This document shows, piece after piece, positions 1 to 42,533 of a DNA stretch of 42,533 nucleotides. The stretch is taken from the IMG/VR virus record IMGVR_UViG_3300010286_000001; one strand, written 5' to 3'. Under the pieces are notes generated by a model, which saw only the letters and a list, made by a program, of their open reading frames with translations, ran no database searches and was not told the origin of the DNA. How positions within the stretch are numbered: position 1 is the stretch's first letter; every line of letters begins with the position of its first letter. The position numbers and the translations under genes were made by a program. The stretch comes from a virus.

Positions 1-123
1 ACTATATCAGGAGCACGCCTGAATATGCGGAGCGGCATAAACCAAACAGTGATATTCCTGATAAGTCAAGCATCGAATATTGCCAAGACGGGACAATCGT
101 CTCTGAAAAGTTTATCATCCTCA
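1..123. repeat. Terminal direct repeat copy 1 (identical to 42411-42533); circular-assembly overlap or terminal redundancy
   Basis: First 123 bases (actatatcaggagcacgcc...tttatcatcctca) recur verbatim as the last 123 bases of the window. Confidence 0.95.
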
Positions 124-137
124 AAGACGGTACGGAT

Positions 138-1166
138 ATGACTCCTGAGCGGATACTTGAAGCGCATGGCCTGAAGGTATCTGAGTGGGAAGTAATAAGC
201 TATAAAAACAATTTCTGGAATAGCCAGGTCGCGGGTGGCGTTAAGCAAATTAGCTATCAGTCTAAACTGACCGCCCGCCCAAAGCGGAAGGGATTAGACT
301 TTTCGGAAATAGACAAACACTTCGCAGAGCTTGAGCGCAAGCGATTTGTGCCGCCAGTAATAAAGCCGATGCTTGGCGATTTGATGGCCGAAGTGAACAT
401 CGCGGATTTGCATCTTGGGAAGCTCTGCTGGCATGGCGATACTCCAGAAAACTATGACTATAAGATTGCAAAAGAGGTATTTTTCAAGATAATCGGCGAG
501 GCCGTAGAGGAACTTAGAGGAAAGCCGATTGAATACATTACCTTTGTATGGACAAACGACTTCTTCAACAGCGACACGATTGACAAGACGACAACCGCTG
601 GGACTCGGCAGGATACGGATGTTAGATGGCAAAAGCTGTTCAATGTCGGTGTTGAGATGCTCGTAAGGGCTGTTGAGCAGCTGAGCGAAATATCTCCAGT
701 CAAAATATTCTATACGCGGTCAAACCACGATGAAGTGAATGGCTATATGGCTCTCAAGTACCTTGAGGCGTGGTTTAGGAACGACCCGAACGTATCCGTA
801 AACATCGACGCATACCCGCGGAAATATCAACTTTATGGCAATACGCTTATTGGTTATTGCCACGGCGACAAGGAAGAGTCTCGCGGCACAAAAGAAAAGG
901 CTTCGCGTCTTGCGTCGTTAATGCCAATTGAGGCTGCCAGCCTGTGGGGACAGGCCAAGTACAGGGAAATGCACGCCGCACATCTACATGGAGAACAGAT
1001 GATCCAGGAAATCAATGGCGTTATTGTGCGGCGAATTTCTAGCCCGACTGCGGCTGATACATACCACACTGAACGTGGGTATTTGGGCAACGTCCGAAAA
1101 GCACAAGTATTTATCTATGATAAAGAACGCGGGTTAAAACAGGTGATTAATATACCCGTTCAATAA
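138..1166 (+). CDS. Calcineurin-like metallophosphoesterase-like protein in the post-portal slot. The ORF is open upstream to base 3 and continues from 42272 across the circular junction.
   Basis: Ordered motifs NIADLHLG (DxH), TNDFFNSD (GDxxD-like), RSNHDE (GNHD/E), GYCHGD (H), AAHLHGE (GHxH-like). There is no stop between 42267 and 137 in this frame once the contig is circularised. Confidence 0.6.
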   Translation: MTPERILEAHGLKVSEWEVISYKNNFWNSQVAGGVKQISYQSKLTARPKRKGLDFSEIDKHFAELERKRFVPPVIKPMLGDLMAEVNIADLHLGKLCWHGDTPENYDYKIAKEVFFKIIGEAVEELRGKPIEYITFVWTNDFFNSDTIDKTTTAGTRQDTDVRWQKLFNVGVEMLVRAVEQLSEISPVKIFYTRSNHDEVNGYMALKYLEAWFRNDPNVSVNIDAYPRKYQLYGNTLIGYCHGDKEESRGTKEKASRLASLMPIEAASLWGQAKYREMHAAHLHGEQMIQEINGVIVRRISSPTAADTYHTERGYLGNVRKAQVFIYDKERGLKQVINIPVQ

Positions 1167-1362
1167 GCGCCGAGGTCGGAAACGGTTCCCGACGCACCTG
1201 TTGAGGGTACTTGAGATGATGGATACACCGCGGAGGACGGGACAGGCAGCCGTCACGCCCAAGAGGTCTTAAGAGAGATGCATGAGCGCCACCATGCCCG
1301 CATTTGCAAAACATAGTTGCAATTATTGCAAGCAAAATTGCAAAGTATACTGACGGAGTGTG

Positions 1363-1521
1363 ATGCCCTTGCTTGAGTTCCGATGCGAGAAGTGTGGAAA
1401 ACTTCTCGGCTACATAGACGGCAAGGCTCAGATCAAGTGCCCCCGTTGCGGGGCGATGAACACGAAAGACACGCGAACCAATAACTTGAGCGTCACGAGC
1501 GCCTATAGACTGCGGATTTAG
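1363..1521 (+). CDS. Com-like zinc-ribbon protein (52 aa, below the ORF-track cutoff)
   Basis: MPLLEFRCEKCGKLLGYIDGKAQIKCPRCGAMNTKDTRTNNLSVTSAYRLRI. The CxxC-x13-CPRC pattern with KLL resembles the phage Mu Com family. GGAG lies 5 nt upstream of the ATG. Confidence 0.55.
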   Translation: MPLLEFRCEKCGKLLGYIDGKAQIKCPRCGAMNTKDTRTNNLSVTSAYRLRI

Positions 1522-1645
1522 TCCGTCGGTTTGTAGGTGCTTTTTACTTTTCTCGTGGGGAGAAGCACGTTAAAGGCTCAACAGGCAGAGAAGCCTGACA
1601 AAAACTCAAAAGCGGTGGGAGATCACCTATAAAGCGCAAAGGAGA

Positions 1646-2218
1646 ATGAAAATGAAAATTGACATTACGAAAATTGAAGGCTATCGCGATGACATGACGG
1701 TTGAGGAAAAGCTCGAACTTGTTTTGGGTTACGAGATTCCCGAGCCGGATTACAGCGGGTATGTGAAGAAGTCCGTCTTTGATAAGACGGCGTCGGAACT
1801 CGCTGATGTCAAGAAGCAGCTTAAAGCCAAAATGTCTGAGGACGAGATTAAGGAAGCCGAAAGGCAGGCTGCGGAGCAATCCCTTAGGGAAGAACTTGAG
1901 AGCCTGCGCAAGCACAAGGCCATTTCTGAGCATACGGCCAGGTTTTTAGAGATTGGGTATGCGGCAGACTTGGCGGCCGACACCGCGAAGGCCCTCGTTG
2001 AGGGTGATATGGAAAAGGTGTTCAAGAACCAGCAAAAGCACATCGAGAACGTCAAGAAGGCGGAACGCGCGGCTGCGCTGGGAAGGACACCCGAACCTCC
2101 TGCGGGCGGCAGCAACGCTGTGGTTGACAAGGTTTCGTTCGATGCATTGCCGAGCGCAGAGCAAATCGAATTTATTCGGAAGAATCCGAACTGGAAGGAA
2201 ATCGTCGGATTCAAATAA
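1646..2218 (+). CDS. Head scaffolding protein (GP20-like); start more likely ATG 1652
   Basis: Charged coiled-coil 190-aa ORF immediately upstream of the capsid gene. GGAGA at 1641-1645 gives 6-nt spacing to ATG 1652. Confidence 0.7.
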   Translation: MKMKIDITKIEGYRDDMTVEEKLELVLGYEIPEPDYSGYVKKSVFDKTASELADVKKQLKAKMSEDEIKEAERQAAEQSLREELESLRKHKAISEHTARFLEIGYAADLAADTAKALVEGDMEKVFKNQQKHIENVKKAERAAALGRTPEPPAGGSNAVVDKVSFDALPSAEQIEFIRKNPNWKEIVGFK

Positions 2219-2235
2219 GCAAAGGAGAATGATAT

Positions 2236-3285
2236 ATGGCTACATATCTTGGTTATCCGTTTGATCCCGAGCTGTTTTTATATCAGTGGCAGAACGAAAA
2301 AGACCCCACATTAACTGCGCTGTTCGAGAGTGGGGCTGTGCAGGCCAATGATACTATTCGCCAGTTGATCGCCAACGGCTCTGACTACTACACCATCCCG
2401 TTCTACAAGGTGATTGGCGGTACCCCTGATAACTATGACGGCGATACCGACATTAGCATCACCGATCCTGACGCCAGCTCCCAGAGCGGCATCGTATATG
2501 GTCGTGCGCATGCCTGGAGAGACCGGGATTTCGTCCGCGACTTCAATAGCGGTGCAGACCCGATGAAGCAGATTACATCGCAGGTCGCGAAGTATTGGAA
2601 CAAGCAGCGCCAGAAGATTATGCTGGCCATCCTGAACGGTATTTTCAATATTGATGACGATGGCGATAGCTATTGGGATGAGTGGCAGAACCATACATAC
2701 AACATTGCTACCGATACGGATACTGTGGATGAAGGCAACAAGATGGGCGCGACCACAGCTGGCGACGCGATTCAGAAGGCAGTTGGCGATGCCTATGACC
2801 AGTTCGGCATCGCTGTGATGCACAGCAAGGTTGCGACTAACCTGGCTGGCCTTGAATTGCTTGATTTCAGAAAATACACTGACGCAAACGGTGTCCAGCG
2901 ACCGCTTCGTATTGCCGATTTTAACGGCCTCACGGTCATTGTGGATGATGGCGTGCCTGTTGCGAACAGTCAGACCGCTACTGGCGCGAAAGAATATACG
3001 ACATATCTGTTCGGTATTGGTGCGTTCCAGTATGCGCCGGCTCCTGTGGATACCCCTGTTGAAATTGCCCGTGATGCACTTAGCGATGGCGGATATAACT
3101 ACCTTGTGACCCGCCTGCGCGAGACGCTCCATCCGAACGGATTCAGCTTTGTTATCCCGAGCAGCGGCTACACTAAGTCGCCGACCAACGCGCAGCTTGG
3201 CGAGGGCGCGAGTGGTACGTCCAATTGGAAGATCGCTGGGAATCCTAAGAACATCGCAATTGCCCGTATCATCTCAAACGGCTAA
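2236..3285 (+). CDS. Major capsid protein
   Basis: 349-aa ORF directly after the scaffold with a strong RBS (aaaggaga). Position and size are typical of an HK97-fold capsid protein in SPP1-like head modules. Confidence 0.85.
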   Translation: MATYLGYPFDPELFLYQWQNEKDPTLTALFESGAVQANDTIRQLIANGSDYYTIPFYKVIGGTPDNYDGDTDISITDPDASSQSGIVYGRAHAWRDRDFVRDFNSGADPMKQITSQVAKYWNKQRQKIMLAILNGIFNIDDDGDSYWDEWQNHTYNIATDTDTVDEGNKMGATTAGDAIQKAVGDAYDQFGIAVMHSKVATNLAGLELLDFRKYTDANGVQRPLRIADFNGLTVIVDDGVPVANSQTATGAKEYTTYLFGIGAFQYAPAPVDTPVEIARDALSDGGYNYLVTRLRETLHPNGFSFVIPSSGYTKSPTNAQLGEGASGTSNWKIAGNPKNIAIARIISNG

Positions 3286-3344
3286 GGACAGAGCACCGCT
3301 TACAGTCCCGCGCAATTTTAGAAGAGATATAGGAGGTACACGGT

Positions 3345-3671
3345 ATGACACAGGAAGAAAAGCTCTCAAAGTTGAAGACGCTGTTGGGCATAACTGGCGA
3401 AGAGCAAGATTCCTTGCTTACCGTGTACCTCGATTTGTCAAAGGGCGAGATTTTGTCGTGGATGTATTCAGGCGCGCCTCCCGATGGCGTGTCGGATGTG
3501 CCTGCGCAGTATGAACCTACGCAAATAATGGCGGTTATAGCTGGCTACGGTCTTTCGGGCGCAGAAAACCAAACCGCACACAGCGAGAACGGCATAAGCA
3601 GGACATTCAAGTATAGCGACATGGTTGATTACATAAGGAGCCATGTTACGCCGTATGTGGGGGTGATATAG
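3345..3671 (+). CDS. Head-tail connector (gp6-like / Phage_connect_1-like)
   Basis: 108 aa. The N-terminal LKTLLGITGEEQDSLLTVYLDLSKGEI pattern is typical of this family, and the gene follows the capsid gene. Confidence 0.7.
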   Translation: MTQEEKLSKLKTLLGITGEEQDSLLTVYLDLSKGEILSWMYSGAPPDGVSDVPAQYEPTQIMAVIAGYGLSGAENQTAHSENGISRTFKYSDMVDYIRSHVTPYVGVI

Positions 3672-3875
3672 GTGGCAGAAGTACGAATTGTTGCAGAAGG
3701 GCGTTGGGCGCGCATTTTTGTTGACGGAAAAGAAGTTAACGGGGTTCGCGCTTATCAATTGTCGCATAGCTGGGATGGTGTACCAACCCTGAACTTAGAG
3801 ATAGTTGCCACTGAAATACACACATCTATTTCTGATTGCATTGTGAAAGAGGCTGATTGTATTGAGAAGCCTTAA
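3672..3875 (+). CDS. Hypothetical small head/tail-module protein
   Basis: 67-aa ORF with a GTG start abutting the previous stop, inside the head-tail gene string. Confidence 0.4.
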   Translation: MAEVRIVAEGRWARIFVDGKEVNGVRAYQLSHSWDGVPTLNLEIVATEIHTSISDCIVKEADCIEKP

Positions 3876-4239
3876 TCGTAACAAACAACCCATCTACTAC
3901 GCTACATTCGTAAGCAAAGAGGAAATTCTTGACGAATACGGCAATCCGACGGGACAGTACAAGCTAACCTATACCGCCCCGCAAAGAGCCAACTGGAATG
4001 TGGGCTTTGTCGAATCGGACGCAGAGGTTGAGATGTTCGGTATTTCAGCCATGTCTACGTTGCGAATCGTAGCGCCGAAAAAAGGCTTTCCGTTGAATGA
4101 AACCTCGATTTTGTGGTTTGGCAAAGAACCGCCCTCCCCCTACAACCCGACAAACCCGAAACACAATTATGTTGTAGCCGGTATGAGACCGAGTTTGAAC
4201 GAGATGGTCTTTTATGCGCGGAAAGTGGAGATGAACTAA
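3862..4239 (+). CDS. Putative head-closure / head-tail joining protein
   Basis: 125-aa ORF; assigned by position and size in the connector string. Confidence 0.5.
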   Translation: MRSLNRNKQPIYYATFVSKEEILDEYGNPTGQYKLTYTAPQRANWNVGFVESDAEVEMFGISAMSTLRIVAPKKGFPLNETSILWFGKEPPSPYNPTNPKHNYVVAGMRPSLNEMVFYARKVEMN

Positions 4240-4240
4240 C

Positions 4241-4462
4241 GTGAGGAAAACGCCCTACACAGAGAAGGGTATTCGCCGCTTGAAATGTAGCCGATGCGGA
4301 AAACAGGCAAAATACCAATGGCAAATTTGTTCTGACGGAAATCAATATAGACCAATTTGCGAGGATTGCGACGTAGCCCTAAATGAAATGGTTTTGAGAT
4401 TCATAGGCTTTCCTGATTGGCAAGAAAAGATTGAAGCCTATAAGAAAAGCTTGGGATTTTAA
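4241..4462 (+). CDS. Small zinc-ribbon protein embedded in the connector module
   Basis: CSRCG...C...CEDCD four-Cys pattern; GTG start 1 nt after the previous stop. Confidence 0.5.
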   Translation: MRKTPYTEKGIRRLKCSRCGKQAKYQWQICSDGNQYRPICEDCDVALNEMVLRFIGFPDWQEKIEAYKKSLGF

Positions 4463-4463
4463 C

Positions 4464-4955
4464 ATGAAGAAACTCACCGTTACGCTTGACGAAAAATCCA
4501 TCGGACAAGCCATTAAAGAGCTTGAGAAGTACAAGAAGTGGGTCGCTGAAAAGACCAAGCTGTTATGTGAAAAACTGGCCATTATCGGCGCACAAGAGGC
4601 TTCCGTTCGGTTTGCGTCGGCTATGTACGACGGCGACAACGACGTTTCAGTAGAGGTTAGCCCCACGGATAACGGATGGGTAATCACGGCGAGCGGCAAT
4701 GCTGTGGCCTTTATTGAGTTTGGCGCTGGCGTTTACCACAACCCCGCAGAACCATATCCCCTGCCCCGTCCCGAAGGAATTGTCGGTATTGGCGAATATG
4801 GCAAGGGCTACGGCAAAAGGCAAGGTTGGGTTTATAAAGACGAGAGTGGCGAAAAGGTCTTTACGCGAGGCAATCCGGCGGCGCTTCCAATGTGGTACGC
4901 AACGGAAGAAATGCGGCGCGAGGTTCAGAGAATCGCACGGGAGGTCTTTCAATGA
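4464..4955 (+). CDS. HK97 gp10-family tail-component protein
   Basis: MKKLTVTLDEKSIGQAIKELEKY... with an AFIEFGAGV motif like the EFGT motif of the gp10 family. ATG 4464 directly follows TAA 4460-4462. Confidence 0.7.
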   Translation: MKKLTVTLDEKSIGQAIKELEKYKKWVAEKTKLLCEKLAIIGAQEASVRFASAMYDGDNDVSVEVSPTDNGWVITASGNAVAFIEFGAGVYHNPAEPYPLPRPEGIVGIGEYGKGYGKRQGWVYKDESGEKVFTRGNPAALPMWYATEEMRREVQRIAREVFQ

Positions 4956-5353
4956 TTGATGTGGAAAACATCATATTCAGCACAGTCGCCACAAGCGTAA
5001 GAGCACAATATCCCGATGTGTTTATGACCGGCGAGGCTGTTCCTGCACCGCCCAAATTCCCGTGTGTTGTGCTTAGAGAAATGGATAACGGCACATATCA
5101 GCGTACGCTCGATAGTTCAGGCGTAGAGAACCACGCGCAAGTAATGTATCAGCTTGAAGTGTACAGCAACCTCTCTACGGGCAAAAAGAAGCAATGCAGA
5201 GAGATATTTGCAGTAGCTGACGAAGAAATGCAAAACCTCGGGTTAGTTCGCGTTGGTGGTGGGCCATTGGAAGTGCCGAACTCCAACCTATATCGAATTG
5301 TCGCAAGATACAGAGGCGTTATCTCAAAAGACTTAATTATGTACAGGAGGTAA
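4952..5353 (+). CDS. Putative tail completion / tail terminator protein
   Basis: ATGA overlap with the previous stop (ATG 4952); 133 aa immediately upstream of the major tail protein. Confidence 0.55.
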   Translation: MIDVENIIFSTVATSVRAQYPDVFMTGEAVPAPPKFPCVVLREMDNGTYQRTLDSSGVENHAQVMYQLEVYSNLSTGKKKQCREIFAVADEEMQNLGLVRVGGGPLEVPNSNLYRIVARYRGVISKDLIMYRR

Positions 5354-5357
5354 AAAC

Positions 5358-5759
5358 ATGGCTATTCTTACTTACCCCGTAACGCTGAAAACCGGTTCAG
5401 ACTACGCCTCGGCAACGAAGCTGATAGATATTAAAAGTTTTCCCGATTTAGGAGGCGCGCCGGAACAGGTTGAAAAAACAACGCTGTCCGACAGCGCTCG
5501 TACATATATAGCCGGAATCCAAGACCAGCAAGTGCTTGAGTTCACCGCAAACTTTGATAAGGACGATTTTACTGCTGTTAACGCGCTGAGCGCAGAAACC
5601 ACATTCTGGCTTGAGTTTGGTACCGGTGGCTCTAGTGGAATCTTCACATGGAAGGGTACCGCTATGGCTTACGTCAATGGCGCAGGCGTGAATGAGGTTG
5701 TCGAAATGACGGTTGTATGTACTCCGTCTACGCCCGTTACACCGTACAGCGCTACTTAA
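5358..5759 (+). CDS. Major tail protein
   Basis: 133 aa, beta-rich, strong RBS (acaggaggtaaaaac), located immediately before the chaperone pair. Confidence 0.75.
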   Translation: MAILTYPVTLKTGSDYASATKLIDIKSFPDLGGAPEQVEKTTLSDSARTYIAGIQDQQVLEFTANFDKDDFTAVNALSAETTFWLEFGTGGSSGIFTWKGTAMAYVNGAGVNEVVEMTVVCTPSTPVTPYSAT

Positions 5760-5774
5760 TTAGGAGGTTAAATC

Positions 5775-6110
5775 GTGGGTAAATCTATCACTCTTACGGA
5801 CAAGAAATCAGGCAAGGTATATACGCTAGAGTTTAATCGTAAGGCAATCGAATTGATGGAGCGACAAGGTTTCGTGTCGTCCGAAATTACAGAGAAGCCC
5901 GCCACCATGCTGCCGATGCTGTTCAGGGGCGCGTTTCTCATGCACCACCCGAATGTAAGGCGCGACGTGATTGATGCACTGTACGATGCGATACCTGACA
6001 AAACGGCGCTTATTGAAAAATTGTCTGAAATGTATAGCGAGCCGCTTCTTACACTAATCAGCGACAGCGAAGCGGATTCGGGAAACGTGGAGTGGGGAGC
6101 GAACTTCTAA
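5775..6110 (+). CDS. Tail assembly chaperone (gpG-like)
   Basis: 111 aa between the major tail and tape measure genes. RBS aggagg then a GTG start. Contains the slippery heptamer near its 3' end. Confidence 0.75.
   Translation: MGKSITLTDKKSGKVYTLEFNRKAIELMERQGFVSSEITEKPATMLPMLFRGAFLMHHPNVRRDVIDALYDAIPDKTALIEKLSEMYSEPLLTLISDSEADSGNVEWGANF
6080..6086 (+). promoter_or_regulatory. -1 programmed ribosomal frameshift slippery site G_GGA_AAC
   Basis: GGGAAAC is phased X_XXY_YYZ in the zero frame of 5775-6110. The -1 frame stays open from here to 6556. Confidence 0.75.
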
Positions 6111-6556
6111 CCGAAGAAGTAGCTCCCCCTACTAAAACCTATACGGAACAGTTCTATGAGGTTTTCCCGTTTTATCTGAGCATTGGCATGACGTATGAGC
6201 TGTTCTGGCTCAAAGACGCTACTCTTACGCGCTATTACCGTAAGGCATACGAAATGCAACGCGAAAGAGCGAACTATGACGCTTGGCTACAAGGGGCTTA
6301 CATATACGACGCGCTCTGCGCCGTATCGCCCGTATTGCACGCTTTTGCAAAGAGTGGTACTAAGCCTATCCCCTATCATAAGGAGCCTTACGGTACAAAG
6401 AAAAGTGATGCGGAAAACACAAAAAACATAGATGCAGAAGTCGGAGCGGCAAAGTTTTTCGCTTTTGCCTCGCAGTTTAACAAGAAGTTTGAGAACAAAA
6501 CGAGTACGCAAGGTGGTGGCCTGAATGGAAACGACAATAGACCAGCTTCAAATTGA
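6085..6556 (+). CDS. Frameshift extension of the tail chaperone (gpGT-like fusion, 5775..6085 joined to 6085..6556)
   Basis: The overlapping -1 frame ORF has no convincing own RBS or start. The geometry matches the conserved G/GT arrangement upstream of the tape measure. Confidence 0.7.
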
Positions 6557-9167
6557 AATACAGGCCAGTAGTTCAAGTGCGTCGAGCAGCATTGATGCGC
6601 TTGCCAATTCGCTGTCAAAGCTCCGCGCCGCCGTAAGAGGTGGTGTGGGGCTTACCACCGCTACGAAACAGTTCCGTGCATTTTCGGATGCTGTACGAAA
6701 CATACAGGCACCAACACGACAGATTGAAGAATTAGTTAGTTCGCTAAGGCCGCTCGAAACGATTGGTAAGGGCAATCTCGGTTATGCTCTCAATCAGCTC
6801 AAAAAGATACCCGAAATTACAAAAGCGTTGAGCAGCCAAGAGCTGTCTAAGTTTGCGTTGCAAATAAAGTTAGTGACAAAGTATGTTCAGCCGCTTGCTA
6901 CCGAGATGGAAAAAGTCGCACTTGGATTTAGCAAGCTACCTTCACAGATTCAAAAAGCCATAAACGCAAACGCAAAAATGATAGCCTCTAACCGAAAAAC
7001 AACAAAGTCATTCTTTTCATTAAGTCTAATTACAGCTAAAGTATATGCGCTCAAGAGGGTTGCAAACGTAGTAGCAAATTGGATTGACAACTCCAATGCT
7101 TACGTTGAAAACCTCAACTTGTTCACTATTGCTATGGGCAAATACACCGAATCCGCGAAGGCTTATGCTGAACAGGTACAGGAGCTTGTCGGCATAGACG
7201 CTTCTGAGTTTATGCGCTATCAGGGCGTGTTTATGAACATGGCAAAGGGCTTCGGCGTTGCGGAGGATAAGGCGTATAAAATGTCTAAGAACCTTACGCA
7301 ACTCGGTTATGACCTGGCATCGCTGTATAATGTCAAATTCGACGTAGCTATGGAGAAGCTTGAATCGGCTCTGTCGGGTCAGCCGCGTCCGATGCGTGAG
7401 TGGGGTTTCGATTTGTCCGAGGCTACGCTTAAGGCAAAGGCGCTGGCAATGGGTATCGAGAAGAACGTAGAGCTTATGTCACAGGCTGAAAAGGCTCAGA
7501 TACGTTACGTTCAGTTGCTTGAAACAGCGCAGAAAATCGGTGCGACCGGCGACCTTGCAAGAACGCTTAATACAACAGCTAATCAGTTGCGTGTATTAAA
7601 AGCGCAGGTTGATTTGTTAGGTAGGTCGCTTGGAAATATTTTTATACCTGTTCTAAATCAAATTCTTCCCTATGCAATAGCCTTTTTGAAGGTAATGAGG
7701 AACATTGCTAATACAATTGCGAATTTCTTTGGTTTCTCGTTGCCTGAAATAGATTATTCCGGCTTGGAAGAAATGGGCACGATTATCGACGAAGATACCG
7801 AGGCCGCAAAGGAATTAAAAAATGCCCTGTTGGGCATCGACGAGTTAAACATATTAAACGAAAAAAAGACAGGCTCTATTCTTGGTGACAGTATTGATAT
7901 TGACATACCTGAGTATGACTTTTTGAAAGAAATAGCGCAAAGTAATTCAAATTTATTAGTCGAAAAACTGCAAAAACCGTTTGAAAAAATTCTTGAGATA
8001 GTAACCGCTATTGGAATTGCCCTTCTCGGCTGGAAGTTTGCAAACTCATTTATGGATTCAATCACCAAACTTCAAAAGTTTTTTGATTCGGTGAAAAGCA
8101 CATCTCTTATAAGTTCACTAAGTAAGATTGGTGGCTCTTTGCTCACAATCGCCGGATTAGCCGCTACGATTTATGGAATTATTGATTCCATTGTTAATGG
8201 AGTACAGTGGGGTAATTTAGCATTTATGATTGGCGGCGTTGCAGTTACCGTAGGTGGTCTTGCGCTTGCTTTCGGAGCAACAGCGGCGCAGGTTGGCTTG
8301 GTTGTTGGTGGCCTTGTCTTGCTTACTGTTGCGTTTATTGACATAACAAAGAACGGCTTAAATCTCCAAAACACATTACTCCTTATAGCCGGAACATTCT
8401 CAACGGGTCTTGGAATGACACTACTTACAAACTCAACCATTCCTCTTCTTATTGCCGCATTTGTCCTCCTGTCGGCTGGTATTGTTGACATTGTAAACAA
8501 TGGTGTAACGCTCGAAAACTCGCTTCTTGTATTGAGCGGAATTATGCTTGGCACTCTTACGCTGGCTATCAAGAATATCATGGCTGGTATGGTTTCATTA
8601 GGCGTTACGATAGGGCTTGTTGGTCTTGCGGCGACATCTCTTGTGGGGTCATTCCTTTACATTTCATCTGTTTGGAGCCAAATGTCAGGTCTTGAAAAGG
8701 CTATTACATTATTTACTGGTTTGGCTTCTGCCGCTCTTGCCGCCGCCCTTGCAATTGCTGTGTTCCACGCTTCTTGGACACAAGGTATCGCAGTAGCTAT
8801 AATCGTTGGTTCTTTGGCGGCACTTACTGCCGCGTTCGTTGCTGTCAAAAACAATGTGGACAAAGTGGCAAGCGGAGGCGCTGCGCCAGGGGTTGGTAAT
8901 GGTTTTGCCTCTACATCTGGGGCAATAAGCGGAAACTACACTCCGCAATACCAAACCTCTACATATGGTAATGTAGCGACTTCACAAAATCAGTATCAGG
9001 CTTATGCACAACAGTCCTCTGCGGATTCAAAAGAAATAATTCGCTTGCTAACTGTAATTGCAAATAAAGACCCGAATCTCTATATGGATGGACAAAAAGT
9101 GTCAGAAATTACTTATCCGTATTACGAACAGATTGGGGCGCGGCGTGGCTTAGGTTTAGTACGATAA
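6525..9167 (+). CDS. Tape measure protein with a long multi-TM hydrophobic central and C-terminal region
   Basis: 880 aa; helical N-terminal half, then Gly/Ala/Leu/Ile-rich segments; follows the G/GT pair. Confidence 0.9.
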   Translation: METTIDQLQIEIQASSSSASSSIDALANSLSKLRAAVRGGVGLTTATKQFRAFSDAVRNIQAPTRQIEELVSSLRPLETIGKGNLGYALNQLKKIPEITKALSSQELSKFALQIKLVTKYVQPLATEMEKVALGFSKLPSQIQKAINANAKMIASNRKTTKSFFSLSLITAKVYALKRVANVVANWIDNSNAYVENLNLFTIAMGKYTESAKAYAEQVQELVGIDASEFMRYQGVFMNMAKGFGVAEDKAYKMSKNLTQLGYDLASLYNVKFDVAMEKLESALSGQPRPMREWGFDLSEATLKAKALAMGIEKNVELMSQAEKAQIRYVQLLETAQKIGATGDLARTLNTTANQLRVLKAQVDLLGRSLGNIFIPVLNQILPYAIAFLKVMRNIANTIANFFGFSLPEIDYSGLEEMGTIIDEDTEAAKELKNALLGIDELNILNEKKTGSILGDSIDIDIPEYDFLKEIAQSNSNLLVEKLQKPFEKILEIVTAIGIALLGWKFANSFMDSITKLQKFFDSVKSTSLISSLSKIGGSLLTIAGLAATIYGIIDSIVNGVQWGNLAFMIGGVAVTVGGLALAFGATAAQVGLVVGGLVLLTVAFIDITKNGLNLQNTLLLIAGTFSTGLGMTLLTNSTIPLLIAAFVLLSAGIVDIVNNGVTLENSLLVLSGIMLGTLTLAIKNIMAGMVSLGVTIGLVGLAATSLVGSFLYISSVWSQMSGLEKAITLFTGLASAALAAALAIAVFHASWTQGIAVAIIVGSLAALTAAFVAVKNNVDKVASGGAAPGVGNGFASTSGAISGNYTPQYQTSTYGNVATSQNQYQAYAQQSSADSKEIIRLLTVIANKDPNLYMDGQKVSEITYPYYEQIGARRGLGLVR

Positions 9168-9168
9168 T

Positions 9169-9351
9169 TCACCAGAAAAATAGGAATATAAAGAGCCACA
9201 CAAAAACCGCAAAGATTATTGCGAAAAGCAGAAAGCCAAAAGTAACTGGCGAATTTCTCTGATACCACCTAAGTTTCGTCCCACATTTCGGACAAGCCTC
9301 GTCAGTATCGGGCACTTTATTACCGCAATTTAAGCACTTTACCTTCATCAT
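9169..9351 (-). CDS. Zinc-ribbon plus single-TM small membrane protein (reverse-strand moron)
   Basis: MMKVKCLNCGNKVPDTDEACPKCGTKL... followed by the hydrophobic FGFLLFAIIFAVFVWLFIFLFFW. RBS gggagg. Convergent with the tape measure gene, with stops 1 nt apart. Confidence 0.7.
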   Translation of the reverse strand: MMKVKCLNCGNKVPDTDEACPKCGTKLRWYQRNSPVTFGFLLFAIIFAVFVWLFIFLFFW

Positions 9352-9372
9352 AGCACCTCCCTACGTATCCAC

Positions 9373-9402
9373 ATTCTACCATTAATTGATTATATGCGTC
9401 AA
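9373..9402 (-). promoter_or_regulatory. Sigma-A-type promoter for the moron (TTGACG-18-TAGAAT with a TGn extended -10)
   Basis: The reverse complement reads cccTTGACGcatataatcaattaaTGgTAGAATgtgg, about 20 nt upstream of the RBS. Confidence 0.55.
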
Positions 9403-9414
9403 GGGGGCAACATT

Positions 9415-9780
9415 ATGACGTTTCAAATAAACGGTGTTGATATAACGCCCTACATAGCACATCAAGGAGTTAAGTGGACTCGCGCTGACGTTGACGGCCC
9501 AAACGCTGGTCGTCGCGTAGACGGAACGCTAGTGCGTGATAGAGCCGCAATCAAATATAGAGTGGACGTAACTTGTCGTCCTCTTACGCTATCTGAGGCC
9601 GCAATAGTTTTGGGGTTGTTAGAAGATGAGTGGGTGTTTGTTACGGCGACGAATCCCTTTAAAGGGGGCGTAAAGACATACACCATGTACGCCAACAATA
9701 TCCCTGTCGCTTTTTCGGTGACAGCTCCAGATGGTAGTGAATATTGGGACGGCATTACGTTTCCCTTGATTGAACAGTAG
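9415..9780 (+). CDS. Putative distal tail protein (Dit-like, short form)
   Basis: 121 aa from ATG 9415 (RBS aaggggg); first gene after the tape measure in the + direction. Confidence 0.6.
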   Translation: MTFQINGVDITPYIAHQGVKWTRADVDGPNAGRRVDGTLVRDRAAIKYRVDVTCRPLTLSEAAIVLGLLEDEWVFVTATNPFKGGVKTYTMYANNIPVAFSVTAPDGSEYWDGITFPLIEQ

Positions 9781-9788
9781 GTGATGAT

Positions 9789-11726
9789 GTGCCTGCGGTT
9801 AAGCTTACATATAACAACACGGATTATGAAAATGAAATAGTGGCTGAAGGTGGGCGAATCGAAATGACCCACGCGATGGCAGGCGAAAGCCTATCCGCCG
9901 ATTCGCTCACCGTACCAATTACAACGGGCGGACAGCCCATACGTTTATTAGCAGCAGACCAAGAAGATAATGATTTATTAATATCAGACGATAACGAGAT
10001 ACTGTGTTTAGATTCGGGCGTAAGCGCTCCTGAGTATATTAAAAATTCGCCTGGTCTGTTGTATTACGGAAATGATTTACTTGTTAAACATTATCTTCAC
10101 CAAATAAATCGTCGCTCTAAGTATGAGTATGAAATGGTTTTTTACTCAGCCGTGTGGCTATTAGACCAATCAGACCATGTGGGCGGGCTTTATACCGGTG
10201 AAACGGCGGAAACTGTTTTGAGCGACATATTGAGCAACATAGTGACGTACTCGATTGACGACGACATAAAAGACATTCGGATATACGGTTACTTGCCTTA
10301 CGACAAGCGCCGAAACAACTTAATGAAAGTGTTAATGGCTATCGGTGCAGCATTAAAAAACGCTTCGGATGGGTCGTTGCGAATAACTCAACTAAGTGAC
10401 GTAGTGGCCGGAATATTCGACGGCGAGCGAGTTTATCTCGGTGGTACTGTTTCGGATTCGTCTCCGGCTACGGCGGTACAAGTAACAGAACATAACTATT
10501 TGCCTTCAGAGGAAGAAGTTACATTATTTGACGATTCTACGATCGGAACCGAAACAGTTATTTTTAATGAGCCTTATCACGACTTGTTATGTGAAGGCGG
10601 GACAATCGTATCGTCGGGTGTAAATTATTGCACTTTTACCGCCACGGGATATGTCACACTAAAAGGCAAGCGATACAACCATGTTACGCGCATTATTACG
10701 GTCGGCGAAGTTCCTACTGGTACCGAAAGTGATACAGTTCGTAAGGTAACCGACAATACGTTAATCACACCGCTCAATTCTGTTTTCATTGCAGAAAAAA
10801 TCTATAATTACCTAACAAAATCGCAAATCATCAAGCAGGATGTGATAGTTGGTACTGAAAGACCGGGCGATGTAGTAAGCGTATTAAATCCGTACACACA
10901 GGAAATGGTTGAGGCGTGTATTAAATCTATGGCAATTCAATTTGGAAAAAGCAGATTAAAAGCAACCTGCGAATTCTTGGTCGGCTACAAACCGCCAGGC
11001 GCTACGACGGGATTCACAAATTACATTGTCTTAACTGGGTCCGGGACGTGGACGGTTCCTGAAGGTGTTACAAGAATACGAATTATCCTGTGCGGCGCGG
11101 GACAGAACGGCGAAAATGGAAAGCCCGGCACAAACAACATAGTTACAGTCGGACAAACAGGCAACTCCACCGGTCAACCCGGAGGCGCGGGCGGTCAAAA
11201 AGGTTTAAGCGGAAGAATATTTGAAATTAACGTCAACGTAACACCCGAGGATGAAATTTCCTACAGTTGCGGTGAAGAAAACGACGAAGCAACGGTTTTC
11301 GGTTCGTATTCCTCCGAAGTTGGCAGACGCTATACTTACGGATTTACCGACCCGTTGAGCGGCTTAACAATTGGCGGAGACGGAATTGATGGAGTTGCCG
11401 GCGGTAAAGGCACAAACTTCCCGAATGGCTATGGACCGCCCGTAACATTCAACGGACAGACTTGGTATCCAACCGCCATTGATGATTACTGGGCGGCAAG
11501 CGGCGGTCCCGCTGTTGGTTCAAACGCCACTACCCGTCATGGAGCAAACGCCACAATACCCGGAGCGGATGGAGAAAATTACGGAGAGGGCGGGTCCGGA
11601 GGGCATGGAGGCGGCGGTGCTGGAGGGATGCGGCCTGAGACATTTGTTTCCGGAGCATGGATTAGCGGCGGTGCCGGTTCTCCCGGCGGCAAGGGCGGCC
11701 CAGGCTGCATAATCGTTTACTATTAA
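9789..11726 (+). CDS. Tail-associated (Tal-like) minor structural protein with a glycine-rich C-terminal domain
   Basis: 645 aa; C-terminal third is rich in GxGG/GGxG (GGSGGHGGGGAGG, GGAGSPGGKGGPG); position follows Dit. Confidence 0.7.
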   Translation: MPAVKLTYNNTDYENEIVAEGGRIEMTHAMAGESLSADSLTVPITTGGQPIRLLAADQEDNDLLISDDNEILCLDSGVSAPEYIKNSPGLLYYGNDLLVKHYLHQINRRSKYEYEMVFYSAVWLLDQSDHVGGLYTGETAETVLSDILSNIVTYSIDDDIKDIRIYGYLPYDKRRNNLMKVLMAIGAALKNASDGSLRITQLSDVVAGIFDGERVYLGGTVSDSSPATAVQVTEHNYLPSEEEVTLFDDSTIGTETVIFNEPYHDLLCEGGTIVSSGVNYCTFTATGYVTLKGKRYNHVTRIITVGEVPTGTESDTVRKVTDNTLITPLNSVFIAEKIYNYLTKSQIIKQDVIVGTERPGDVVSVLNPYTQEMVEACIKSMAIQFGKSRLKATCEFLVGYKPPGATTGFTNYIVLTGSGTWTVPEGVTRIRIILCGAGQNGENGKPGTNNIVTVGQTGNSTGQPGGAGGQKGLSGRIFEINVNVTPEDEISYSCGEENDEATVFGSYSSEVGRRYTYGFTDPLSGLTIGGDGIDGVAGGKGTNFPNGYGPPVTFNGQTWYPTAIDDYWAASGGPAVGSNATTRHGANATIPGADGENYGEGGSGGHGGGGAGGMRPETFVSGAWISGGAGSPGGKGGPGCIIVYY

Positions 11727-11737
11727 GAGGTGAGCTT

Positions 11738-13771
11738 ATGGCGATTTACAAAACCGCATTCACGCGGGCGCAGATAGAACAGGCGCTCTATAATGCGCTG
11801 AATGTCATTGCGGAAGGCAAGTCTTTTGTTCTTCGCGGCGCATGGCAGAGCGGCGCGAGCTATTCTAACACCGCGGAGAGCATGGACGTCGTAATTTATG
11901 ACGGCGTGTCCTATTACTGCCTCACGACGCACTCGGGGCAGTCCACTCCTCCCTCCGAGGACGCGACACGGTGGGGGCAGCTTGCTAGATACGAGCCGCT
12001 TATTAAACACGCGCCGGAGGATGAACTCGACGACGATGACGCGCTGATTTTCATTGACGTCTCGGATGGCGAAGCGACGAAGAAAATCACATGGGCAGAC
12101 ATTAAGGCTCTGCTACCGACCGGCGGCGGTGTTATCGATGCACCTGTTGAGTTCCGCAAGTCCGGCGGATACCTCCAGTGGCGGTTTGTTGGAGAGCTGG
12201 AGTGGCAAAACCTCGTCGCTTTATCTGAAATCACCGGTCCGCAGGGCGAGCCGGGCGCAGATGGGAAATCGGTAGAACTCAGGGTTACATCCACGCACGT
12301 CCAATGGCGGGCTGTCGGAGAGACGGACTGGACCGACCTTGTGCCACTGTCGGCAATAACAGGCCCACAGGGAGAACAAGGGCCTAAAGGTGATCCCGGA
12401 GCTAAAGGTGACAAAGGCGACAAAGGCGATAAAGGAGATAAGGGCGATGCGGGGCGTGGAATTGTTTCCATAGCACGGACAAGCGGTACCGGTGCGCCGG
12501 GGACTGTTGACACATATACCATCACTTTCACCGACAACACAACCGCTACATTCCAGGTCTACAACGGGGCCGACGGAGAAGGCATTGGAGATATGACGGC
12601 GGCTGTTTACGACCCGACAGGTAGAAACACAGACATTTTCGGGTATGTGGACAACATGATTGCGGACTTACCAACTGGCAAAAAGGTTGCTCGCTTTGTA
12701 GTTGGAACATCAACCGCAGGGTGGACTCTAGAAGATTGTGATTATCTTTGCGATGGAACAGATGACCAAGAAGAAATTATACAAGCACTAAATGATTTGC
12801 CCGCAACTGGCGGGGAGATAGTAATACTTGATGGAACTTATAATATTACGGCGAGTATCAATATTCCAAAGGATAATGTGTCTTTAAGGGGCAATGGTAA
12901 TGCCACAATCTTAAAGCGAATGTATAATTCCACTAATACGGATAGGGGGCCTACTGCGAGGGGCTTAATAACCTTAGATACAAAAAGCGGTTGCAAAATA
13001 CAAGGTTTGCAAATTGACGGGAACAAGGCAACATATACTGCAAGTTATAACTACGGCATCTCCCTATCTTCATCTAGTAACAACACAGTAACAGGTAACA
13101 CTTGCAATAATAACAACAACCACGGCATCTACCTATATTCATCTAGTAACAACACAGTAACAGGTAACACTTGCAATAATAACAACAACCACGGCATCTA
13201 CCTATATTCATCTAGTAGCAACTACAACACGGTAACGGGCAACATTTGCAACAACAACGACGGCCACGGCATCTACCTATATGCATCTAGTAACAACACG
13301 GTAACAGGCAACGCTTGCAATAATAACAACAGCCACGGCATTTACCTATATACATCTAGTAACAACAACACAGTAACAGGTAACACTTGCAATAATAACA
13401 ACAACTCCGGCATTTACTTATATTCATCTAGTGACAACACGGTAACAGGCAACACTTGCAATAATAACAGTAGCTATGGCATCCGCTTAGACTCCTCAAG
13501 CAACAACGCCATCACTGGCAACACCTGCAACAATAACACCGCCGGCATTCGTCTATCTTCGTCTAGTCACAACAACACGATAACAGGCAACACTTGTATT
13601 CGTGGCACTGGTGTATCAACGGACTACACTTCGAGTCAGCATACAATACAGATCAATGGTACAACAAACAATTATAACCTAATTTCAAACAATAACTGTA
13701 TGGGCAAAGCTGTTACAAACGGGGGCGGCACTGGCAACACACTTGTTAACAATAAGTTCAATGCAACATAA
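11738..13771 (+). CDS. Tail fibre / receptor-binding protein: collagen-like Gly-X-Y tracts plus parallel beta-helix (PbH1-like) repeats
   Basis: GPQGEPGADGK and GPQGEQGPKGDPGAKGDKGDKGDKGDKGDAG tracts, then about 9 copies of a 22-24-aa unit NNTVTGNTCNNNNNHGIYLYSSS. Confidence 0.8.
   Translation: MAIYKTAFTRAQIEQALYNALNVIAEGKSFVLRGAWQSGASYSNTAESMDVVIYDGVSYYCLTTHSGQSTPPSEDATRWGQLARYEPLIKHAPEDELDDDDALIFIDVSDGEATKKITWADIKALLPTGGGVIDAPVEFRKSGGYLQWRFVGELEWQNLVALSEITGPQGEPGADGKSVELRVTSTHVQWRAVGETDWTDLVPLSAITGPQGEQGPKGDPGAKGDKGDKGDKGDKGDAGRGIVSIARTSGTGAPGTVDTYTITFTDNTTATFQVYNGADGEGIGDMTAAVYDPTGRNTDIFGYVDNMIADLPTGKKVARFVVGTSTAGWTLEDCDYLCDGTDDQEEIIQALNDLPATGGEIVILDGTYNITASINIPKDNVSLRGNGNATILKRMYNSTNTDRGPTARGLITLDTKSGCKIQGLQIDGNKATYTASYNYGISLSSSSNNTVTGNTCNNNNNHGIYLYSSSNNTVTGNTCNNNNNHGIYLYSSSSNYNTVTGNICNNNDGHGIYLYASSNNTVTGNACNNNNSHGIYLYTSSNNNTVTGNTCNNNNNSGIYLYSSSDNTVTGNTCNNNSSYGIRLDSSSNNAITGNTCNNNTAGIRLSSSSHNNTITGNTCIRGTGVSTDYTSSQHTIQINGTTNNYNLISNNNCMGKAVTNGGGTGNTLVNNKFNAT
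13081..13560 (+). repeat. In-frame 66-72-bp tandem repeats inside the fibre gene (two adjacent 69-bp copies identical)
   Basis: 13081-13149 and 13150-13217 are identical at the DNA level; further diverged copies follow. Confidence 0.85.
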
Positions 13772-13781
13772 GGGTGATAAT

Positions 13782-14126
13782 ATGTTTAGAATGTTAGGCA
13801 AAAAAGTTGAATTAATTCGATATAAAGTCACATGGCAAGAAGATGGACTAGAAATGCAAGAAGATTGTGTATCAGAAGGACATAAAAATGAAGTTGAGCA
13901 AAAGCTAACCACCAAGAACATTAACTTTACAACAGAAGCAATAGACCAAACAGAAAATGAATGGTTTAACGGATTAGAGTTTAATTCGTATGATGAAGCA
14001 TTAGCAGTATTCAACAAAGGTGAACAAGCCTATTTACAAGAAAAGCAAAGACAAGAATTAACGGACAATCTAAGATTAAGAGCAGATATTGATTATCTTG
14101 CCATAATGTCGGGGGTAGAGCTATGA
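13782..14126 (+). CDS. Hypothetical tail-fibre-associated protein (XkdW-position)
   Basis: ATG 13782 after RBS aagggtga; C-terminal LRADIDYLAIMSGVEL; lies between the fibre and XkdX. Confidence 0.5.
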   Translation: MFRMLGKKVELIRYKVTWQEDGLEMQEDCVSEGHKNEVEQKLTTKNINFTTEAIDQTENEWFNGLEFNSYDEALAVFNKGEQAYLQEKQRQELTDNLRLRADIDYLAIMSGVEL

Positions 14127-14257
14127 GTTGGTTTGATAGAGTTAAGTTTTATTATGAGGAAGGTTTATGGAGTAAAGAGCGAGTTAGAAATGTTGTCGGC
14201 AAAGTATTGACAGCGGAGGAATACAAAACAATCACAGGCGAAGCTTATACGACTTAA
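14123..14257 (+). CDS. XkdX-family small protein (44 aa, below the ORF-track cutoff)
   Basis: MSWFDRVKFYYEEGLWSKERVRNVVGKVLTAEEYKTITGEAYTT matches the XkdX pattern (W..V..YY..G.W......V.....IT.EEY..ITGE). ATGA overlap with the upstream gene. Confidence 0.65.
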   Translation: MSWFDRVKFYYEEGLWSKERVRNVVGKVLTAEEYKTITGEAYTT

Positions 14258-14268
14258 AGGTGAGAAAT

Positions 14269-15498
14269 ATGACCACCTATATAAAACCGACTAAAATACA
14301 AATTTACGTCAACTCCGGGCGCAAGACAATGGCGCAGGTCAAGGCTGAAACAGGCTGTACGCATATAATCAACGGCGGCTATTTTAACATGAGCACATTT
14401 GAAGCGGTTTGTGTGCTGATAGCGGATGGCAAAACCTATGCTTACGAATGGAACGGTCGAGGGTATTGTTTCGACACCATGCCGCCTGTCTTGCGGTGGA
14501 GCACCAGGGAAGATAAGAATTTTATCTACGGCGTTCGTTTAGTGGAAAACGGACAAGCCGTCGTTCCGCTTGACTACAATGCCGCATGGGGCGGGGCGAA
14601 ACGTAAGACGGCGATGGGCGTGATGCCGGACGGTAGGATATGGCTTTACTGTTCCGACGACCTCACAACGCCCGAACAGTTACAGCAGATTGCTCTTGCT
14701 TCGGGGGTAGACAGCGCAATCATGCTCGATGGCGGCGGCTCGACACAGGGCGATTTCAACGGGCAGACCGTAACGAGCGACAGGATTGTGCATAATTTCA
14801 TCTGCTTCTGGGCGGAGGAAGATAGCAAGAGCGGTGACGACATTGAAATCAGACAGTCATTCCTTACGAATAACGATTGCTACAAAGAAGGCAAAACCAT
14901 AACGCCTAAAGGAATAATGGTACATTCTACGGGTGCGAACAATCCGAGCCTAAGCCGATTCCTGCCCGGCGATGAATTAATTGGCTACAATAAGTACAAC
15001 AACCACTGGAATCAACCCGGATTGAGCGTATGCGTCCACGCCCTTATCGGCAAAGACAAAAATGGAAACGTAAGGATATACCAAACCTTACCGTGGAATA
15101 TGCGAGGATGGCACGCTGGCGGTTCTGCCAATGACACGCACATCGGCTTTGAAATCTGCGAGGACGGACTAACTGACCCTGTATATTTCAATGCTGTCTA
15201 CAATGCCGCAGTTAACCTGTGCGTGCATCTTTGCAAGACGCAGGGGATTAGCCCCGACAACATAGTTTGTCACTCCGAGGGCTACAAACTCGGTATAGCG
15301 TCCAATCATGCGGATGTAATGCATTGGTTTCCGAAGCATGGTAAGACAATGGACGATTTCCGCGCCGACGTAAGGGACAAGCTATCGGCACAGACCGCAC
15401 CCACCTCCCTTACGCAGGAGCAGTTCAATGAAATGTTCGACATAGCCATGAAAGAATGGCTCTCTAAAAACTCCTTCAGACTGGAGGTTATCAAATGA
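14269..15498 (+). CDS. Two-domain endolysin: phosphodiester-glycosidase (NAGPA/DUF2233)-like N-domain plus Amidase_2/PGRP-type N-acetylmuramoyl-L-alanine amidase
   Basis: N-domain motifs IINGGYFN and AIMLDGGGSTQ. C-domain motifs IMVHSTGANNPS and GWHAGGSANDTHIGFEICED. The ORF track gives GTG 14260, but ATG 14269 has the better RBS spacing. Confidence 0.85.
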   Translation: MTTYIKPTKIQIYVNSGRKTMAQVKAETGCTHIINGGYFNMSTFEAVCVLIADGKTYAYEWNGRGYCFDTMPPVLRWSTREDKNFIYGVRLVENGQAVVPLDYNAAWGGAKRKTAMGVMPDGRIWLYCSDDLTTPEQLQQIALASGVDSAIMLDGGGSTQGDFNGQTVTSDRIVHNFICFWAEEDSKSGDDIEIRQSFLTNNDCYKEGKTITPKGIMVHSTGANNPSLSRFLPGDELIGYNKYNNHWNQPGLSVCVHALIGKDKNGNVRIYQTLPWNMRGWHAGGSANDTHIGFEICEDGLTDPVYFNAVYNAAVNLCVHLCKTQGISPDNIVCHSEGYKLGIASNHADVMHWFPKHGKTMDDFRADVRDKLSAQTAPTSLTQEQFNEMFDIAMKEWLSKNSFRLEVIK

Positions 15499-15932
15499 CG
15501 GAACCGGCGACCACGAAAAACGCAATATTAGCGGTGCTGGCTGCAATCGGCAGTTTCATCGCAAATCAATTGGGAGGGTGGGACGCGGCTTTGATAGTGT
15601 TAATCTGCCTGATGGGTATAGATTATGTGACTGGCATTATTCTTGCAGCCGTGTTCAAAGCCTCTCCAAAATCGGAAAGCGGAAGGCTATCCTCGCATGA
15701 AAGCTTTAAAGGGCTTGTGCGGAAGTGTTTAGTATTAGTGCTGGTATGGGTCGCCGCCATGCTCGACAAGGCCACAGGCGCAGCGTACATACGGACAGCG
15801 GTGGTGCTGTTTTATATTGCCAACGAAGCGTTAAGTGTATTGGAAAACACAGCCGCTATGGGTGTACCATATCCTAAGTTTATAAAAACGATGCTTGAAG
15901 CGGTCAAGGAAAAAGCCGACGAGGGTAAATAA
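15495..15932 (+). CDS. Holin (TcdE / phage_holin_4_1-like)
   Basis: 145 aa with multiple TM segments; DYVTGIILA and YIANEALSVLENTAAMGVPYP motifs; ATGA overlap with the endolysin stop. Confidence 0.8.
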   Translation: MTEPATTKNAILAVLAAIGSFIANQLGGWDAALIVLICLMGIDYVTGIILAAVFKASPKSESGRLSSHESFKGLVRKCLVLVLVWVAAMLDKATGAAYIRTAVVLFYIANEALSVLENTAAMGVPYPKFIKTMLEAVKEKADEGK

Positions 15933-15938
15933 GATTAA

Positions 15939-15968
15939 GCCGGGGGATTAATTTCCTCCGGCTTTTTT
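15939..15968 (+). terminator. Rho-independent terminator ending the late operon
   Basis: gccggggga-ttaatt-tcctccggc hairpin followed by tttttt. Confidence 0.6.
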
Positions 15969-15978
15969 GCTTCTAAGA

Positions 15979-16413
15979 TTATAAATTGTTCACGAGCTCG
16001 TCAATGATTGCTGAAATCGACTTTCCCGTCTCTGATTTCATTTTTTCCAGCTTTGCCTTAGTCGAAGCCAGGATAGTTAGATTTAATGGAACTTTATCGT
16101 CGCTTGCCTCCTCCGGCTCTCCGAACTCTGCGATGTACTCCTCGGCGGTGAGATGCTCTTCCGCCCACTCGCGGGCCGCTGCCGGAGTCAGGGGCTCGAT
16201 GTGTTCGCCTCCGGACCATTCGTTGTTACCAACGGACTTGGCGTATTTTGTCATTGGTCCGCCCTCGCCGTGGAGGAAGTATTTGCCCGCCTTTGTACGG
16301 TAGAGGCTCTCTTCAAAGTGGCTGAAATCGCGCCAGGAGCCGCCGTTGGAGTATGTGCCTATGAGTCGTGCCGTCTCGGTGTTGTAGAGTGCGCCGTTAA
16401 TGACTTTTTTCAT
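15979..16413 (-). CDS. Hypothetical protein with a C-terminal ribbon-helix-helix-like segment (second gene of the moron pair)
   Basis: 144 aa; RBS aaggagg; C-terminal LNLTILASTKAKLEKMKSETGKSISAIIDELV resembles a CopG/RHH beta-alpha-alpha unit. Confidence 0.6.
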   Translation of the reverse strand: MKKVINGALYNTETARLIGTYSNGGSWRDFSHFEESLYRTKAGKYFLHGEGGPMTKYAKSVGNNEWSGGEHIEPLTPAAAREWAEEHLTAEEYIAEFGEPEEASDDKVPLNLTILASTKAKLEKMKSETGKSISAIIDELVNNL

Positions 16414-16427
16414 CTTTGCTCCTCCTT

Positions 16428-17003
16428 TTAATTATTTTTCAGTATCGCGTTCGCGGCGTCAACCATTTCTTTTGTGATGATTCCCGGGACAAATCCAAAG
16501 CCACCCTCGTTGTTGATATCGTTGTATCTTTTCTTCCAAGCTTCGGCCTGAGCTTCGGTCATGAGGGAGCCGTCCCTGTTGCGGACGGTAGTCTCGGCGG
16601 CCTTGAGGACCTTCTCAGCGTATGCTATCTTCTGTGCCTTTTCTTCGGCGGCCCTAGCAGCTTCAGCTTCTTTTGCCTCCTCGGACTTTCCAGCTTCGAT
16701 TACTTCGCTCAAGAACTTTCCGATTATCTCAGCGCGGTCCTCGCGGAATGCGATTTTTTCAATACCCCAGATTCGCTTAAGACCGTTGCCAATGTCGATG
16801 ATTTTCCAGAAAGCAATATTCCAGCTGCTGTCGACTTTTTTGCCGTCGACGTAGACTTCGAGCATTGCTTCGACCTTTTCCTTCTTACCGACGTTTACCT
16901 TCCAACCGTCGGCGTCGACAATGTCATCAACCATTGTAATCTTGCATTCTGTTCTAAGCTCGATTTCGTTTCCTTTCGCTCCGGTCCATTTCAGTGTCTT
17001 CAT
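16428..17003 (-). CDS. Hypothetical protein (first gene of the moron pair); start moved to ATG 17003
   Basis: MKTLKWTGAKG... is preceded by aaaggggaaaacgaag. The ORF-track start at 17114 lies upstream of the predicted promoter, so it is unlikely. Confidence 0.6.
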   Translation of the reverse strand: MKTLKWTGAKGNEIELRTECKITMVDDIVDADGWKVNVGKKEKVEAMLEVYVDGKKVDSSWNIAFWKIIDIGNGLKRIWGIEKIAFREDRAEIIGKFLSEVIEAGKSEEAKEAEAARAAEEKAQKIAYAEKVLKAAETTVRNRDGSLMTEAQAEAWKKRYNDINNEGGFGFVPGIITKEMVDAANAILKNN

Positions 17004-17036
17004 CTTCGTTTTCCCCTTTCCCTTATCTTCGTGTTC

Positions 17037-17065
17037 ATTATAACATAGACTACGCGCGATGTCAA
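17037..17065 (-). promoter_or_regulatory. Perfect consensus sigma-70/sigma-A promoter TTGACA-17-TATAAT driving 17003..15979
   Basis: The reverse complement reads TTGACAtcgcgcgtagtctatgtTATAAT. Confidence 0.7.
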
Positions 17066-17148
17066 TAGGAAAATTAAATATTTTTGAAAATATTTTTAGA
17101 TTTTCTATGGGCATAAAGATAGCCGGAGGAATAGTCCTCCGGCTTTTT

Positions 17149-17171
17149 TACCGCCAATTTTACCGCCAATT
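17149..17171. repeat. Two tandem TACCGCCAATT boxes (candidate integrase arm-type sites, left of the core)
   Basis: taccgccaatt at 17149-17159 and 17161-17171. The same 11-mer pair recurs at 17447-17468. Confidence 0.6.
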
Positions 17172-17296
17172 TGTTTGGTGTTTTATGGCTAACTCTGTAT
17201 ACTACTGTACTCCTGCGCACAAACAGAATCCTTGATATATCAATGGTTTCAGGCGTTATTTGTCCATCATCGTATAGCTATGTTTACAAATATTTG

Positions 17297-17357
17297 CTAG
17301 ATTCAGGTTCTAGTGTGCAATACGCACGTGCGGGTTCAAGTCCCGCCTCGCGCACCA
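17297..17357 (+). other. attP core: 3' two-thirds of a tRNA-Leu(CAG) gene (anticodon arm, long variable arm, T-arm, 3' acceptor strand, CCA). It is not a complete tRNA.
   Basis: ctaga-ttCAGgt-tctag anticodon arm, gtgc-aatac-gcac variable arm, gcggg-ttcaagt-cccgc T-arm, ctcgcgc-a-cca. No matching 5' acceptor strand (gcgcgag) or D-arm lies upstream. Confidence 0.75.
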
Positions 17358-17359
17358 AC

Positions 17360-17407
17360 AAAAAGTACCGATTTTAGGCCAAAACAGCTTAAATTCGGTA
17401 CTTTTTT
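17360..17407. terminator. Bidirectional terminator-like hairpin after the tRNA fragment and after int
   Basis: aaaaagtaccga ... tcggtactttttt; an 11-12-bp stem flanked by an A-run and a T-run. Confidence 0.6.
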
Positions 17408-17446
17408 ATTGTTTTGCTTTATTCTATTTTACTTCGCAAAATCCTA

Positions 17447-17468
17447 TACCGCCAATTTACCGCCAATC
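17447..17468. repeat. Two tandem TACCGCCAAT(T/C) boxes (candidate arm-type sites, right of the core)
   Basis: taccgccaatt at 17447-17457 and taccgccaatc at 17458-17468, abutting the int stop codon. Confidence 0.6.
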
Positions 17469-18552
17469 AATACTCCAGCAGTTTTATCTTCTCTTTTAGG
17501 CCGTCTATATCGACGTGCGTGTAAATCTGTGTTGTAGATATATTTTTATGACCGAGCAACAATTGTACGCTGCGTAAATCTGCACCGCCTTTTAACAAGT
17601 ATGAAGCAAATGAATGCCTGCATTTGTGGGAGGTCTTGCGCTCTACCTCTTTCTTTTCTTTATTTGGATCCGCTGATTGTTCTAAGAATTTATTCAAGTC
17701 CTTGAAAAACTTATCGTAGCGATACCTAAAGGTGCTTAACGTCATGCGCTTGCCCGATTCATCGCTAATAACAAAATCGCCTTTGCGAGGTATGCTATTA
17801 AGCAGGTTCTTTAAATCATCACTTATTGGTATTATTCGCTCTGCTTTGCCTTTTGTTGTCTCCGATATTCTCTCGCCCTTCTCTGTGCGCTGCACGGCGC
17901 TGTGAACGCGAATAATTGAGTTGGGTATATCTATGTCCTCCCAGCGTAACGCAAGCGCCTCGCCGCGTCGCAGCCCTGTATAGAACAGTAATTTTATAAC
18001 GTAGCTAAATGGGTGCTCAAAGTTTAATATTTCCTTAATGGTTTCCGGCTTGAATATCTCAACCTCTTTTTGCGCAGGCTTTTTGAGCTTGATATTTTCG
18101 GCAACATTTTTCCTGCAATAACCGTTTTCAACCGCACTGCGCAACATCGCAGACAAGATAAAACGGACTTTCTTTTTTCGACTGAAAGAATAGTCGCTCA
18201 AGGAATTAATAACAGCCTGTATGTCAATCGGCTTTAACTGGTCTAGCTGCTTGTCGCCAATAATCGGAATAATGTTTTTCTCGATGATTACCTTATATTC
18301 GTAATACGTCCCCCATGCTACGGCCGGGGGCTTTTTATATGTGTTGAGCCAATAAAGCGCCCATGCTGAGGTTTGTTTGCGCTTTATTGCTTCTTCTTTA
18401 CCCCTTTTAACCCACTCGTCATATTTAGCCTTCGCCTCTTTAGGGGTTTTGCCATAAAATGAACGCCGCCCAGTTTCGTCGCGCTTTGAATATTCAATTA
18501 AGCCGCTTTTATGAACGCGATAACAACCGTCCCCGTAAGTGCGCTTTTTCAT
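17467..18552 (-). CDS. int: Tyrosine integrase
   Basis: 361 aa; [16 protein letters not shown] and [39 protein letters not shown] contain the R..H-x-x-R..Y catalytic signature. Confidence 0.9.
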
Positions 18553-18764
18553 CTGGCCAACTCCCTTTCCGCTTCAGCAATCGGGCGGTCGAACTCGAAA
18601 TCGTTGTTTCGAATATGTTCTAGTTCGTGTTCAAGGGTTTTGCGCTGCATCTCGTATGACAGATTGACGTTAATATAGACATTGTAGTCGCCGTTATGGT
18701 CCAAGAGCGTTTGCCCATATACAAACGGCGGCAAAGGGATATATCTAATAATAACGTCGTCCAT
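18549..18764 (-). CDS. Minimal ImmA/IrrE-like metallopeptidase (HEXXH)
   Basis: 71 aa; [25 protein letters not shown] matches the ImmA core; sits directly downstream of the XRE repressor and overlaps the int start. Confidence 0.6.
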
Positions 18765-18767
18765 CGC

Positions 18768-19142
18768 TCATTCCTCCCCGCTACCCCTCAACGCTTTGAT
18801 TATTTTTTGATACTGCCTAAGCTCGTCGGGAGTCGCTTTTCTGGATAGTTTAAACAGCGCCCTAAGCTCCGGATTATCTTTGAAGTCTTGCAATATAGCC
18901 TCTAATTCATCATCCTCCTCCGCTTTAGCGGGGGATTTTTTTATTTCTCCGGACATTAATTCTGCAACGGAAATTCCAAAATAATCTGCGATTTGCTTTT
19001 TCGTTCTATTCGCCGGCTCCCCGCCATTTTTCCAGTTTGTATACGCGCTTTTGCTTATTCCTAAATCAGTCAAAACTTTTGTCGGCGCAACCCCAAACTC
19101 TTCGCATATTTTTAAATAACTGTCAATAAACACAAATATCAC
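18768..19142 (-). CDS. XRE-family (cI-like / ImmR-like) repressor
   Basis: HTH LTDLGISKSAYTNWKNGGEPANRTKKQIADYFGISVAELM; divergent from the early operon. The start is ambiguous (GTG 19142 or GTG 19133). Confidence 0.8.
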   Translation of the reverse strand: MIFVFIDSYLKICEEFGVAPTKVLTDLGISKSAYTNWKNGGEPANRTKKQIADYFGISVAELMSGEIKKSPAKAEEDDELEAILQDFKDNPELRALFKLSRKATPDELRQYQKIIKALRGSGEE

Positions 19143-19192
19143 CTTACTTTTTAGTAATTAGACACAAATCGACAAAATGTTCATAAATGTAC

Positions 19193-19221
19193 TTGACAGA
19201 ACACGACACTTGTACTACAAT
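19193..19221 (+). promoter_or_regulatory. Early rightward promoter TTGACA-17-TACAAT
   Basis: TTGACAgaacacgacacttgtacTACAAT, surrounded by repeated TGTAC(T/A) and AAATGTTC motifs (candidate operators). Confidence 0.6.
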
Positions 19222-19391
19222 GTACTCAACAGGACAAAACACAACAAAATAACCGCCCGATAAAAATACTATATCGGGAAATAGTAATACTATTCTGAAC
19301 TTATGGCGTTTTTGATAGTATCACAAATGTTCTGTTTTGTCTACTATTGTCTTAAAATTTGTACACTTGCACAAAGAAGGGAGGTGATAAT

Positions 19392-19556
19392 TTGGAATAT
19401 TTAACCATTAAGCAGGCGGCCGAAAAGCTCCAGGTAAGCACCAAGACTATCACGCGCAGGATTAAGGACGGTTCCATTCCCTGCTACAAGCTCGGATTCA
19501 GAACTATCAGAATACGCGACGTGGACCTTCAAAATTACATAAACAGCAAAAAGTAA
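19392..19556 (+). CDS. Excisionase-family / Cro-position HTH DNA-binding protein
   Basis: TTG 19392 lies 6 nt after gaagggaggtg. MEYLTIKQAAEKLQVSTKTITRRIKDGSIPCYKLG is a typical MerR/Xis-type HTH. Confidence 0.65.
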   Translation: MEYLTIKQAAEKLQVSTKTITRRIKDGSIPCYKLGFRTIRIRDVDLQNYINSKK

Positions 19557-19571
19557 AGGACGGGGTTTTAA

Positions 19572-19997
19572 TTGAGAAGCGGAAAGTATTATCGCGGAAT
19601 CAAAGTCAATGGCCGCAAGATTGATTATCACCGCTATCTCATGGAGCAAAAACTCGGCAGACCGTTAAGCCGCTATGAGGTTGTTCACCACAAGGACGGC
19701 AATAAGCAAAACAACAGCATCGACAATCTTGAATTAAAGACTTTACCAGAGCACTCCAGGGAACACATGACGAGCCGGAAAATGAAGGCTGAGACGAAAG
19801 CGAGGATGAGCGCATCACGCAAGGGAAAGCCGAATTATGCCTGCCGCAAACTCAATGCTTCACAGCTCGCCTTTGCCCAAAAGATGCTTGACAATGGAAT
19901 GACATACCGAACTGTAGCACGACATTTTGGTGTAGATCATACAACAATTATGCGATACTGCCGCAAACCAAATCAGCAAGAGCGGGAAACAGCGTGA
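19572..19997 (+). CDS. HNH endonuclease with a C-terminal HTH
   Basis: VVHHKDGNKQNNSIDNLELKTLPEHSREH (HNH_3 pattern), then MTYRTVARHFGVDHTTIMRY. Confidence 0.8.
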   Translation: MRSGKYYRGIKVNGRKIDYHRYLMEQKLGRPLSRYEVVHHKDGNKQNNSIDNLELKTLPEHSREHMTSRKMKAETKARMSASRKGKPNYACRKLNASQLAFAQKMLDNGMTYRTVARHFGVDHTTIMRYCRKPNQQERETA

Positions 19998-20004
19998 GAG
20001 GGAT

Positions 20005-20616
20005 ATGAAAATCATAAATTACCGCCGGCTGTCCGAACAAGAACGCCAAAGCTATTTTGAAAACAGATTCAACCGGATTTACTTTGCAACCGTATGGACC
20101 ATCATGCTTATAACCCTGTTCTGGCTTCTAGTCCTCGCGCTGATCCAGCCAGCCCCGACGATCGCTCCCGAGCCGCCGGCCACCGCAGCACCGGACGGAT
20201 ACATAACCCCTGCGGCCTTTATCGAGCCCGAGCCAACACCTTTTCAGCCAAGGTACGAGCTGACCCCTGACGAACGTGATATCGTTGAGCGCACTGTCAT
20301 GGCTGAGGGCGGAAACACTGAGGACCTGAAAGGACTGATGTATATTGCCCAATGCATCCTCAACGCAAGCGAGCTTGACGGTATCCGACCCGACGAGGCG
20401 GTGGAGTTATACCAATACGCGCCGCCGGCCGAAGAGGTAAACGACCGTGTGCGGGAAGCAGTAGCGAGGGTATTCGACCAGGGCGAAATGGCGACAAACG
20501 AGCCAATCCTATTTTTCTACGCGCCGAAATATTGCCGCAGCGACTGGCATGAGAGCCTGGTCTTCGTGGCCGAGCATGGAGGGCACCGATATTTCAAACT
20601 ACAGGAGGTGGGATAG
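20005..20616 (+). CDS. Membrane-anchored SleB-like cell-wall hydrolase domain protein
   Basis: N-terminal TM (IYFATVWTIMLITLFWLLVLALI), a Pro-rich linker, then ERTVMAEGGNTEDLKGLMYIAQCILNAS, which resembles Hydrolase_2/SleB. Confidence 0.55.
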   Translation: MKIINYRRLSEQERQSYFENRFNRIYFATVWTIMLITLFWLLVLALIQPAPTIAPEPPATAAPDGYITPAAFIEPEPTPFQPRYELTPDERDIVERTVMAEGGNTEDLKGLMYIAQCILNASELDGIRPDEAVELYQYAPPAEEVNDRVREAVARVFDQGEMATNEPILFFYAPKYCRSDWHESLVFVAEHGGHRYFKLQEVG

Positions 20617-20618
20617 AA

Positions 20619-20771
20619 ATGAGAATTATACCGGAAAATCAGCGCGATATAAAGGAACTTCTCTACGAGCAGGTGCCGATGCTCATAGAGAAGTTAAAGG
20701 CTTGCGACGCTAAGGATTCGCTATGTGTTGTAAAAGCTATACTCGAAATTTCTCAAATTGGTTCGAAATAG
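20619..20771 (+). CDS. Hypothetical 50-aa protein
   Basis: ATG 2 nt after the previous stop; in-operon spacing only. Confidence 0.35.
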   Translation: MRIIPENQRDIKELLYEQVPMLIEKLKACDAKDSLCVVKAILEISQIGSK

Positions 20772-20869
20772 ATTGCACTACTGAGTTGAAGAAATCGGAT
20801 ATTTGCTTCGCGTTAAATGCATTGAGGCGATAATACCCCCAAATATGACAAAAGGCAAGGAGGAGAACA

Positions 20870-21025
20870 ATGGAGGAGTTTGAGAAAATCTCAAGAGCGC
20901 GGTTTCGGGAACACACGCTACGCCAGGCCAGGAGAAGGCGATTGCGGATAGTAGCTTCAGTAATATTCTGCCTTGTCTGGTTTCTGCTGACGGTGACGGC
21001 GATCATACTAATTCGCACTTGCTAG
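20870..21025 (+). CDS. Hypothetical 51-aa protein with a C-terminal TM
   Basis: Strong RBS aaggaggag; MEEFEKISRARFREHTLRQARRRRLRIVASVIFCLVWFLLTVTAIILIRTC. Confidence 0.45.
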   Translation: MEEFEKISRARFREHTLRQARRRRLRIVASVIFCLVWFLLTVTAIILIRTC

Positions 21026-21036
21026 GAGGTGACGTA

Positions 21037-21195
21037 GTGAAGCGACGTAATCCTCTCCCCCGTCATGTGTTTGTTTGTTCCGGTTGCGGACGGAGCATTT
21101 ACGAGGGCGAGTGGTTTTTAGACGAAGGCGGCGAACAGTATTGTACTCAATGCCGACCTTTACACCACAAAATAGCAACGTATGTCAAGGGCTAA
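21037..21195 (+). CDS. Hypothetical 52-aa zinc-ribbon protein
   Basis: RBS aggagg 7 nt before GTG; CSGCG...CTQC. Confidence 0.45.
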   Translation: MKRRNPLPRHVFVCSGCGRSIYEGEWFLDEGGEQYCTQCRPLHHKIATYVKG

Positions 21196-21272
21196 GATAG
21201 TTAATCCGTGTTGGTATTGTACAAGCAATCGTAACAGCGGTTGCGAAGAAACGTGCAAGGAGCGAAAGGAAT

Positions 21273-21533
21273 ATGAGAAACGGCTTGGAAGTTACCGTAA
21301 GGATAAGAACACTCAGCGACGAAGACGTACATAAACTTTGCGATGCGATAATGCGCCAGGCAGCGGAGGACTATCGGACGTTGCGCTCTGGCGGCAAGAT
21401 ACCTGAAATGCCGTATGAAAGCATAGAGTTCCTGACCGAGTTTTTCTATAGCGATTGGGCGCAGTTGCTTTGCCGTAAGACAAACCCGCTTACGATACTT
21501 CGGCTTTTGCAGATGGAGCGTGATGCGTCGTGA
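21273..21533 (+). CDS. Hypothetical protein upstream of the sigma factor
   Basis: 86-aa ORF whose stop overlaps the sigma gene start (GTGA). An alternative 50-aa Cys-rich ORF at 21182-21334 overlaps its 5' end, so the true start is uncertain. Confidence 0.45.
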   Translation: MRNGLEVTVRIRTLSDEDVHKLCDAIMRQAAEDYRTLRSGGKIPEMPYESIEFLTEFFYSDWAQLLCRKTNPLTILRLLQMERDAS

Positions 21534-22054
21534 AGGAAATTGTGCCGCCTACGCCTGAACAGCAAAAATTGGTCGAAGCTAATCATAACTTGATTTACCA
21601 CATTCTCGATTTGAACAAGTGTAGTATCGAAGATTATTACGGTGCAGCGGCAATCGGTTTGTGCAAAGCTGCAATTGACTACGACGGACGTAACGGAACG
21701 CCATTTGCAAACTTTGCGTGTTTGTCTATTACGCACGAGGTTTGGAAAGAGATAAATCGGCGTGAGACTAAAAAGCGTAAGGAGAAAACGGTATCGCTTG
21801 ACTTCCCTATTACGCCGACGCTTACGCTTGGAGAGACGTTGCAAGACTTAGAAACGCCCGAAACGATTATGTTTGCACAAGACATTTTGAGCGAGATATG
21901 CAGACTGCGTGGCAAGAATGGCAAGTTGCTAATGCTTAAACTGTCCGGCTACTCAATGAAAGAAATTTCACAGATAACTGGCTTGAAAATCAGCTCTGTT
22001 GGCGATGCGATATTCAGGGCAAAACGTAGGTTGATAGCTACAGGGGTGATTTAG
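21530..22054 (+). CDS. Phage-encoded sigma-70-family (region 2 plus region 4, ECF-size) RNA polymerase sigma factor
   Basis: YYGAAAIGLCKAAIDYDGRNGTPFANFACLSITHEVWKEI (region 2-like) and LMLKLSGYSMKEISQITGLKISSVGDAIFRAKRRL (region 4 HTH). Confidence 0.8.
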   Translation: MKEIVPPTPEQQKLVEANHNLIYHILDLNKCSIEDYYGAAAIGLCKAAIDYDGRNGTPFANFACLSITHEVWKEINRRETKKRKEKTVSLDFPITPTLTLGETLQDLETPETIMFAQDILSEICRLRGKNGKLLMLKLSGYSMKEISQITGLKISSVGDAIFRAKRRLIATGVI

Positions 22055-22055
22055 T

Positions 22056-22322
22056 TTGAAAAAGAAGAAAGTCAACCCCCGCCGCCGACCTGCCACAATG
22101 CAGGATATGGAGCGAGCGAAACGAGCGGCGCAGGAAGAAGCGGTTACCAATGCGATGGCGATATTCTTTACGGTGCTAATCGACAAAGGGCACGCAGGCC
22201 CGGAACGGTTGTTGCGGATATGGCGGGATGTAAACGAATTGAGCGATAGCATTATCAAGGGCTATGTCAATGTTAGCGATTTGAGAAACACGCTGAAGCG
22301 AGAATACGGAATTGAAGTGTGA
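22056..22322 (+). CDS. Hypothetical protein
   Basis: 88-aa ORF packed between the sigma factor and the repeat protein. Confidence 0.5.
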   Translation: MKKKKVNPRRRPATMQDMERAKRAAQEEAVTNAMAIFFTVLIDKGHAGPERLLRIWRDVNELSDSIIKGYVNVSDLRNTLKREYGIEV

Positions 22323-22333
22323 AAGGGGAAAAA

Positions 22334-23224
22334 ATGATAAAAGGTTACAAAGTATTCAACCCTGATTTTACTTGTAGAGGGTTCCAGTATGAGGTTGGAA
22401 AAATCTACGAACACAATGGCCCGATAAGCATTTGCAAAGCGGGTTTCCATTTTTGCCGTACTGCCGCCGATTGCTTTAATTACTATCCGTTTAACCCGAA
22501 GAATAGGGTTGCGGAGGTTATCGCGCACGGCTTAGTTGAAAGCGACGGAACTAAGAGTGTTACTAATAAAATAGAAATTGTGCGGGAAATTCCTTGGAGC
22601 GAGGTTTTGGAAATTGTCAATATGGGCGAGGCGTGTACTGGTTTAAGGAACACGGGCGACTGGAACACGGGCGACTGCAACACGGGCAACTGCAACACGG
22701 GCGACTGCAACACGGGCAACCGCAACACGGGCGACTGGAACACGGGCGACCGCAACACGGGCGACCGCAACACGGGCAGCTACAACACGGGCGACTGGAA
22801 CACGGGCAGCTGGAACACGGGCGACTGCAACACGGGCAACCGCAACACGGGCAGCTGCAACACGGGCAGCTGGAACACGGGCGACTGGAACACGGGCTTT
22901 TTCTCAACCATTACGCCTAAAGTTGACCTTTTCGAGAAACCCACAAACATGACTGCCGAAGAAGTAAACAGCCTCAAAGGTATGCAAATCCTTAACTGGA
23001 ATTATGAGAACAACTGGTGGATTTACAGCGAGAATATGAGTGACGAGGAAAAGAAAGCGCATCCCGAGCATGAAACGTTGGGCGGTTATCTAAAATCCGT
23101 TCCGTTCAAAGAGGCATGCAAGATAATGTGGGACAATCTGACCGAGGACGAAAAAACAGAAGTCAAGAAACTGCCGAATTTCGATGCGGATATATTTTAT
23201 CGCATAACTGGTATAAGGGCATGA
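22334..23224 (+). CDS. Pentapeptide-repeat protein (about 16-17 x NTG[DNS]x) with a conserved Cys-containing N-domain
   Basis: N-domain KGYKVFNPDFTCRGFQYEVGKIYEHNGPISICKAGFHFC, then NTGDWNTGDCNTGNCNTGDCNTGNRNTGDW... ATG 22334 follows aaagggga. Confidence 0.75.
   Translation: MIKGYKVFNPDFTCRGFQYEVGKIYEHNGPISICKAGFHFCRTAADCFNYYPFNPKNRVAEVIAHGLVESDGTKSVTNKIEIVREIPWSEVLEIVNMGEACTGLRNTGDWNTGDCNTGNCNTGDCNTGNRNTGDWNTGDRNTGDRNTGSYNTGDWNTGSWNTGDCNTGNRNTGSCNTGSWNTGDWNTGFFSTITPKVDLFEKPTNMTAEEVNSLKGMQILNWNYENNWWIYSENMSDEEKKAHPEHETLGGYLKSVPFKEACKIMWDNLTEDEKTEVKKLPNFDADIFYRITGIRA
22649..22897 (+). repeat. 15-bp in-frame tandem repeat (aacacgggcRRctRS), about 16.6 copies
   Basis: Direct reading; it underlies the pentapeptide array and creates spurious ORFs in four other frames. 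Confidence 0.9.
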
Positions 23225-23451
23225 AAAGCGACTACATACTCTGCCCCTACTGCGGCGGCGAGGTCTATCGATACGACAATCTGTATCAGCACAACGGCGA
23301 CACGCTATGCCAATATTGTTTACGCGATTATGTTATGGAGCAAATCAAACAACTAACCGATGCGGAATTGATTGACTTGTTCGAGATGCGCGAGATTACG
23401 CCAAGTGAGTTCGTGGCGGGGCTGATTGGGATTGTGGGAGGCAAGATATGA
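23221..23451 (+). CDS. Small zinc-ribbon protein
   Basis: ATGA overlap start; MKSDYILCPYCGGEVYRYDNLYQHNGDTLCQYC. Confidence 0.55.
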   Translation: MKSDYILCPYCGGEVYRYDNLYQHNGDTLCQYCLRDYVMEQIKQLTDAELIDLFEMREITPSEFVAGLIGIVGGKI

Positions 23452-24179
23452 AAATATTAGTTGCGTGCGAGGAAAGCCAGGCGGTAACAATCGAATTAAG
23501 GCGGCTCGGACATGAAGCATATTCTTGCGATATTGAACCATGTAGCGGAGGGCATCCGGAATGGCATATACAGCAGGATGTTATACCACTGCTAAATGGA
23601 AATTGTAGTTTTAAAACTTTTGATGGCACGGTACATAACGTTTCGGGTAAATGGGATATGATAATCGCTTTCCCGCCCTGTACGCACTTGGCGGTTAGTG
23701 GTGCGAGATGGTTTGAACAAAAGCGCAAAGACGGCAGACAGGAGGAAGCAATCGAATTCTTCATGCAATTTCTTAATGCAGACTGCTGCAAAATAGCGGT
23801 TGAAAATCCGGTCAATATCATAAGCGGAGACTACATAAAAAATCACTTCCCGCACCTTCATCAAAAATACGCGTTACCAATAAAACCAACGCAAGCAATA
23901 CAGCCTTATGAGTTCGGCGACAGAGCAAGGAAAAAGACCTGCTTATGGCTAAAGGGACTGGAACCGCTTAGGCCAACCGTTGTTGTTGACCCTGGAGAAA
24001 TTCTTGATGGCGGATATTCCACTGGTGCAAGCGCTCATTATGCGGTCGATGAAAATGGAAAGATTCTTCCGTGGAACGACCCAAGAACCGCTAAAATCCG
24101 CAGCAAAACCTTCCCAGGCATCGCCCGCGCAATGGCTGAACAATGGGCAGGACAAGCTGAGGAGGTACACAATGCCTAA
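23448..24179 (+). CDS. C5-cytosine-DNA-methyltransferase-like protein (PC and ENP motifs, no canonical FxGxG motif I)
   Basis: WDMIIAFPPCTHLAVSG (motif IV-like), KIAVENPV (motif VI-like), TCLWLKGL. The N-terminus is KILVACEESQ instead of a SAM-binding loop. Confidence 0.6.
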   Translation: MKILVACEESQAVTIELRRLGHEAYSCDIEPCSGGHPEWHIQQDVIPLLNGNCSFKTFDGTVHNVSGKWDMIIAFPPCTHLAVSGARWFEQKRKDGRQEEAIEFFMQFLNADCCKIAVENPVNIISGDYIKNHFPHLHQKYALPIKPTQAIQPYEFGDRARKKTCLWLKGLEPLRPTVVVDPGEILDGGYSTGASAHYAVDENGKILPWNDPRTAKIRSKTFPGIARAMAEQWAGQAEEVHNA

Positions 24180-24230
24180 CCTAACCGACACATTCGACCC
24201 GAAACTATGCGAGGAAAGGAGTGCTGACAC

Positions 24231-24380
24231 ATGACACTGCTCGGCATCGCCCTTTTATTGCTCACCATCATTATAACAGTTTTATGGTACGGCACGGAAC
24301 CGGACAGTAAGGCAGAGATAGTGTTAAGCCTACTTGGTATGGCAATGGGTACAGTTGGGCTGACATTGATTTTGATTTAA
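24231..24380 (+). CDS. Hypothetical 49-aa two-TM membrane peptide
   Basis: MTLLGIALLLLTIIITVLWYGTEPDSKAEIVLSLLGMAMGTVGLTLILI; ATGA-coupled to a 20-codon ORF upstream. Confidence 0.35.
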   Translation: MTLLGIALLLLTIIITVLWYGTEPDSKAEIVLSLLGMAMGTVGLTLILI

Positions 24381-24551
24381 TCGGAAAGGAGAAATATGAA
24401 ACTTATCGGAACAAAGCCGAACGAAACGGCAGATGAAAACTCCACTTCCCGAACCGCCTAAGGACGAACCCCAACGTGGCATTTGCAAATCAACTGAATT
24501 GCCGTGCTCTGGTTGTCAACCAGTGTGCGAGCATGAAAAGGAGAATGAAAT

Positions 24552-24788
24552 ATGAACAATACAATGAAGGTAATTATCCGAAACATTGATGGTTCAGAAG
24601 AAATTAATCTCGGAGCGTACCATTTCACAGATATTCAGCCCTTAGTTGAACTTTATCGTAAGCATGAGATATATATGCCTTCATGCGAAACAGCGTGGTT
24701 TTACGGCACTCTGATTGTGCCAGGGTGCAACACCCTTGAGATTATAGTAGATTATCAACCCCCTGCTGAACCGCCAAAGGAGGGGTGA
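24552..24788 (+). CDS. Hypothetical protein
   Basis: 78 aa; RBS aaaaggaga. Confidence 0.55.
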   Translation: MNNTMKVIIRNIDGSEEINLGAYHFTDIQPLVELYRKHEIYMPSCETAWFYGTLIVPGCNTLEIIVDYQPPAEPPKEG

Positions 24789-24967
24789 AGATGGAGAGAT
24801 ATTTATGCGACACCTGCCTATACGCAAAAAACTGCCAGTTTATTGCCAAGCACAGAGAAGGGGCAATAGGATGTTCGGCAGGGTTTGGCTGGTGCGAGAA
24901 TATGGATAGAGGAACGCACGACGAGTTTTATTGCGCAAGCGGCAAACGATTGGAGGTAGAGCCATGA
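24785..24967 (+). CDS. Cys-rich small protein, paralogue family member 1 (ends ...FYCASGKRLEVEP)
   Basis: CDTC...C...C...GWC...HDEFYC pattern, shared with the C-terminus of 25963-26259. Confidence 0.55.
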   Translation: MKMERYLCDTCLYAKNCQFIAKHREGAIGCSAGFGWCENMDRGTHDEFYCASGKRLEVEP

Positions 24968-25405
24968 AGATTGAGAAATGTCCGTTTTGCGGGGGAGAAG
25001 CGGATATAGAAAGAAATCCCAGGAAGCCCGTTTACGAATGAGACGTACATGTGGGCTGTTGGGTGCAAGGATTGCAACATCGGATGGTACAAAGAAACCA
25101 AAGCCGAAGCCGTCGCCGCGTGGAACCGCAGAACTGGTAAGGACATTAATGTCGCTACCAACGCAGACCGCATACGGAGCATGAGCGATGAGGAACTACA
25201 TAAATTTCTGCTTGACTTCGAGGCCGGAGATGTTGATTATGCTAAAACATTTTGTGACCTATGCTGTAAAGATGCAGCCCTTGAACAAAGAAGCACTGAT
25301 TGTGACGGTTGTTTGCTGTGGTGGTTAAAAAACGACGCAACACTACCGCAAGGAATTGACTGGCTCAAACAGTCCGCAAAGGAGGCGGAGCGTAATGTGG
25401 AGTAA
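24964..25405 (+). pseudogene. Lar-family restriction-alleviation homologue interrupted by a +1 frameshift (24964-25041 in one frame, 25010-25405 in the next)
   Basis: MKIEKCPFCGGEADIERNPRKPVYE(stop) in frame 1. FTNETYMWAVGCKDCNIGWYKETKAEAVAAWNRRTG in frame 2. Together they rebuild the Lar signature CPFCGG...C..C....EA..AWNRR. Confidence 0.6.
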
Positions 25406-25760
25406 ATCACTAGAAGTTCTTAACCCATATGAGGCTTCGTTGAAAATGCTTGAAAATAGCAATTCATTCTCTGTTACGCAGAAATTTGCCGTACGGGTCA
25501 TAGAGATGCACGACGAAGCGATATATAACGCCGTAGTCGAAGCGGCGCGAGAAGCGGGCATCAATCAATTACACCTACTCGATAAAAAGTTTGTGCTCGA
25601 AGCCCTTCGTGAAAAAGTGGAACGCGAGAAAGGTTGCAAGTATTGCCAAGACAAATCATACAAACAAAAAGGTTATTACGTTGACGACCCGGAGGGTGAA
25701 ATTGTGGGGATAAACCATTATTGCATGAACTGCGGTAAACGATTGGAGGTAGAGCCATGA
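25395..25760 (+). CDS. Hypothetical protein with a C-terminal Cys cluster (ends ...HYCMNCGKRLEVEP)
   Basis: ATG 25395 lies 9 nt after aggagg; the 3' 27 nt are near-identical to the 3' end of 24785-24967. Confidence 0.55.
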   Translation: MWSKSLEVLNPYEASLKMLENSNSFSVTQKFAVRVIEMHDEAIYNAVVEAAREAGINQLHLLDKKFVLEALREKVEREKGCKYCQDKSYKQKGYYVDDPEGEIVGINHYCMNCGKRLEVEP

Positions 25761-25966
25761 GGAATAAATATTCCGCGCATGAAGTTGCAGTTATTCTCGC
25801 AAATGCGTTTGGTGATGATTGCGCTTGTAATTTTAATGACAACGACGAATGGTTGCCGATGGTGTGCGATTTTAGAGATACTGTTTGCCCTAACCCTTGC
25901 GGGGTCGCTTGCTGGGAACAGTATTTGAAACATAACCCTGAATTGCTAAAGGAGGTAGAGCCATGA
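25757..25966 (+). CDS. Cys-rich small protein (ends ...LLKEVEP)
   Basis: 69 aa with 8 Cys; ATGA overlap at both ends. Confidence 0.55.
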   Translation: MRNKYSAHEVAVILANAFGDDCACNFNDNDEWLPMVCDFRDTVCPNPCGVACWEQYLKHNPELLKEVEP

Positions 25967-26259
25967 GGCTGATTGATGCAGATGCAATTGAAAAGTTCTT
26001 GAAACGGCTCCGGCGAGAGTTACCAAAAGAAAGCCAAGACTTTTTCACCCGCGACGAAATGATACTTAATTTTCAGCAGTATGTACATATGCAACCCACA
26101 ATAGACGCTGTGCCTGTGGTGCGGTGTAAGGACTGTAAACAATACAACACAACCGACTGTTCGAAAGTGTTTGGCTGGTGCGATAAGATGAACAGAGTGG
26201 TACATGATGATTTTTACTGTGCTAATGGCGCAAAGATGGAAAGCGAGGGCAGTACATGA
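25963..26259 (+). CDS. Small protein whose C-terminal Cys-rich domain is paralogous to 24785-24967
   Basis: VVRCKDCKQYNTTDCSKVFGWCDKMNRVVHDDFYCANGAKME aligns by eye with YLCDTCLYAKNCQF...GFGWCENMDRGTHDEFYCASGKRLE. Confidence 0.55.
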   Translation: MRLIDADAIEKFLKRLRRELPKESQDFFTRDEMILNFQQYVHMQPTIDAVPVVRCKDCKQYNTTDCSKVFGWCDKMNRVVHDDFYCANGAKMESEGST

Positions 26260-26573
26260 TATACGCCGTAGACTTTGACGGTTACCTATGCCGCAACAAA
26301 TGGCCCAACATCGGTAAACCAAGACGGTTAATCATCTGGTATTTCAAGCGTAAAAAGCGACGTGGCCACAAGCTGATTCTCAACACCTGCCGAGAGGGCA
26401 AACTGCTGCAAGAAGCTATCGACTGGTGCGCGAAACATGGGTTGTATTTTGACGCCCATAACGAAAATCTCCCGGAGCGGATAGCTGAGTACGGTAGAGA
26501 TTGCCGTAAGATTAGCGCCGACCGTTACTGCGACGATAAAAACCATTGGCTGAGGCCATTGATAAGGAGGTAG
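26256..26573 (+). CDS. Minimal HAD-like phosphatase/nucleotidase candidate
   Basis: N-terminal MIYAVDFDGYL (DxDx motif I), LNTCREG (motif II-like), RYCDDKN (motif IV-like); only 105 aa. Confidence 0.5.
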   Translation: MIYAVDFDGYLCRNKWPNIGKPRRLIIWYFKRKKRRGHKLILNTCREGKLLQEAIDWCAKHGLYFDAHNENLPERIAEYGRDCRKISADRYCDDKNHWLRPLIRR

Positions 26574-26579
26574 AGAACG

Positions 26580-27110
26580 ATGGCAGAATTAAAAGACAGC
26601 GGAGCAAGGCGAAATTTTGGCACAGGTGCGGTGCGGGATGTTGCAGAGGGCAAGGGCAGATGTGATTTACTGCCGTTGGGCGTAATAGGCGAACAGACAG
26701 ATGACAACATCTTGTCTTTCATCGAAGCCTATATCCGAGATGGTGTACCTGAGCTTTTATGGGAAGCAATTTGTATCTTTTCCAAAAGACACTATAACGA
26801 AATCTTTACAGCCTTGCTTGAAGTCTCCAAACAGTACGAAGACGGCGCCCGCAAATACAATGAGCGCAACTGGGAGAAGGGCATACCGCTTCACTGTTAC
26901 ATAGATTCCGGCGTAAGACACTATCTGAAGTTCTTGCGCGGCGACAAGGACGAACCGCACGACCGGGCTTTCGTGTGGAATATGCTTGGAGCAATCTGGA
27001 CGCACGAAAATCATCCAGAGCTGATAGACTTACCGTTTGCGCAGAAGGACAACCCCGCCGAGGAGCCGCCGAAGGACAAGGCTGATGAAGCGGAAACGAA
27101 GCTGTTTTAA
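26580..27110 (+). CDS. dATP/dGTP diphosphohydrolase-like (DUF5664 / MazG-related) nucleotide pyrophosphohydrolase
   Basis: GKGRCDLLPL, GARKYNERNWEKGIPLHCYIDSGVRHYLKFLRGDKDEPHDRAFVWN is typical of this phage NTP-PPase family. Confidence 0.65.
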   Translation: MAELKDSGARRNFGTGAVRDVAEGKGRCDLLPLGVIGEQTDDNILSFIEAYIRDGVPELLWEAICIFSKRHYNEIFTALLEVSKQYEDGARKYNERNWEKGIPLHCYIDSGVRHYLKFLRGDKDEPHDRAFVWNMLGAIWTHENHPELIDLPFAQKDNPAEEPPKDKADEAETKLF

Positions 27111-27151
27111 AACGACGAGAGCGACCCCGAACCACTGAAAGAAGGTGCAAA

Positions 27152-27793
27152 ATGAGAATAATCAAACCCGACGTAATCATAATTGACAATCTCAGCGGCC
27201 CCGACATTCTGCGTAAGATCGAGTTGTGTGGGCGTACTTGCTATAAATCCGAGGACAAAAAAACCGACACCTCATCCGAGCAGTTTGTCCGCAACATAAT
27301 CAAGCGCGGGCATGAATCGGTGTTGGAGCACGTTAACATCACGGTCAAGTTTATTTGCGATAGGGGCGTAAGCCATGAGATTGTAAGGCACAGGATAGCG
27401 TCGTATAGTCAGGAGAGCACAAGATACTGTGATTACACCTCCGGCAGATTCGACTGTGGAATTACCGTTATTGAACCATGTTTTTGGAACAGAGGTTCAC
27501 AACAGTATTATGATTGGGAGATGGCTTGCCGTAAAGCCGAAGAAGCATATTTTGATCTTATAAAGGGCGGAGCCACCCCACAGGAAGCCCGCAGCGTCCT
27601 CCCTAACAGCCTAAAAACCGAGGTCGTAATGACGGCAAACCTCCGCGAGTGGCGGCATTTTTTGAAGCTCCGTACTTCTCCGGCAGCACACCCACAGATA
27701 CGAGAAGTGGCATTAATTCTCTTGGATAAGCTGAAAGAAAAAGTGCCGGTTGTGTTTGATGATATTGAGCCGAAAGAAGGTGGCGCAAAATAA
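27152..27793 (+). CDS. thyX: FAD-dependent thymidylate synthase ThyX
   Basis: HESVLEHV, then the ThyX signature VRHRIASYSQESTRY, then REWRHFLKLR. Confidence 0.85.
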   Translation: MRIIKPDVIIIDNLSGPDILRKIELCGRTCYKSEDKKTDTSSEQFVRNIIKRGHESVLEHVNITVKFICDRGVSHEIVRHRIASYSQESTRYCDYTSGRFDCGITVIEPCFWNRGSQQYYDWEMACRKAEEAYFDLIKGGATPQEARSVLPNSLKTEVVMTANLREWRHFLKLRTSPAAHPQIREVALILLDKLKEKVPVVFDDIEPKEGGAK

Positions 27794-27918
27794 AGGCCGA
27801 TATTCCTAACTACTCAGACCAAATCAAAAACATCATCGCCCTACTCAAACAGGCCGAATCCGACTACAAGTGGCATTACGAACAAGTCAACCAATGCGAC
27901 AAACTCACACAAGACCTG

Positions 27919-28179
27919 TTGCATAGCCTCGAATTAGACAAACTTACACCGAACGAGCGAAACAAACTCGCAACCAAATTGCGTAAGGTACGACGAGAAC
28001 GTAGGGTACATAAAGACATCGTTCAGGCTACGTTTCCAATAGCCGACTTCTTACAAAGCGAAAAGGGTAAACAGATTTACAGCCTACTCAATGAGGTGTT
28101 GGGCAAGACGCGTAAGGTCGAGGAGTATCGGAACAGCAGGGTTTATTATCCGAGAGTGATAAAAGAAAAGGAGGAATAA
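27919..28179 (+). CDS. Hypothetical coiled-coil protein. The frame is open upstream to 27769 with no canonical start, so the true start may be ATA 27790, coupled to the thyX stop.
   Basis: ORF track gives TTG 27919. The upstream in-frame sequence KADIPNYSDQIKNIIALLKQAESDYKWHYEQVNQCDKLTQDL looks coding. Confidence 0.5.
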   Translation: MHSLELDKLTPNERNKLATKLRKVRRERRVHKDIVQATFPIADFLQSEKGKQIYSLLNEVLGKTRKVEEYRNSRVYYPRVIKEKEE

Positions 28180-28180
28180 T

Positions 28181-28396
28181 ATGCCAGATTTTGAAAGCGG
28201 TGTTAGCTCTTACGTTAAAGGCGTAGCGATAGTAAGAGTGTTCTTTCCTGTAGACCATCGCGGCAATGCTGCAATCAATTGTAAGCAATGCCCTTACCTA
28301 TCAAGTAACGAGCGTATGTGTCAGTTAAATAAGCAGCCTGTAGCGTTTCCTGATAAATATGTGGGAGATTTGTGCCCGTTAGAAAAGGAGGAATAA
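28181..28396 (+). CDS. Cys-rich small protein
   Basis: 71 aa; RBS aggagg; NCKQCPYLSSNERMCQ...LCPL. Confidence 0.5.
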   Translation: MPDFESGVSSYVKGVAIVRVFFPVDHRGNAAINCKQCPYLSSNERMCQLNKQPVAFPDKYVGDLCPLEKEE

Positions 28397-28408
28397 CTTA
28401 TCAGCAAA

Positions 28409-29044
28409 ATGATTGCGATTATGGGAGAAAGCGGTTCCGGCAAAACAACTTCTACGAGAACGCTTGACCCCAAAACCACCTTTTACATCGACTGCGACAA
28501 AAAGGGACTAGCTTGGAAAGGATGGCGAACTCAATATAACTCCGAAAGTAAGAATTTTTATTCAGGGAGGGATTTGCAAAAAATTGAGCAGATTCTTAGA
28601 GGCGTAAGCGAGAAAAGGCCAGACATTTCCACAATCGTTATCGATACACTCAACACTTGCATGGTTGATACAGAGGTTAAGTCCATGAAAGAAAAAGGAT
28701 TTGACAAATGGATTGACCTGACGCAATACGTTTGGAATGTCTGCGAAACCGCCTCACAACTTCGTGATGATATAACCGTCATCATTATGTTCCACAGCGA
28801 AACAATTAGGGACGATTTTGGTTATTCGTTTACGCGCATAAAAACGAACGGCAGAAAACTCGAAAAGGTTGTGCTTGAAAGCCTGTTCTCAACAGTGCTA
28901 TTGGCTAAGCAAAACGACAACGGCGACTACGTTTTCTATACCAAAATGAAAAACAGCACAGCAAAAGCTCCTATGGGGGCATTTGATTCGGACGAGATTC
29001 CAAACGATTTACAAGCAGTTTTAAACGCACTTTCAGAATTTTAA
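28409..29044 (+). CDS. AAA_24 / Sak4-like RecA-fold ATPase
   Basis: N-terminal Walker A IAIMGESGSGKTT, Walker B-like TIVIDTL; about 210 aa and followed by a DUF669-like gene. Confidence 0.7.
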   Translation: MIAIMGESGSGKTTSTRTLDPKTTFYIDCDKKGLAWKGWRTQYNSESKNFYSGRDLQKIEQILRGVSEKRPDISTIVIDTLNTCMVDTEVKSMKEKGFDKWIDLTQYVWNVCETASQLRDDITVIIMFHSETIRDDFGYSFTRIKTNGRKLEKVVLESLFSTVLLAKQNDNGDYVFYTKMKNSTAKAPMGAFDSDEIPNDLQAVLNALSEF

Positions 29045-29063
29045 TATTAACGGAGGTAATTGC

Positions 29064-29654
29064 ATGAAACCTTTTAACGGCTACAAACCCGAAAAAATCG
29101 TAAGCAGAGAAACCCTTCCCGCAGGCGGTTACATAGCTGAAATCCTCAAGGCAGAGGAAGTCCCTTACGACTGGGGAAACGTACTCGTTATCAGCTTCGA
29201 CATTGCCGAAGGCCAGTACAAAGACCACTTTGAGAAAGACTACAAAGCGCAGACCAACGAGGACAGAAAGTGGCGCGGGACCTGTCGAATTAACATACCA
29301 AAGGACGACGGCACCGAAAAGGACGCATTCACCAAGAAGATGTTCAACAACGCAATGTACGCTATCGAAGACAGTAACCCCGGCTATAAATGGAATTGGA
29401 ACGAAACCACACTCAATGGCAAGAAAATCGGCGTTCTTTTCCGCAACAAGGAGTGGGAATACAACGGTAAAACAGGCTGGACAACCGAGTGCTACGCTCT
29501 CGCAAGCGTAAACGATATTCGTAGTGGCAACTATAAGATTGCAAAGGACAAGCCCTTGAAAAACAAGAGCGTAAGTACGGGTAACTTGCCCTTCTACGAT
29601 AGCCGCGAGCCTTATAGCGAGCTTTACGACAATGACAAAGACCTCCCGTTCTAA
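29064..29654 (+). CDS. DUF669-like (SSB-like partner of Sak4)
   Basis: LPAGGYIAEILKAEEVPYDWGNVLVISFDIAEGQY matches the DUF669 N-terminal pattern; synteny with AAA_24. Confidence 0.6.
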   Translation: MKPFNGYKPEKIVSRETLPAGGYIAEILKAEEVPYDWGNVLVISFDIAEGQYKDHFEKDYKAQTNEDRKWRGTCRINIPKDDGTEKDAFTKKMFNNAMYAIEDSNPGYKWNWNETTLNGKKIGVLFRNKEWEYNGKTGWTTECYALASVNDIRSGNYKIAKDKPLKNKSVSTGNLPFYDSREPYSELYDNDKDLPF

Positions 29655-29657
29655 TCA

Positions 29658-30188
29658 GTGCCTATGCACGCTTTAGACATGATGGATGCCCTTGACGGTA
29701 TGGTGTGTCTTGTTGATACCCGCGAGCAGGACACACCACGCCTGCGGGCAAGATTAGAGCGAATCGGTTGCCCCCATGAACGCACTACGCTCAACTTTGG
29801 CGACTACTCCGCAAAATTCCCCCTCCCCAACGGCGAGTGGTTCGATTTATCCAACAAAGTTGTTATCGAGCGCAAGATGAATATTGACGAGCTGTGCTAC
29901 TGTTACTGTCAAGAGCGAGAACGCTTTGAACGCGAGTTTGAACGAGCTAAACAAGCAGATGCAAAAATATATCTTCTCATTGAAGATGCCACGTGGGAGC
30001 ACATCTATAACGGCAAATATCGAAGCAAGATGCGCCCAACTGCACTTGTCGCTTCAATCTTTGCGTGGTTGGCTCGATACAATTGCCAAGTTATATTCTG
30101 TAAGGCTGAAACAACAGGACAGATTATAAAAGACATACTCTACCGCGAAGCTAAAGAGCGTTTGGAAAGGGGCGATGCCGATGAATAA
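29658..30188 (+). CDS. ERCC4/Mus81-type nuclease domain protein
   Basis: VDTREQ, FGDYS and VVIERKMNIDEL (GDY...ERK signature). Confidence 0.7.
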   Translation: MPMHALDMMDALDGMVCLVDTREQDTPRLRARLERIGCPHERTTLNFGDYSAKFPLPNGEWFDLSNKVVIERKMNIDELCYCYCQERERFEREFERAKQADAKIYLLIEDATWEHIYNGKYRSKMRPTALVASIFAWLARYNCQVIFCKAETTGQIIKDILYREAKERLERGDADE

Positions 30189-30294
30189 ATATGCAATCTA
30201 CGAAGCCGAAAAGAAACGCCTATACCTCATCTGCAAAGACAGCGCCGAGTACGAGCGTAAGTTAAAGCAGCTCGTCGAGCGGTTGAAACTATGA
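30181..30294 (+). CDS. Hypothetical 37-aa protein
   Basis: Fills the gap between the nuclease and the primase finger with overlaps at both ends (ATGA with 30291); no other support. Confidence 0.3.
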   Translation: MNKYAIYEAEKKRLYLICKDSAEYERKLKQLVERLKL

Positions 30295-30830
30295 GCGACA
30301 TTATTAAATACGCCGAGCTTATCCGAGCCTCCTTAAATATAGGCGATGTGGCCCGGTTTTACGGGTTGGAGTTTAATCGGGCCAAATTCGCCCTCTGCCC
30401 TTTCCATTCTGAGAAAACGCCGTCCTTTACGGTTCAAAACAGGCGTTTCGCCCACTGCTTCGGGTGCGGTTGGAACGGGGAAGTAATCAAGTTTGTGATG
30501 GACTTATTCGGCATATCGTTCCGAGCCGCCTGTGAGCGTCTGAACGATGATTTTCGCCTCGGCCTACCTCTTGACCGTAAGCCGACATTGCGCGAACAGC
30601 GCGAAGCAGAGGCGCGGTGGCGCGAATTGGAGCGTAAGAGGGAGCGTAGGGAGCAAGCCAGGCAACTTTACGACATAATGTACCATCGGCTTATGGATGA
30701 GTACATACGGCTCGACAAGCAGCGTACCGAGCACTTTCCTACCGTCCCGGACAAAGATTTCGACCCGCTTTACGTCGAGGCGGTTAAGAAAATTGATTAC
30801 ATTGAGTATTTAATCGACGTTTTATTATAG
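30291..30830 (+). CDS. DnaG-type CHC2 zinc-finger protein (primase zinc-binding domain only, no TOPRIM seen)
   Basis: CPFHSEKTPSFTVQNRRFAHCFGCGWNGEVIKFVMD. Confidence 0.75.
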   Translation: MSDIIKYAELIRASLNIGDVARFYGLEFNRAKFALCPFHSEKTPSFTVQNRRFAHCFGCGWNGEVIKFVMDLFGISFRAACERLNDDFRLGLPLDRKPTLREQREAEARWRELERKRERREQARQLYDIMYHRLMDEYIRLDKQRTEHFPTVPDKDFDPLYVEAVKKIDYIEYLIDVLL

Positions 30831-30846
30831 AGACCCACCATAGAAA

Positions 30847-32484
30847 GTGTGGTGTTTAGTACGCTTGAATGAAGCTATACAAAAGAAGCTTGACGAGATA
30901 CAAGACTATATAGCTCTTGGCGACTGGAAAGTTGACGATCACGGAGTAACGCTCGAAAAAGAAGTGATAAAAGGCGGCAAAGTCGTAGCGACAACAACCG
31001 AAACGGCTTCACCTATCCCGATTCTACCAACCGCCCTGCTTGAGAACATAGACAGCAATATTGAAAAACTTGAACTATCTTTCTTTAAGCACAATCGTTG
31101 GCAATCACTCATAACCGAGCGCTCCGTAACAGCTAATCGTAACGCGATAATCAAACTAGCCGACAAAGGGCTTGAGGTCAATTCAGACAATGCTGGTCTG
31201 CTCGTCAAGTACATAGCCGATGTTGTTGCGTGGAGCCTTCCCTACTTGCCACATAAGCCCGCAAAGTCCGTAATGGGCTGGGTTGACGATGAGTTTATGC
31301 CGTACACAGACAAAATCGTATTCGACGGTGACGACCAGTTTAAACATCTTTACAAATCAATAACGAGCAAAGGTACCTTGCAAGAGTGGATAGACTTTAT
31401 CGCTCCGCTTCGTAAGAACCTCGAATTGCGATTGTGTATGGCAGCGTCGTTCGCCTCCCCCCTAATCGAATTAATCGGTGAAAATCCGTTCGTGTTTCAC
31501 TTATGGGGCGGAACCGGCGCAGGAAAGACAATCGCACTCATGGTCGCAATGTCAATTTGGGGCAATCCGGCTATGGGCGCAATGACCCGTACAATGAATA
31601 TGACGGCTAACTCCATGTTGGCAACAGCGGCTTTTCTACGCAACCTACCATTCGCCGGAGACGAGCTTCAAACAATTAAATCACGCTGGACAAACTATGA
31701 CAACTTAATTATGTGCATCACGGAAGGCATTGACCGAGGCCGAATGTCCTACGATAAAGTCAACGAGATGAAAGCCTGGAAATGTAGCTTTCTCTTTTCA
31801 GGCGAGGAACCGTGCATCAAAGCAGCTTCTGGAGGTGGGGCCAAGAACCGCGTTATTGAGGTCGAATGCAAAGATAAGCTCGTGCAAAACGGCAACCTGG
31901 TGGCGAACTTCGTGCGGACGCACTATGGCTGCGCCGGAGAGCCATACATAGAACAAGTAAAGAAGGAGGATGTAGTCGAGCAATACAATCAACTTTTCGC
32001 AGAAATTCTTTCCAACACCGACACCACCGAGAAGCAAGCCGGTTCAATGGCAATCATGCTTGCAGCAGACCGCATAGCGTCCGAACTGTTCTGGCCCGCC
32101 GAGCGCCCCATTACTGTAAGCGACGTAACGCAGTACCTTGCAAGCGCCTCCGAAGTGGACGTAACCGAGCGAGCATATCAGTACATCTGTGGCGTAATCG
32201 CGGAAAATCAATCCAATTTTTACGATACATCGAAACAATTATGGGGTAGCATCGAGGGCGAATATGTCTACATAAACAAAAACGTGTTGTGTCGAATCAT
32301 GGAAGATGCGGGCTTCGACTTCGACGCCGTAAAAGCGAAATGGCACGAAAAAGGCTACTTGGAACGTAACAATCAGGGCAAGTACCATTATCACAAGTCA
32401 ATCGGGGGCATAAAAGCCATGTATGTGAAACTTAGACAAAGCGGTGCCGATGATTTTGTGCAAAACGACGAACTTCCGCTATAA
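30847..32484 (+). CDS. DUF927-type (Cch/SF3-like) replicative helicase
   Basis: Walker A HLWGGTGAGKTIAL, then WGNP....T.N..., Walker B LPFAGDELQ; followed immediately by iterons. Confidence 0.75.
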   Translation: MWCLVRLNEAIQKKLDEIQDYIALGDWKVDDHGVTLEKEVIKGGKVVATTTETASPIPILPTALLENIDSNIEKLELSFFKHNRWQSLITERSVTANRNAIIKLADKGLEVNSDNAGLLVKYIADVVAWSLPYLPHKPAKSVMGWVDDEFMPYTDKIVFDGDDQFKHLYKSITSKGTLQEWIDFIAPLRKNLELRLCMAASFASPLIELIGENPFVFHLWGGTGAGKTIALMVAMSIWGNPAMGAMTRTMNMTANSMLATAAFLRNLPFAGDELQTIKSRWTNYDNLIMCITEGIDRGRMSYDKVNEMKAWKCSFLFSGEEPCIKAASGGGAKNRVIEVECKDKLVQNGNLVANFVRTHYGCAGEPYIEQVKKEDVVEQYNQLFAEILSNTDTTEKQAGSMAIMLAADRIASELFWPAERPITVSDVTQYLASASEVDVTERAYQYICGVIAENQSNFYDTSKQLWGSIEGEYVYINKNVLCRIMEDAGFDFDAVKAKWHEKGYLERNNQGKYHYHKSIGGIKAMYVKLRQSGADDFVQNDELPL

Positions 32485-32486
32485 AG

Positions 32487-32756
32487 TTCCACCCATAGCA
32501 TGCTAAGGGTGGAACAAGGGTGGAACTCGGGTGGAACTAAAAAAGCTAGTGTTTTCAATGGTTACAGGTATATATATATGTCAGTTCCACCCCTCCACCC
32601 TAATTTAAGGGTCCTCGTACTGCGCGAGAAATATTTAGACATCCTTTCAAAATCGGGTGGAAGGGTGGAGAAAACCCGCAAACCCTTGTGTATCAACGGT
32701 TACAGCTTCCACCCTTGAGGGTGGAACTCGGTTGGAAGGGTGGAAGTGGGTGGAAC
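32487..32756. repeat. Replication origin: about 12 iterons GGGTGGAA(C) in both orientations around an AT-rich tract
   Basis: gggtggaac at 32507, 32518, 32529, 32719 and 32748. gggtggaa/gggtggag/ggttggaa at 32655, 32663, 32730 and 32738. Inverted gttccaccc/cttccaccc at 32487, 32584 and 32706. tatatatatatg at 32570-32580. Confidence 0.8.
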
Positions 32757-32813
32757 GCATAAAAGGGGGGTGTTTATATCGCGTCTTACGCTTTTAAATT
32801 CGAGCCGCAAGCG

Positions 32814-33116
32814 ATGAAAAATGAGCCGATACCAACCGACCTACGCGAAATCGATTTGCTCACATATTACGCTCTGTCATACATCTACAAGCTGTATCGT
32901 GATGGCGTAATCGACCGTAGCAGTGGGAGCCGGTTAAAACAATCCATCTTACATGCTTACGAAACAGCTACGGCGATCCGCACCAAGCATAGCAACATGT
33001 GGGCGCGAATCGAACAGGCCGCAACGAACTATTCGCACACACCTACGCTCGATAACGCAGACAAATTCTACGCGGCGGTTTATGGGTTGCCGGATGATTG
33101 GAGGGTGAAACGATAA
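32814..33116 (+). CDS. Hypothetical protein (frame open upstream to 32763; possible ATC 32778 start after a strong SD)
   Basis: 100-aa ORF. ATG 32814 has no SD, whereas aaggggggtg sits 5 nt before the in-frame ATC 32778. Confidence 0.5.
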   Translation: MKNEPIPTDLREIDLLTYYALSYIYKLYRDGVIDRSSGSRLKQSILHAYETATAIRTKHSNMWARIEQAATNYSHTPTLDNADKFYAAVYGLPDDWRVKR

Positions 33117-33117
33117 T

Positions 33118-33318
33118 ATGATGTTGTTAGACAAACCATTTACAAAAGAAGAAATCCGCAACACCCTAGATATGCTTGATGGTAATATTTCAAGAATTTG
33201 CGTTAGTGACAATGCAGAAGAAATTGTCCGTTCACTTGGATTTGCAATCAATCGACTTTCTATGATTGCCTATAGCAGAGTAAAACAATTATCTGTAAAT
33301 AAGGAAGAATCTAATTAA
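33118..33318 (+). CDS. Hypothetical protein
   Basis: 66 aa; ATG 1 nt after the previous stop. Confidence 0.5.
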   Translation: MMLLDKPFTKEEIRNTLDMLDGNISRICVSDNAEEIVRSLGFAINRLSMIAYSRVKQLSVNKEESN

Positions 33319-33358
33319 GGTTAACGCCAGCAAATTATGAGTCTTGGAAGGTGAAATA

Positions 33359-33541
33359 ATGCCAATAACTCTTTGCATCCAACCGTATTGTTAGGACTGT
33401 GACGAGTTTGAGCCAGTTGTTGGTAAAATCTACGAAAGGAGATGTGACGGAACACAAAGTGTTATTACAAACATTATTTGCACGCATGACGCGAGATGTG
33501 AGCACATCTACAAGTATATGAAAGCGAGGGAGAGTACATAA
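33359..33541 (+). pseudogene. Cys-rich small ORF with an in-frame TAG at 33392-33394
   Basis: Good RBS (ggaaggtga). MPITLCIQPYC-TAG-DCDEFEPVVGKIYERRCDGTQSVITNIICTHDARCEHIYKYMKAREST. There is no alternative start after the TAG. Confidence 0.3.
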
Positions 33542-33715
33542 TGCCACCCACTCTTACGCGCTCAAAAGCAATCCGCGCAAAAATGTATCGACTGTATGTG
33601 CGGTAACAAAGCCGAGGTTCGCCGCTGTCCTGCTCAGAATTGCCCGCTTTTTCCGTACAGATTAGGGCGATACGATAAGAGCCTATACAAAGATATACCC
33701 GAACAAGATGAGTGA
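33541..33715 (+). pseudogene. Small Cys-rich protein (AIRAKCIDCMCG...RRCPAQNCPLFPYRLG family) broken by one extra A in an A5 run (33579-33583)
   Basis: MPPTLTRSKAIRAK in frame 1, then CIDCMCGNKAEVRRCPAQNCPLFPYRLGRYDKSLYKDIPEQDE in the +1 frame. Removing one A joins them. Confidence 0.5.
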
Positions 33716-33756
33716 AAAAACCACGCAAAATATGATGTTTTTGGAGGTTAGATTGA

Positions 33757-34380
33757 ATGACTGATGCAACCCCTAAGAAACGAGGCAGACCGCCGAAAAA
33801 GATTGAAGCAGACACAGCCGAAGAAGCTGTTGTAAAAGATGTTGTTCTAAAAGGTCGCGGCGGCATAAACAACTTTGGAAACAATATGAAAGAGTTAGTA
33901 AAAACCGAGGCCCAACGCGCGATAGCAAAACAACTTCTCACCGAAACGCTTAACGCCTATCAACAGCCAAAGGTTAAGAACGACGAAGAACTCGCACAGC
34001 GAATAAACGACTATTTCTCATATTGCGCCGACACAGGACAGATACCCACGGTCGAGGAAATGGCGCTGTCTACAGGCTACGCTGTATCGACTGTTTGGGA
34101 TTGGGAACATGGGAGGCGGCAGGGATTCAGCCCAGAGACCGCCGAGATTATAAAAAAAGCCAAGAGTTTTATGCAAACTTTTGACGCAAAATTGGTCACT
34201 ACGGGCGCACTCAACTTCCTTACATACTGCTTCAGAGCCAAGAACTACTACGGCATGGTCGAGCGTTCGGAGGTCGTTCTCACCCCCAACCAACCCCTCG
34301 GCTCCGATGCCGACCCCGCAACTATCGCGCAGAAGTACAAGCAGTTGCCGGATGTAACTATTGATGCGGAGGGCGAGTAA
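33757..34380 (+). CDS. terS: Terminase small subunit (gp3-package-like)
   Basis: Basic N-terminus KKRGRPPKK, then INDYFSYCADTGQIPTVEEMALSTGYAVSTVWDWEHG and LNFLTYCFRAKNYYGMVERSE, typical of this TerS family. Confidence 0.75.
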   Translation: MTDATPKKRGRPPKKIEADTAEEAVVKDVVLKGRGGINNFGNNMKELVKTEAQRAIAKQLLTETLNAYQQPKVKNDEELAQRINDYFSYCADTGQIPTVEEMALSTGYAVSTVWDWEHGRRQGFSPETAEIIKKAKSFMQTFDAKLVTTGALNFLTYCFRAKNYYGMVERSEVVLTPNQPLGSDADPATIAQKYKQLPDVTIDAEGE

Positions 34381-34542
34381 CTTTTATCCAGCTTTTCTAC
34401 AACTTTCGCGCCAAAACATCTGCAACTTTTCCGCAACTATGTAACTTTTATCCGCAATTTCAAGTAACTTTTCTGGGCTTGTCCAACTTTTATGTAACTT
34501 TTCTCTGTAACTTTGCTCCAAGCTTGTCCAACTTTTATGTAA
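34377..34542. repeat. Cluster of GTAACTTT(T) direct repeats and two 22-bp repeats directly after terS (candidate pac / TerS-binding region or island boundary)
   Basis: gtaacttttatcc at 34377 and 34441. gtaacttttct at 34464 and 34493. gtaactttg at 34507. gcttgtccaacttttatgtaac at 34477 and 34521. Confidence 0.7.
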
Positions 34543-34815
34543 CGAATCCTCGTCCCCTACGCTCCTGCTCCAGCACGAAAAAACCGCCTTGGCCTCCGTC
34601 GTTGGAAGCTGGGGCGGTCTGTTTTATCCCCTACGCTCAATCGTGGGGCGCGGGGCCGCGTCGTTTCGTTCTGAGCCGCTACGTTTCGTTTTGGGCGCGT
34701 TTTGTGCGTACCCTATATTGATATACCCTAGCATAGTAAAATCGTTTATACGGCGTTCTGGCGCATTATACGGCTATGTGCTATAAAACGGCCCTGCTCC
34801 ACGTTGCGCGTAGCA

Positions 34816-34851
34816 GGACAAAAAGAAGCGCCCCGGATATTGCCGGAGCGC
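34816..34851 (-). terminator. Rho-independent terminator closing the antisense island operon
   Basis: The minus strand reads gcgctccgg-caatat-ccggggcgc followed by ttcttttt, 7 nt after the peptide stop. Confidence 0.6.
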
Positions 34852-34857
34852 CTGGCG

Positions 34858-34926
34858 TTATTGTTTTTTGACGAGCGCCGCCAATACGAAGACGACGAAC
34901 AACGGTATTATTAGTAGTAGCTGCAT
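34858..34926 (-). CDS. 22-aa hydrophobic peptide MQLLLIIPLFVVFVLAALVKKQ (type I toxin-like or small membrane peptide)
   Basis: A single TM-length hydrophobic run with a basic tail, immediately followed by a terminator. The weakness is the nearest SD (gggggaga), which is about 24 nt upstream. Confidence 0.35.
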   Translation of the reverse strand: MQLLLIIPLFVVFVLAALVKKQ

Positions 34927-34967
34927 ACATTACACGCTTTGCAGTCGTACTCTCCCCCCTATCAATA

Positions 34968-35147
34968 TCAATACACCATTACCAGATCGTCTATGTCGTA
35001 CCCGTCGCCGTTCTGGAAATCTTCCTCTGTGCGCATGATTTTAATGTCCATTAGCGCGCAGGCTTCCTCGATTATCATGCTACGGTTGGTGATAATTTCG
35101 GCCAGGACTTCGCCGGTTGACTTCTGGATGATTTTCATGTTCTTCAT
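34968..35147 (-). CDS. Hypothetical 59-aa acidic protein (below the ORF-track cutoff)
   Basis: RBS gggagaaagga; MKNMKIIQKSTGEVLAEIITNRSMIIEEACALMDIKIMRTEEDFQNGDGYDIDDLVMVY. Confidence 0.5.
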   Translation of the reverse strand: MKNMKIIQKSTGEVLAEIITNRSMIIEEACALMDIKIMRTEEDFQNGDGYDIDDLVMVY

Positions 35148-35211
35148 TCCTTTCTCCCGCCTTTAGCCGGGCGGGGCGGCGTGTCAGTTATTGTCATTAT
35201 ACTCTAGGCCG

Positions 35212-35484
35212 TCAGTCGCGCCAAAGCTCTAGGCTGTCGGCCGATGGTAGCCATTCAAGGCCCCATATTTCGTCGCCCCACGCGATCGCAATCGATTCAA
35301 TGGCGCTGGCTAGGCCGCCTCCATATGCGCCACTGACCTCTGTGTCCTCCTCGGTGCCATTTGGCAGCAGGCCCACGATGTGCCAGCGGGTGCCATAGTC
35401 CGGGTGGTGCTCCTGCTCGGCCATCAATATGATGCGTCCTACGTCTCCGTCGCCCTCGATTGTTGCTAGATACCGTTTCTCCAT
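35212..35484 (-). CDS. Hypothetical acidic protein (island gene)
   Basis: 90 aa; RBS aaaaaggagg. Confidence 0.6.
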   Translation of the reverse strand: MEKRYLATIEGDGDVGRIILMAEQEHHPDYGTRWHIVGLLPNGTEEDTEVSGAYGGGLASAIESIAIAWGDEIWGLEWLPSADSLELWRD

Positions 35485-35524
35485 TGTTCAAATCCTCCTT
35501 TTTTGATGGATAATGTCAACTACG

Positions 35525-35603
35525 TTATATTTGACAACCTGCCCGGCGGTATACCGGGCAACGCTTGCGGCTTAATGTCCTATTTATAGCCGCCGCAACG
35601 GCT
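35525..35603. repeat. 79-bp perfect intergenic repeat, copy 1
   Basis: ttatatttgacaacctgcccggcggtataccgggcaacgcttgcggcttaatgtcctatttatagccgccgcaacggct is identical to 36471-36549. Confidence 0.95.
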
Positions 35604-36277
35604 CAATCCATGAGTTTGTAATCGGTCACTATATGTTCGCCGTCATACAAATAGATTTCCAATTCGTCCGGCTTGCAACCGTAACAGTCCGCTAAATATT
35701 TGCGTAATGTTTCGCCTTCTTGCCACCGAATAGTGTCGGGAACATAATATCCGTAACAATCGTCAATACAAAATTCTGTCCCACAACCTAACCAGAATTT
35801 GCCTATTTCGTCTATATGTTCCGGTGTATAATGCTTGGTACAATACACCACATCGCAATAATCCCCTTGAGAATATCCGGTGAATGATTTTACTTCCCAT
35901 TTTTCGCCGGTCGTGATTGTCAGAAATTCTGCAATAAAGCCCGGATCGTAAGGATTCGCATACTCCGTCCATTCTTTCAATAAGTGACATCTGCGGCTTG
36001 TATATGGAATAGCGTTATCTTCCATAACTTCTTTATATGTTGTGTATCCGTTTGTCCATTTGTCGCTTACATCGCGAAAACCGTCAATAATAGCTTTTGC
36101 TTTTTCTTCAATTTCTTCGTATTCTTCTATATTGAAGCCGCCATACCTTCTTCTGTCCCCTGGTACGATGTAAACAGCGCAATTCTCACCTCCCGCGCTT
36201 TTCAGTCCGTCGTCGTCGAAATAATAACTAAAATCCACATGGTTCGGATTAACTTCTTTGGCTATTATCTTTTTCAT
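35603..36277 (-). CDS. Hypothetical acidic Tyr/Cys-rich protein (island gene, 224 aa)
   Basis: ORF track; the start overlaps the upstream gene end; I do not recognise a family. Confidence 0.7.
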   Translation of the reverse strand: MKKIIAKEVNPNHVDFSYYFDDDGLKSAGGENCAVYIVPGDRRRYGGFNIEEYEEIEEKAKAIIDGFRDVSDKWTNGYTTYKEVMEDNAIPYTSRRCHLLKEWTEYANPYDPGFIAEFLTITTGEKWEVKSFTGYSQGDYCDVVYCTKHYTPEHIDEIGKFWLGCGTEFCIDDCYGYYVPDTIRWQEGETLRKYLADCYGCKPDELEIYLYDGEHIVTDYKLMD

Positions 36278-36458
36278 GGTTAAACCTCCTTTTTTCCCTA
36301 TGCTTTTCTAGACGGTAACACCCGCCGCCGTTCTCCCTGTACTCTTTCAATCTTTGTTTAGCTTCTTTGAGTGTGTACTCACTACATTCACACTCCCAAC
36401 CATAGCCGTAATTACCCATAATGTCCCAGCGGTCAACCGTTTTTCTAACGTATGCCAT
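36249..36458 (-). CDS. Hypothetical small protein with a WDIMGNYGYGWECE motif (island gene)
   Basis: 69 aa; RBS aaggagg. Confidence 0.6.
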   Translation of the reverse strand: MAYVRKTVDRWDIMGNYGYGWECECSEYTLKEAKQRLKEYRENGGGCYRLEKHREKRRFNHEKDNSQRS

Positions 36459-36470
36459 TATTACACCTCC

Positions 36471-36549
36471 TTATATTTGACAACCTGCCCGGCGGTATAC
36501 CGGGCAACGCTTGCGGCTTAATGTCCTATTTATAGCCGCCGCAACGGCT
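36471..36549. repeat. 79-bp perfect intergenic repeat, copy 2
   Basis: Identical to 35525-35603. As in copy 1, it begins on the minus strand at the last base of the preceding gene's stop codon. Confidence 0.95.
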
Positions 36550-36917
36550 TAAACGGTTTTTTCCTTCTTGATGATATAATCCGCGCCGTTAAAGATAAAA
36601 TGTATTTCCCCGCTGAGCGGATGCTCTCCGCAATAACGGACGGTGTGCGCAAGCTCTCCATTTTCAAAGAATAAATAGTCATTAGCTTCAATGTTTTCAA
36701 TTATTGGTTCATCGTTCATAAGGTAATAATCATATTGTGCTTCATAAGTCTTCTGCAGTTCTTCCGGCGTGTCATATTCTGCTATCCCAGTTATAAAATC
36801 ATCCGGCGACATAAGGCTTAACATAAATTCCCGGTGTGCTTCAATGGCTTTTCTTTTCGCTTTTTCGCTAAGCTCTGAGAATGAATAAAGTTTAATAGTA
36901 ATTCCCGTATCTATCAT
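36549..36917 (-). CDS. Hypothetical acidic protein (island gene, 122 aa)
   Basis: RBS aaggagg; KLYSFSELSEKAKRKAIEAHREF N-terminus. Confidence 0.7.
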   Translation of the reverse strand: MIDTGITIKLYSFSELSEKAKRKAIEAHREFMLSLMSPDDFITGIAEYDTPEELQKTYEAQYDYYLMNDEPIIENIEANDYLFFENGELAHTVRYCGEHPLSGEIHFIFNGADYIIKKEKTV

Positions 36918-37001
36918 TCTTTTAACCTCCTTATTTAGCTTGTCGGGCTATCGGAGCTTGTGACCGTCTGCCCGGCCGCATTACCGGCCCGATGCGGGCC
37001 G

Positions 37002-37241
37002 TCACTCTGCGATTTCTCCCCGCTGCCGGTGCTGTTTGTGCTCGTCGCATATTTGGCGGCATATCTCCAGCGCGCCCCTGCCTGCATACATGCCGTCAAG
37101 GGCGATCCATTCCCCTTTTTTGCCATCGGGGAGGAAATAGGGAGTCCAACCTTGATAATATGTGTATCTCCCCGCGATTGCATATCGTCCATCTGTGGAC
37201 ATGCGGAGCTGCGCGTGGATTTTTTCCCATTTCAGTTTCAT
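37002..37241 (-). CDS. Hypothetical protein (island gene, 79 aa)
   Basis: ATGA overlap with the upstream gene stop. Confidence 0.55.
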   Translation of the reverse strand: MKLKWEKIHAQLRMSTDGRYAIAGRYTYYQGWTPYFLPDGKKGEWIALDGMYAGRGALEICRQICDEHKQHRQRGEIAE

Positions 37242-37666
37242 TTGTCTTGCTCCTTCCTTCCATCACTCTGCTTTTCCGCAATGGCTTTTAATATTTCGGC
37301 GTTTGTCTCTTCGTTCGCTTGATTGTTCCAGTTTTCCTCCCATGCTTCGATGCCGTCCATCATTTCAAATAAAACCTCTTCGCCGATAATGTAGTAGAGC
37401 ATGTTAACGAGTTTTTCCGGGTCGCTTAGGTCTGTATAGATTTCGCCGAAGTTGTCTTTTTCGTAGGTCTGTACTTTTTCTATGGCTTCGAATACGTCGT
37501 ACTCCCGCAGGGCTTCTTTAGCCCGATGTGTGCCGATGATATAATAGTCCGTGTTAAACACTTCGTTGTGTAGGTCGCAATAATACCCGGTATAACCATC
37601 TTCTAACGCTTCTATTATGGCGGCTCTTGCTTCTTCTCTCATTTTCTGCTCTTTGTGGTTTGTCAT
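37238..37666 (-). CDS. Hypothetical acidic protein, first gene of the island operon (start moved to ATG 37666)
   Basis: MTNHKEQKMREE... is preceded by agggagaaag. The ORF-track start at 37732 lies upstream of the predicted -10 box. Confidence 0.65.
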   Translation of the reverse strand: MTNHKEQKMREEARAAIIEALEDGYTGYYCDLHNEVFNTDYYIIGTHRAKEALREYDVFEAIEKVQTYEKDNFGEIYTDLSDPEKLVNMLYYIIGEEVLFEMMDGIEAWEENWNNQANEETNAEILKAIAEKQSDGRKEQDK

Positions 37667-37722
37667 TGTTCTTTCTCCCTTCGTTCCCGCCGTGCGGCGG
37701 TCGTTTTTTTGTTTGCGGTTAT

Positions 37723-37751
37723 AGTATAACACACTTACAGTTAATTGTCAA
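37723..37751 (-). promoter_or_regulatory. Island operon promoter TTGACA-17-TATACT
   Basis: The reverse complement reads TTGACAattaactgtaagtgtgtTATACT, which matches the recombinase promoter at 23 of 29 positions. Confidence 0.65.
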
Positions 37752-37807
37752 TAGTTTTTGTAAAATAATTTCTTGATTTTTTGTAATTATCGAGTTATTG
37801 TTGCCCG

Positions 37808-37880
37808 CCGGCCTGCCTGGCCTGCCTGGCCTCCTGGCCTGCCTGGCCTCCTGGCCTGCCTGGCCTGCCTGGCCTCCCCC
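37808..37880. repeat. GC-rich tandem repeat of alternating 9-mers GGCCTGCCT and 8-mers GGCCTCCT (about 8 units)
   Basis: ggcctgcct ggcctgcct ggcctcct ggcctgcct ggcctcct ggcctgcct ggcctgcct ggcctcccccc, embedded in otherwise AT-rich promoter DNA. Confidence 0.9.
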
Positions 37881-37967
37881 CGTGGGGGATATGCCGCCGC
37901 CCCTGCCGGGCCGGTTAGGCGTTTAACTACCGAAAATAAGAAAAAGGGGTAAAATTACAAAAAACCC

Positions 37968-37996
37968 TTGACAATTACAATAACGTGTGTTATATT
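37968..37996 (+). promoter_or_regulatory. Recombinase promoter TTGACA-17-TATATT
   Basis: TTGACAattacaataacgtgtgtTATATT, then RBS aaaggagg and ATG 38026. Confidence 0.65.
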
Positions 37997-38025
37997 GTTT
38001 TTGTAATCAAAAGGAGGCGCGAGAT

Positions 38026-38778
38026 ATGAATCAAGCAATCGGATATTTGAGGGTATCGACCGATGGTCAGGTCGGCGAAGATAAATACGGGCTGGACGCT
38101 CAGCGGGAGCAGATTAAGCTGTACGCTTTGGCGAACGGATATGAGATAGTTGAGTGGGCGAAGGACGAGGGGTATAGCGGGGCCACGCTGGACAGGCCTG
38201 CGTTGAACGAGTTGCTGTACGGCGATATAGCGAACCCGCCCATTTCGGCTGTGATTGTGGCTAAGAATGACAGAATTAGCCGAGATATGGAGCAGTATTT
38301 TTATGTCAAATACTCGCTCAAGAAGAAGAACATTGATTTAAAGAGTGTTAGCGAGGATTTCGGGCAGCTTGGGGTGTTCGCGCATATTATGGAGAGCCTT
38401 GCAATGTTTATTGCGGAGCAGGAGCGGATCAACATTGCGAAACGCACCAGTGGCGGGCGCAAAATCAAGGCTGCCGCGGGCGGATACAGTGGCGGACGCG
38501 CGCCGTATGGGTATAAGGTGGAGAACGGCCAATATGTTATAATGCCCGAGGAGGCCGAGATGGTGCGCAAGGTATTCGAGATGCTGGATAATGGCGCAAC
38601 GCTGGTAGATACGGCCGAGTGGCTGAATGATAATGGATATAGGACTCGCAGTGGCAAGAAGTTTTATGCGTCGCATATAAGGGCGATCAAGGCAAATCGC
38701 CCGCTGTATGAAGGCATGTATAAGTATGGGGATATGGACTGGGTGCGCGGTGTGCACGAACCGATATTAAAGGGGTGA
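38026..38778 (+). CDS. Truncated large-serine-recombinase-type protein (resolvase catalytic domain plus recombinase domain; no zinc-ribbon or coiled-coil domain)
   Basis: MNQAIGYLRVSTDGQ (catalytic Ser), VIVAKNDRISRD, then GGRAPYGYKV...Y.G...W..GVHEPIL, after which the ORF stops. 251 aa from ATG 38026. Confidence 0.8.
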   Translation: MNQAIGYLRVSTDGQVGEDKYGLDAQREQIKLYALANGYEIVEWAKDEGYSGATLDRPALNELLYGDIANPPISAVIVAKNDRISRDMEQYFYVKYSLKKKNIDLKSVSEDFGQLGVFAHIMESLAMFIAEQERINIAKRTSGGRKIKAAAGGYSGGRAPYGYKVENGQYVIMPEEAEMVRKVFEMLDNGATLVDTAEWLNDNGYRTRSGKKFYASHIRAIKANRPLYEGMYKYGDMDWVRGVHEPILKG

Positions 38779-38939
38779 TTAATATTACTGCTTTTGCAGG
38801 GCATATATTCAATGCCATTTTTCGCTCGATTATATGAGACTCAGAGAGGGTCTATAACAAGTTTTCTGAGATATTAAATATATATTAAATCTATTCGAGC
38901 GCCAAGAGCGCCTTTCCACAAGGAGGGGCGTTCTTTTTT

Positions 38940-40598
38940 ATGGATATAGAGCAGACGTTAAAGGCGATACGAGCCTTCATAGACAAAAAACCGGAGTTTG
39001 AAGCGTATCAGGACTACTTCGATATGCTTCGGGCGCTGGGTGAGACTGACCGTGCGAAGGCTGATGAGCACAATTTGTGGCTCCGAAGGGAGACTACGCG
39101 GCGCTGCAAAGAGGCCACAGACCCGAACGTGGTGACGGACTTCTACAATTTGACCTACAAGACATACCTGTACGGTGCGCAGACCTCGTTTGACGACTAC
39201 ATGGTAGCTGTCGAATGGGATAGGGAGCCAAAGGCGAAGTTTTGGGTTCCGCGCCGGAAGGTGCTGGAGGGGCAGCACAAAATAGCCAGTAAGATACAGG
39301 CGTTTTTGGACGATGAAAATGCGCTGTTTTTGGCGTTCTCGATGCCTCCTGGCACCGGAAAGACGACGCTGATTAAGTTTTTGCTGTCGTACATCTACGG
39401 GCAGTATCCGAACAGCGCGAACATGTATGTCAGCTACGCAGACGCGATGGTGAAGATGGTTTACGACGGCGTGCAATCCATCTTGACTGATAATTTCGAG
39501 TACAAGTTCAAGGATGTATTCCCCGAAGTGCCTGCTCCTGTATGCTCTGCGGAGTATTACACTATTTCAGCGCGTAGGAAAGGCGATTTCCCGACGTTGG
39601 GGCTTATTTCCCTGGGCGGTTCGGTTACTGGCCGTACCCGTGCGAACAAACTGCTGATTACTGACGACCTTGTGAAGAACAAGGAGGTCGCCCGTAGCCC
39701 CGAACGGCTGAATACGCTGTTTGAGGACTACAAGGCGACGATTACGACTCGTACAATCGGCGACAATGTGAAGCAGATTATGCTTGGCACGATTTGGTCG
39801 GCACATGACCCGATTTCGCGCATGAAGAGCGAACACAATGGAGACCCGCGGTACATCTTCATCGCGCTGCCTGTTCGTGACGAGGACGGGCATAGCAATT
39901 TCAATTACGACCACCCGGACAGATATACGGATGAGCGCATCGCTGAGCTTGAGGCTACACTTGATCCAGTTGATTTCTCGTGCCTATATATGCAGAAAGG
40001 CATTGAAAAAGAGGGCTTGGCATTCCCGGCAGATGCCTTGGATTACTATGAAGGCGAGCTGCCGGATGGAGAGCCTGACAATATCATTTTCTATGCTGAC
40101 GTGGCATTCGGCGGAGGCGATAGCTTTTCAATGCCGATTGCCTACATTTACGGAAAAGACGTGTACATACACGATGTAATATTCGACCGTGGCGACAAAA
40201 CAGTTACTATGCCGCGAGTAGTTGAGAAAATCCTGAAGCACAAGATCAGGATTGGTCAGTTTGAGGCGAACAATGGCGGTGATTTCTATTGCGAGGAGGT
40301 AAACCGCATTCTCCGCGAAAAGCACAATTACTCGATGAACCTCGGTAGCAAGAAGGCTCCGTCGAATATGAGCAAATTGTCAAGGATTGAACAGCACGCC
40401 CCGGCAATTCGGCGATTCCACTTCAGAAGCAGGAATTGCAGGGATGCTGACTACAAGAAATTCATGGACGAGCTGACCTCGTTCAGTTTCACAGCGAAGA
40501 ACCTGCATGACGACGCGGCAGACTCCCTCGCGGGGCTTGCGGACAAACTCTATCATGGCACATTATCTTGGGTTGAAATCGGCAAACGCCCGTGGTGA
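38940..40598 (+). CDS. terL: Terminase large subunit
   Basis: Walker A SMPPGTGKTT, Walker B LLITDDLV, C-terminal nuclease motifs ADVAFGGGDSFS and HDDAADSL. Confidence 0.9.
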   Translation: MDIEQTLKAIRAFIDKKPEFEAYQDYFDMLRALGETDRAKADEHNLWLRRETTRRCKEATDPNVVTDFYNLTYKTYLYGAQTSFDDYMVAVEWDREPKAKFWVPRRKVLEGQHKIASKIQAFLDDENALFLAFSMPPGTGKTTLIKFLLSYIYGQYPNSANMYVSYADAMVKMVYDGVQSILTDNFEYKFKDVFPEVPAPVCSAEYYTISARRKGDFPTLGLISLGGSVTGRTRANKLLITDDLVKNKEVARSPERLNTLFEDYKATITTRTIGDNVKQIMLGTIWSAHDPISRMKSEHNGDPRYIFIALPVRDEDGHSNFNYDHPDRYTDERIAELEATLDPVDFSCLYMQKGIEKEGLAFPADALDYYEGELPDGEPDNIIFYADVAFGGGDSFSMPIAYIYGKDVYIHDVIFDRGDKTVTMPRVVEKILKHKIRIGQFEANNGGDFYCEEVNRILREKHNYSMNLGSKKAPSNMSKLSRIEQHAPAIRRFHFRSRNCRDADYKKFMDELTSFSFTAKNLHDDAADSLAGLADKLYHGTLSWVEIGKRPW

Positions 40599-40623
40599 AC
40601 CACAATATATAGTGCCAAACCAC

Positions 40624-40652
40624 TTGACAAATACAACATATTGTGGTATAAT
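40624..40652 (+). promoter_or_regulatory. Perfect consensus promoter with an extended -10 (TTGACA-17-TGgTATAAT) between terL and portal
   Basis: TTGACAaatacaacatattgTGgTATAAT. Confidence 0.65.
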
Positions 40653-40658
40653 ATACGT

Positions 40659-40845
40659 GAAATGCAAGATATAGGGTTGGGGCATAACGTCGCGTTGATT
40701 TATGTTATATAGGGTGGGTGCTGCGACGTACTTGGGTTGCTTGCCCTTCTTTCCTCCTCCTTTCTCCCTGTTGATGCCCGCGCAAGGAGTTCCCCCTTCG
40801 CCTTGCGCGGGCTGCAGGCATGAATAACGGAAAAGGAGCGGTTAT
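40659..40845 (+). ncRNA. Candidate structured leader / ncRNA upstream of the portal gene
   Basis: 7-bp stem acgtcgc/gcgacgt (40687-40693 with 40723-40729). G-tracts gggttgggg and gggtgggtg. A 27-nt CU tract at 40744-40770. A perfect 12-bp stem gcccgcgcaagg/ccttgcgcgggc (40776-40787 with 40801-40812). Confidence 0.35.
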
Positions 40846-42300
40846 ATGGGTCTGTTCGGCCGGAGAAAAATAGTTCTTGATGTAGTTGAAGTGACACAAG
40901 AAAACGTCGTGCAATTGCTGCGCGACGCTTTAGCCATACATCTTGTTAACGCTTCGGAAGTTGATCGCCTTTTCAATTACTACCGAGGCAATCAGCCGAT
41001 TCTGAACCGCACAAAGGAAATTCGTCCGGAGATTTGCAACAAGATTGTCGAAAACCGAGCGAATGAGATTGTTTCGTTTAAGTCTGGCTATTTGTGCGGC
41101 GAACCGCTACAGTATGTCAGCCGTGGTGGAACGGAAGAGATAGCACGAGGCATCCAGGAACTTAACGACATGATGTTGCTGAACGGTAAGCCAGCGCGCG
41201 ATAAGGAGCTTGCCGACTGGATGTATACGAGCGGGCATGGCAATCGGATGGTCCTGCCGAACAATGGCAATATCATTGAAGACATCGTGCCGCGGATTAG
41301 ACGTGGCGCAAATTTGTCGATTAAGGACGAGGCTCCGTTCCGTGTGTTTACGCTCGATCCTCGCTCTTCATTTGTGGCATATTCTGCAACGCTTGGTGAG
41401 CCGCCGCTGATGGGCGTGAAGTATGTAGATCGCAAAATCAATGACGAGACCAAGCGCATATATAGTATTTATACTCCGAACAGCTACTTTGAGGTTATTG
41501 ACAATAATGTCACAAAAGAAGCGCCAAATCCAATTGGTTATGTTCCAATCGTTGAATATCCGCTTAACACTGCCAGACTCGGTGCGTTCGAGATCGTTAT
41601 TCCAATACTGAACGCAATTAATACCGTGCAGAGCAACCGGCTTGATGGTATTGAGCAGTTCGTGCAATGTCTTTGGGTGCTGTACAATGCCGATATTGAC
41701 GACAAAATAGCGAAGAACCTGAGAGATGCTGGGCTTATCAAGCTCAAGAGCTTTGGTGAGAACAAAGCTGACATCAAGGTCATTGCAGAACAGCTCGATC
41801 AGCAGCAGACGCAGACGCTTGTGGACTATATGTACCAGACTGTGCTGAATATTGTCGGAATGCCGAACCGAAACGGCGGCTCAAGCACATCCGATACCGG
41901 CGCCGCCACAATCGTGCGAGACGGCTGGGCGGCTGCCGAGGCACGGGCGAAAGAAGATGAAATCATGTTTAAGGAGTCCGAGCGACAGTTCCTTAAGATT
42001 GTGCTGAAAATCCTCCGCGATACGGTTGGGACTCCTCTGAGCCTGTCGGACATCGATATAAAGTTCACGCGTCGGAATTATGAAAATATTCAAGTCAAGG
42101 CGCAAGTCTTGGATATTATGCTCAAGAACCCGAAGATTGCCCCGGAACTTGCGTTTACATATTGCGGCATGTTCTCAGACCCGCAGGATGCGGCGAGGCA
42201 GAGTGAAGAATACTTCAATAGCGTGAAGGCCGGGCAACTGGTAAATGGTGCTGTTGGAAGTTCTTTAGAGGGTGATAACAATAACGGATTGGCGATCTGA
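40846..42300 (+). CDS. Portal protein (SPP1 gp6-like)
   Basis: 484 aa; FNYYRGNQPILNRTK and NKIVENRANEIVSFKSGYLCGEP are typical of the SPP1-type portal N-terminal region; follows terL. Confidence 0.9.
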   Translation: MGLFGRRKIVLDVVEVTQENVVQLLRDALAIHLVNASEVDRLFNYYRGNQPILNRTKEIRPEICNKIVENRANEIVSFKSGYLCGEPLQYVSRGGTEEIARGIQELNDMMLLNGKPARDKELADWMYTSGHGNRMVLPNNGNIIEDIVPRIRRGANLSIKDEAPFRVFTLDPRSSFVAYSATLGEPPLMGVKYVDRKINDETKRIYSIYTPNSYFEVIDNNVTKEAPNPIGYVPIVEYPLNTARLGAFEIVIPILNAINTVQSNRLDGIEQFVQCLWVLYNADIDDKIAKNLRDAGLIKLKSFGENKADIKVIAEQLDQQQTQTLVDYMYQTVLNIVGMPNRNGGSSTSDTGAATIVRDGWAAAEARAKEDEIMFKESERQFLKIVLKILRDTVGTPLSLSDIDIKFTRRNYENIQVKAQVLDIMLKNPKIAPELAFTYCGMFSDPQDAARQSEEYFNSVKAGQLVNGAVGSSLEGDNNNGLAI

Positions 42301-42533
42301 GGCGAAGCGGCTTGTGTTTGAAGAGGGCAAGTCGTGGGCCGAAGTGTCTGATGCCCTGCATGACCGCTTCCCTGATAAAACTTGGTGGCAAGTTCGGAAT
42401 AAAGTGCGTGACTATATCAGGAGCACGCCTGAATATGCGGAGCGGCATAAACCAAACAGTGATATTCCTGATAAGTCAAGCATCGAATATTGCCAAGACG
42501 GGACAATCGTCTCTGAAAAGTTTATCATCCTCA
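42272..42533 (+). CDS. Probable 5' part of the wrap-around ORF that ends at 1166 (candidate starts GTG 42272 or GTG 42314)
   Basis: Frame is open from the stop at 42266-42268 to the window end and is continuous with frame 3 of bases 3-1166. Encodes EAKRLVFEEGKSWAEVSDALHDRFPDKTWWQVRNKVRDYIRSTPEYAERHK, a helical HTH-like segment. Confidence 0.5.
   Translation, partial: MITITDWRSEAKRLVFEEGKSWAEVSDALHDRFPDKTWWQVRNKVRDYIRSTPEYAERHKPNSDIPDKSSIEYCQDGTIVSEKFIIL
42411..42533. repeat. Terminal direct repeat copy 2 (identical to 1-123)
   Basis: Verbatim identity with bases 1-123. Confidence 0.95.

Follow-up and report, generated by a model that had tools for sequence, protein, structure and literature searches.

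In this study, we analyzed a stretch of viral DNA of 42,533 nucleotides (IMG/VR record IMGVR_UViG_3300010286_000001, hereafter the window) and found that the two-gene region between the lysis genes and the phage attachment site is, on balance, a recombinationally mobile accessory cassette ("moron") of a temperate tailed phage and not an obligate two-component system. The analysis established the anatomy and boundaries of the cassette, its mobility and inversion, the lack of co-conservation of its two genes (A and B), and the mosaicism of protein B with its ribbon-helix-helix (RHH)-like tail. It also established that known toxin, defence or membrane features are absent.

Gene A (17003..16428, minus strand) and gene B (16413..15979, minus strand) lie on the same strand, 14 nt apart, and the ORF listing and the sequence confirmed that both run opposite to the structural and lysis genes. 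Both genes are real, and the cassette is self-contained, occupying an accessory slot between the lysis genes and the integration site. As the original prediction had placed it, the late-operon terminator lies on one side, where the holin is found, and attP on the other. The coordinates given for gene A were correct and its length of 192 aa was not, as the stop codon had been counted (576 nt encode 191 aa plus stop); gene B has the predicted 144 aa at 16413-15979. A 228-aa ORF starting at 17114 was rejected as gene A, with its start upstream of the promoter and homologues of 185-195 aa. The proposal of a strong ribosome-binding site before each gene was also confirmed: AAGGAGG, in the 14-nt spacer between the genes (16414..16427, minus strand), stands seven nt ahead of the gene B ATG, and AAGGGGA stands about 8 nt upstream of gene A.

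The order of the unit is hairpin, UP-like tract and consensus promoter, gene A, gene B, and hairpin, and the whole is bounded by two near-identical hairpin terminators. The left boundary is a G+C-rich palindromic hairpin at 15937..15964 (unstranded), in which the terminator scan found an 11-bp stem followed by a T-run, and which is common to the convergent holin (plus strand) and gene B (minus strand). A second palindromic hairpin at 17121..17144 (unstranded), detected by the terminator scan on both strands and related to the first (repeat families D3/I3), forms the right boundary and is predicted to insulate the cassette from transcription coming from the attP/int side. The base composition of the cassette showed no anomaly compared with the lysis genes, and an Rfam scan of the cassette and attP returned nothing relevant.

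Pfam identified the neighbouring genes as an endolysin (NAGPA+Amidase_2), a holin (Phage_holin_4_1) and a tyrosine integrase (17467-18552, minus strand); an XRE repressor and an M78/ImmA-like fragment are also encoded by the phage, whose host is probably of the Clostridia type. When 25 kb of the window was compared with GenBank phages by Megablast, the only match was one of 72% to an endolysin fragment from an Oscillospiraceae phage. The attP region (17147..17467, plus strand), which forms the context outside the cassette, contains arm-type repeats, a tRNA-Leu fragment and a hairpin (17360-17406). The fragment is the 61-nt 3' part of a class II tRNA-Leu(CAG) gene (17297-17357, plus strand), and it is flanked by four copies of the arm-type repeat TTTACCGCCAAT, two at 17147-17170 and two at 17445-17467. 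ARAGORN detected no complete tRNA at attP. The attP is genuine and is built on this tRNA-Leu 3' fragment.

The cassette carries a consensus sigma-70/sigma-A promoter at 17037..17065 (minus strand), consisting of TTGACA, a 17-nt spacer and TG-n-TATAAT. The TTGACA-17-TATAAT promoter proposed ahead of the genes was thus upheld, with a 12/12 match plus an extended -10 TG. It was the only 12/12 site within 15000-19500 (17065..17037, minus strand), a region in which promoter-like sites were not in excess (6, against 7.7 in shuffles). Since the total count is not above that of shuffles, the promoter call depends on this single perfect match and on a near-100% level of conservation in a relative: in the related phage L012 it carries a single substitution, located in the spacer, and it is conserved alongside the genes in both L012 and a second relative, L229. 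Upstream, at about -40 to -67 (17071..17097, minus strand), lie the UP-element-like A/T-rich tracts AAAAATATTTT C AAAAATATTTAATTTT, which differ from L012 by one substitution. The tracts AAAAATATTTT / AAAAATATTT, read at 17097-17076, fit, in our reading of the sequence, the classical textbook UP-element consensus. Judging from the sequence, the cassette may be expressed constitutively.

Two 12-nt direct repeats, GAA(C/A)ACGAAGAT (17036-17025 and 17013-17002, spanning 17002..17036, minus strand; repeat family D7), are spaced 23 nt apart, reach from just past the -10 box to the start codon, and form a candidate operator. The GAAMACGAAGAT repeats and AAAATATTTT palindromes may serve as operator sequences. 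The operator assignment is weakened by the finding that the proximal repeat copy differs at three positions in L012 despite an identical RHH there. Operons ending in B homologues with similar RHH tails had no operator or promoter motif in common in their upstream regions, in a comparison that had 8 usable loci, too few for the purpose.

Comparison with L012 revealed that the cassette has moved as a unit. L012 matches the window forward over 14258-15968 and then inverted over 17145-15937 at 92% identity, and next resumes at window position 19374, skipping attP, int, the ImmA-like gene and the repressor. The homology flips orientation exactly at the 15937-15964 hairpin, which is nearly identical to both cassette-flanking hairpins in L012, and ends at the 17121-17144 hairpin. 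In L012, the cassette sits between the holin and the early genes; in L229, the arrangement is the same as in the window. Because a related phage carries the unit inverted and without the integrase module, the cassette behaves as a mobile moron, and its presence in L012 without an integrase/repressor module at that place shows that it is not tied to lysogeny. A programmed, invertase-driven inversion was set aside: the regions examined contained no invertase, and the palindromic hairpins could themselves support occasional illegitimate or homologous exchange. In L013/L014, L228, L230-232 and Lactobacillus phage LFP01, gene B is again found in final position next to lysis or integrase genes, and in L228 and L230-232 other genes precede it in the same slot.

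The cassette has its own promoter and its own terminators and is rearranged between related phages, which are three of the four criteria for a moron, and it may also show the fourth, expression from the prophage. Like phage morons of the HK97/lambda type and those of the Gram-positive lysin-attR lysogenic-conversion slot, it is equipped with these signals, forms an insertion between the conserved lysis and attP/int modules in an orientation independent of its neighbours, and differs in position and orientation between close relatives, the content of the slot being variable. Unlike those morons, it carries genes that have no match among known conversion, exclusion or defence genes, and it is bracketed by two copies of one palindromic hairpin and found inverted between the copies. 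A limited literature search found no description of such a hairpin-bracketed inverted cassette boundary.

We then asked how often A and B occur together. The results showed that they stand next to each other at just three loci, those of the window, L012 and L229, in which A is at least 95% identical. In L098, a B gene of 84% identity is solitary, and all that is left of A there is 44 nt of its 3' end; the two examined B relatives of 73-74% identity lie in the same slot and follow other genes, without A; and about 110 more distant B loci are likewise without A. From the other side, none of the other 11 loci found through A homologues had the pair, and only 1 of 28 non-redundant A contexts did, the roughly 27 others having no B. 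The view of A and B as one two-gene system was therefore not sustained: the pair is confined to near-identical relatives, and lack of co-conservation is what the original prediction had itself named as evidence against the system. The 70 tightly linked upstream partners of B fell into 54 clusters, and no known toxins were found among 46 representatives. Gene B thus has more than 50 unrelated, mostly small acidic neighbours, and often none.

Protein A (191 aa; 16428..17003, minus strand) was modelled by AF2 with a pLDDT of 92.5. The model and the family alignment bore out the proposed beta-rich N-domain, helices and C-terminal motif, resolving an N-terminal beta domain (aa 1-87), which includes a long beta-hairpin, and a pair of long helices (88-136). 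The C-terminal module (aa ~108-191; nt 16682-16431) is also helical. The signature of the family is the YNDINNEGGFGFVPGIIT loop between the last two helices (aa 160-177; 16473..16526, minus strand), its most conserved part, in which N161, N165, G167, G168, G170 and P173 are invariant. An exhaustive profile search collected 570 representatives, and the family is defined by its C-terminal NEGGxGYxP module, which also occurs alone or behind other N-termini; searching with this module alone recovered only short stand-alone proteins. Fusions among the long members comprised one to a YodL-like domain and a marginal one to a HipA N-terminal domain.

Half of protein A consists of long helices, and the protein contains no His and one Cys. 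It is soluble and acidic, with a maximum 19-residue Kyte-Doolittle hydropathy of 0.96 and no TM segment. No informative match was obtained in Pfam, PHROGs, PADLOC or NCBIfam, tblastn against GenBank phages returned nothing, and Foldseek of the AF2 model gave nothing below E=0.1 in the PDB and only uncharacterised phage proteins in BFVD. The only match of A in PDB searches with single sequences and with profiles, to MJ0754 (E=0.012), was attributed to the Glu/Lys/Ala-rich helices.

Protein B (144 aa; 15979..16413, minus strand; AF2 pLDDT 87.5) has a conserved beta-rich N-terminal domain (aa 1 to ~100; nt 16413-16114) with 19 invariant columns in the family alignment, followed by an acidic linker and an RHH-like tail (aa ~107-144; nt 16095-15982). 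The predicted RHH-like ending was supported by weak but concordant matches: the tail matched Pfam RHH_1 at E=0.019 (15.3 bits, below the cut-off of 20.5) and a PHROG Arc-like family at a sub-threshold E=0.046, and the B family profile matched CopG, its best PDB sequence match, at a likewise sub-threshold E=0.066. Several B homologues carry a precomputed PF01402 match. The last ~38 residues thus resemble CopG/Arc/MetJ repressors, with all matches below curated thresholds, and the RHH of B is attached behind a conserved 100-aa domain, at the C-terminus. Helices were predicted at aa 116-129 and 133-142, and the AF2 monomer has no strand there, which would be expected of, but does not prove, a domain whose sheet forms only upon dimerisation.

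Apart from the weak RHH match, scans of protein B against Pfam, PHROGs, PADLOC and NCBIfam yielded nothing, and Foldseek of its AF2 model against the PDB gave nothing below E=0.1. A resemblance of the N-domain to Pur-alpha (Whirly-like; probability up to 0.44, TM 0.46) was considered too weak. Protein B is soluble and acidic (maximum 19-residue Kyte-Doolittle hydropathy 0.16), without a TM segment. Its family comprises at least 943 homologue clusters at 90% identity, with more than 530 matches in viral contigs, and is covered by no Pfam, PHROG or NCBIfam model. Its members come from tailed phages, an inovirus and plasmids, and also from MAGs of Bacillota and other phyla. Some members have no RHH tail at all, and the two halves recombine independently, making B a mosaic. 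Compared with L012, identity drops to 60-82% solely over aa ~7-86, and compared with L229 it drops to ~52% solely over the RHH tail, the flanks being 95-100% identical in both cases.

We considered a toxin-first type II toxin-antitoxin (TA) or abortive-infection module, in which A would be a new toxin acting through NEGGxGYxP and B an antitoxin and autorepressor that has been swapped repeatedly, its N-domain neutralising A and its RHH repressing the promoter. This is unlikely, even with a tight bicistronic operon (14-nt gap, one promoter, one terminator) and a putative DNA-binding RHH-like tail (E=0.019-0.066, below curated cut-offs) in its favour. Also in its favour are the genes found downstream of the A family, which encode an RHH/HTH protein in 8/20 cases against ~6/58 for other neighbours, a control counted by eye from the family-count table (Fisher p=0.006; p=0.013 without L211). 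These partners include TacA/HicB-like and XRE types, and the enrichment hints at a functional pairing of A with a regulator, which independent cargo explains incompletely. Several of the partners, however, are minimal RHH proteins of 47-72 aa, which leave little room for a neutralising domain, and in L211 the RelB-like neighbour is probably flanked by a PemK toxin of its own. Further against a TA module, A and B are conserved together only among near-identical phages, A resembles no toxin family in sequence or fold and has its single Cys and no His, and B stands beside more than 50 unrelated non-toxin neighbours or, often, none.

Known antitoxins offered partial parallels. HicB-type antitoxins, with an N-terminal partner-binding domain and a C-terminal RHH, share the domain order of B. 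One distant B homologue, of 30% identity and located on a Methylobacterium plasmid, is annotated as a HicB-family antitoxin; its RHH part matches Pfam HicB (PF05534), and it takes the antitoxin position ahead of a PemK/MazF toxin. B itself, in contrast, has no HicB Pfam match, Foldseek of its model retrieves no HicB structures, its N-domain matches no toxin family in Pfam, NCBIfam, PADLOC or the PDB, and the ORF listing and partner survey showed no HicA-like ORF or other known toxin next to it. Partner promiscuity is documented for real TA systems, namely the hyperpromiscuous antitoxin domains of the Panacea/NetFlax networks (PMC8832971, PMC10440598); the B N-domain likewise lies beside dozens of unrelated partners, and A-family genes are likewise followed by interchangeable RHH/HTH proteins. 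B differs in that its partners are no recognisable toxins and that it is often alone. It is rather improbable that the A family and its interchangeable RHH/HTH partners form an unrecognised toxin-first TA-like or abortive-infection family of phages, in which the B N-domain would be a novel, promiscuous domain for sensing or neutralising, joined to an exchangeable tail that binds DNA. If this were true, the allele-like replacement of the B N-domain between near-identical cassettes would reflect an arms race.

It is similarly doubtful that A and B are immediate-early host-takeover or anti-defence genes, whose unregulated promoter would fire on DNA entry and whose products would target host factors or immunity. 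The position of the L012 cassette between the holin and the early genes, without integrase and repressor there, fits this idea, as do B homologues in arrays of small acidic unknowns in viral early regions and conjugative elements, where they adjoin DUF3846, ParB-like and VirD4-like genes (the latter two called by eye). A YodL-like domain, typical of polyvalent conflict proteins in Firmicutes conjugative elements (PMC5512222), is part of one A-family fusion protein, but this is a single example. Moreover, A and B have no homology to known anti-defence proteins, and the attR-adjacent position, outward orientation and terminator insulation are typical of lysogen-expressed morons.

A secondary immunity region is very unlikely. 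In the immI region of P22, Arc and Mnt are organised together with an antirepressor. By analogy, A would modulate the ImmR/ImmA lysogeny switch in the manner of an antirepressor, and B would repress the strong promoter as an Arc/Mnt-like RHH protein. A strong promoter and a putative RHH regulator do lie at the far end of the late region, B has a weak PHROG match to an Arc-like repressor, and the phage has an XRE repressor and an M78/ImmA-like fragment. However, Pfam and PHROGs revealed no Ant, KilA-C, Bro or other antirepressor domain in A, the effector-then-RHH order is the reverse of arc-ant, and the cassette also exists without a lysogeny module (L012).

Equally slim is the chance of a genuine two-component prophage anti-phage defence or exclusion system, as originally put forward. 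The slot is typical for prophage defence genes, predicted expression is strong, and both families are uncharacterised; against this, A and B are not co-conserved and show no enzymatic or membrane features and no PADLOC match. Neither protein had been recognised as belonging to a known defence family, and PADLOC-DB v2 agreed (0 families for A or B at E<=1). From the proposed moron, exclusion or defence slot, the discrete cassette in a lysis/attP accessory slot was retained, and membrane-type superinfection exclusion (Ltp, Sie2009 or SieA type) was excluded because neither A nor B has a hydrophobic segment.

In the mobile accessory cassette that we favour, A and B would come from two unrelated mobile-element accessory families that are shuffled independently, B being the recurrent terminal gene of such slots and A one among many alternative upstream cargo genes. 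A would act as a soluble cytoplasmic effector with the conserved NEGGxGYxP loop as its functional core. B would be a cytoplasmic two-module protein. Its beta-rich N-terminal domain, for which no related fold was recognised, most likely serves to bind a protein or ligand, and its exchangeable RHH tail is expected to form dimers and contact DNA. B would most likely regulate transcription, controlling the very strong promoter of the cassette by feedback and possibly acting at other operators as well. The cassette may thus be autoregulated by B, and it may bring some benefit to the host or the phage.

The cassette is a well-delimited example of something common, an accessory unit in a phage variable slot, and nothing here is yet evidence for defence. 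B represents a very large unannotated family with a clean two-module architecture that merits a family definition. The A family (~570 representatives) combines a fold predicted with confidence, for which no related structure has been solved, with a sharply conserved loop motif, and the enrichment of DNA-binding partners after A-family genes offers a cheap lead to a new regulatory or TA-like pairing.

The two genes of the cassette lie on the minus strand, gene A at 17003-16428 and gene B at 16413-15979 (144 aa), with a 14-nt gap and AAGGAGG upstream of gene B, in agreement with the co-directional pair of the original prediction. The ORF proposed for gene A was also confirmed, but its product is 191 aa and not 192 aa, as the stop codon had been counted. 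A 228-aa mechanical ORF from 17114 was rejected as gene A, because its start lies upstream of the promoter and the homologues are 185-195 aa long. The TTGACA-17-TATAAT promoter reported earlier is present at 17065-17037 (minus), with a 12/12 match and, besides, an extended -10 TG. Directly upstream, at about -40 to -67, are two AAAAATATTT(T) tracts that can be read as matches to the UP-element consensus. The cassette and the convergent holin gene share a hairpin with a T-run (15937-15964), and another hairpin is present at 17121-17144. Two direct repeats GAA(C/A)ACGAAGAT between the -10 box and the start codon, and palindromic AAAATATTTT tracts upstream, are candidate operators; they are only partially conserved in L012, a related phage contig carrying both genes, and no operator motif common to more distant operons was found.

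The AF2 model of protein A (pLDDT 92.5) shows an N-terminal beta domain that includes a long hairpin (aa 1-87), followed by a pair of long helices (aa 88-136) and a helical C-terminal module with an invariant N161/N165/E166/G167/G168/G170/P173 loop between the last two helices. This module also occurs alone or after different N-termini, and one A-family protein carries a fused YodL-like domain, a domain characteristic of the polyvalent proteins that Firmicutes conjugative elements encode (PMC5512222). The model of protein B (pLDDT 87.5) comprises eight short strands and two helices (aa 1-97, the N-domain), followed by an acidic linker and two helices (116-129 and 133-142). The ribbon-helix-helix (RHH)-like end proposed for protein B was supported by these two tail helices and by concordant matches to RHH_1 (E=0.019), an Arc-like PHROG (E=0.046) and CopG (E=0.066), every one of them sub-threshold; judged from sequence, the tail likely belongs to the RHH superfamily. 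Foldseek searches of the PDB gave no significant match for either model, and the BFVD matches of protein A were uncharacterised phage proteins only. Both proteins are acidic and soluble and neither has a hydrophobic segment, which rules out membrane-type exclusion (Sie) proteins.

A word-indexed search with protein A recovered 15 relatives, and an exhaustive profile search recovered 570 representatives at E<=1e-3 and 83 at E<=1e-30. None of the 11 loci initially retrieved through A homologues carried gene B, and among 28 non-redundant A-family contexts gene B was present only in the L012 type. B homologues form at least 943 clusters, with 134 matches in species-representative genomes and more than 530 in IMG/VR. 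They occur mostly in MAGs of Clostridia and other Bacillota, and also in Lactobacillus phages LFP01 and JNU_P7, Paracoccus phage Shpa, an inovirus, a virus contig attributed to Methanomicrobiales, and plasmids of Selenomonas, Vagococcus, Lactococcus, Halorubrum and Methylobacterium. The inovirus, bajarodino virus 48 (Inoviridae, 5.5 kb), carries its B-family gene (L226 1262-1648) between the Zot and replication initiator genes, and its presence in so tiny a filamentous-phage genome indicates wide travel of the domain among mobile elements. Two tandem B-family genes were seen in some genomes (L058 3599-4429, L172 3561-4423). On a Methylobacterium fujisawaense plasmid (NZ_CP155001.1; L017 3001-3863), a B homologue with 30% identity is separated by 8 nt from the PemK/MazF toxin gene that follows it; the homologue has the N-domain plus RHH, is annotated as a HicB-family antitoxin with a Pfam HicB match in its RHH part, and is the only case of a classical antitoxin position for the B family among the loci examined.

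At 70 of the 112 B loci for which gene calls were usable, a co-directional gene lies within 80 nt upstream. These partners fell into 54 clusters, and Pfam analysis of 46 cluster representatives returned only DUF3846, one GNAT, DUF7376 and an AP2/zinc-finger protein, and no known toxin. On contig L098, gene B (84% aa) stands alone opposite the terminase genes, and gene A is reduced to a 44-nt 3'-end remnant. On L228 (73%) and L230-232 (74%), gene B is the last gene and adjoins an integrase or a lysis module, and the genes upstream of it (119 aa; 73+56+131 aa) show no relationship to A. Gene B occupies an equivalent slot in L013/L014 and phage LFP01. These varied contexts indicate that gene B is the recurrent terminal gene of the slot and gene A one option among many upstream cargo genes; the two, originally taken as one module, are not co-conserved.

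Gene B is itself a mosaic. Compared with L012, the window shows 95-100% nucleotide identity over the promoter, gene A and the tail of gene B, and 60-82% only across 16155-16394 (B aa about 7-86). Compared with L229, the other related contig with both genes, identity is 95-100% to about B aa 86 and approximately 52% across the RHH tail and terminator (15935-16154). The match of L098 to the window (96.5%) extends only to about B aa 105, beyond which its RHH tail differs. These drops in different halves of the gene indicate that cassettes which are otherwise almost identical have swapped the N-domain and the RHH tail independently of each other. Some B-family members consist of the N-domain only (~102 aa).

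In 8 of the 20 non-redundant contexts, the product of the gene directly downstream of the A-family gene contains a DNA-binding domain (three XRE HTH, one HTH_17/HTH_59 and four RHH, the last including TacA/HicB-like and RelB-like proteins), and two further downstream neighbours have RHH-like tails by eye. Such domains were present in about 6/58 other neighbours within three genes of A, counted by eye in a table of family counts, giving an enrichment (Fisher p=0.006) that comes from crude gene calls and a small sample. The enrichment had p=0.013 without the RelB-like protein of L211, whose own PemK toxin we infer to be the next gene. These downstream partners are the one signal favouring functional pairing, as in a toxin-first toxin-antitoxin (TA) or abortive infection system. 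The A-B pair has the operon architecture of a type II TA system, but lacks both co-inheritance of the pair and toxin homology; its candidate DNA-binding antitoxin domain is the RHH-like tail of protein B with its sub-threshold matches. The pair does not qualify as HicAB. We consider the toxin-first explanation unlikely, and it ranks first among the alternatives.

The cassette has also moved as a unit. In L012, the endolysin, holin and hairpin (window 14258-15968) match in forward orientation at 84% identity, window 17145-15937 matches in reverse orientation at 92% identity, and the match then jumps to window 19374; window 15937-17144 corresponds to L012 4267-5474. The results showed that the hairpin-promoter-A-B-hairpin unit is inverted in L012 relative to the lysis genes. 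In both genomes the cassette is flanked by palindromic hairpins that are almost identical (type AAGCCGGAGGATTAATTTCCTCCGGCTT), and similarity stops exactly at them; inversion between paired hairpins indicates that they are recombination boundaries as well as transcription stops. The attP-int-ImmA-repressor block (window 17146-19373) is absent at the corresponding place in L012, suggesting that the lysogeny module is gained or lost as one unit, and the cassette there directly adjoins the early genes (L012 5613-5784 matches window 19374-19545). This integrase-less context, together with the neighbours of B in conjugative-element gene arrays, favours immediate-early takeover or anti-defence genes, which we regard as improbable and rank behind the toxin-first explanation. 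L229 has the window's arrangement of int, attP, promoter, A and B. A phage moron is defined by its own promoter, its own terminators and variable placement, and the cassette has all three of these testable features.

Pfam identified the neighbouring genes as endolysin (NAGPA and Amidase_2, 14260-15498), holin (Phage_holin_4_1, 15495-15932), tyrosine integrase (17467-18552, minus) and an XRE repressor. The attP site placed beside the cassette was borne out by a 61-nt class II tRNA-Leu(CAG)-like 3' fragment at 17297-17357 (+), which covers the anticodon stem-loop, long variable arm, T arm, acceptor strand and CCA, and by four copies of the 12-mer TTTACCGCCAAT, one reading TATACCGCCAAT, arranged as tandem pairs on either side of it (17147-17170 and 17445-17467). 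A complete tRNA was not detected by ARAGORN, in keeping with an attP that carries only part of the gene. The fragment predicts integration into a tRNA-Leu gene, and the repeats have the layout of putative integrase arm-type binding sites. A hairpin 3' of the fragment (17360-17406) could terminate the rebuilt tRNA gene and int alike. Between the integrase and repressor genes, a 71-aa ORF with an HEXXH motif (18549-18764, minus) matches Peptidase_M78/IrrE (ImmA-like) in its N-terminal half only, and may encode a truncated or minimal anti-repressor protease. As the window is the entire 42,533-nt contig, it represents the genome of a free phage, not that of an integrated prophage. A second near-consensus promoter (11/12) lies at 19193-19221, a few hundred bases upstream of a homing-endonuclease-like gene (HNH_3, NUMOD3 and HTH_38; 19572-19997, +) at the start of the early region; a DUF927 and Cch-type HTH protein (primase/helicase-like replication protein) is encoded at 30847-32484 (+), and a terminase-like gene lies at 38940-40598.

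PADLOC and NCBIfam returned nothing useful for either protein, which is consistent with the earlier statement that neither belongs to a known defence family and argues against a true two-component defence system; we consider such a system, like an immI-like secondary immunity region, very unlikely. The evidence best fits an accessory unit that is insulated and under a very strong promoter; its last gene would encode an RHH regulator and its first would be exchangeable cargo. A near-consensus promoter with a UP-like tract would be hard to leave unregulated, and protein B, as the operon-terminal RHH protein, would be the obvious candidate for negative feedback on it. The N-domain of protein B is strongly conserved and is also found in proteins lacking the RHH; it presumably has a protein or ligand as its binding partner. 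The cassette is not evidence for a new defence system; it is an accessory moron carrying two protein families currently without any annotation.

Follow-up and report, generated by a model that had tools for sequence, protein, structure and literature searches.

Organization of the terS–terL locus

The locus lies in a complete 42-kb temperate phage (the window, meaning the whole stretch of 42,533 nucleotides that was analysed) that encodes its own tyrosine integrase and repressor. It is bordered on the left by the small terminase gene terS (33757..34380, plus strand; PF16677 GP3_package, 3e-07; phrog_606, 6.7e-10) and on the right by the large terminase gene terL (38940..40598, plus strand; phrog_38, 1.1e-63), and the 4559 bp that a previous sequence-only reading had reported between the two genes were confirmed. 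Just past the terS stop, an array of YAACTTTT repeats (AAAAGTTR on the minus strand) occupies 34378..34545. Seven of the nine genome-wide matches to this motif fall within the array, which includes the direct-repeat families D6 and D9–D11, and short-repeat arrays of a similar kind follow terS in three other loci (L006, L008 and L011). We infer that the array is a candidate terS-binding or pac site. Farther to the right, a hairpin with a U-run (34583..34627, plus strand; dG −26.5, z −2.45, then CUGUUUUAU) is probably a rightward terminator, as predicted from its fold. At the opposite border, another hairpin with a U-run (38904..38935, plus strand; 14-bp stem, dG −23.4, z −4.0) lies immediately 5' of the terL start codon and contains the terL GGAGG within its 3' arm. 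This hairpin is kept, with differing stem sequences, in L004, L005, L007, L008 and L050, and position 38895 is a common homology breakpoint.

A promoter scan identified a near-consensus leftward sigma-70-type promoter at 37723..37751 (minus strand; TTGACA-17-TATACT with TG, TGxTATACT; 11/12 match), in agreement with the strong minus-strand promoter described earlier. An inverted near-copy of it lies at 37968..37996 (plus strand; TTGACA-17-TATATT with TG, 11/12 match), points into the recombinase–terL side and is the predicted driver of the recombinase gene. The two promoters are identical at 21 of 27 positions, and the 27-nt pattern common to both occurs at no other site (0 expected by chance). 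The rightward promoter was absent from the sequence-only reading. Inverted promoter pairs of like kind are present in L010, L015 and L036, and a GC-rich tandem repeat (37803..37877; period 9/17/26, TRF score 118–120, repeat family D1) separates the two promoters here. Scanning and folding also recovered the hairpin/T-run terminator that had been claimed for the leftward genes (34826..34853, minus strand; 11-bp stem with 8 GC pairs, then CTTTTTGT; dG −19.8, z −3.3). The proposed independence of these genes from the late programme is weakened by the twin of their promoter aimed at the recombinase–terL side, which suggests that the leftward operon and the recombinase–terL side may be under shared control.

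Small ORFs of the leftward operon

Eight small ORFs, A to H, form a leftward operon that extends from the predicted promoter (37751..37723) to the predicted terminator (34853..34826). ORFs A to G were found exactly where the sequence-only reading had placed them, each with a GGAGG-type ribosome-binding site. Its description of the products as mostly acidic also held, with a pI of 4.3–4.6 for A, C, E, F and G (5/7), whereas B and D are basic with a pI of about 9. ORF A (37238..37666, minus strand, as for all ORFs below; 142 aa) encodes an acidic, all-helical protein that matches phrog_10208 at 1e-37. Its family is very widespread and highly conserved: 2974 homologues were found, the best 120 of which are 79–90% identical. 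In L013 and L017 homologues of ORF A neighbour early or accessory genes, e.g. RadC/JAB and DUF932. The start of ORF B (37002..37241; 79 aa, basic) overlaps the ORF A stop (ATGA). ORF C (36549..36917; 122 aa, acidic) is one of a family whose members are roughly 100 aa long; an exhaustive search returned 208 matches, none with an informative domain, and L015 carries a copy at 89% nucleotide identity. ORF D (36249..36458; 69 aa, basic) overlaps by 29 nt the start of ORF E (35603..36277; 224 aa), whose acidic product is rich in Cys, Tyr and Trp and belongs to a conserved family with 376 homologues, none of which has a Pfam domain. ORF F (35212..35484; 90 aa, acidic) represents a rare family with only 13 homologues, and its copy in L001 is 98% identical. 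The L001 copy of ORF G (34968..35147; 59 aa, acidic) is 90% identical. ORF H (34858..34926) encodes a 22-aa hydrophobic peptide and has no ribosome-binding site; its frame and hydrophobicity are kept in L001 despite about 12 nucleotide changes.

No informative match was obtained for the ORFs in Pfam, NCBIfam, PHROGs or PADLOC, and PDB sequence searches also came back empty. The earlier statement that no product belongs to a known family does not apply to ORF A, which falls in phrog_10208, a family with no assigned function, and stands for the other ORFs. The Foldseek comparison of AlphaFold models that had been proposed was run for the confident models of ORFs A and E (pLDDT 86.6 and 87); it returned no fold match in PDB for ORF A and none in PDB or BFVD for ORF E. 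That the ORFs encode ordinary packaging or head-assembly accessory proteins would fit their site between terS and terL and the candidate terS-binding array nearby. However, the ORFs run opposite to the packaging genes, between a promoter and a terminator of their own, and none matches a structural or packaging profile family. Moreover, ORFs B to E are missing from a phage whose terminase and portal genes are 99% identical to those here, and ORFs A and E are both present in a chromosomal islet that has no terminase. We consider such a role extremely improbable.

Self-cleaving ribozymes at the ORF junctions

The intergenic repeats of the operon are two pistol ribozymes and one twister ribozyme, all on the ORF strand, which the sequence-only reading had overlooked. 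Pistol 1 (35533..35603, minus strand; RF02679, full model) and pistol 2 (36479..36549, minus strand; RF02679) both score 67.6 bits against a gathering score of 34.5. The first base of pistol 1 is the last base of the ORF E stop codon, and pistol 2 has the same relation to the stop codon of ORF C. The first 10 nt of the twister-P5 ribozyme (36951..37011, minus strand; RF02684, 52.6 bits against a gathering score of 37.6) are the final codons and stop of ORF B, and its strict core pattern is expected 0 times by chance. The predicted cut sites, set for the pistols by homology to env25 G53-U54 and for the twister by the conserved U-A step (PMC6154101), are 35538/35537 (pistol 1), 36484/36483 (pistol 2) and 36983/36982 (twister). 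Each ribozyme thus abuts or overlaps the upstream ORF, with its 5' end 0–9 nt upstream of the last stop base, and its 3' end is 21–42 nt from the next start codon. The same placement relative to stop and start holds in L001, L006, L010, L031 and L036. No ribozyme is present between F, G and H.

Pistol and twister ribozymes have been reported near phage genes, where processing of polycistronic mRNA was suggested but is unproven (PMC4604425, PMC6765202). The ribozymes could also be without a role in operon expression, as selfish or relic RNA motifs or mere patches of DNA homology. The 82-nt repeat formed by the pistols and their flanks, which is 99% identical between the two copies, is in line with this possibility, as are the 98% identity of the pistol 2 stretch to the L010 copy and the recurrence of the same pistol sequence in L005, L010, L036 and L037. 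In addition, many related loci work without ribozymes: none was detected in the equivalent loci L011, L013, L015 and L017 or in 11 of the 12 recombinase-family loci scanned, which indicates that processing is no requirement of such loci. On the other hand, the conserved catalytic-core positions and helices are all intact. Among 27 pistols, including both found here, 97.8% of cells are paired, 10 of 10 pairs have changed on both sides and the P1 and pseudoknot pairs hold, whereas 0 of 500 shuffles were as good. Such compensatory changes imply selection on the RNA fold. The ribozymes also have a fixed position relative to stop codons and ribosome-binding sites. Equivalent junctions are filled by two unrelated ribozyme classes, which points to cleavage rather than a particular DNA sequence as what is selected. 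A lack of any role in expression is, in our judgement, very unlikely.

The serine recombinase and the architecture of the lineage

Divergent from the operon, a gene at 38026..38778 (plus strand) encodes a 250-aa serine recombinase with a Resolvase domain (PF00239, 4e-28) and part of a Recombinase domain (PF07508, 2.5e-12), consistent with the earlier assignment. The enzyme had been called truncated; however, homologues were found in 37 loci, and 22 of the 22 checked are 246–260 aa long and occupy the same position. Most of the 37 loci are situated between the two terminase genes. More than 40 related contigs have the order terS, a gap of 1.8–4 kb, serine recombinase directly upstream of terL, terL and portal, among them L006, L008, L011, L015, L020, L031, L036 and about 30 recombinase-family loci. 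Antisense ORFs in the gap are the usual case (8 of 12 loci sampled). We conclude that the recombinase is a complete member of its family that keeps its place beside terL in this lineage and does not belong to a mobile island, and that the terS–terL region is a variable accessory (“moron”-type) locus standard for this group of temperate Bacillota phages.

These comparisons bear on the proposal that a mobile island, with the recombinase for mobility, was inserted between normally adjacent terS and terL genes and carries counter-defence or host-takeover (DNA-mimic) cargo. In its favour, most of the products are small and acidic, the unit is antisense to packaging with an autonomous promoter and terminator, genes of the unit move between backbones, and ORF A homologues occur beside early or accessory genes. 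The idea of a self-contained insert in a contiguous terS–terL pair is nevertheless not supported in this lineage: alignment found the two genes contiguous in no relative examined, the gap being occupied in each, and the recombinase is syntenic. Repeat searches found no flanking or terminal repeats or attachment-like ends of the region, and single cassettes, never the whole block, vary among strains, contrary to movement as a unit. As for the cargo, no ORF matched ArdA, Ocr, KlcA or another Pfam, NCBIfam or PADLOC family, the two modelled proteins lack a fold match, and the 79–90% identity of the best 120 ORF A homologues is unusual for arms-race proteins. An inserted counter-defence island is therefore unlikely, while the profile, PDB and fold searches argue neither for nor against a counter-defence or DNA-mimic function taken by itself.

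The recombinase might instead act on the locus itself, by capturing or shuffling cassettes in an integron-like manner or by inverting a promoter segment as an on/off switch, but this seems highly improbable. Its gene is divergent from a promoter-led array of promoterless cassettes, inverted near-identical arms with a 130–220-nt spacer lie beside it here and in the three loci with similar promoter pairs, and the small ORFs of L011 are oppositely oriented relative to the recombinase. However, the inverted arms are the outward-facing promoters themselves, so that inversion of the spacer would leave their aim unchanged, and the orientation of the locus is identical in four independent assemblies of the phage. 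Furthermore, there are no inverted repeats around the whole operon, the cassette junctions fall at RNA elements and ribosome-binding sites with no repeated DNA crossover site, and phages that are 99% identical carry two unrelated recombinase types at this position.

Cassette differences between strains

Cassette content varies among strains whose flanks are more than 99% identical, with breakpoints at ribozyme or ribosome-binding-site boundaries. In L001 (flanks 99% identical), ORFs B to E are absent; one junction is the 3' end of ORF A, the other the ribosome-binding site of ORF F. L092 (flanks 99.6% identical) diverges exactly from the ORF C stop and has different ORFs, which end in twister ribozymes. 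Copies of ORFs A, C and E, at 70–89% nucleotide identity, and of the pistol, at 98%, also occur in otherwise unrelated loci and backbones, and L010 and L036 share the order twister, ORF E, pistol with the present operon. A cassette consists of a ribosome-binding site and one ORF or a pair of ORFs, in many cases with a self-cleaving ribozyme on the 3' side; along the operon, the cassettes are A+B-twister, C-pistol, D+E-pistol, F, G, H.

The explanation that we favour, with moderate confidence, is an accessory operon of exchangeable cassettes processed by ribozymes. The three ribozymes would cut the polycistronic RNA co-transcriptionally into four pieces; upstream pieces would carry a folded ribozyme remnant and a 2',3'-cyclic phosphate at their 3' ends, and downstream pieces would start with a 5'-OH about 25–65 nt before the start codon. 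Through cleavage, each cassette would become independent of its neighbours in stability and translation, which would let cassettes swap between phages with expression retained, and the near-identical ribozyme sequences may also supply homology for these swaps. RNase J1 degrades the 5'-OH product of the glmS ribozyme in Bacillus, so cleavage could reduce downstream expression instead of protecting it, and the direction of its effect is not predictable from our analysis.

Comparison with known systems

The recombinase gene of phage P1, cre, lies near pac in the Cre/lox system, and here too a site-specific recombinase gene neighbours the packaging genes and a putative pac region. By analogy, the recombinase could cyclise terminally redundant genomes, although it differs in being a serine enzyme. 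The resemblance to integron cassette arrays, in which a recombinase gene is likewise divergent from one promoter driving small, exchangeable ORFs that lack promoters of their own, with a structured element after each, is architectural only: the enzyme is a serine and not a tyrosine recombinase (IntI), the elements are RNA ribozymes and not attC DNA sites, and no attI-like site was found at the locus.

Like the morons of lambdoid and HK97-type phages, the operon has an autonomous promoter and terminator, lies between core genes, varies in presence among close relatives and is dispensable for neighbouring core functions. It differs in being a multi-gene operon rather than a single gene, in its predicted internal ribozyme processing and in the lineage-wide conservation of its site. 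In RiboJ-type insulators and in glmS with RNase J1, leader or intercistronic self-cleavage gives the downstream message a new 5' end and alters its fate. The self-cleavage predicted here would similarly occur in intercistronic spacers, but the ribozymes are natural, apparently unregulated and located 3' of cassettes.

The region belongs to the already known ribozyme-associated phage gene neighbourhoods, which include pistol, twister and hammerhead ribozymes (Roth 2014 and Weinberg 2015, as represented in PMC4604425, PMC5737381 and PMC6765202). As in those neighbourhoods, pistol and twister ribozymes lie no more than a few kb apart in Bacillota phage DNA among small hypothetical genes, and several ribozymes per locus are common there. 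Some of the features that set the present locus apart may already be described in Roth 2014 or Weinberg 2015. These features are the full context, resolved in a complete 42-kb temperate phage, the position of the ribozymes at the stop-codon/ribosome-binding-site junctions of one promoter-to-terminator operon, and the turnover of cassettes at such junctions that is visible in strain variants.

The leftward operon and its promoters

The genes terS (33757-34380) and terL (38940-40598), both identified with Pfam and PHROGs, lie 4559 bp apart, and a leftward operon of small ORFs occupies the space between them. All seven of the larger minus-strand ORFs named in the sequence-only reading were found in place: A (37666-37238), B (37241-37002), C (36917-36549), D (36458-36249), E (36277-35603), F (35484-35212) and G (35147-34968), each with a GGAGG-type ribosome-binding site. 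ORF H (22 aa; 34926..34858) has no ribosome-binding site, and its hydrophobic frame is kept in the related contig L001 despite many nucleotide changes. The leftward promoter at 37751..37723 proposed earlier was recovered by consensus scan (11/12 match, extended -10), and the terminator at 34853..34826 is supported by both scanning and folding.

An inverted near-twin of this promoter lies at 37968..37996 and is aimed at the serine recombinase gene. The 27-nt pattern common to both promoters is unique to these two sites, and similar twin pairs occur in the related loci L010, L015 and L036. A GC-rich tandem repeat, GGCCTGCCT, lies between the twins at 37803-37877 (period 9/17/26, about 7.6 copies); the equivalent spot in L001 holds a different GC-rich repeat. 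The twin promoters suggest that the operon and the recombinase/terL side are under common regulation, which weakens the claim that the operon is independent of the terL side.

Ribozymes at the gene junctions

The operon contains an 82-nt direct repeat, at 35525-35606 and 36471-36552, and a related third element at 36961-36988. By their sequence, all three elements are ribozymes of self-cleaving classes, encoded on the strand of the ORFs, a feature overlooked in the sequence-only reading. Two are pistol ribozymes (RF02679), at 35603..35533 (-) and 36549..36479 (-), each scoring 67.6 bits against a gathering score of 34.5 over model positions 1-68. The third, at 37011..36951 (-), is a twister-P5 ribozyme (RF02684; 52.6 bits, gathering score 37.6). 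Both pistols have the P1 hairpin AGCC/GGCU and a 6-bp pseudoknot, UUGCGG/CCGCAA, that joins the P1 loop to the P2-P3 linker. In an alignment of 27 pistols, which includes the window's own copies, base pairing holds in 97.8% of the cells of the P1 stem and pseudoknot, compensatory changes are found in 10/10 pairs, and 0/500 shuffles reach the observed value. The conserved pistol core (AUAAAUA, AUUA, GC..AGCGU and GG-UU, the last containing the G-U cleavage step) is also present. For twisters, an exact core pattern was used in place of a model with a poor RNAalifold structure; the window's twister matches the conserved core GCAGAG..UAAUGC..GUCNCAAGC, and this strict pattern is expected 0 times by chance.

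The ribozymes are fitted closely to the reading frames. The pistols start on the last base of the stop codons of ORFs E and C, the first ten bases of the twister encode the C-terminal residues and the stop codon of ORF B, and the next start codon follows each ribozyme by 21-42 nt. In three different genes lying upstream of a twister, the final codons (Ile-Ala-Glu-stop) come from the conserved 5' portion of the ribozyme, AUCGCAGAGUGA, which is located at 37002-37011 in the window, at about 7645-7654 in L001 and at about 2170-2179 in the related contig L006. Thus, the twister module brings its own stop codon.

The pistol cleavage site has been named as G53-U54, a G-U step, and twister is cut at a U-A step (PMC6154101). 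Placed by homology to the mapped sites, the cuts are predicted at 35538/35537 and 36484/36483 for the pistols and at 36983/36982 for the twister. Three such cuts would separate the transcript into the pieces A+B, C, D+E and F+G+H. In this way the ribozymes may cut the operon RNA and uncouple its cassettes (a ribosome-binding site with one or two ORFs, often with a 3' ribozyme) from one another, in line with the role in processing polycistronic mRNAs that has been suggested, without proof, for bacterial twister and hammerhead ribozymes (PMC6765202).

Encoded proteins

The sequence-only reading had described most of the products as small and acidic and had taken this composition as typical of DNA-mimic or anti-restriction cargo. 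Acidity holds for A, C, E, F and G (pI 4.3-4.6); B and D are basic. ORF A has 2974 homologues, 79-90% identical among the best 120 listed; it belongs to phrog_10208, and its model is all-helical (pLDDT 86.6). Its matches in genome collections are only five MAG contigs, of which three are labelled Bacillota, one is an unclassified “bacterium” and one is labelled candidate division WWE3. ORF E (376 homologues; model pLDDT 87) has no Pfam domain, ORF C has 208 homologues, which are proteins of roughly 100 aa with no informative domain, and ORF F represents a rare family with 13 homologues. The only two long matches from the exhaustive HMMER search with ORF C, to RTX and cadherin repeat proteins, were taken as compositional bias.

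Searches of Pfam, PHROGs, NCBIfam and PADLOC with all ORFs returned only PHROGs of unknown function, for A and C; ORFs A-G had no Pfam or NCBIfam match at E-value thresholds of <= 0.1-0.5. ArdA, Ocr, KlcA/ArdB and the other Pfam anti-restriction or DNA-mimic families were considered, and none of their profiles matched ORFs A-G. PDB sequence and profile searches with A, C and E found nothing. The proposed Foldseek comparison, run with the AlphaFold models of E and A against PDB and BFVD, gave no fold match (nothing with an E-value below 0.04 or a TM-score above 0.42). GenBank phages yielded no match to the region by megablast or to ORF E by tblastn. Because the profile libraries, the PDB sequence searches and Foldseek gave no match, a counter-defence role remains a guess from composition.

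The terminase borders

The window is a circular assembly, with ends that overlap by 123 nt, of a temperate siphovirus-type phage, which encodes its own tyrosine integrase (17467-18552) and an HTH repressor. An array of YAACTTTT repeats lies just 3' of terS (34378-34545) and holds 7/9 of the genome-wide matches (AAAAGTTR). Three related contigs (L006, L008 and L011) have short-repeat arrays of their own at the same place after terS. The array is a candidate for the site bound by terS or for pac. At the other border, directly before the terL start, there is a 14-bp hairpin with a U-run (38904-38935, +), the 3' arm of which holds the GGAGG of terL. The hairpin is conserved in L004, L005, L007, L008 and L050, where the stem sequences differ, and it looks like a terminator combined with a translation gate for terL.

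Several other elements were observed elsewhere in the genome. The head-gene region carries a skipping-rope RNA (RF02924) at 1226-1305 (+; 45.4 bits, gathering score 36.7), and a second, weaker copy (26 bits) comes before it in tandem at 1165-1224 (+). This RNA, to which the literature assigns no function (PMC5737381), is also found in L001 (14637-14777). A second moron-like unit lies beside the integrase and consists of a 228-aa ORF without a Pfam match (16428-17114, -), a promoter (17065..17037) with a perfect 12/12 match and a bidirectional terminator (17121-17144). An HNH endonuclease gene (HNH_3, NUMOD3 and HTH; 19572-19997, +) lies just downstream of the repressor/early promoter region.

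The terS-terL gap in related phages

According to the sequence-only reading, terS and terL are normally contiguous and are split here by an insertion. Alignment with related contigs contradicted this, as the gap is occupied in every relative examined. L001 and L002 (terL 99% identical) have terS, G, F, a twister and A, without B-E, and the recombinase module differs, comprising an 86-aa protein and a 202-aa resolvase (L001 9013-9878); homology to the window resumes at 38895. In L006 (terL 77%), antisense ORFs with a twister are followed by a resolvase, three further ORFs and terL. Six other loci (L008, L011, L015, L020, L031 and L036) show terS (where the contig reaches it), the gap, a resolvase and terL, and Clostridium phage Maintenon has a gap of 2.65 kb with small ORFs and tRNAs. 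Antisense ORFs lie within the gap in 8/12 sampled loci from contigs with the 250-aa recombinase family. Pfam searches with ten gap genes of related loci found nothing beyond an FtsK-like ATPase and GP88. Across these relatives, the region is a lineage-typical locus, not an insertion.

In L005 (terL 78% identical), the stretch directly upstream of terL (1-376) carries a pistol and, after it, a 63-aa Cys-rich ORF, both in the orientation of terL. Cassette orientation at the terS-terL site is not fixed.

Turnover of cassettes

Four other assemblies agree with the window at 99.8-100% identity; the same island, as far as the contigs reach, is found in L089, L090/L094 and L091, and L093 shares the recombinase-terL side. 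L092 has 99.6% identity to the window from position 36555 on, and the divergence sets in exactly at the stop of ORF C. Beyond this point it carries a twister-like element (read by eye, with a deviant last hairpin), an ORF of roughly 50 aa, a 161-aa ORF and then a core-perfect twister. Comparison with L001 places the junctions within the final codons of ORF A and at the ORF F ribosome-binding site. Unrelated backbones carry copies of ORFs A, C and E with 70-89% nucleotide identity and of the pistol with 98%. Among them is L010, a chromosomal islet beside spoIIE/tilS/ftsH, in which a resolvase diverges from a row of ORF A, twister, ORF E and pistol. These comparisons show that cassette-level variation falls at ribozyme and ribosome-binding-site boundaries. 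They give no support to the proposal that the island moves as a unit; it has no end repeats, and what it has in common with other backbones is limited to single cassettes.

Viral contigs commonly carry several pistols in one locus, and also pistol-twister pairs; many equivalent loci are without ribozymes. Rfam detected no ribozyme near the ORF A or E homologues in L011, L013, L015, L017 and L018. Three contigs have pistols immediately next to GOLLD RNAs, and a fourth has them within a tRNA array (L024 94-912, L041 10630-11471, L046 7361-8202 and L043 6108-8497); pistols are thus not confined to protein-gene junctions. A HEARO RNA (159.8 bits) adjoins an IscB-like gene (RRXRR/HNH), and the phage contig concerned also carries an ORF A homologue (L018 7961-8170; L017 3055-3222).

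The serine recombinase

The divergent gene at 38026-38778 (+) encodes a 250-aa serine recombinase with a Resolvase domain and a partial Recombinase domain (positions 1-64 of 102), without a zinc ribbon; its match to phrog_95 covers positions 87-343 of a 651-position profile. At this length and without the ribbon, it does not qualify as a large serine recombinase or phage serine integrase (about 450-650 aa, with resolvase and recombinase domains, zinc ribbon and coiled coil). The sequence-only reading had called it truncated. Homologues at 50-80% identity were found in 37 viral contigs, and 22/22 of the ORFs checked are 246-260 aa long, which speaks against a truncated pseudogene of a serine integrase and shows the protein to be full length for its family. 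About 30 contigs have the order terS, a gap of 1.8-4 kb, recombinase, 0.1-1.1 kb, terL and portal. Since the homologues agree in length and keep a fixed order beside terL, the recombinase is neither truncated nor the mobility gene of an island; it is a conserved neighbour of terL. The observations of the sequence-only reading were largely right, and its inserted mobile island with a truncated recombinase is unsupported.

The recombinase protein is identical across five assemblies. Phages 99% identical in terL carry two unlike serine recombinase modules at the same site, with homology breaking at 38895. No convincing inversion- or att-like repeats were found around the operon. As regards an invertible DNA switch, inverted arms are present by the recombinase and are the promoters themselves, and a single orientation is seen in a small sample of four assemblies. 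Literature searches linking recombinases or terminases with ribozymes returned nothing relevant. In dozens of contigs a serine recombinase occupies this place immediately before terL, a conserved position that merits the attention of packaging specialists.

Comparison with known systems

The analysis establishes the anatomy of the locus, the identity of its ribozymes and its conserved synteny. The locus belongs to the ribozyme-associated phage gene neighbourhoods described previously (PMC4604425, PMC5737381) and is well resolved here. Neither the ribozyme classes nor their association with phages is new, and what pistol and twister ribozymes do for bacteria and phages has been an open question ever since their description (PMC6765202); the present locus makes function directly testable. 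It is a compact natural test bed, with three ribozymes of two classes in one promoter-to-terminator operon of a complete temperate phage and with naturally occurring variant strains in which the cassettes change exactly at ribozyme junctions. If cleavage insulates cassettes or sets their expression, this would explain why ribozymes travel with small phage genes and how mosaic accessory operons keep working once shuffled.

A more ambitious reading, to which we give little credence, would make each ribosome-binding site, ORF and 3' ribozyme a true exchangeable cassette and the terS-terL site a dedicated cassette-collecting platform, marked by the serine recombinase and the twin promoters. The locus would then be a functional analogue of the integron with insulation at the RNA level, and the recombinase would capture cassettes or cyclise genomes by pac. 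Identity with integrons is ruled out, because integrons use the tyrosine recombinase IntI with attI/attC, whereas here the enzyme is a serine recombinase and the inter-cassette elements are ribozymes. As in phage morons, non-core genes are flanked by a promoter and a terminator of their own, as predicted by consensus scans and folding, and the content varies among close relatives (L001 and L092 against the window). On present sequence comparisons, the locus appears to behave like a moron, and its resemblance to the integron is one of layout only.

Follow-up and report, generated by a model that had tools for sequence, protein, structure and literature searches.

The window, which is the whole stretch of DNA that we analyzed and at 42533 bp comprises an entire contig, encodes portal, major head and tape-measure proteins, an endolysin, a tyrosine integrase, a primase-helicase, and the large and small terminase subunits, and its sequence identifies it as the genome of a temperate siphovirus-like phage. 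Relatives of this phage lie in the genomes of Clostridia, and relatives of the g224 protein, which is encoded by the operon described here, were found in Oscillospiraceae, Dehalobacter and Eubacteriales genomes.

Three candidate self-cleaving ribozymes split a minus-strand operon of ~2.9 kb, whose neighbors are a terS-like gene at one end and a serine recombinase gene plus terL at the other, into blocks of two, one, two and two genes. The operon begins with a putative sigma-70-type promoter (TTGACA-17-TG-n-TATACT; 37723–37751, minus strand, as for all operon features below), which was identified by consensus match only and has 11 of 12 consensus bases and an extended −10 element. The first gene, g142 (37238–37666), matched phrog_10208, a family with no assigned function, and was called as 142 amino acids at the locus L129. 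It is followed by g79 (37002–37241), a hypothetical gene whose stop codon lies inside a twister ribozyme, and by g122 (36549–36917), a hypothetical gene that occupies the interval between the twister and the first of two pistol ribozymes (copy A). The first gene past copy A is g69 (36249–36458), also hypothetical; next is g224 (35603–36277), a widespread hypothetical gene, and then the second pistol (copy B). Past copy B come g90 (35212–35484) and g59 (34968–35147), both hypothetical and the latter the last called gene of the operon, and then a terminator-like hairpin of 11 pairs (8 of them GC) with a T-run (34826–34853). Searching the seven operon proteins against Pfam, NCBIfam and PHROGs returned no function for any of them, and none belonged to a Pfam or NCBIfam family; g122 had weak N-terminal matches to two PHROGs without assigned function, and g224 belonged to no Pfam, NCBIfam or PHROG family, its matches in a large-database search being named only 'hypothetical'.

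The initial annotation had reported a perfect 79-bp repeat in this operon, and direct comparison of 35525–35603 with 36471–36549 agreed: in a self-comparison of the window the two segments were identical at 79 of 79 positions. When a single mismatch was allowed, the match grew to 82 bp (35525–35606 and 36471–36552), with the mismatch falling at the middle base of a stop codon, TAA for g122 versus TGA for g224. Because an exact repeat of 79 nt in 42.5 kb has a chance expectation of ~1e-39 (~9e8 position pairs multiplied by 4^-79), a chance origin is excluded. Nor is the repeat an assembly artefact, because both 79-mers recur, again 946 nt apart, in two assemblies that are independent of each other (ENA ERZ27245369 and JGI 3300012949), and one of these assemblies matches the window identically over 3.2 kb. 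Six contigs encode g224, the 224-amino-acid protein whose gene separates the copies. As had also been claimed, each copy begins at the last base of a stop codon on the minus strand, at 36549 for the 122-aa ORF and at 35603 for the 224-aa ORF. The accompanying statement that each copy runs up to the next ribosome-binding site (RBS) was correct for copy A, which abuts GGAGG at 36470–36466, but not for copy B, for which the RBS is ~25 nt farther away. Each 82-bp unit consists of a pistol ribozyme, 3 nt upstream (the stop codon of g122 in unit A, 36471–36552, and that of g224 in unit B, 35525–35606), and the same 8 nt downstream (AAAUAUAA).

The ribozymes were recognized in an Rfam scan of the whole window at curated thresholds, which returned four matches, three of them in this operon; a permissive scan (E ≤ 1) of positions 33000–40000 returned no further ribozyme or other family. 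Both repeat copies were full-length minus-strand matches to the pistol ribozyme (RF02679, model positions 1–68 of 68) and scored 67.6 bits, about twice the gathering score of 34.5 bits. Copy A, at 36479–36549, and the identical copy B, at 35533–35603, have a P1 of AGCC/GGCU with the loop GUUGCGGC, a linker (AUAAAUAG) that in both copies carries the conserved AUAAAUA, a P2 of GACA/UGUC, a GC-rich P3 of 8–9 bp (UUGCCCGG/CCGGGCAG), and a pseudoknot in which UUGCGGC of the P1 loop pairs at seven of seven positions with GCCGCAA. The helices that the initial annotation had drawn for the repeat (the UUGCGGC/GCCGCAA pairing, the AGCC/GGCU hairpin and the UGCCCGG/CCGGGCA stem) were all present, and, as it had remarked of the stem, the repeat has no T-run.

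Self-cleavage by pistol ribozymes depends on Mg2+ and leaves 2′,3′-cyclic phosphate and 5′-OH ends. The cut falls within the dinucleotide that separates P3 from P2, and the length of this junction is strictly conserved (Harris et al., PMC4604425). The two-nucleotide G-U junction is present in both window copies (G36484-U36483 and G35538-U35537), and because pistol cleavage maps to this junction we predict cuts at G36484|U36483 in copy A and G35538|U35537 in copy B. Structural work has implicated purine-32, G33, G40, C41 and G42 in catalysis (PMC6154101). The equivalents of A32, G33, G40, C41 and G42 (env25 numbering) are all found in the window pistols, with the general-base G40 at 36510 in copy A and 35564 in copy B, and in an alignment of 23 phage pistols G33, G40, C41 and G42 were invariant and position 32 was always a purine. 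By identity and architecture, then, the repeats are pistol self-cleaving ribozymes, with cleavage itself a prediction. Among the roles listed in the initial annotation, RNA processing or stability was the right category, and the strand, the helices (including the pseudoknot) and the placement were right as well, but the self-cleaving pistol class had been missed.

The pseudoknot provided an independent test of this fold, because the covariance model cannot score pseudoknots. From viral contigs we gathered phage pistols by a core pattern, obtaining 123 matches, of which 112 were parsed and 93 were unique. Across the 93 unique pistols, the pseudoknot strand paired with its own partner at 6.82 of 7 positions, versus 5.14 when partners were permuted (with a maximum of 5.45 in 1000 permutations), and four pseudoknot positions showed four to six standard pair types each. 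Among the 23 aligned pistols, P1 and the pseudoknot were paired at 99.6% versus 74.7% in shuffles, and their covariation score was 0.707 versus 0.202, a value that none of 500 shuffles reached; sliding the partners by 1–3 columns in this alignment reduced the pairing to 30–41%. The window pseudoknot itself departs from the family consensus by compensatory changes, and that of the closest relative, L052, differs from it by a double compensatory change (GUUGCAGC/GCUGCAA versus GUUGCGGC/GCCGCAA in the window). A search for compensatory changes, which had been suggested along with the repeat, thus found them. MAFFT misaligned the variable 3′ half containing P3 and P2, and these helices were parsed by a script that chose for pairing. 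Because this choice biases the P2 and P3 counts, only the P1 and pseudoknot statistics serve as tests.

The third element, at 36951–37011, matched the type-P5 twister ribozyme (RF02684) over the full model (positions 1–58 of 58) with 52.6 bits against a threshold of 37.6, and g79 runs into it with its last codons and its TGA stop (37004–37002). Its P1 is a GC-rich hairpin, its P2 is CGCA/UGCG, its P4 carries the conserved loop GUCACAAGC, and UAAU, with the U-A step between P1 and P2, lies at 36983–36980. Twister ribozymes cleave at a U-A step (PMC6154101), which is the basis of the predicted cut at U36983|A36982. By inspection, GUG (in GAGUG) is complementary to CAC (in UCACAAGC), and GC is complementary to GC elsewhere in the element. 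In the twister fold these would be the two pseudoknot pairings, T1 and T2, respectively. Compared with the consensus GgG/CcC, the GUG/CAC pairing would be a compensatory change, and the putative T1 and T2 bases are invariant in the four related twister loci (the window, L003, L052 and L022). These four loci show compensatory changes in both P1 and P4: P1 is entirely different yet paired in L003, L052 and L022, and CGG/CCG of P4 is replaced by CUG/CAG in L052.

The initial annotation had taken this third element for a degenerate copy of the repeat. The resemblance (71% over 28 nt) lies inside the type-P5 twister and covers different functional parts of that ribozyme, and we rejected the idea of a decayed copy. 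The CCGGGCAG that the twister shares with P3 of the pistols is coincidental; in the twister its bases belong to the linker after P2 and to an extra helix around P4.

The position of the window pistols relative to genes was typical of phage pistols. In 101 of the 112 parsed examples a same-strand ORF ended no more than 25 nt inside P1 or 200 nt ahead of it. The median gap from stop codon to P1 was 2 nt and the mode was −1, and the window copies sit at the mode; the commonest arrangement is theirs, in which the first A of P1 doubles as the last base of the stop codon. We also asked how often the 3′ strand of P2 would form a hairpin at the 5′ terminus of the downstream product. In 57 pistols the mean pairing probability was 0.548, versus 0.471 with shuffled downstream sequence (Wilcoxon p = 0.067), and such a post-cleavage 5′ hairpin is no general rule, though it is strong for copy B. 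Tight coupling to the end of the upstream gene, rather than to a downstream hairpin, fits a role in defining 3′ ends.

We consider it very likely that this operon, with its two pistol ribozymes and one type-P5 twister, is transcribed into an RNA that cuts itself into four mRNAs. In the mechanism that we propose, the ribozymes would fold during transcription and cut their own backbone by internal transesterification, the pistols at G|U, where P3 joins P2, and the twister at the U|A step. The expected products would be a g142-g79 mRNA of ~730 nt ending in U36983>p, a g122 mRNA of 499 nt extending from A36982 to G36484>p, a g69-g224 mRNA of 946 nt extending from U36483 to G35538>p, and a g90-g59 mRNA of ~720 nt extending from U35537 to the terminator. 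For either class, the predicted cut sits 1–2 nt past a GC-rich hairpin (P3 in the pistols and P1 in the twister), and therefore each upstream mRNA would end in a compact structured 3′ end. This end would lie right after the stop codon and would comprise the ribozyme fold and a 2′,3′-cyclic phosphate.

The downstream mRNAs would begin with a 5′-OH and a short leader. Past the predicted cut of pistol A this leader is 25 nt long, with a strong Shine-Dalgarno sequence (GGAGG) 13 nt from the end. Past that of pistol B, the freed UGUCAA (35536–35531) can pair with UUGACA (35519–35514), and fold prediction gives the resulting 3′-product hairpin a pairing probability of 0.95 at one base from the predicted 5′ end. 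In Firmicutes a 5′-OH end can be a substrate of RNase J1, as it is for the glmS ribozyme, and therefore the downstream fragments might be destabilized rather than protected.

The arrangement likely serves to make the stability and translation of one gene cassette independent of those of its neighbors. It is the identity and architecture of the ribozymes that our analysis establishes; from these we infer that the ribozymes probably cleave in vivo and thereby affect mRNA stability or translation. If upheld, the stop-codon placement together with a cut after a GC-rich hairpin would point to mRNA 3′-end definition and not to regulation of the downstream gene. The ribozymes are dispensable for g224, because many g224 relatives have none alongside.

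Related loci showed how the ribozymes and their neighboring genes have diverged. The nearest virus record among those compared (G001) carried no pistol, an absence that says little in a 66%-complete fragment, and a blastn search against cultured-phage records returned a sole match of 66 nt, which fell within a coding region. Where related loci did carry the ribozymes, these were 90–99% identical between loci, with coding DNA that was 72–82% identical or unrelated. The window and L003 pistols, for instance, are identical at 70 of 71 positions and the adjoining g224 genes at only ~77%. Gene order also varies, from pistol-g69-g224-pistol in the window to twister-g224-pistol-truncated g69 in L003, and L002 has g69-X-g224 with no ribozymes at those positions, plus a twister lacking P1. 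At L007 the pistol is reduced to P1 by a deletion between two ATAA repeats, and L022 has a decayed pistol. The island at L052 comprises a divergent serine recombinase gene, a twister, one gene, a pistol, more genes and a convergent terS-like gene, and its cargo genes are unrelated to those of the window despite the same plan. Near-identical pairs or series of pistols within one locus were found at L103, L023, L071 and L072, with seven pistols at L072.

Judged from these comparisons, the ribozyme acts as a self-contained and highly conserved unit that sits where cassettes meet. That the window pistols are perfectly identical most likely reflects a recent duplication or recombination of this module, because ribozymes retain their 90–99% identity while neighboring genes are swapped. 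The initial annotation had mentioned a recombination module for cassette shuffling. This idea is partly supported, as a DNA-level side effect of a functional RNA: in relatives the ribozymes are much better conserved than their neighbor genes, and homology breaks at ribozyme edges.

The mosaic could also be read the other way around, with the repeats mattering chiefly as DNA: they would be short patches of homology at cassette boundaries that let related phages swap or rearrange accessory genes by homologous recombination, and their identity would be a scar of such an event. We regard this reading, which is compatible with ribozyme activity, as possible although clearly not the favored one. It accounts for the economy of the repeat, which extends past the ribozyme by just 3 nt at one end and 8 nt at the other, and for the different orders of genes and ribozymes among the window, L003 and L002. 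The near-identity of the window and L003 pistols beside much less similar g224 genes, the unrelated cargo within a shared island plan at L052, the deleted remnants at L007, L002 and L022, and the recurrence of near-identical pistol pairs within L103, L072 and L023 speak for it as well. A patch of homology would need no structure, however, yet across the family compensatory changes preserve all helices and the pseudoknot, from which we conclude that selection acts on the RNA. The sample of relatives behind the DNA-level reading is also small, with recombination deduced from the mosaic.

Alternatively, the elements could be shaped like ribozymes without cleaving in vivo and instead serve as stable intercistronic hairpins that block exonucleases or insulate translation. 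Both classes do contain GC-rich hairpins, and some computationally predicted ribozymes fail cleavage tests (PMC8782182). A simple hairpin, though, would need neither a catalytic core nor a pseudoknot, and here the catalytic core, the strict 2-nt junction and the pistol pseudoknots are intact, with scores far over the thresholds; the degraded versions at L007, L002 and L022 look quite different. We therefore judge a hairpin-only function improbable and retain self-cleavage as the preferred reading.

Self-cleavage might nonetheless have a further outcome for the 946-nt g69-g224 RNA, which has a pistol at each end. This RNA could rebuild a complete pistol active site from its own ends, since UUGUC at the 5′ end can re-pair with the P2 strand of the 3′ pistol. 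Either the ribozyme or an RtcB-type ligase would then rejoin the ends to give a circular mRNA, a scenario that we think very unlikely. Because the two pistols are identical, P2 is interchangeable between copies, as the scenario requires. PMC8782182 treats 5′-OH and 2′,3′-cyclic phosphate ends as ligation substrates, and pistol ligation activity is the subject of work cited there; Perreault et al. (PMC3088659) likewise considered that products might be ligated into circles. When these authors sought circular or spliced products of clustered hammerheads, however, they found none. The P2 helix, moreover, is just 4 bp, and no sequence feature of the locus specifically demands circularization. If true, a circular g69-g224 RNA would be an exonuclease-proof, translatable phage mRNA.

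The other functions that had been considered for the repeat (that it is a promoter in single-stranded DNA, a riboregulator bound by a protein, or a terminator of an unusual kind) are hardly credible, since the full-length ribozyme match accounts for all conserved bases and helices. A promoter-like match, weak at 9 of 12, does overlap copy B at its 3′ end, but copy A has none. The repeat lacks a T-run, the plus-strand fold is unremarkable (z = −0.9), and neither the promoter nor the riboregulator found support.

The self-cut operon that we favor bears on a question of function, that of bacterial and phage self-cleaving ribozymes, which has stood since 2011–2015 and which this locus does not settle. 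It does offer a compact and clean test case, with a strong promoter, a terminator, three ribozymes of two classes and four predicted mRNAs of distinct size, and the relatives with deleted or truncated ribozymes are natural 'knock-outs'. Both ribozyme classes, their Firmicutes and phage habitat, and their clustering have been published already, and the locus adds no new class. The pistol class reportedly has its source in Weinberg et al. 2015 (Nat Chem Biol 11:606), and the twister class in Roth et al. 2014.

Compared with the pistol class as described (RF02679, PMC4604425), the window copies have the same P1, the same pseudoknot between the P1 loop and the P2-P3 junction, the same P2, P3 and core nucleotides, and the same G-U junction, and they share its Firmicutes and phage habitat near other ribozymes. 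Nothing essential differs; the window pistols have a long GC-rich P3 and occur as two identical copies 946 nt apart. The third element shares P1, P2, P4 and the U-A step with the type-P5 twister (RF02684, PMC6154101), and its GUG/CAC and GC/GC complementarity may correspond to T1 and T2. It differs in having a non-canonical outermost P4 pair and basal P1 pair and in overlapping the stop codon of the upstream gene, and the window, L003 and L052 twisters have an additional GGGC/GCCC helix around P4.

Clustering of this kind has precedents. The pistol class was itself discovered through its clustering near other ribozymes (PMC4604425), and in the window three ribozymes lie on the coding strand of an operon with a single promoter and a single terminator. 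[quoted passage not shown] (2011, PMC3088659). Like the window, these clusters place several ribozymes in one polycistronic phage transcript, where they bracket one or two variable genes; they consist of hammerheads, whereas the window cluster combines pistol and twister and has only three ribozymes. Clustered phage ribozymes have been suggested to process polycistronic RNA into gene-length mRNAs, a purpose that is unproven (PMC3088659 and PMC6765202), and the latter describes what such ribozymes do in bacteria and phages as still unsettled. The glmS ribozyme, as treated in PMC6765202, resembles our proposal in that self-cleavage within an mRNA leaves a 5′-OH fragment whose fate is set by RNases. 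It differs in using a metabolite cofactor and in acting as a feedback switch in a 5′ UTR, whereas the pistol and twister ribozymes are constitutive and lie between cistrons.

Divergently transcribed from the ribozyme operon is a serine recombinase gene (37987–38778, plus strand; a 263-amino-acid ORF), whose product consists solely of a resolvase and a recombinase domain, lacking the zinc-ribbon or coiled-coil part, and whose predicted promoter (37968–37996) matches the consensus at 11 of 12 positions. Upstream of the island promoter lies a GC-rich tandem repeat with a 17-nucleotide period (37803–37877). A contig of ENA assembly ERZ27245369 that also carries both pistol copies has exactly one 17-nucleotide unit fewer, the sole difference in the region that was compared, indicating that the copy number of this repeat varies between samples.

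A field of GTAACTTTT repeats begins at the terS stop codon and spans 34379–34543 of the window. These repeats are also present in a related locus (L004, 4160–4234), after the operon terminator, but there they have the opposite orientation relative to g224, the gene for a 224-amino-acid hypothetical protein. The island could have been inverted relative to the repeats.

Relatives also retained ribozyme remnants. In one (L007, 235–262), only P1 of the pistol was kept, followed directly by the RBS, with the deletion falling between two ATAA motifs; in another (L022, 610–675), the 5′ half of the pistol was replaced and its 3′ end was truncated. The twister remnant in L002 (817–861) is missing the P1 hairpin.

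Other RNA elements included a full-length Skipping-rope RNA (RF02924) at 1226–1305 on the plus strand of the window, just 3′ of an exonuclease-like gene (138–1166), which scored 45.4 bits (gathering score, 36.7). A relative from metagenome 3300012949 (L005, 2667–2944 and 5746–5797) contained a group I intron that scored 93.9 bits (RF00028) and, near its g224 homolog, a twister-P1 match below threshold (49.9 versus 67.2 bits).

Seven pistols, two of them nearly identical and all above the Rfam threshold, lie within a 4-kb stretch of another viral contig (L072, 306–4313), an array much denser than that of the window. The plan of the island itself recurred in an unrelated viral contig (L052, 1224–5282), which has a 217-amino-acid serine recombinase or invertase encoded divergently, an operon with a twister-P5 followed by a pistol, and a convergent terS-like gene. 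Because this contig and the window have the plan in common whereas their cargo genes differ, the sequence comparison suggests a conserved accessory slot adjoining the terminase genes, in which the cargo is swapped.
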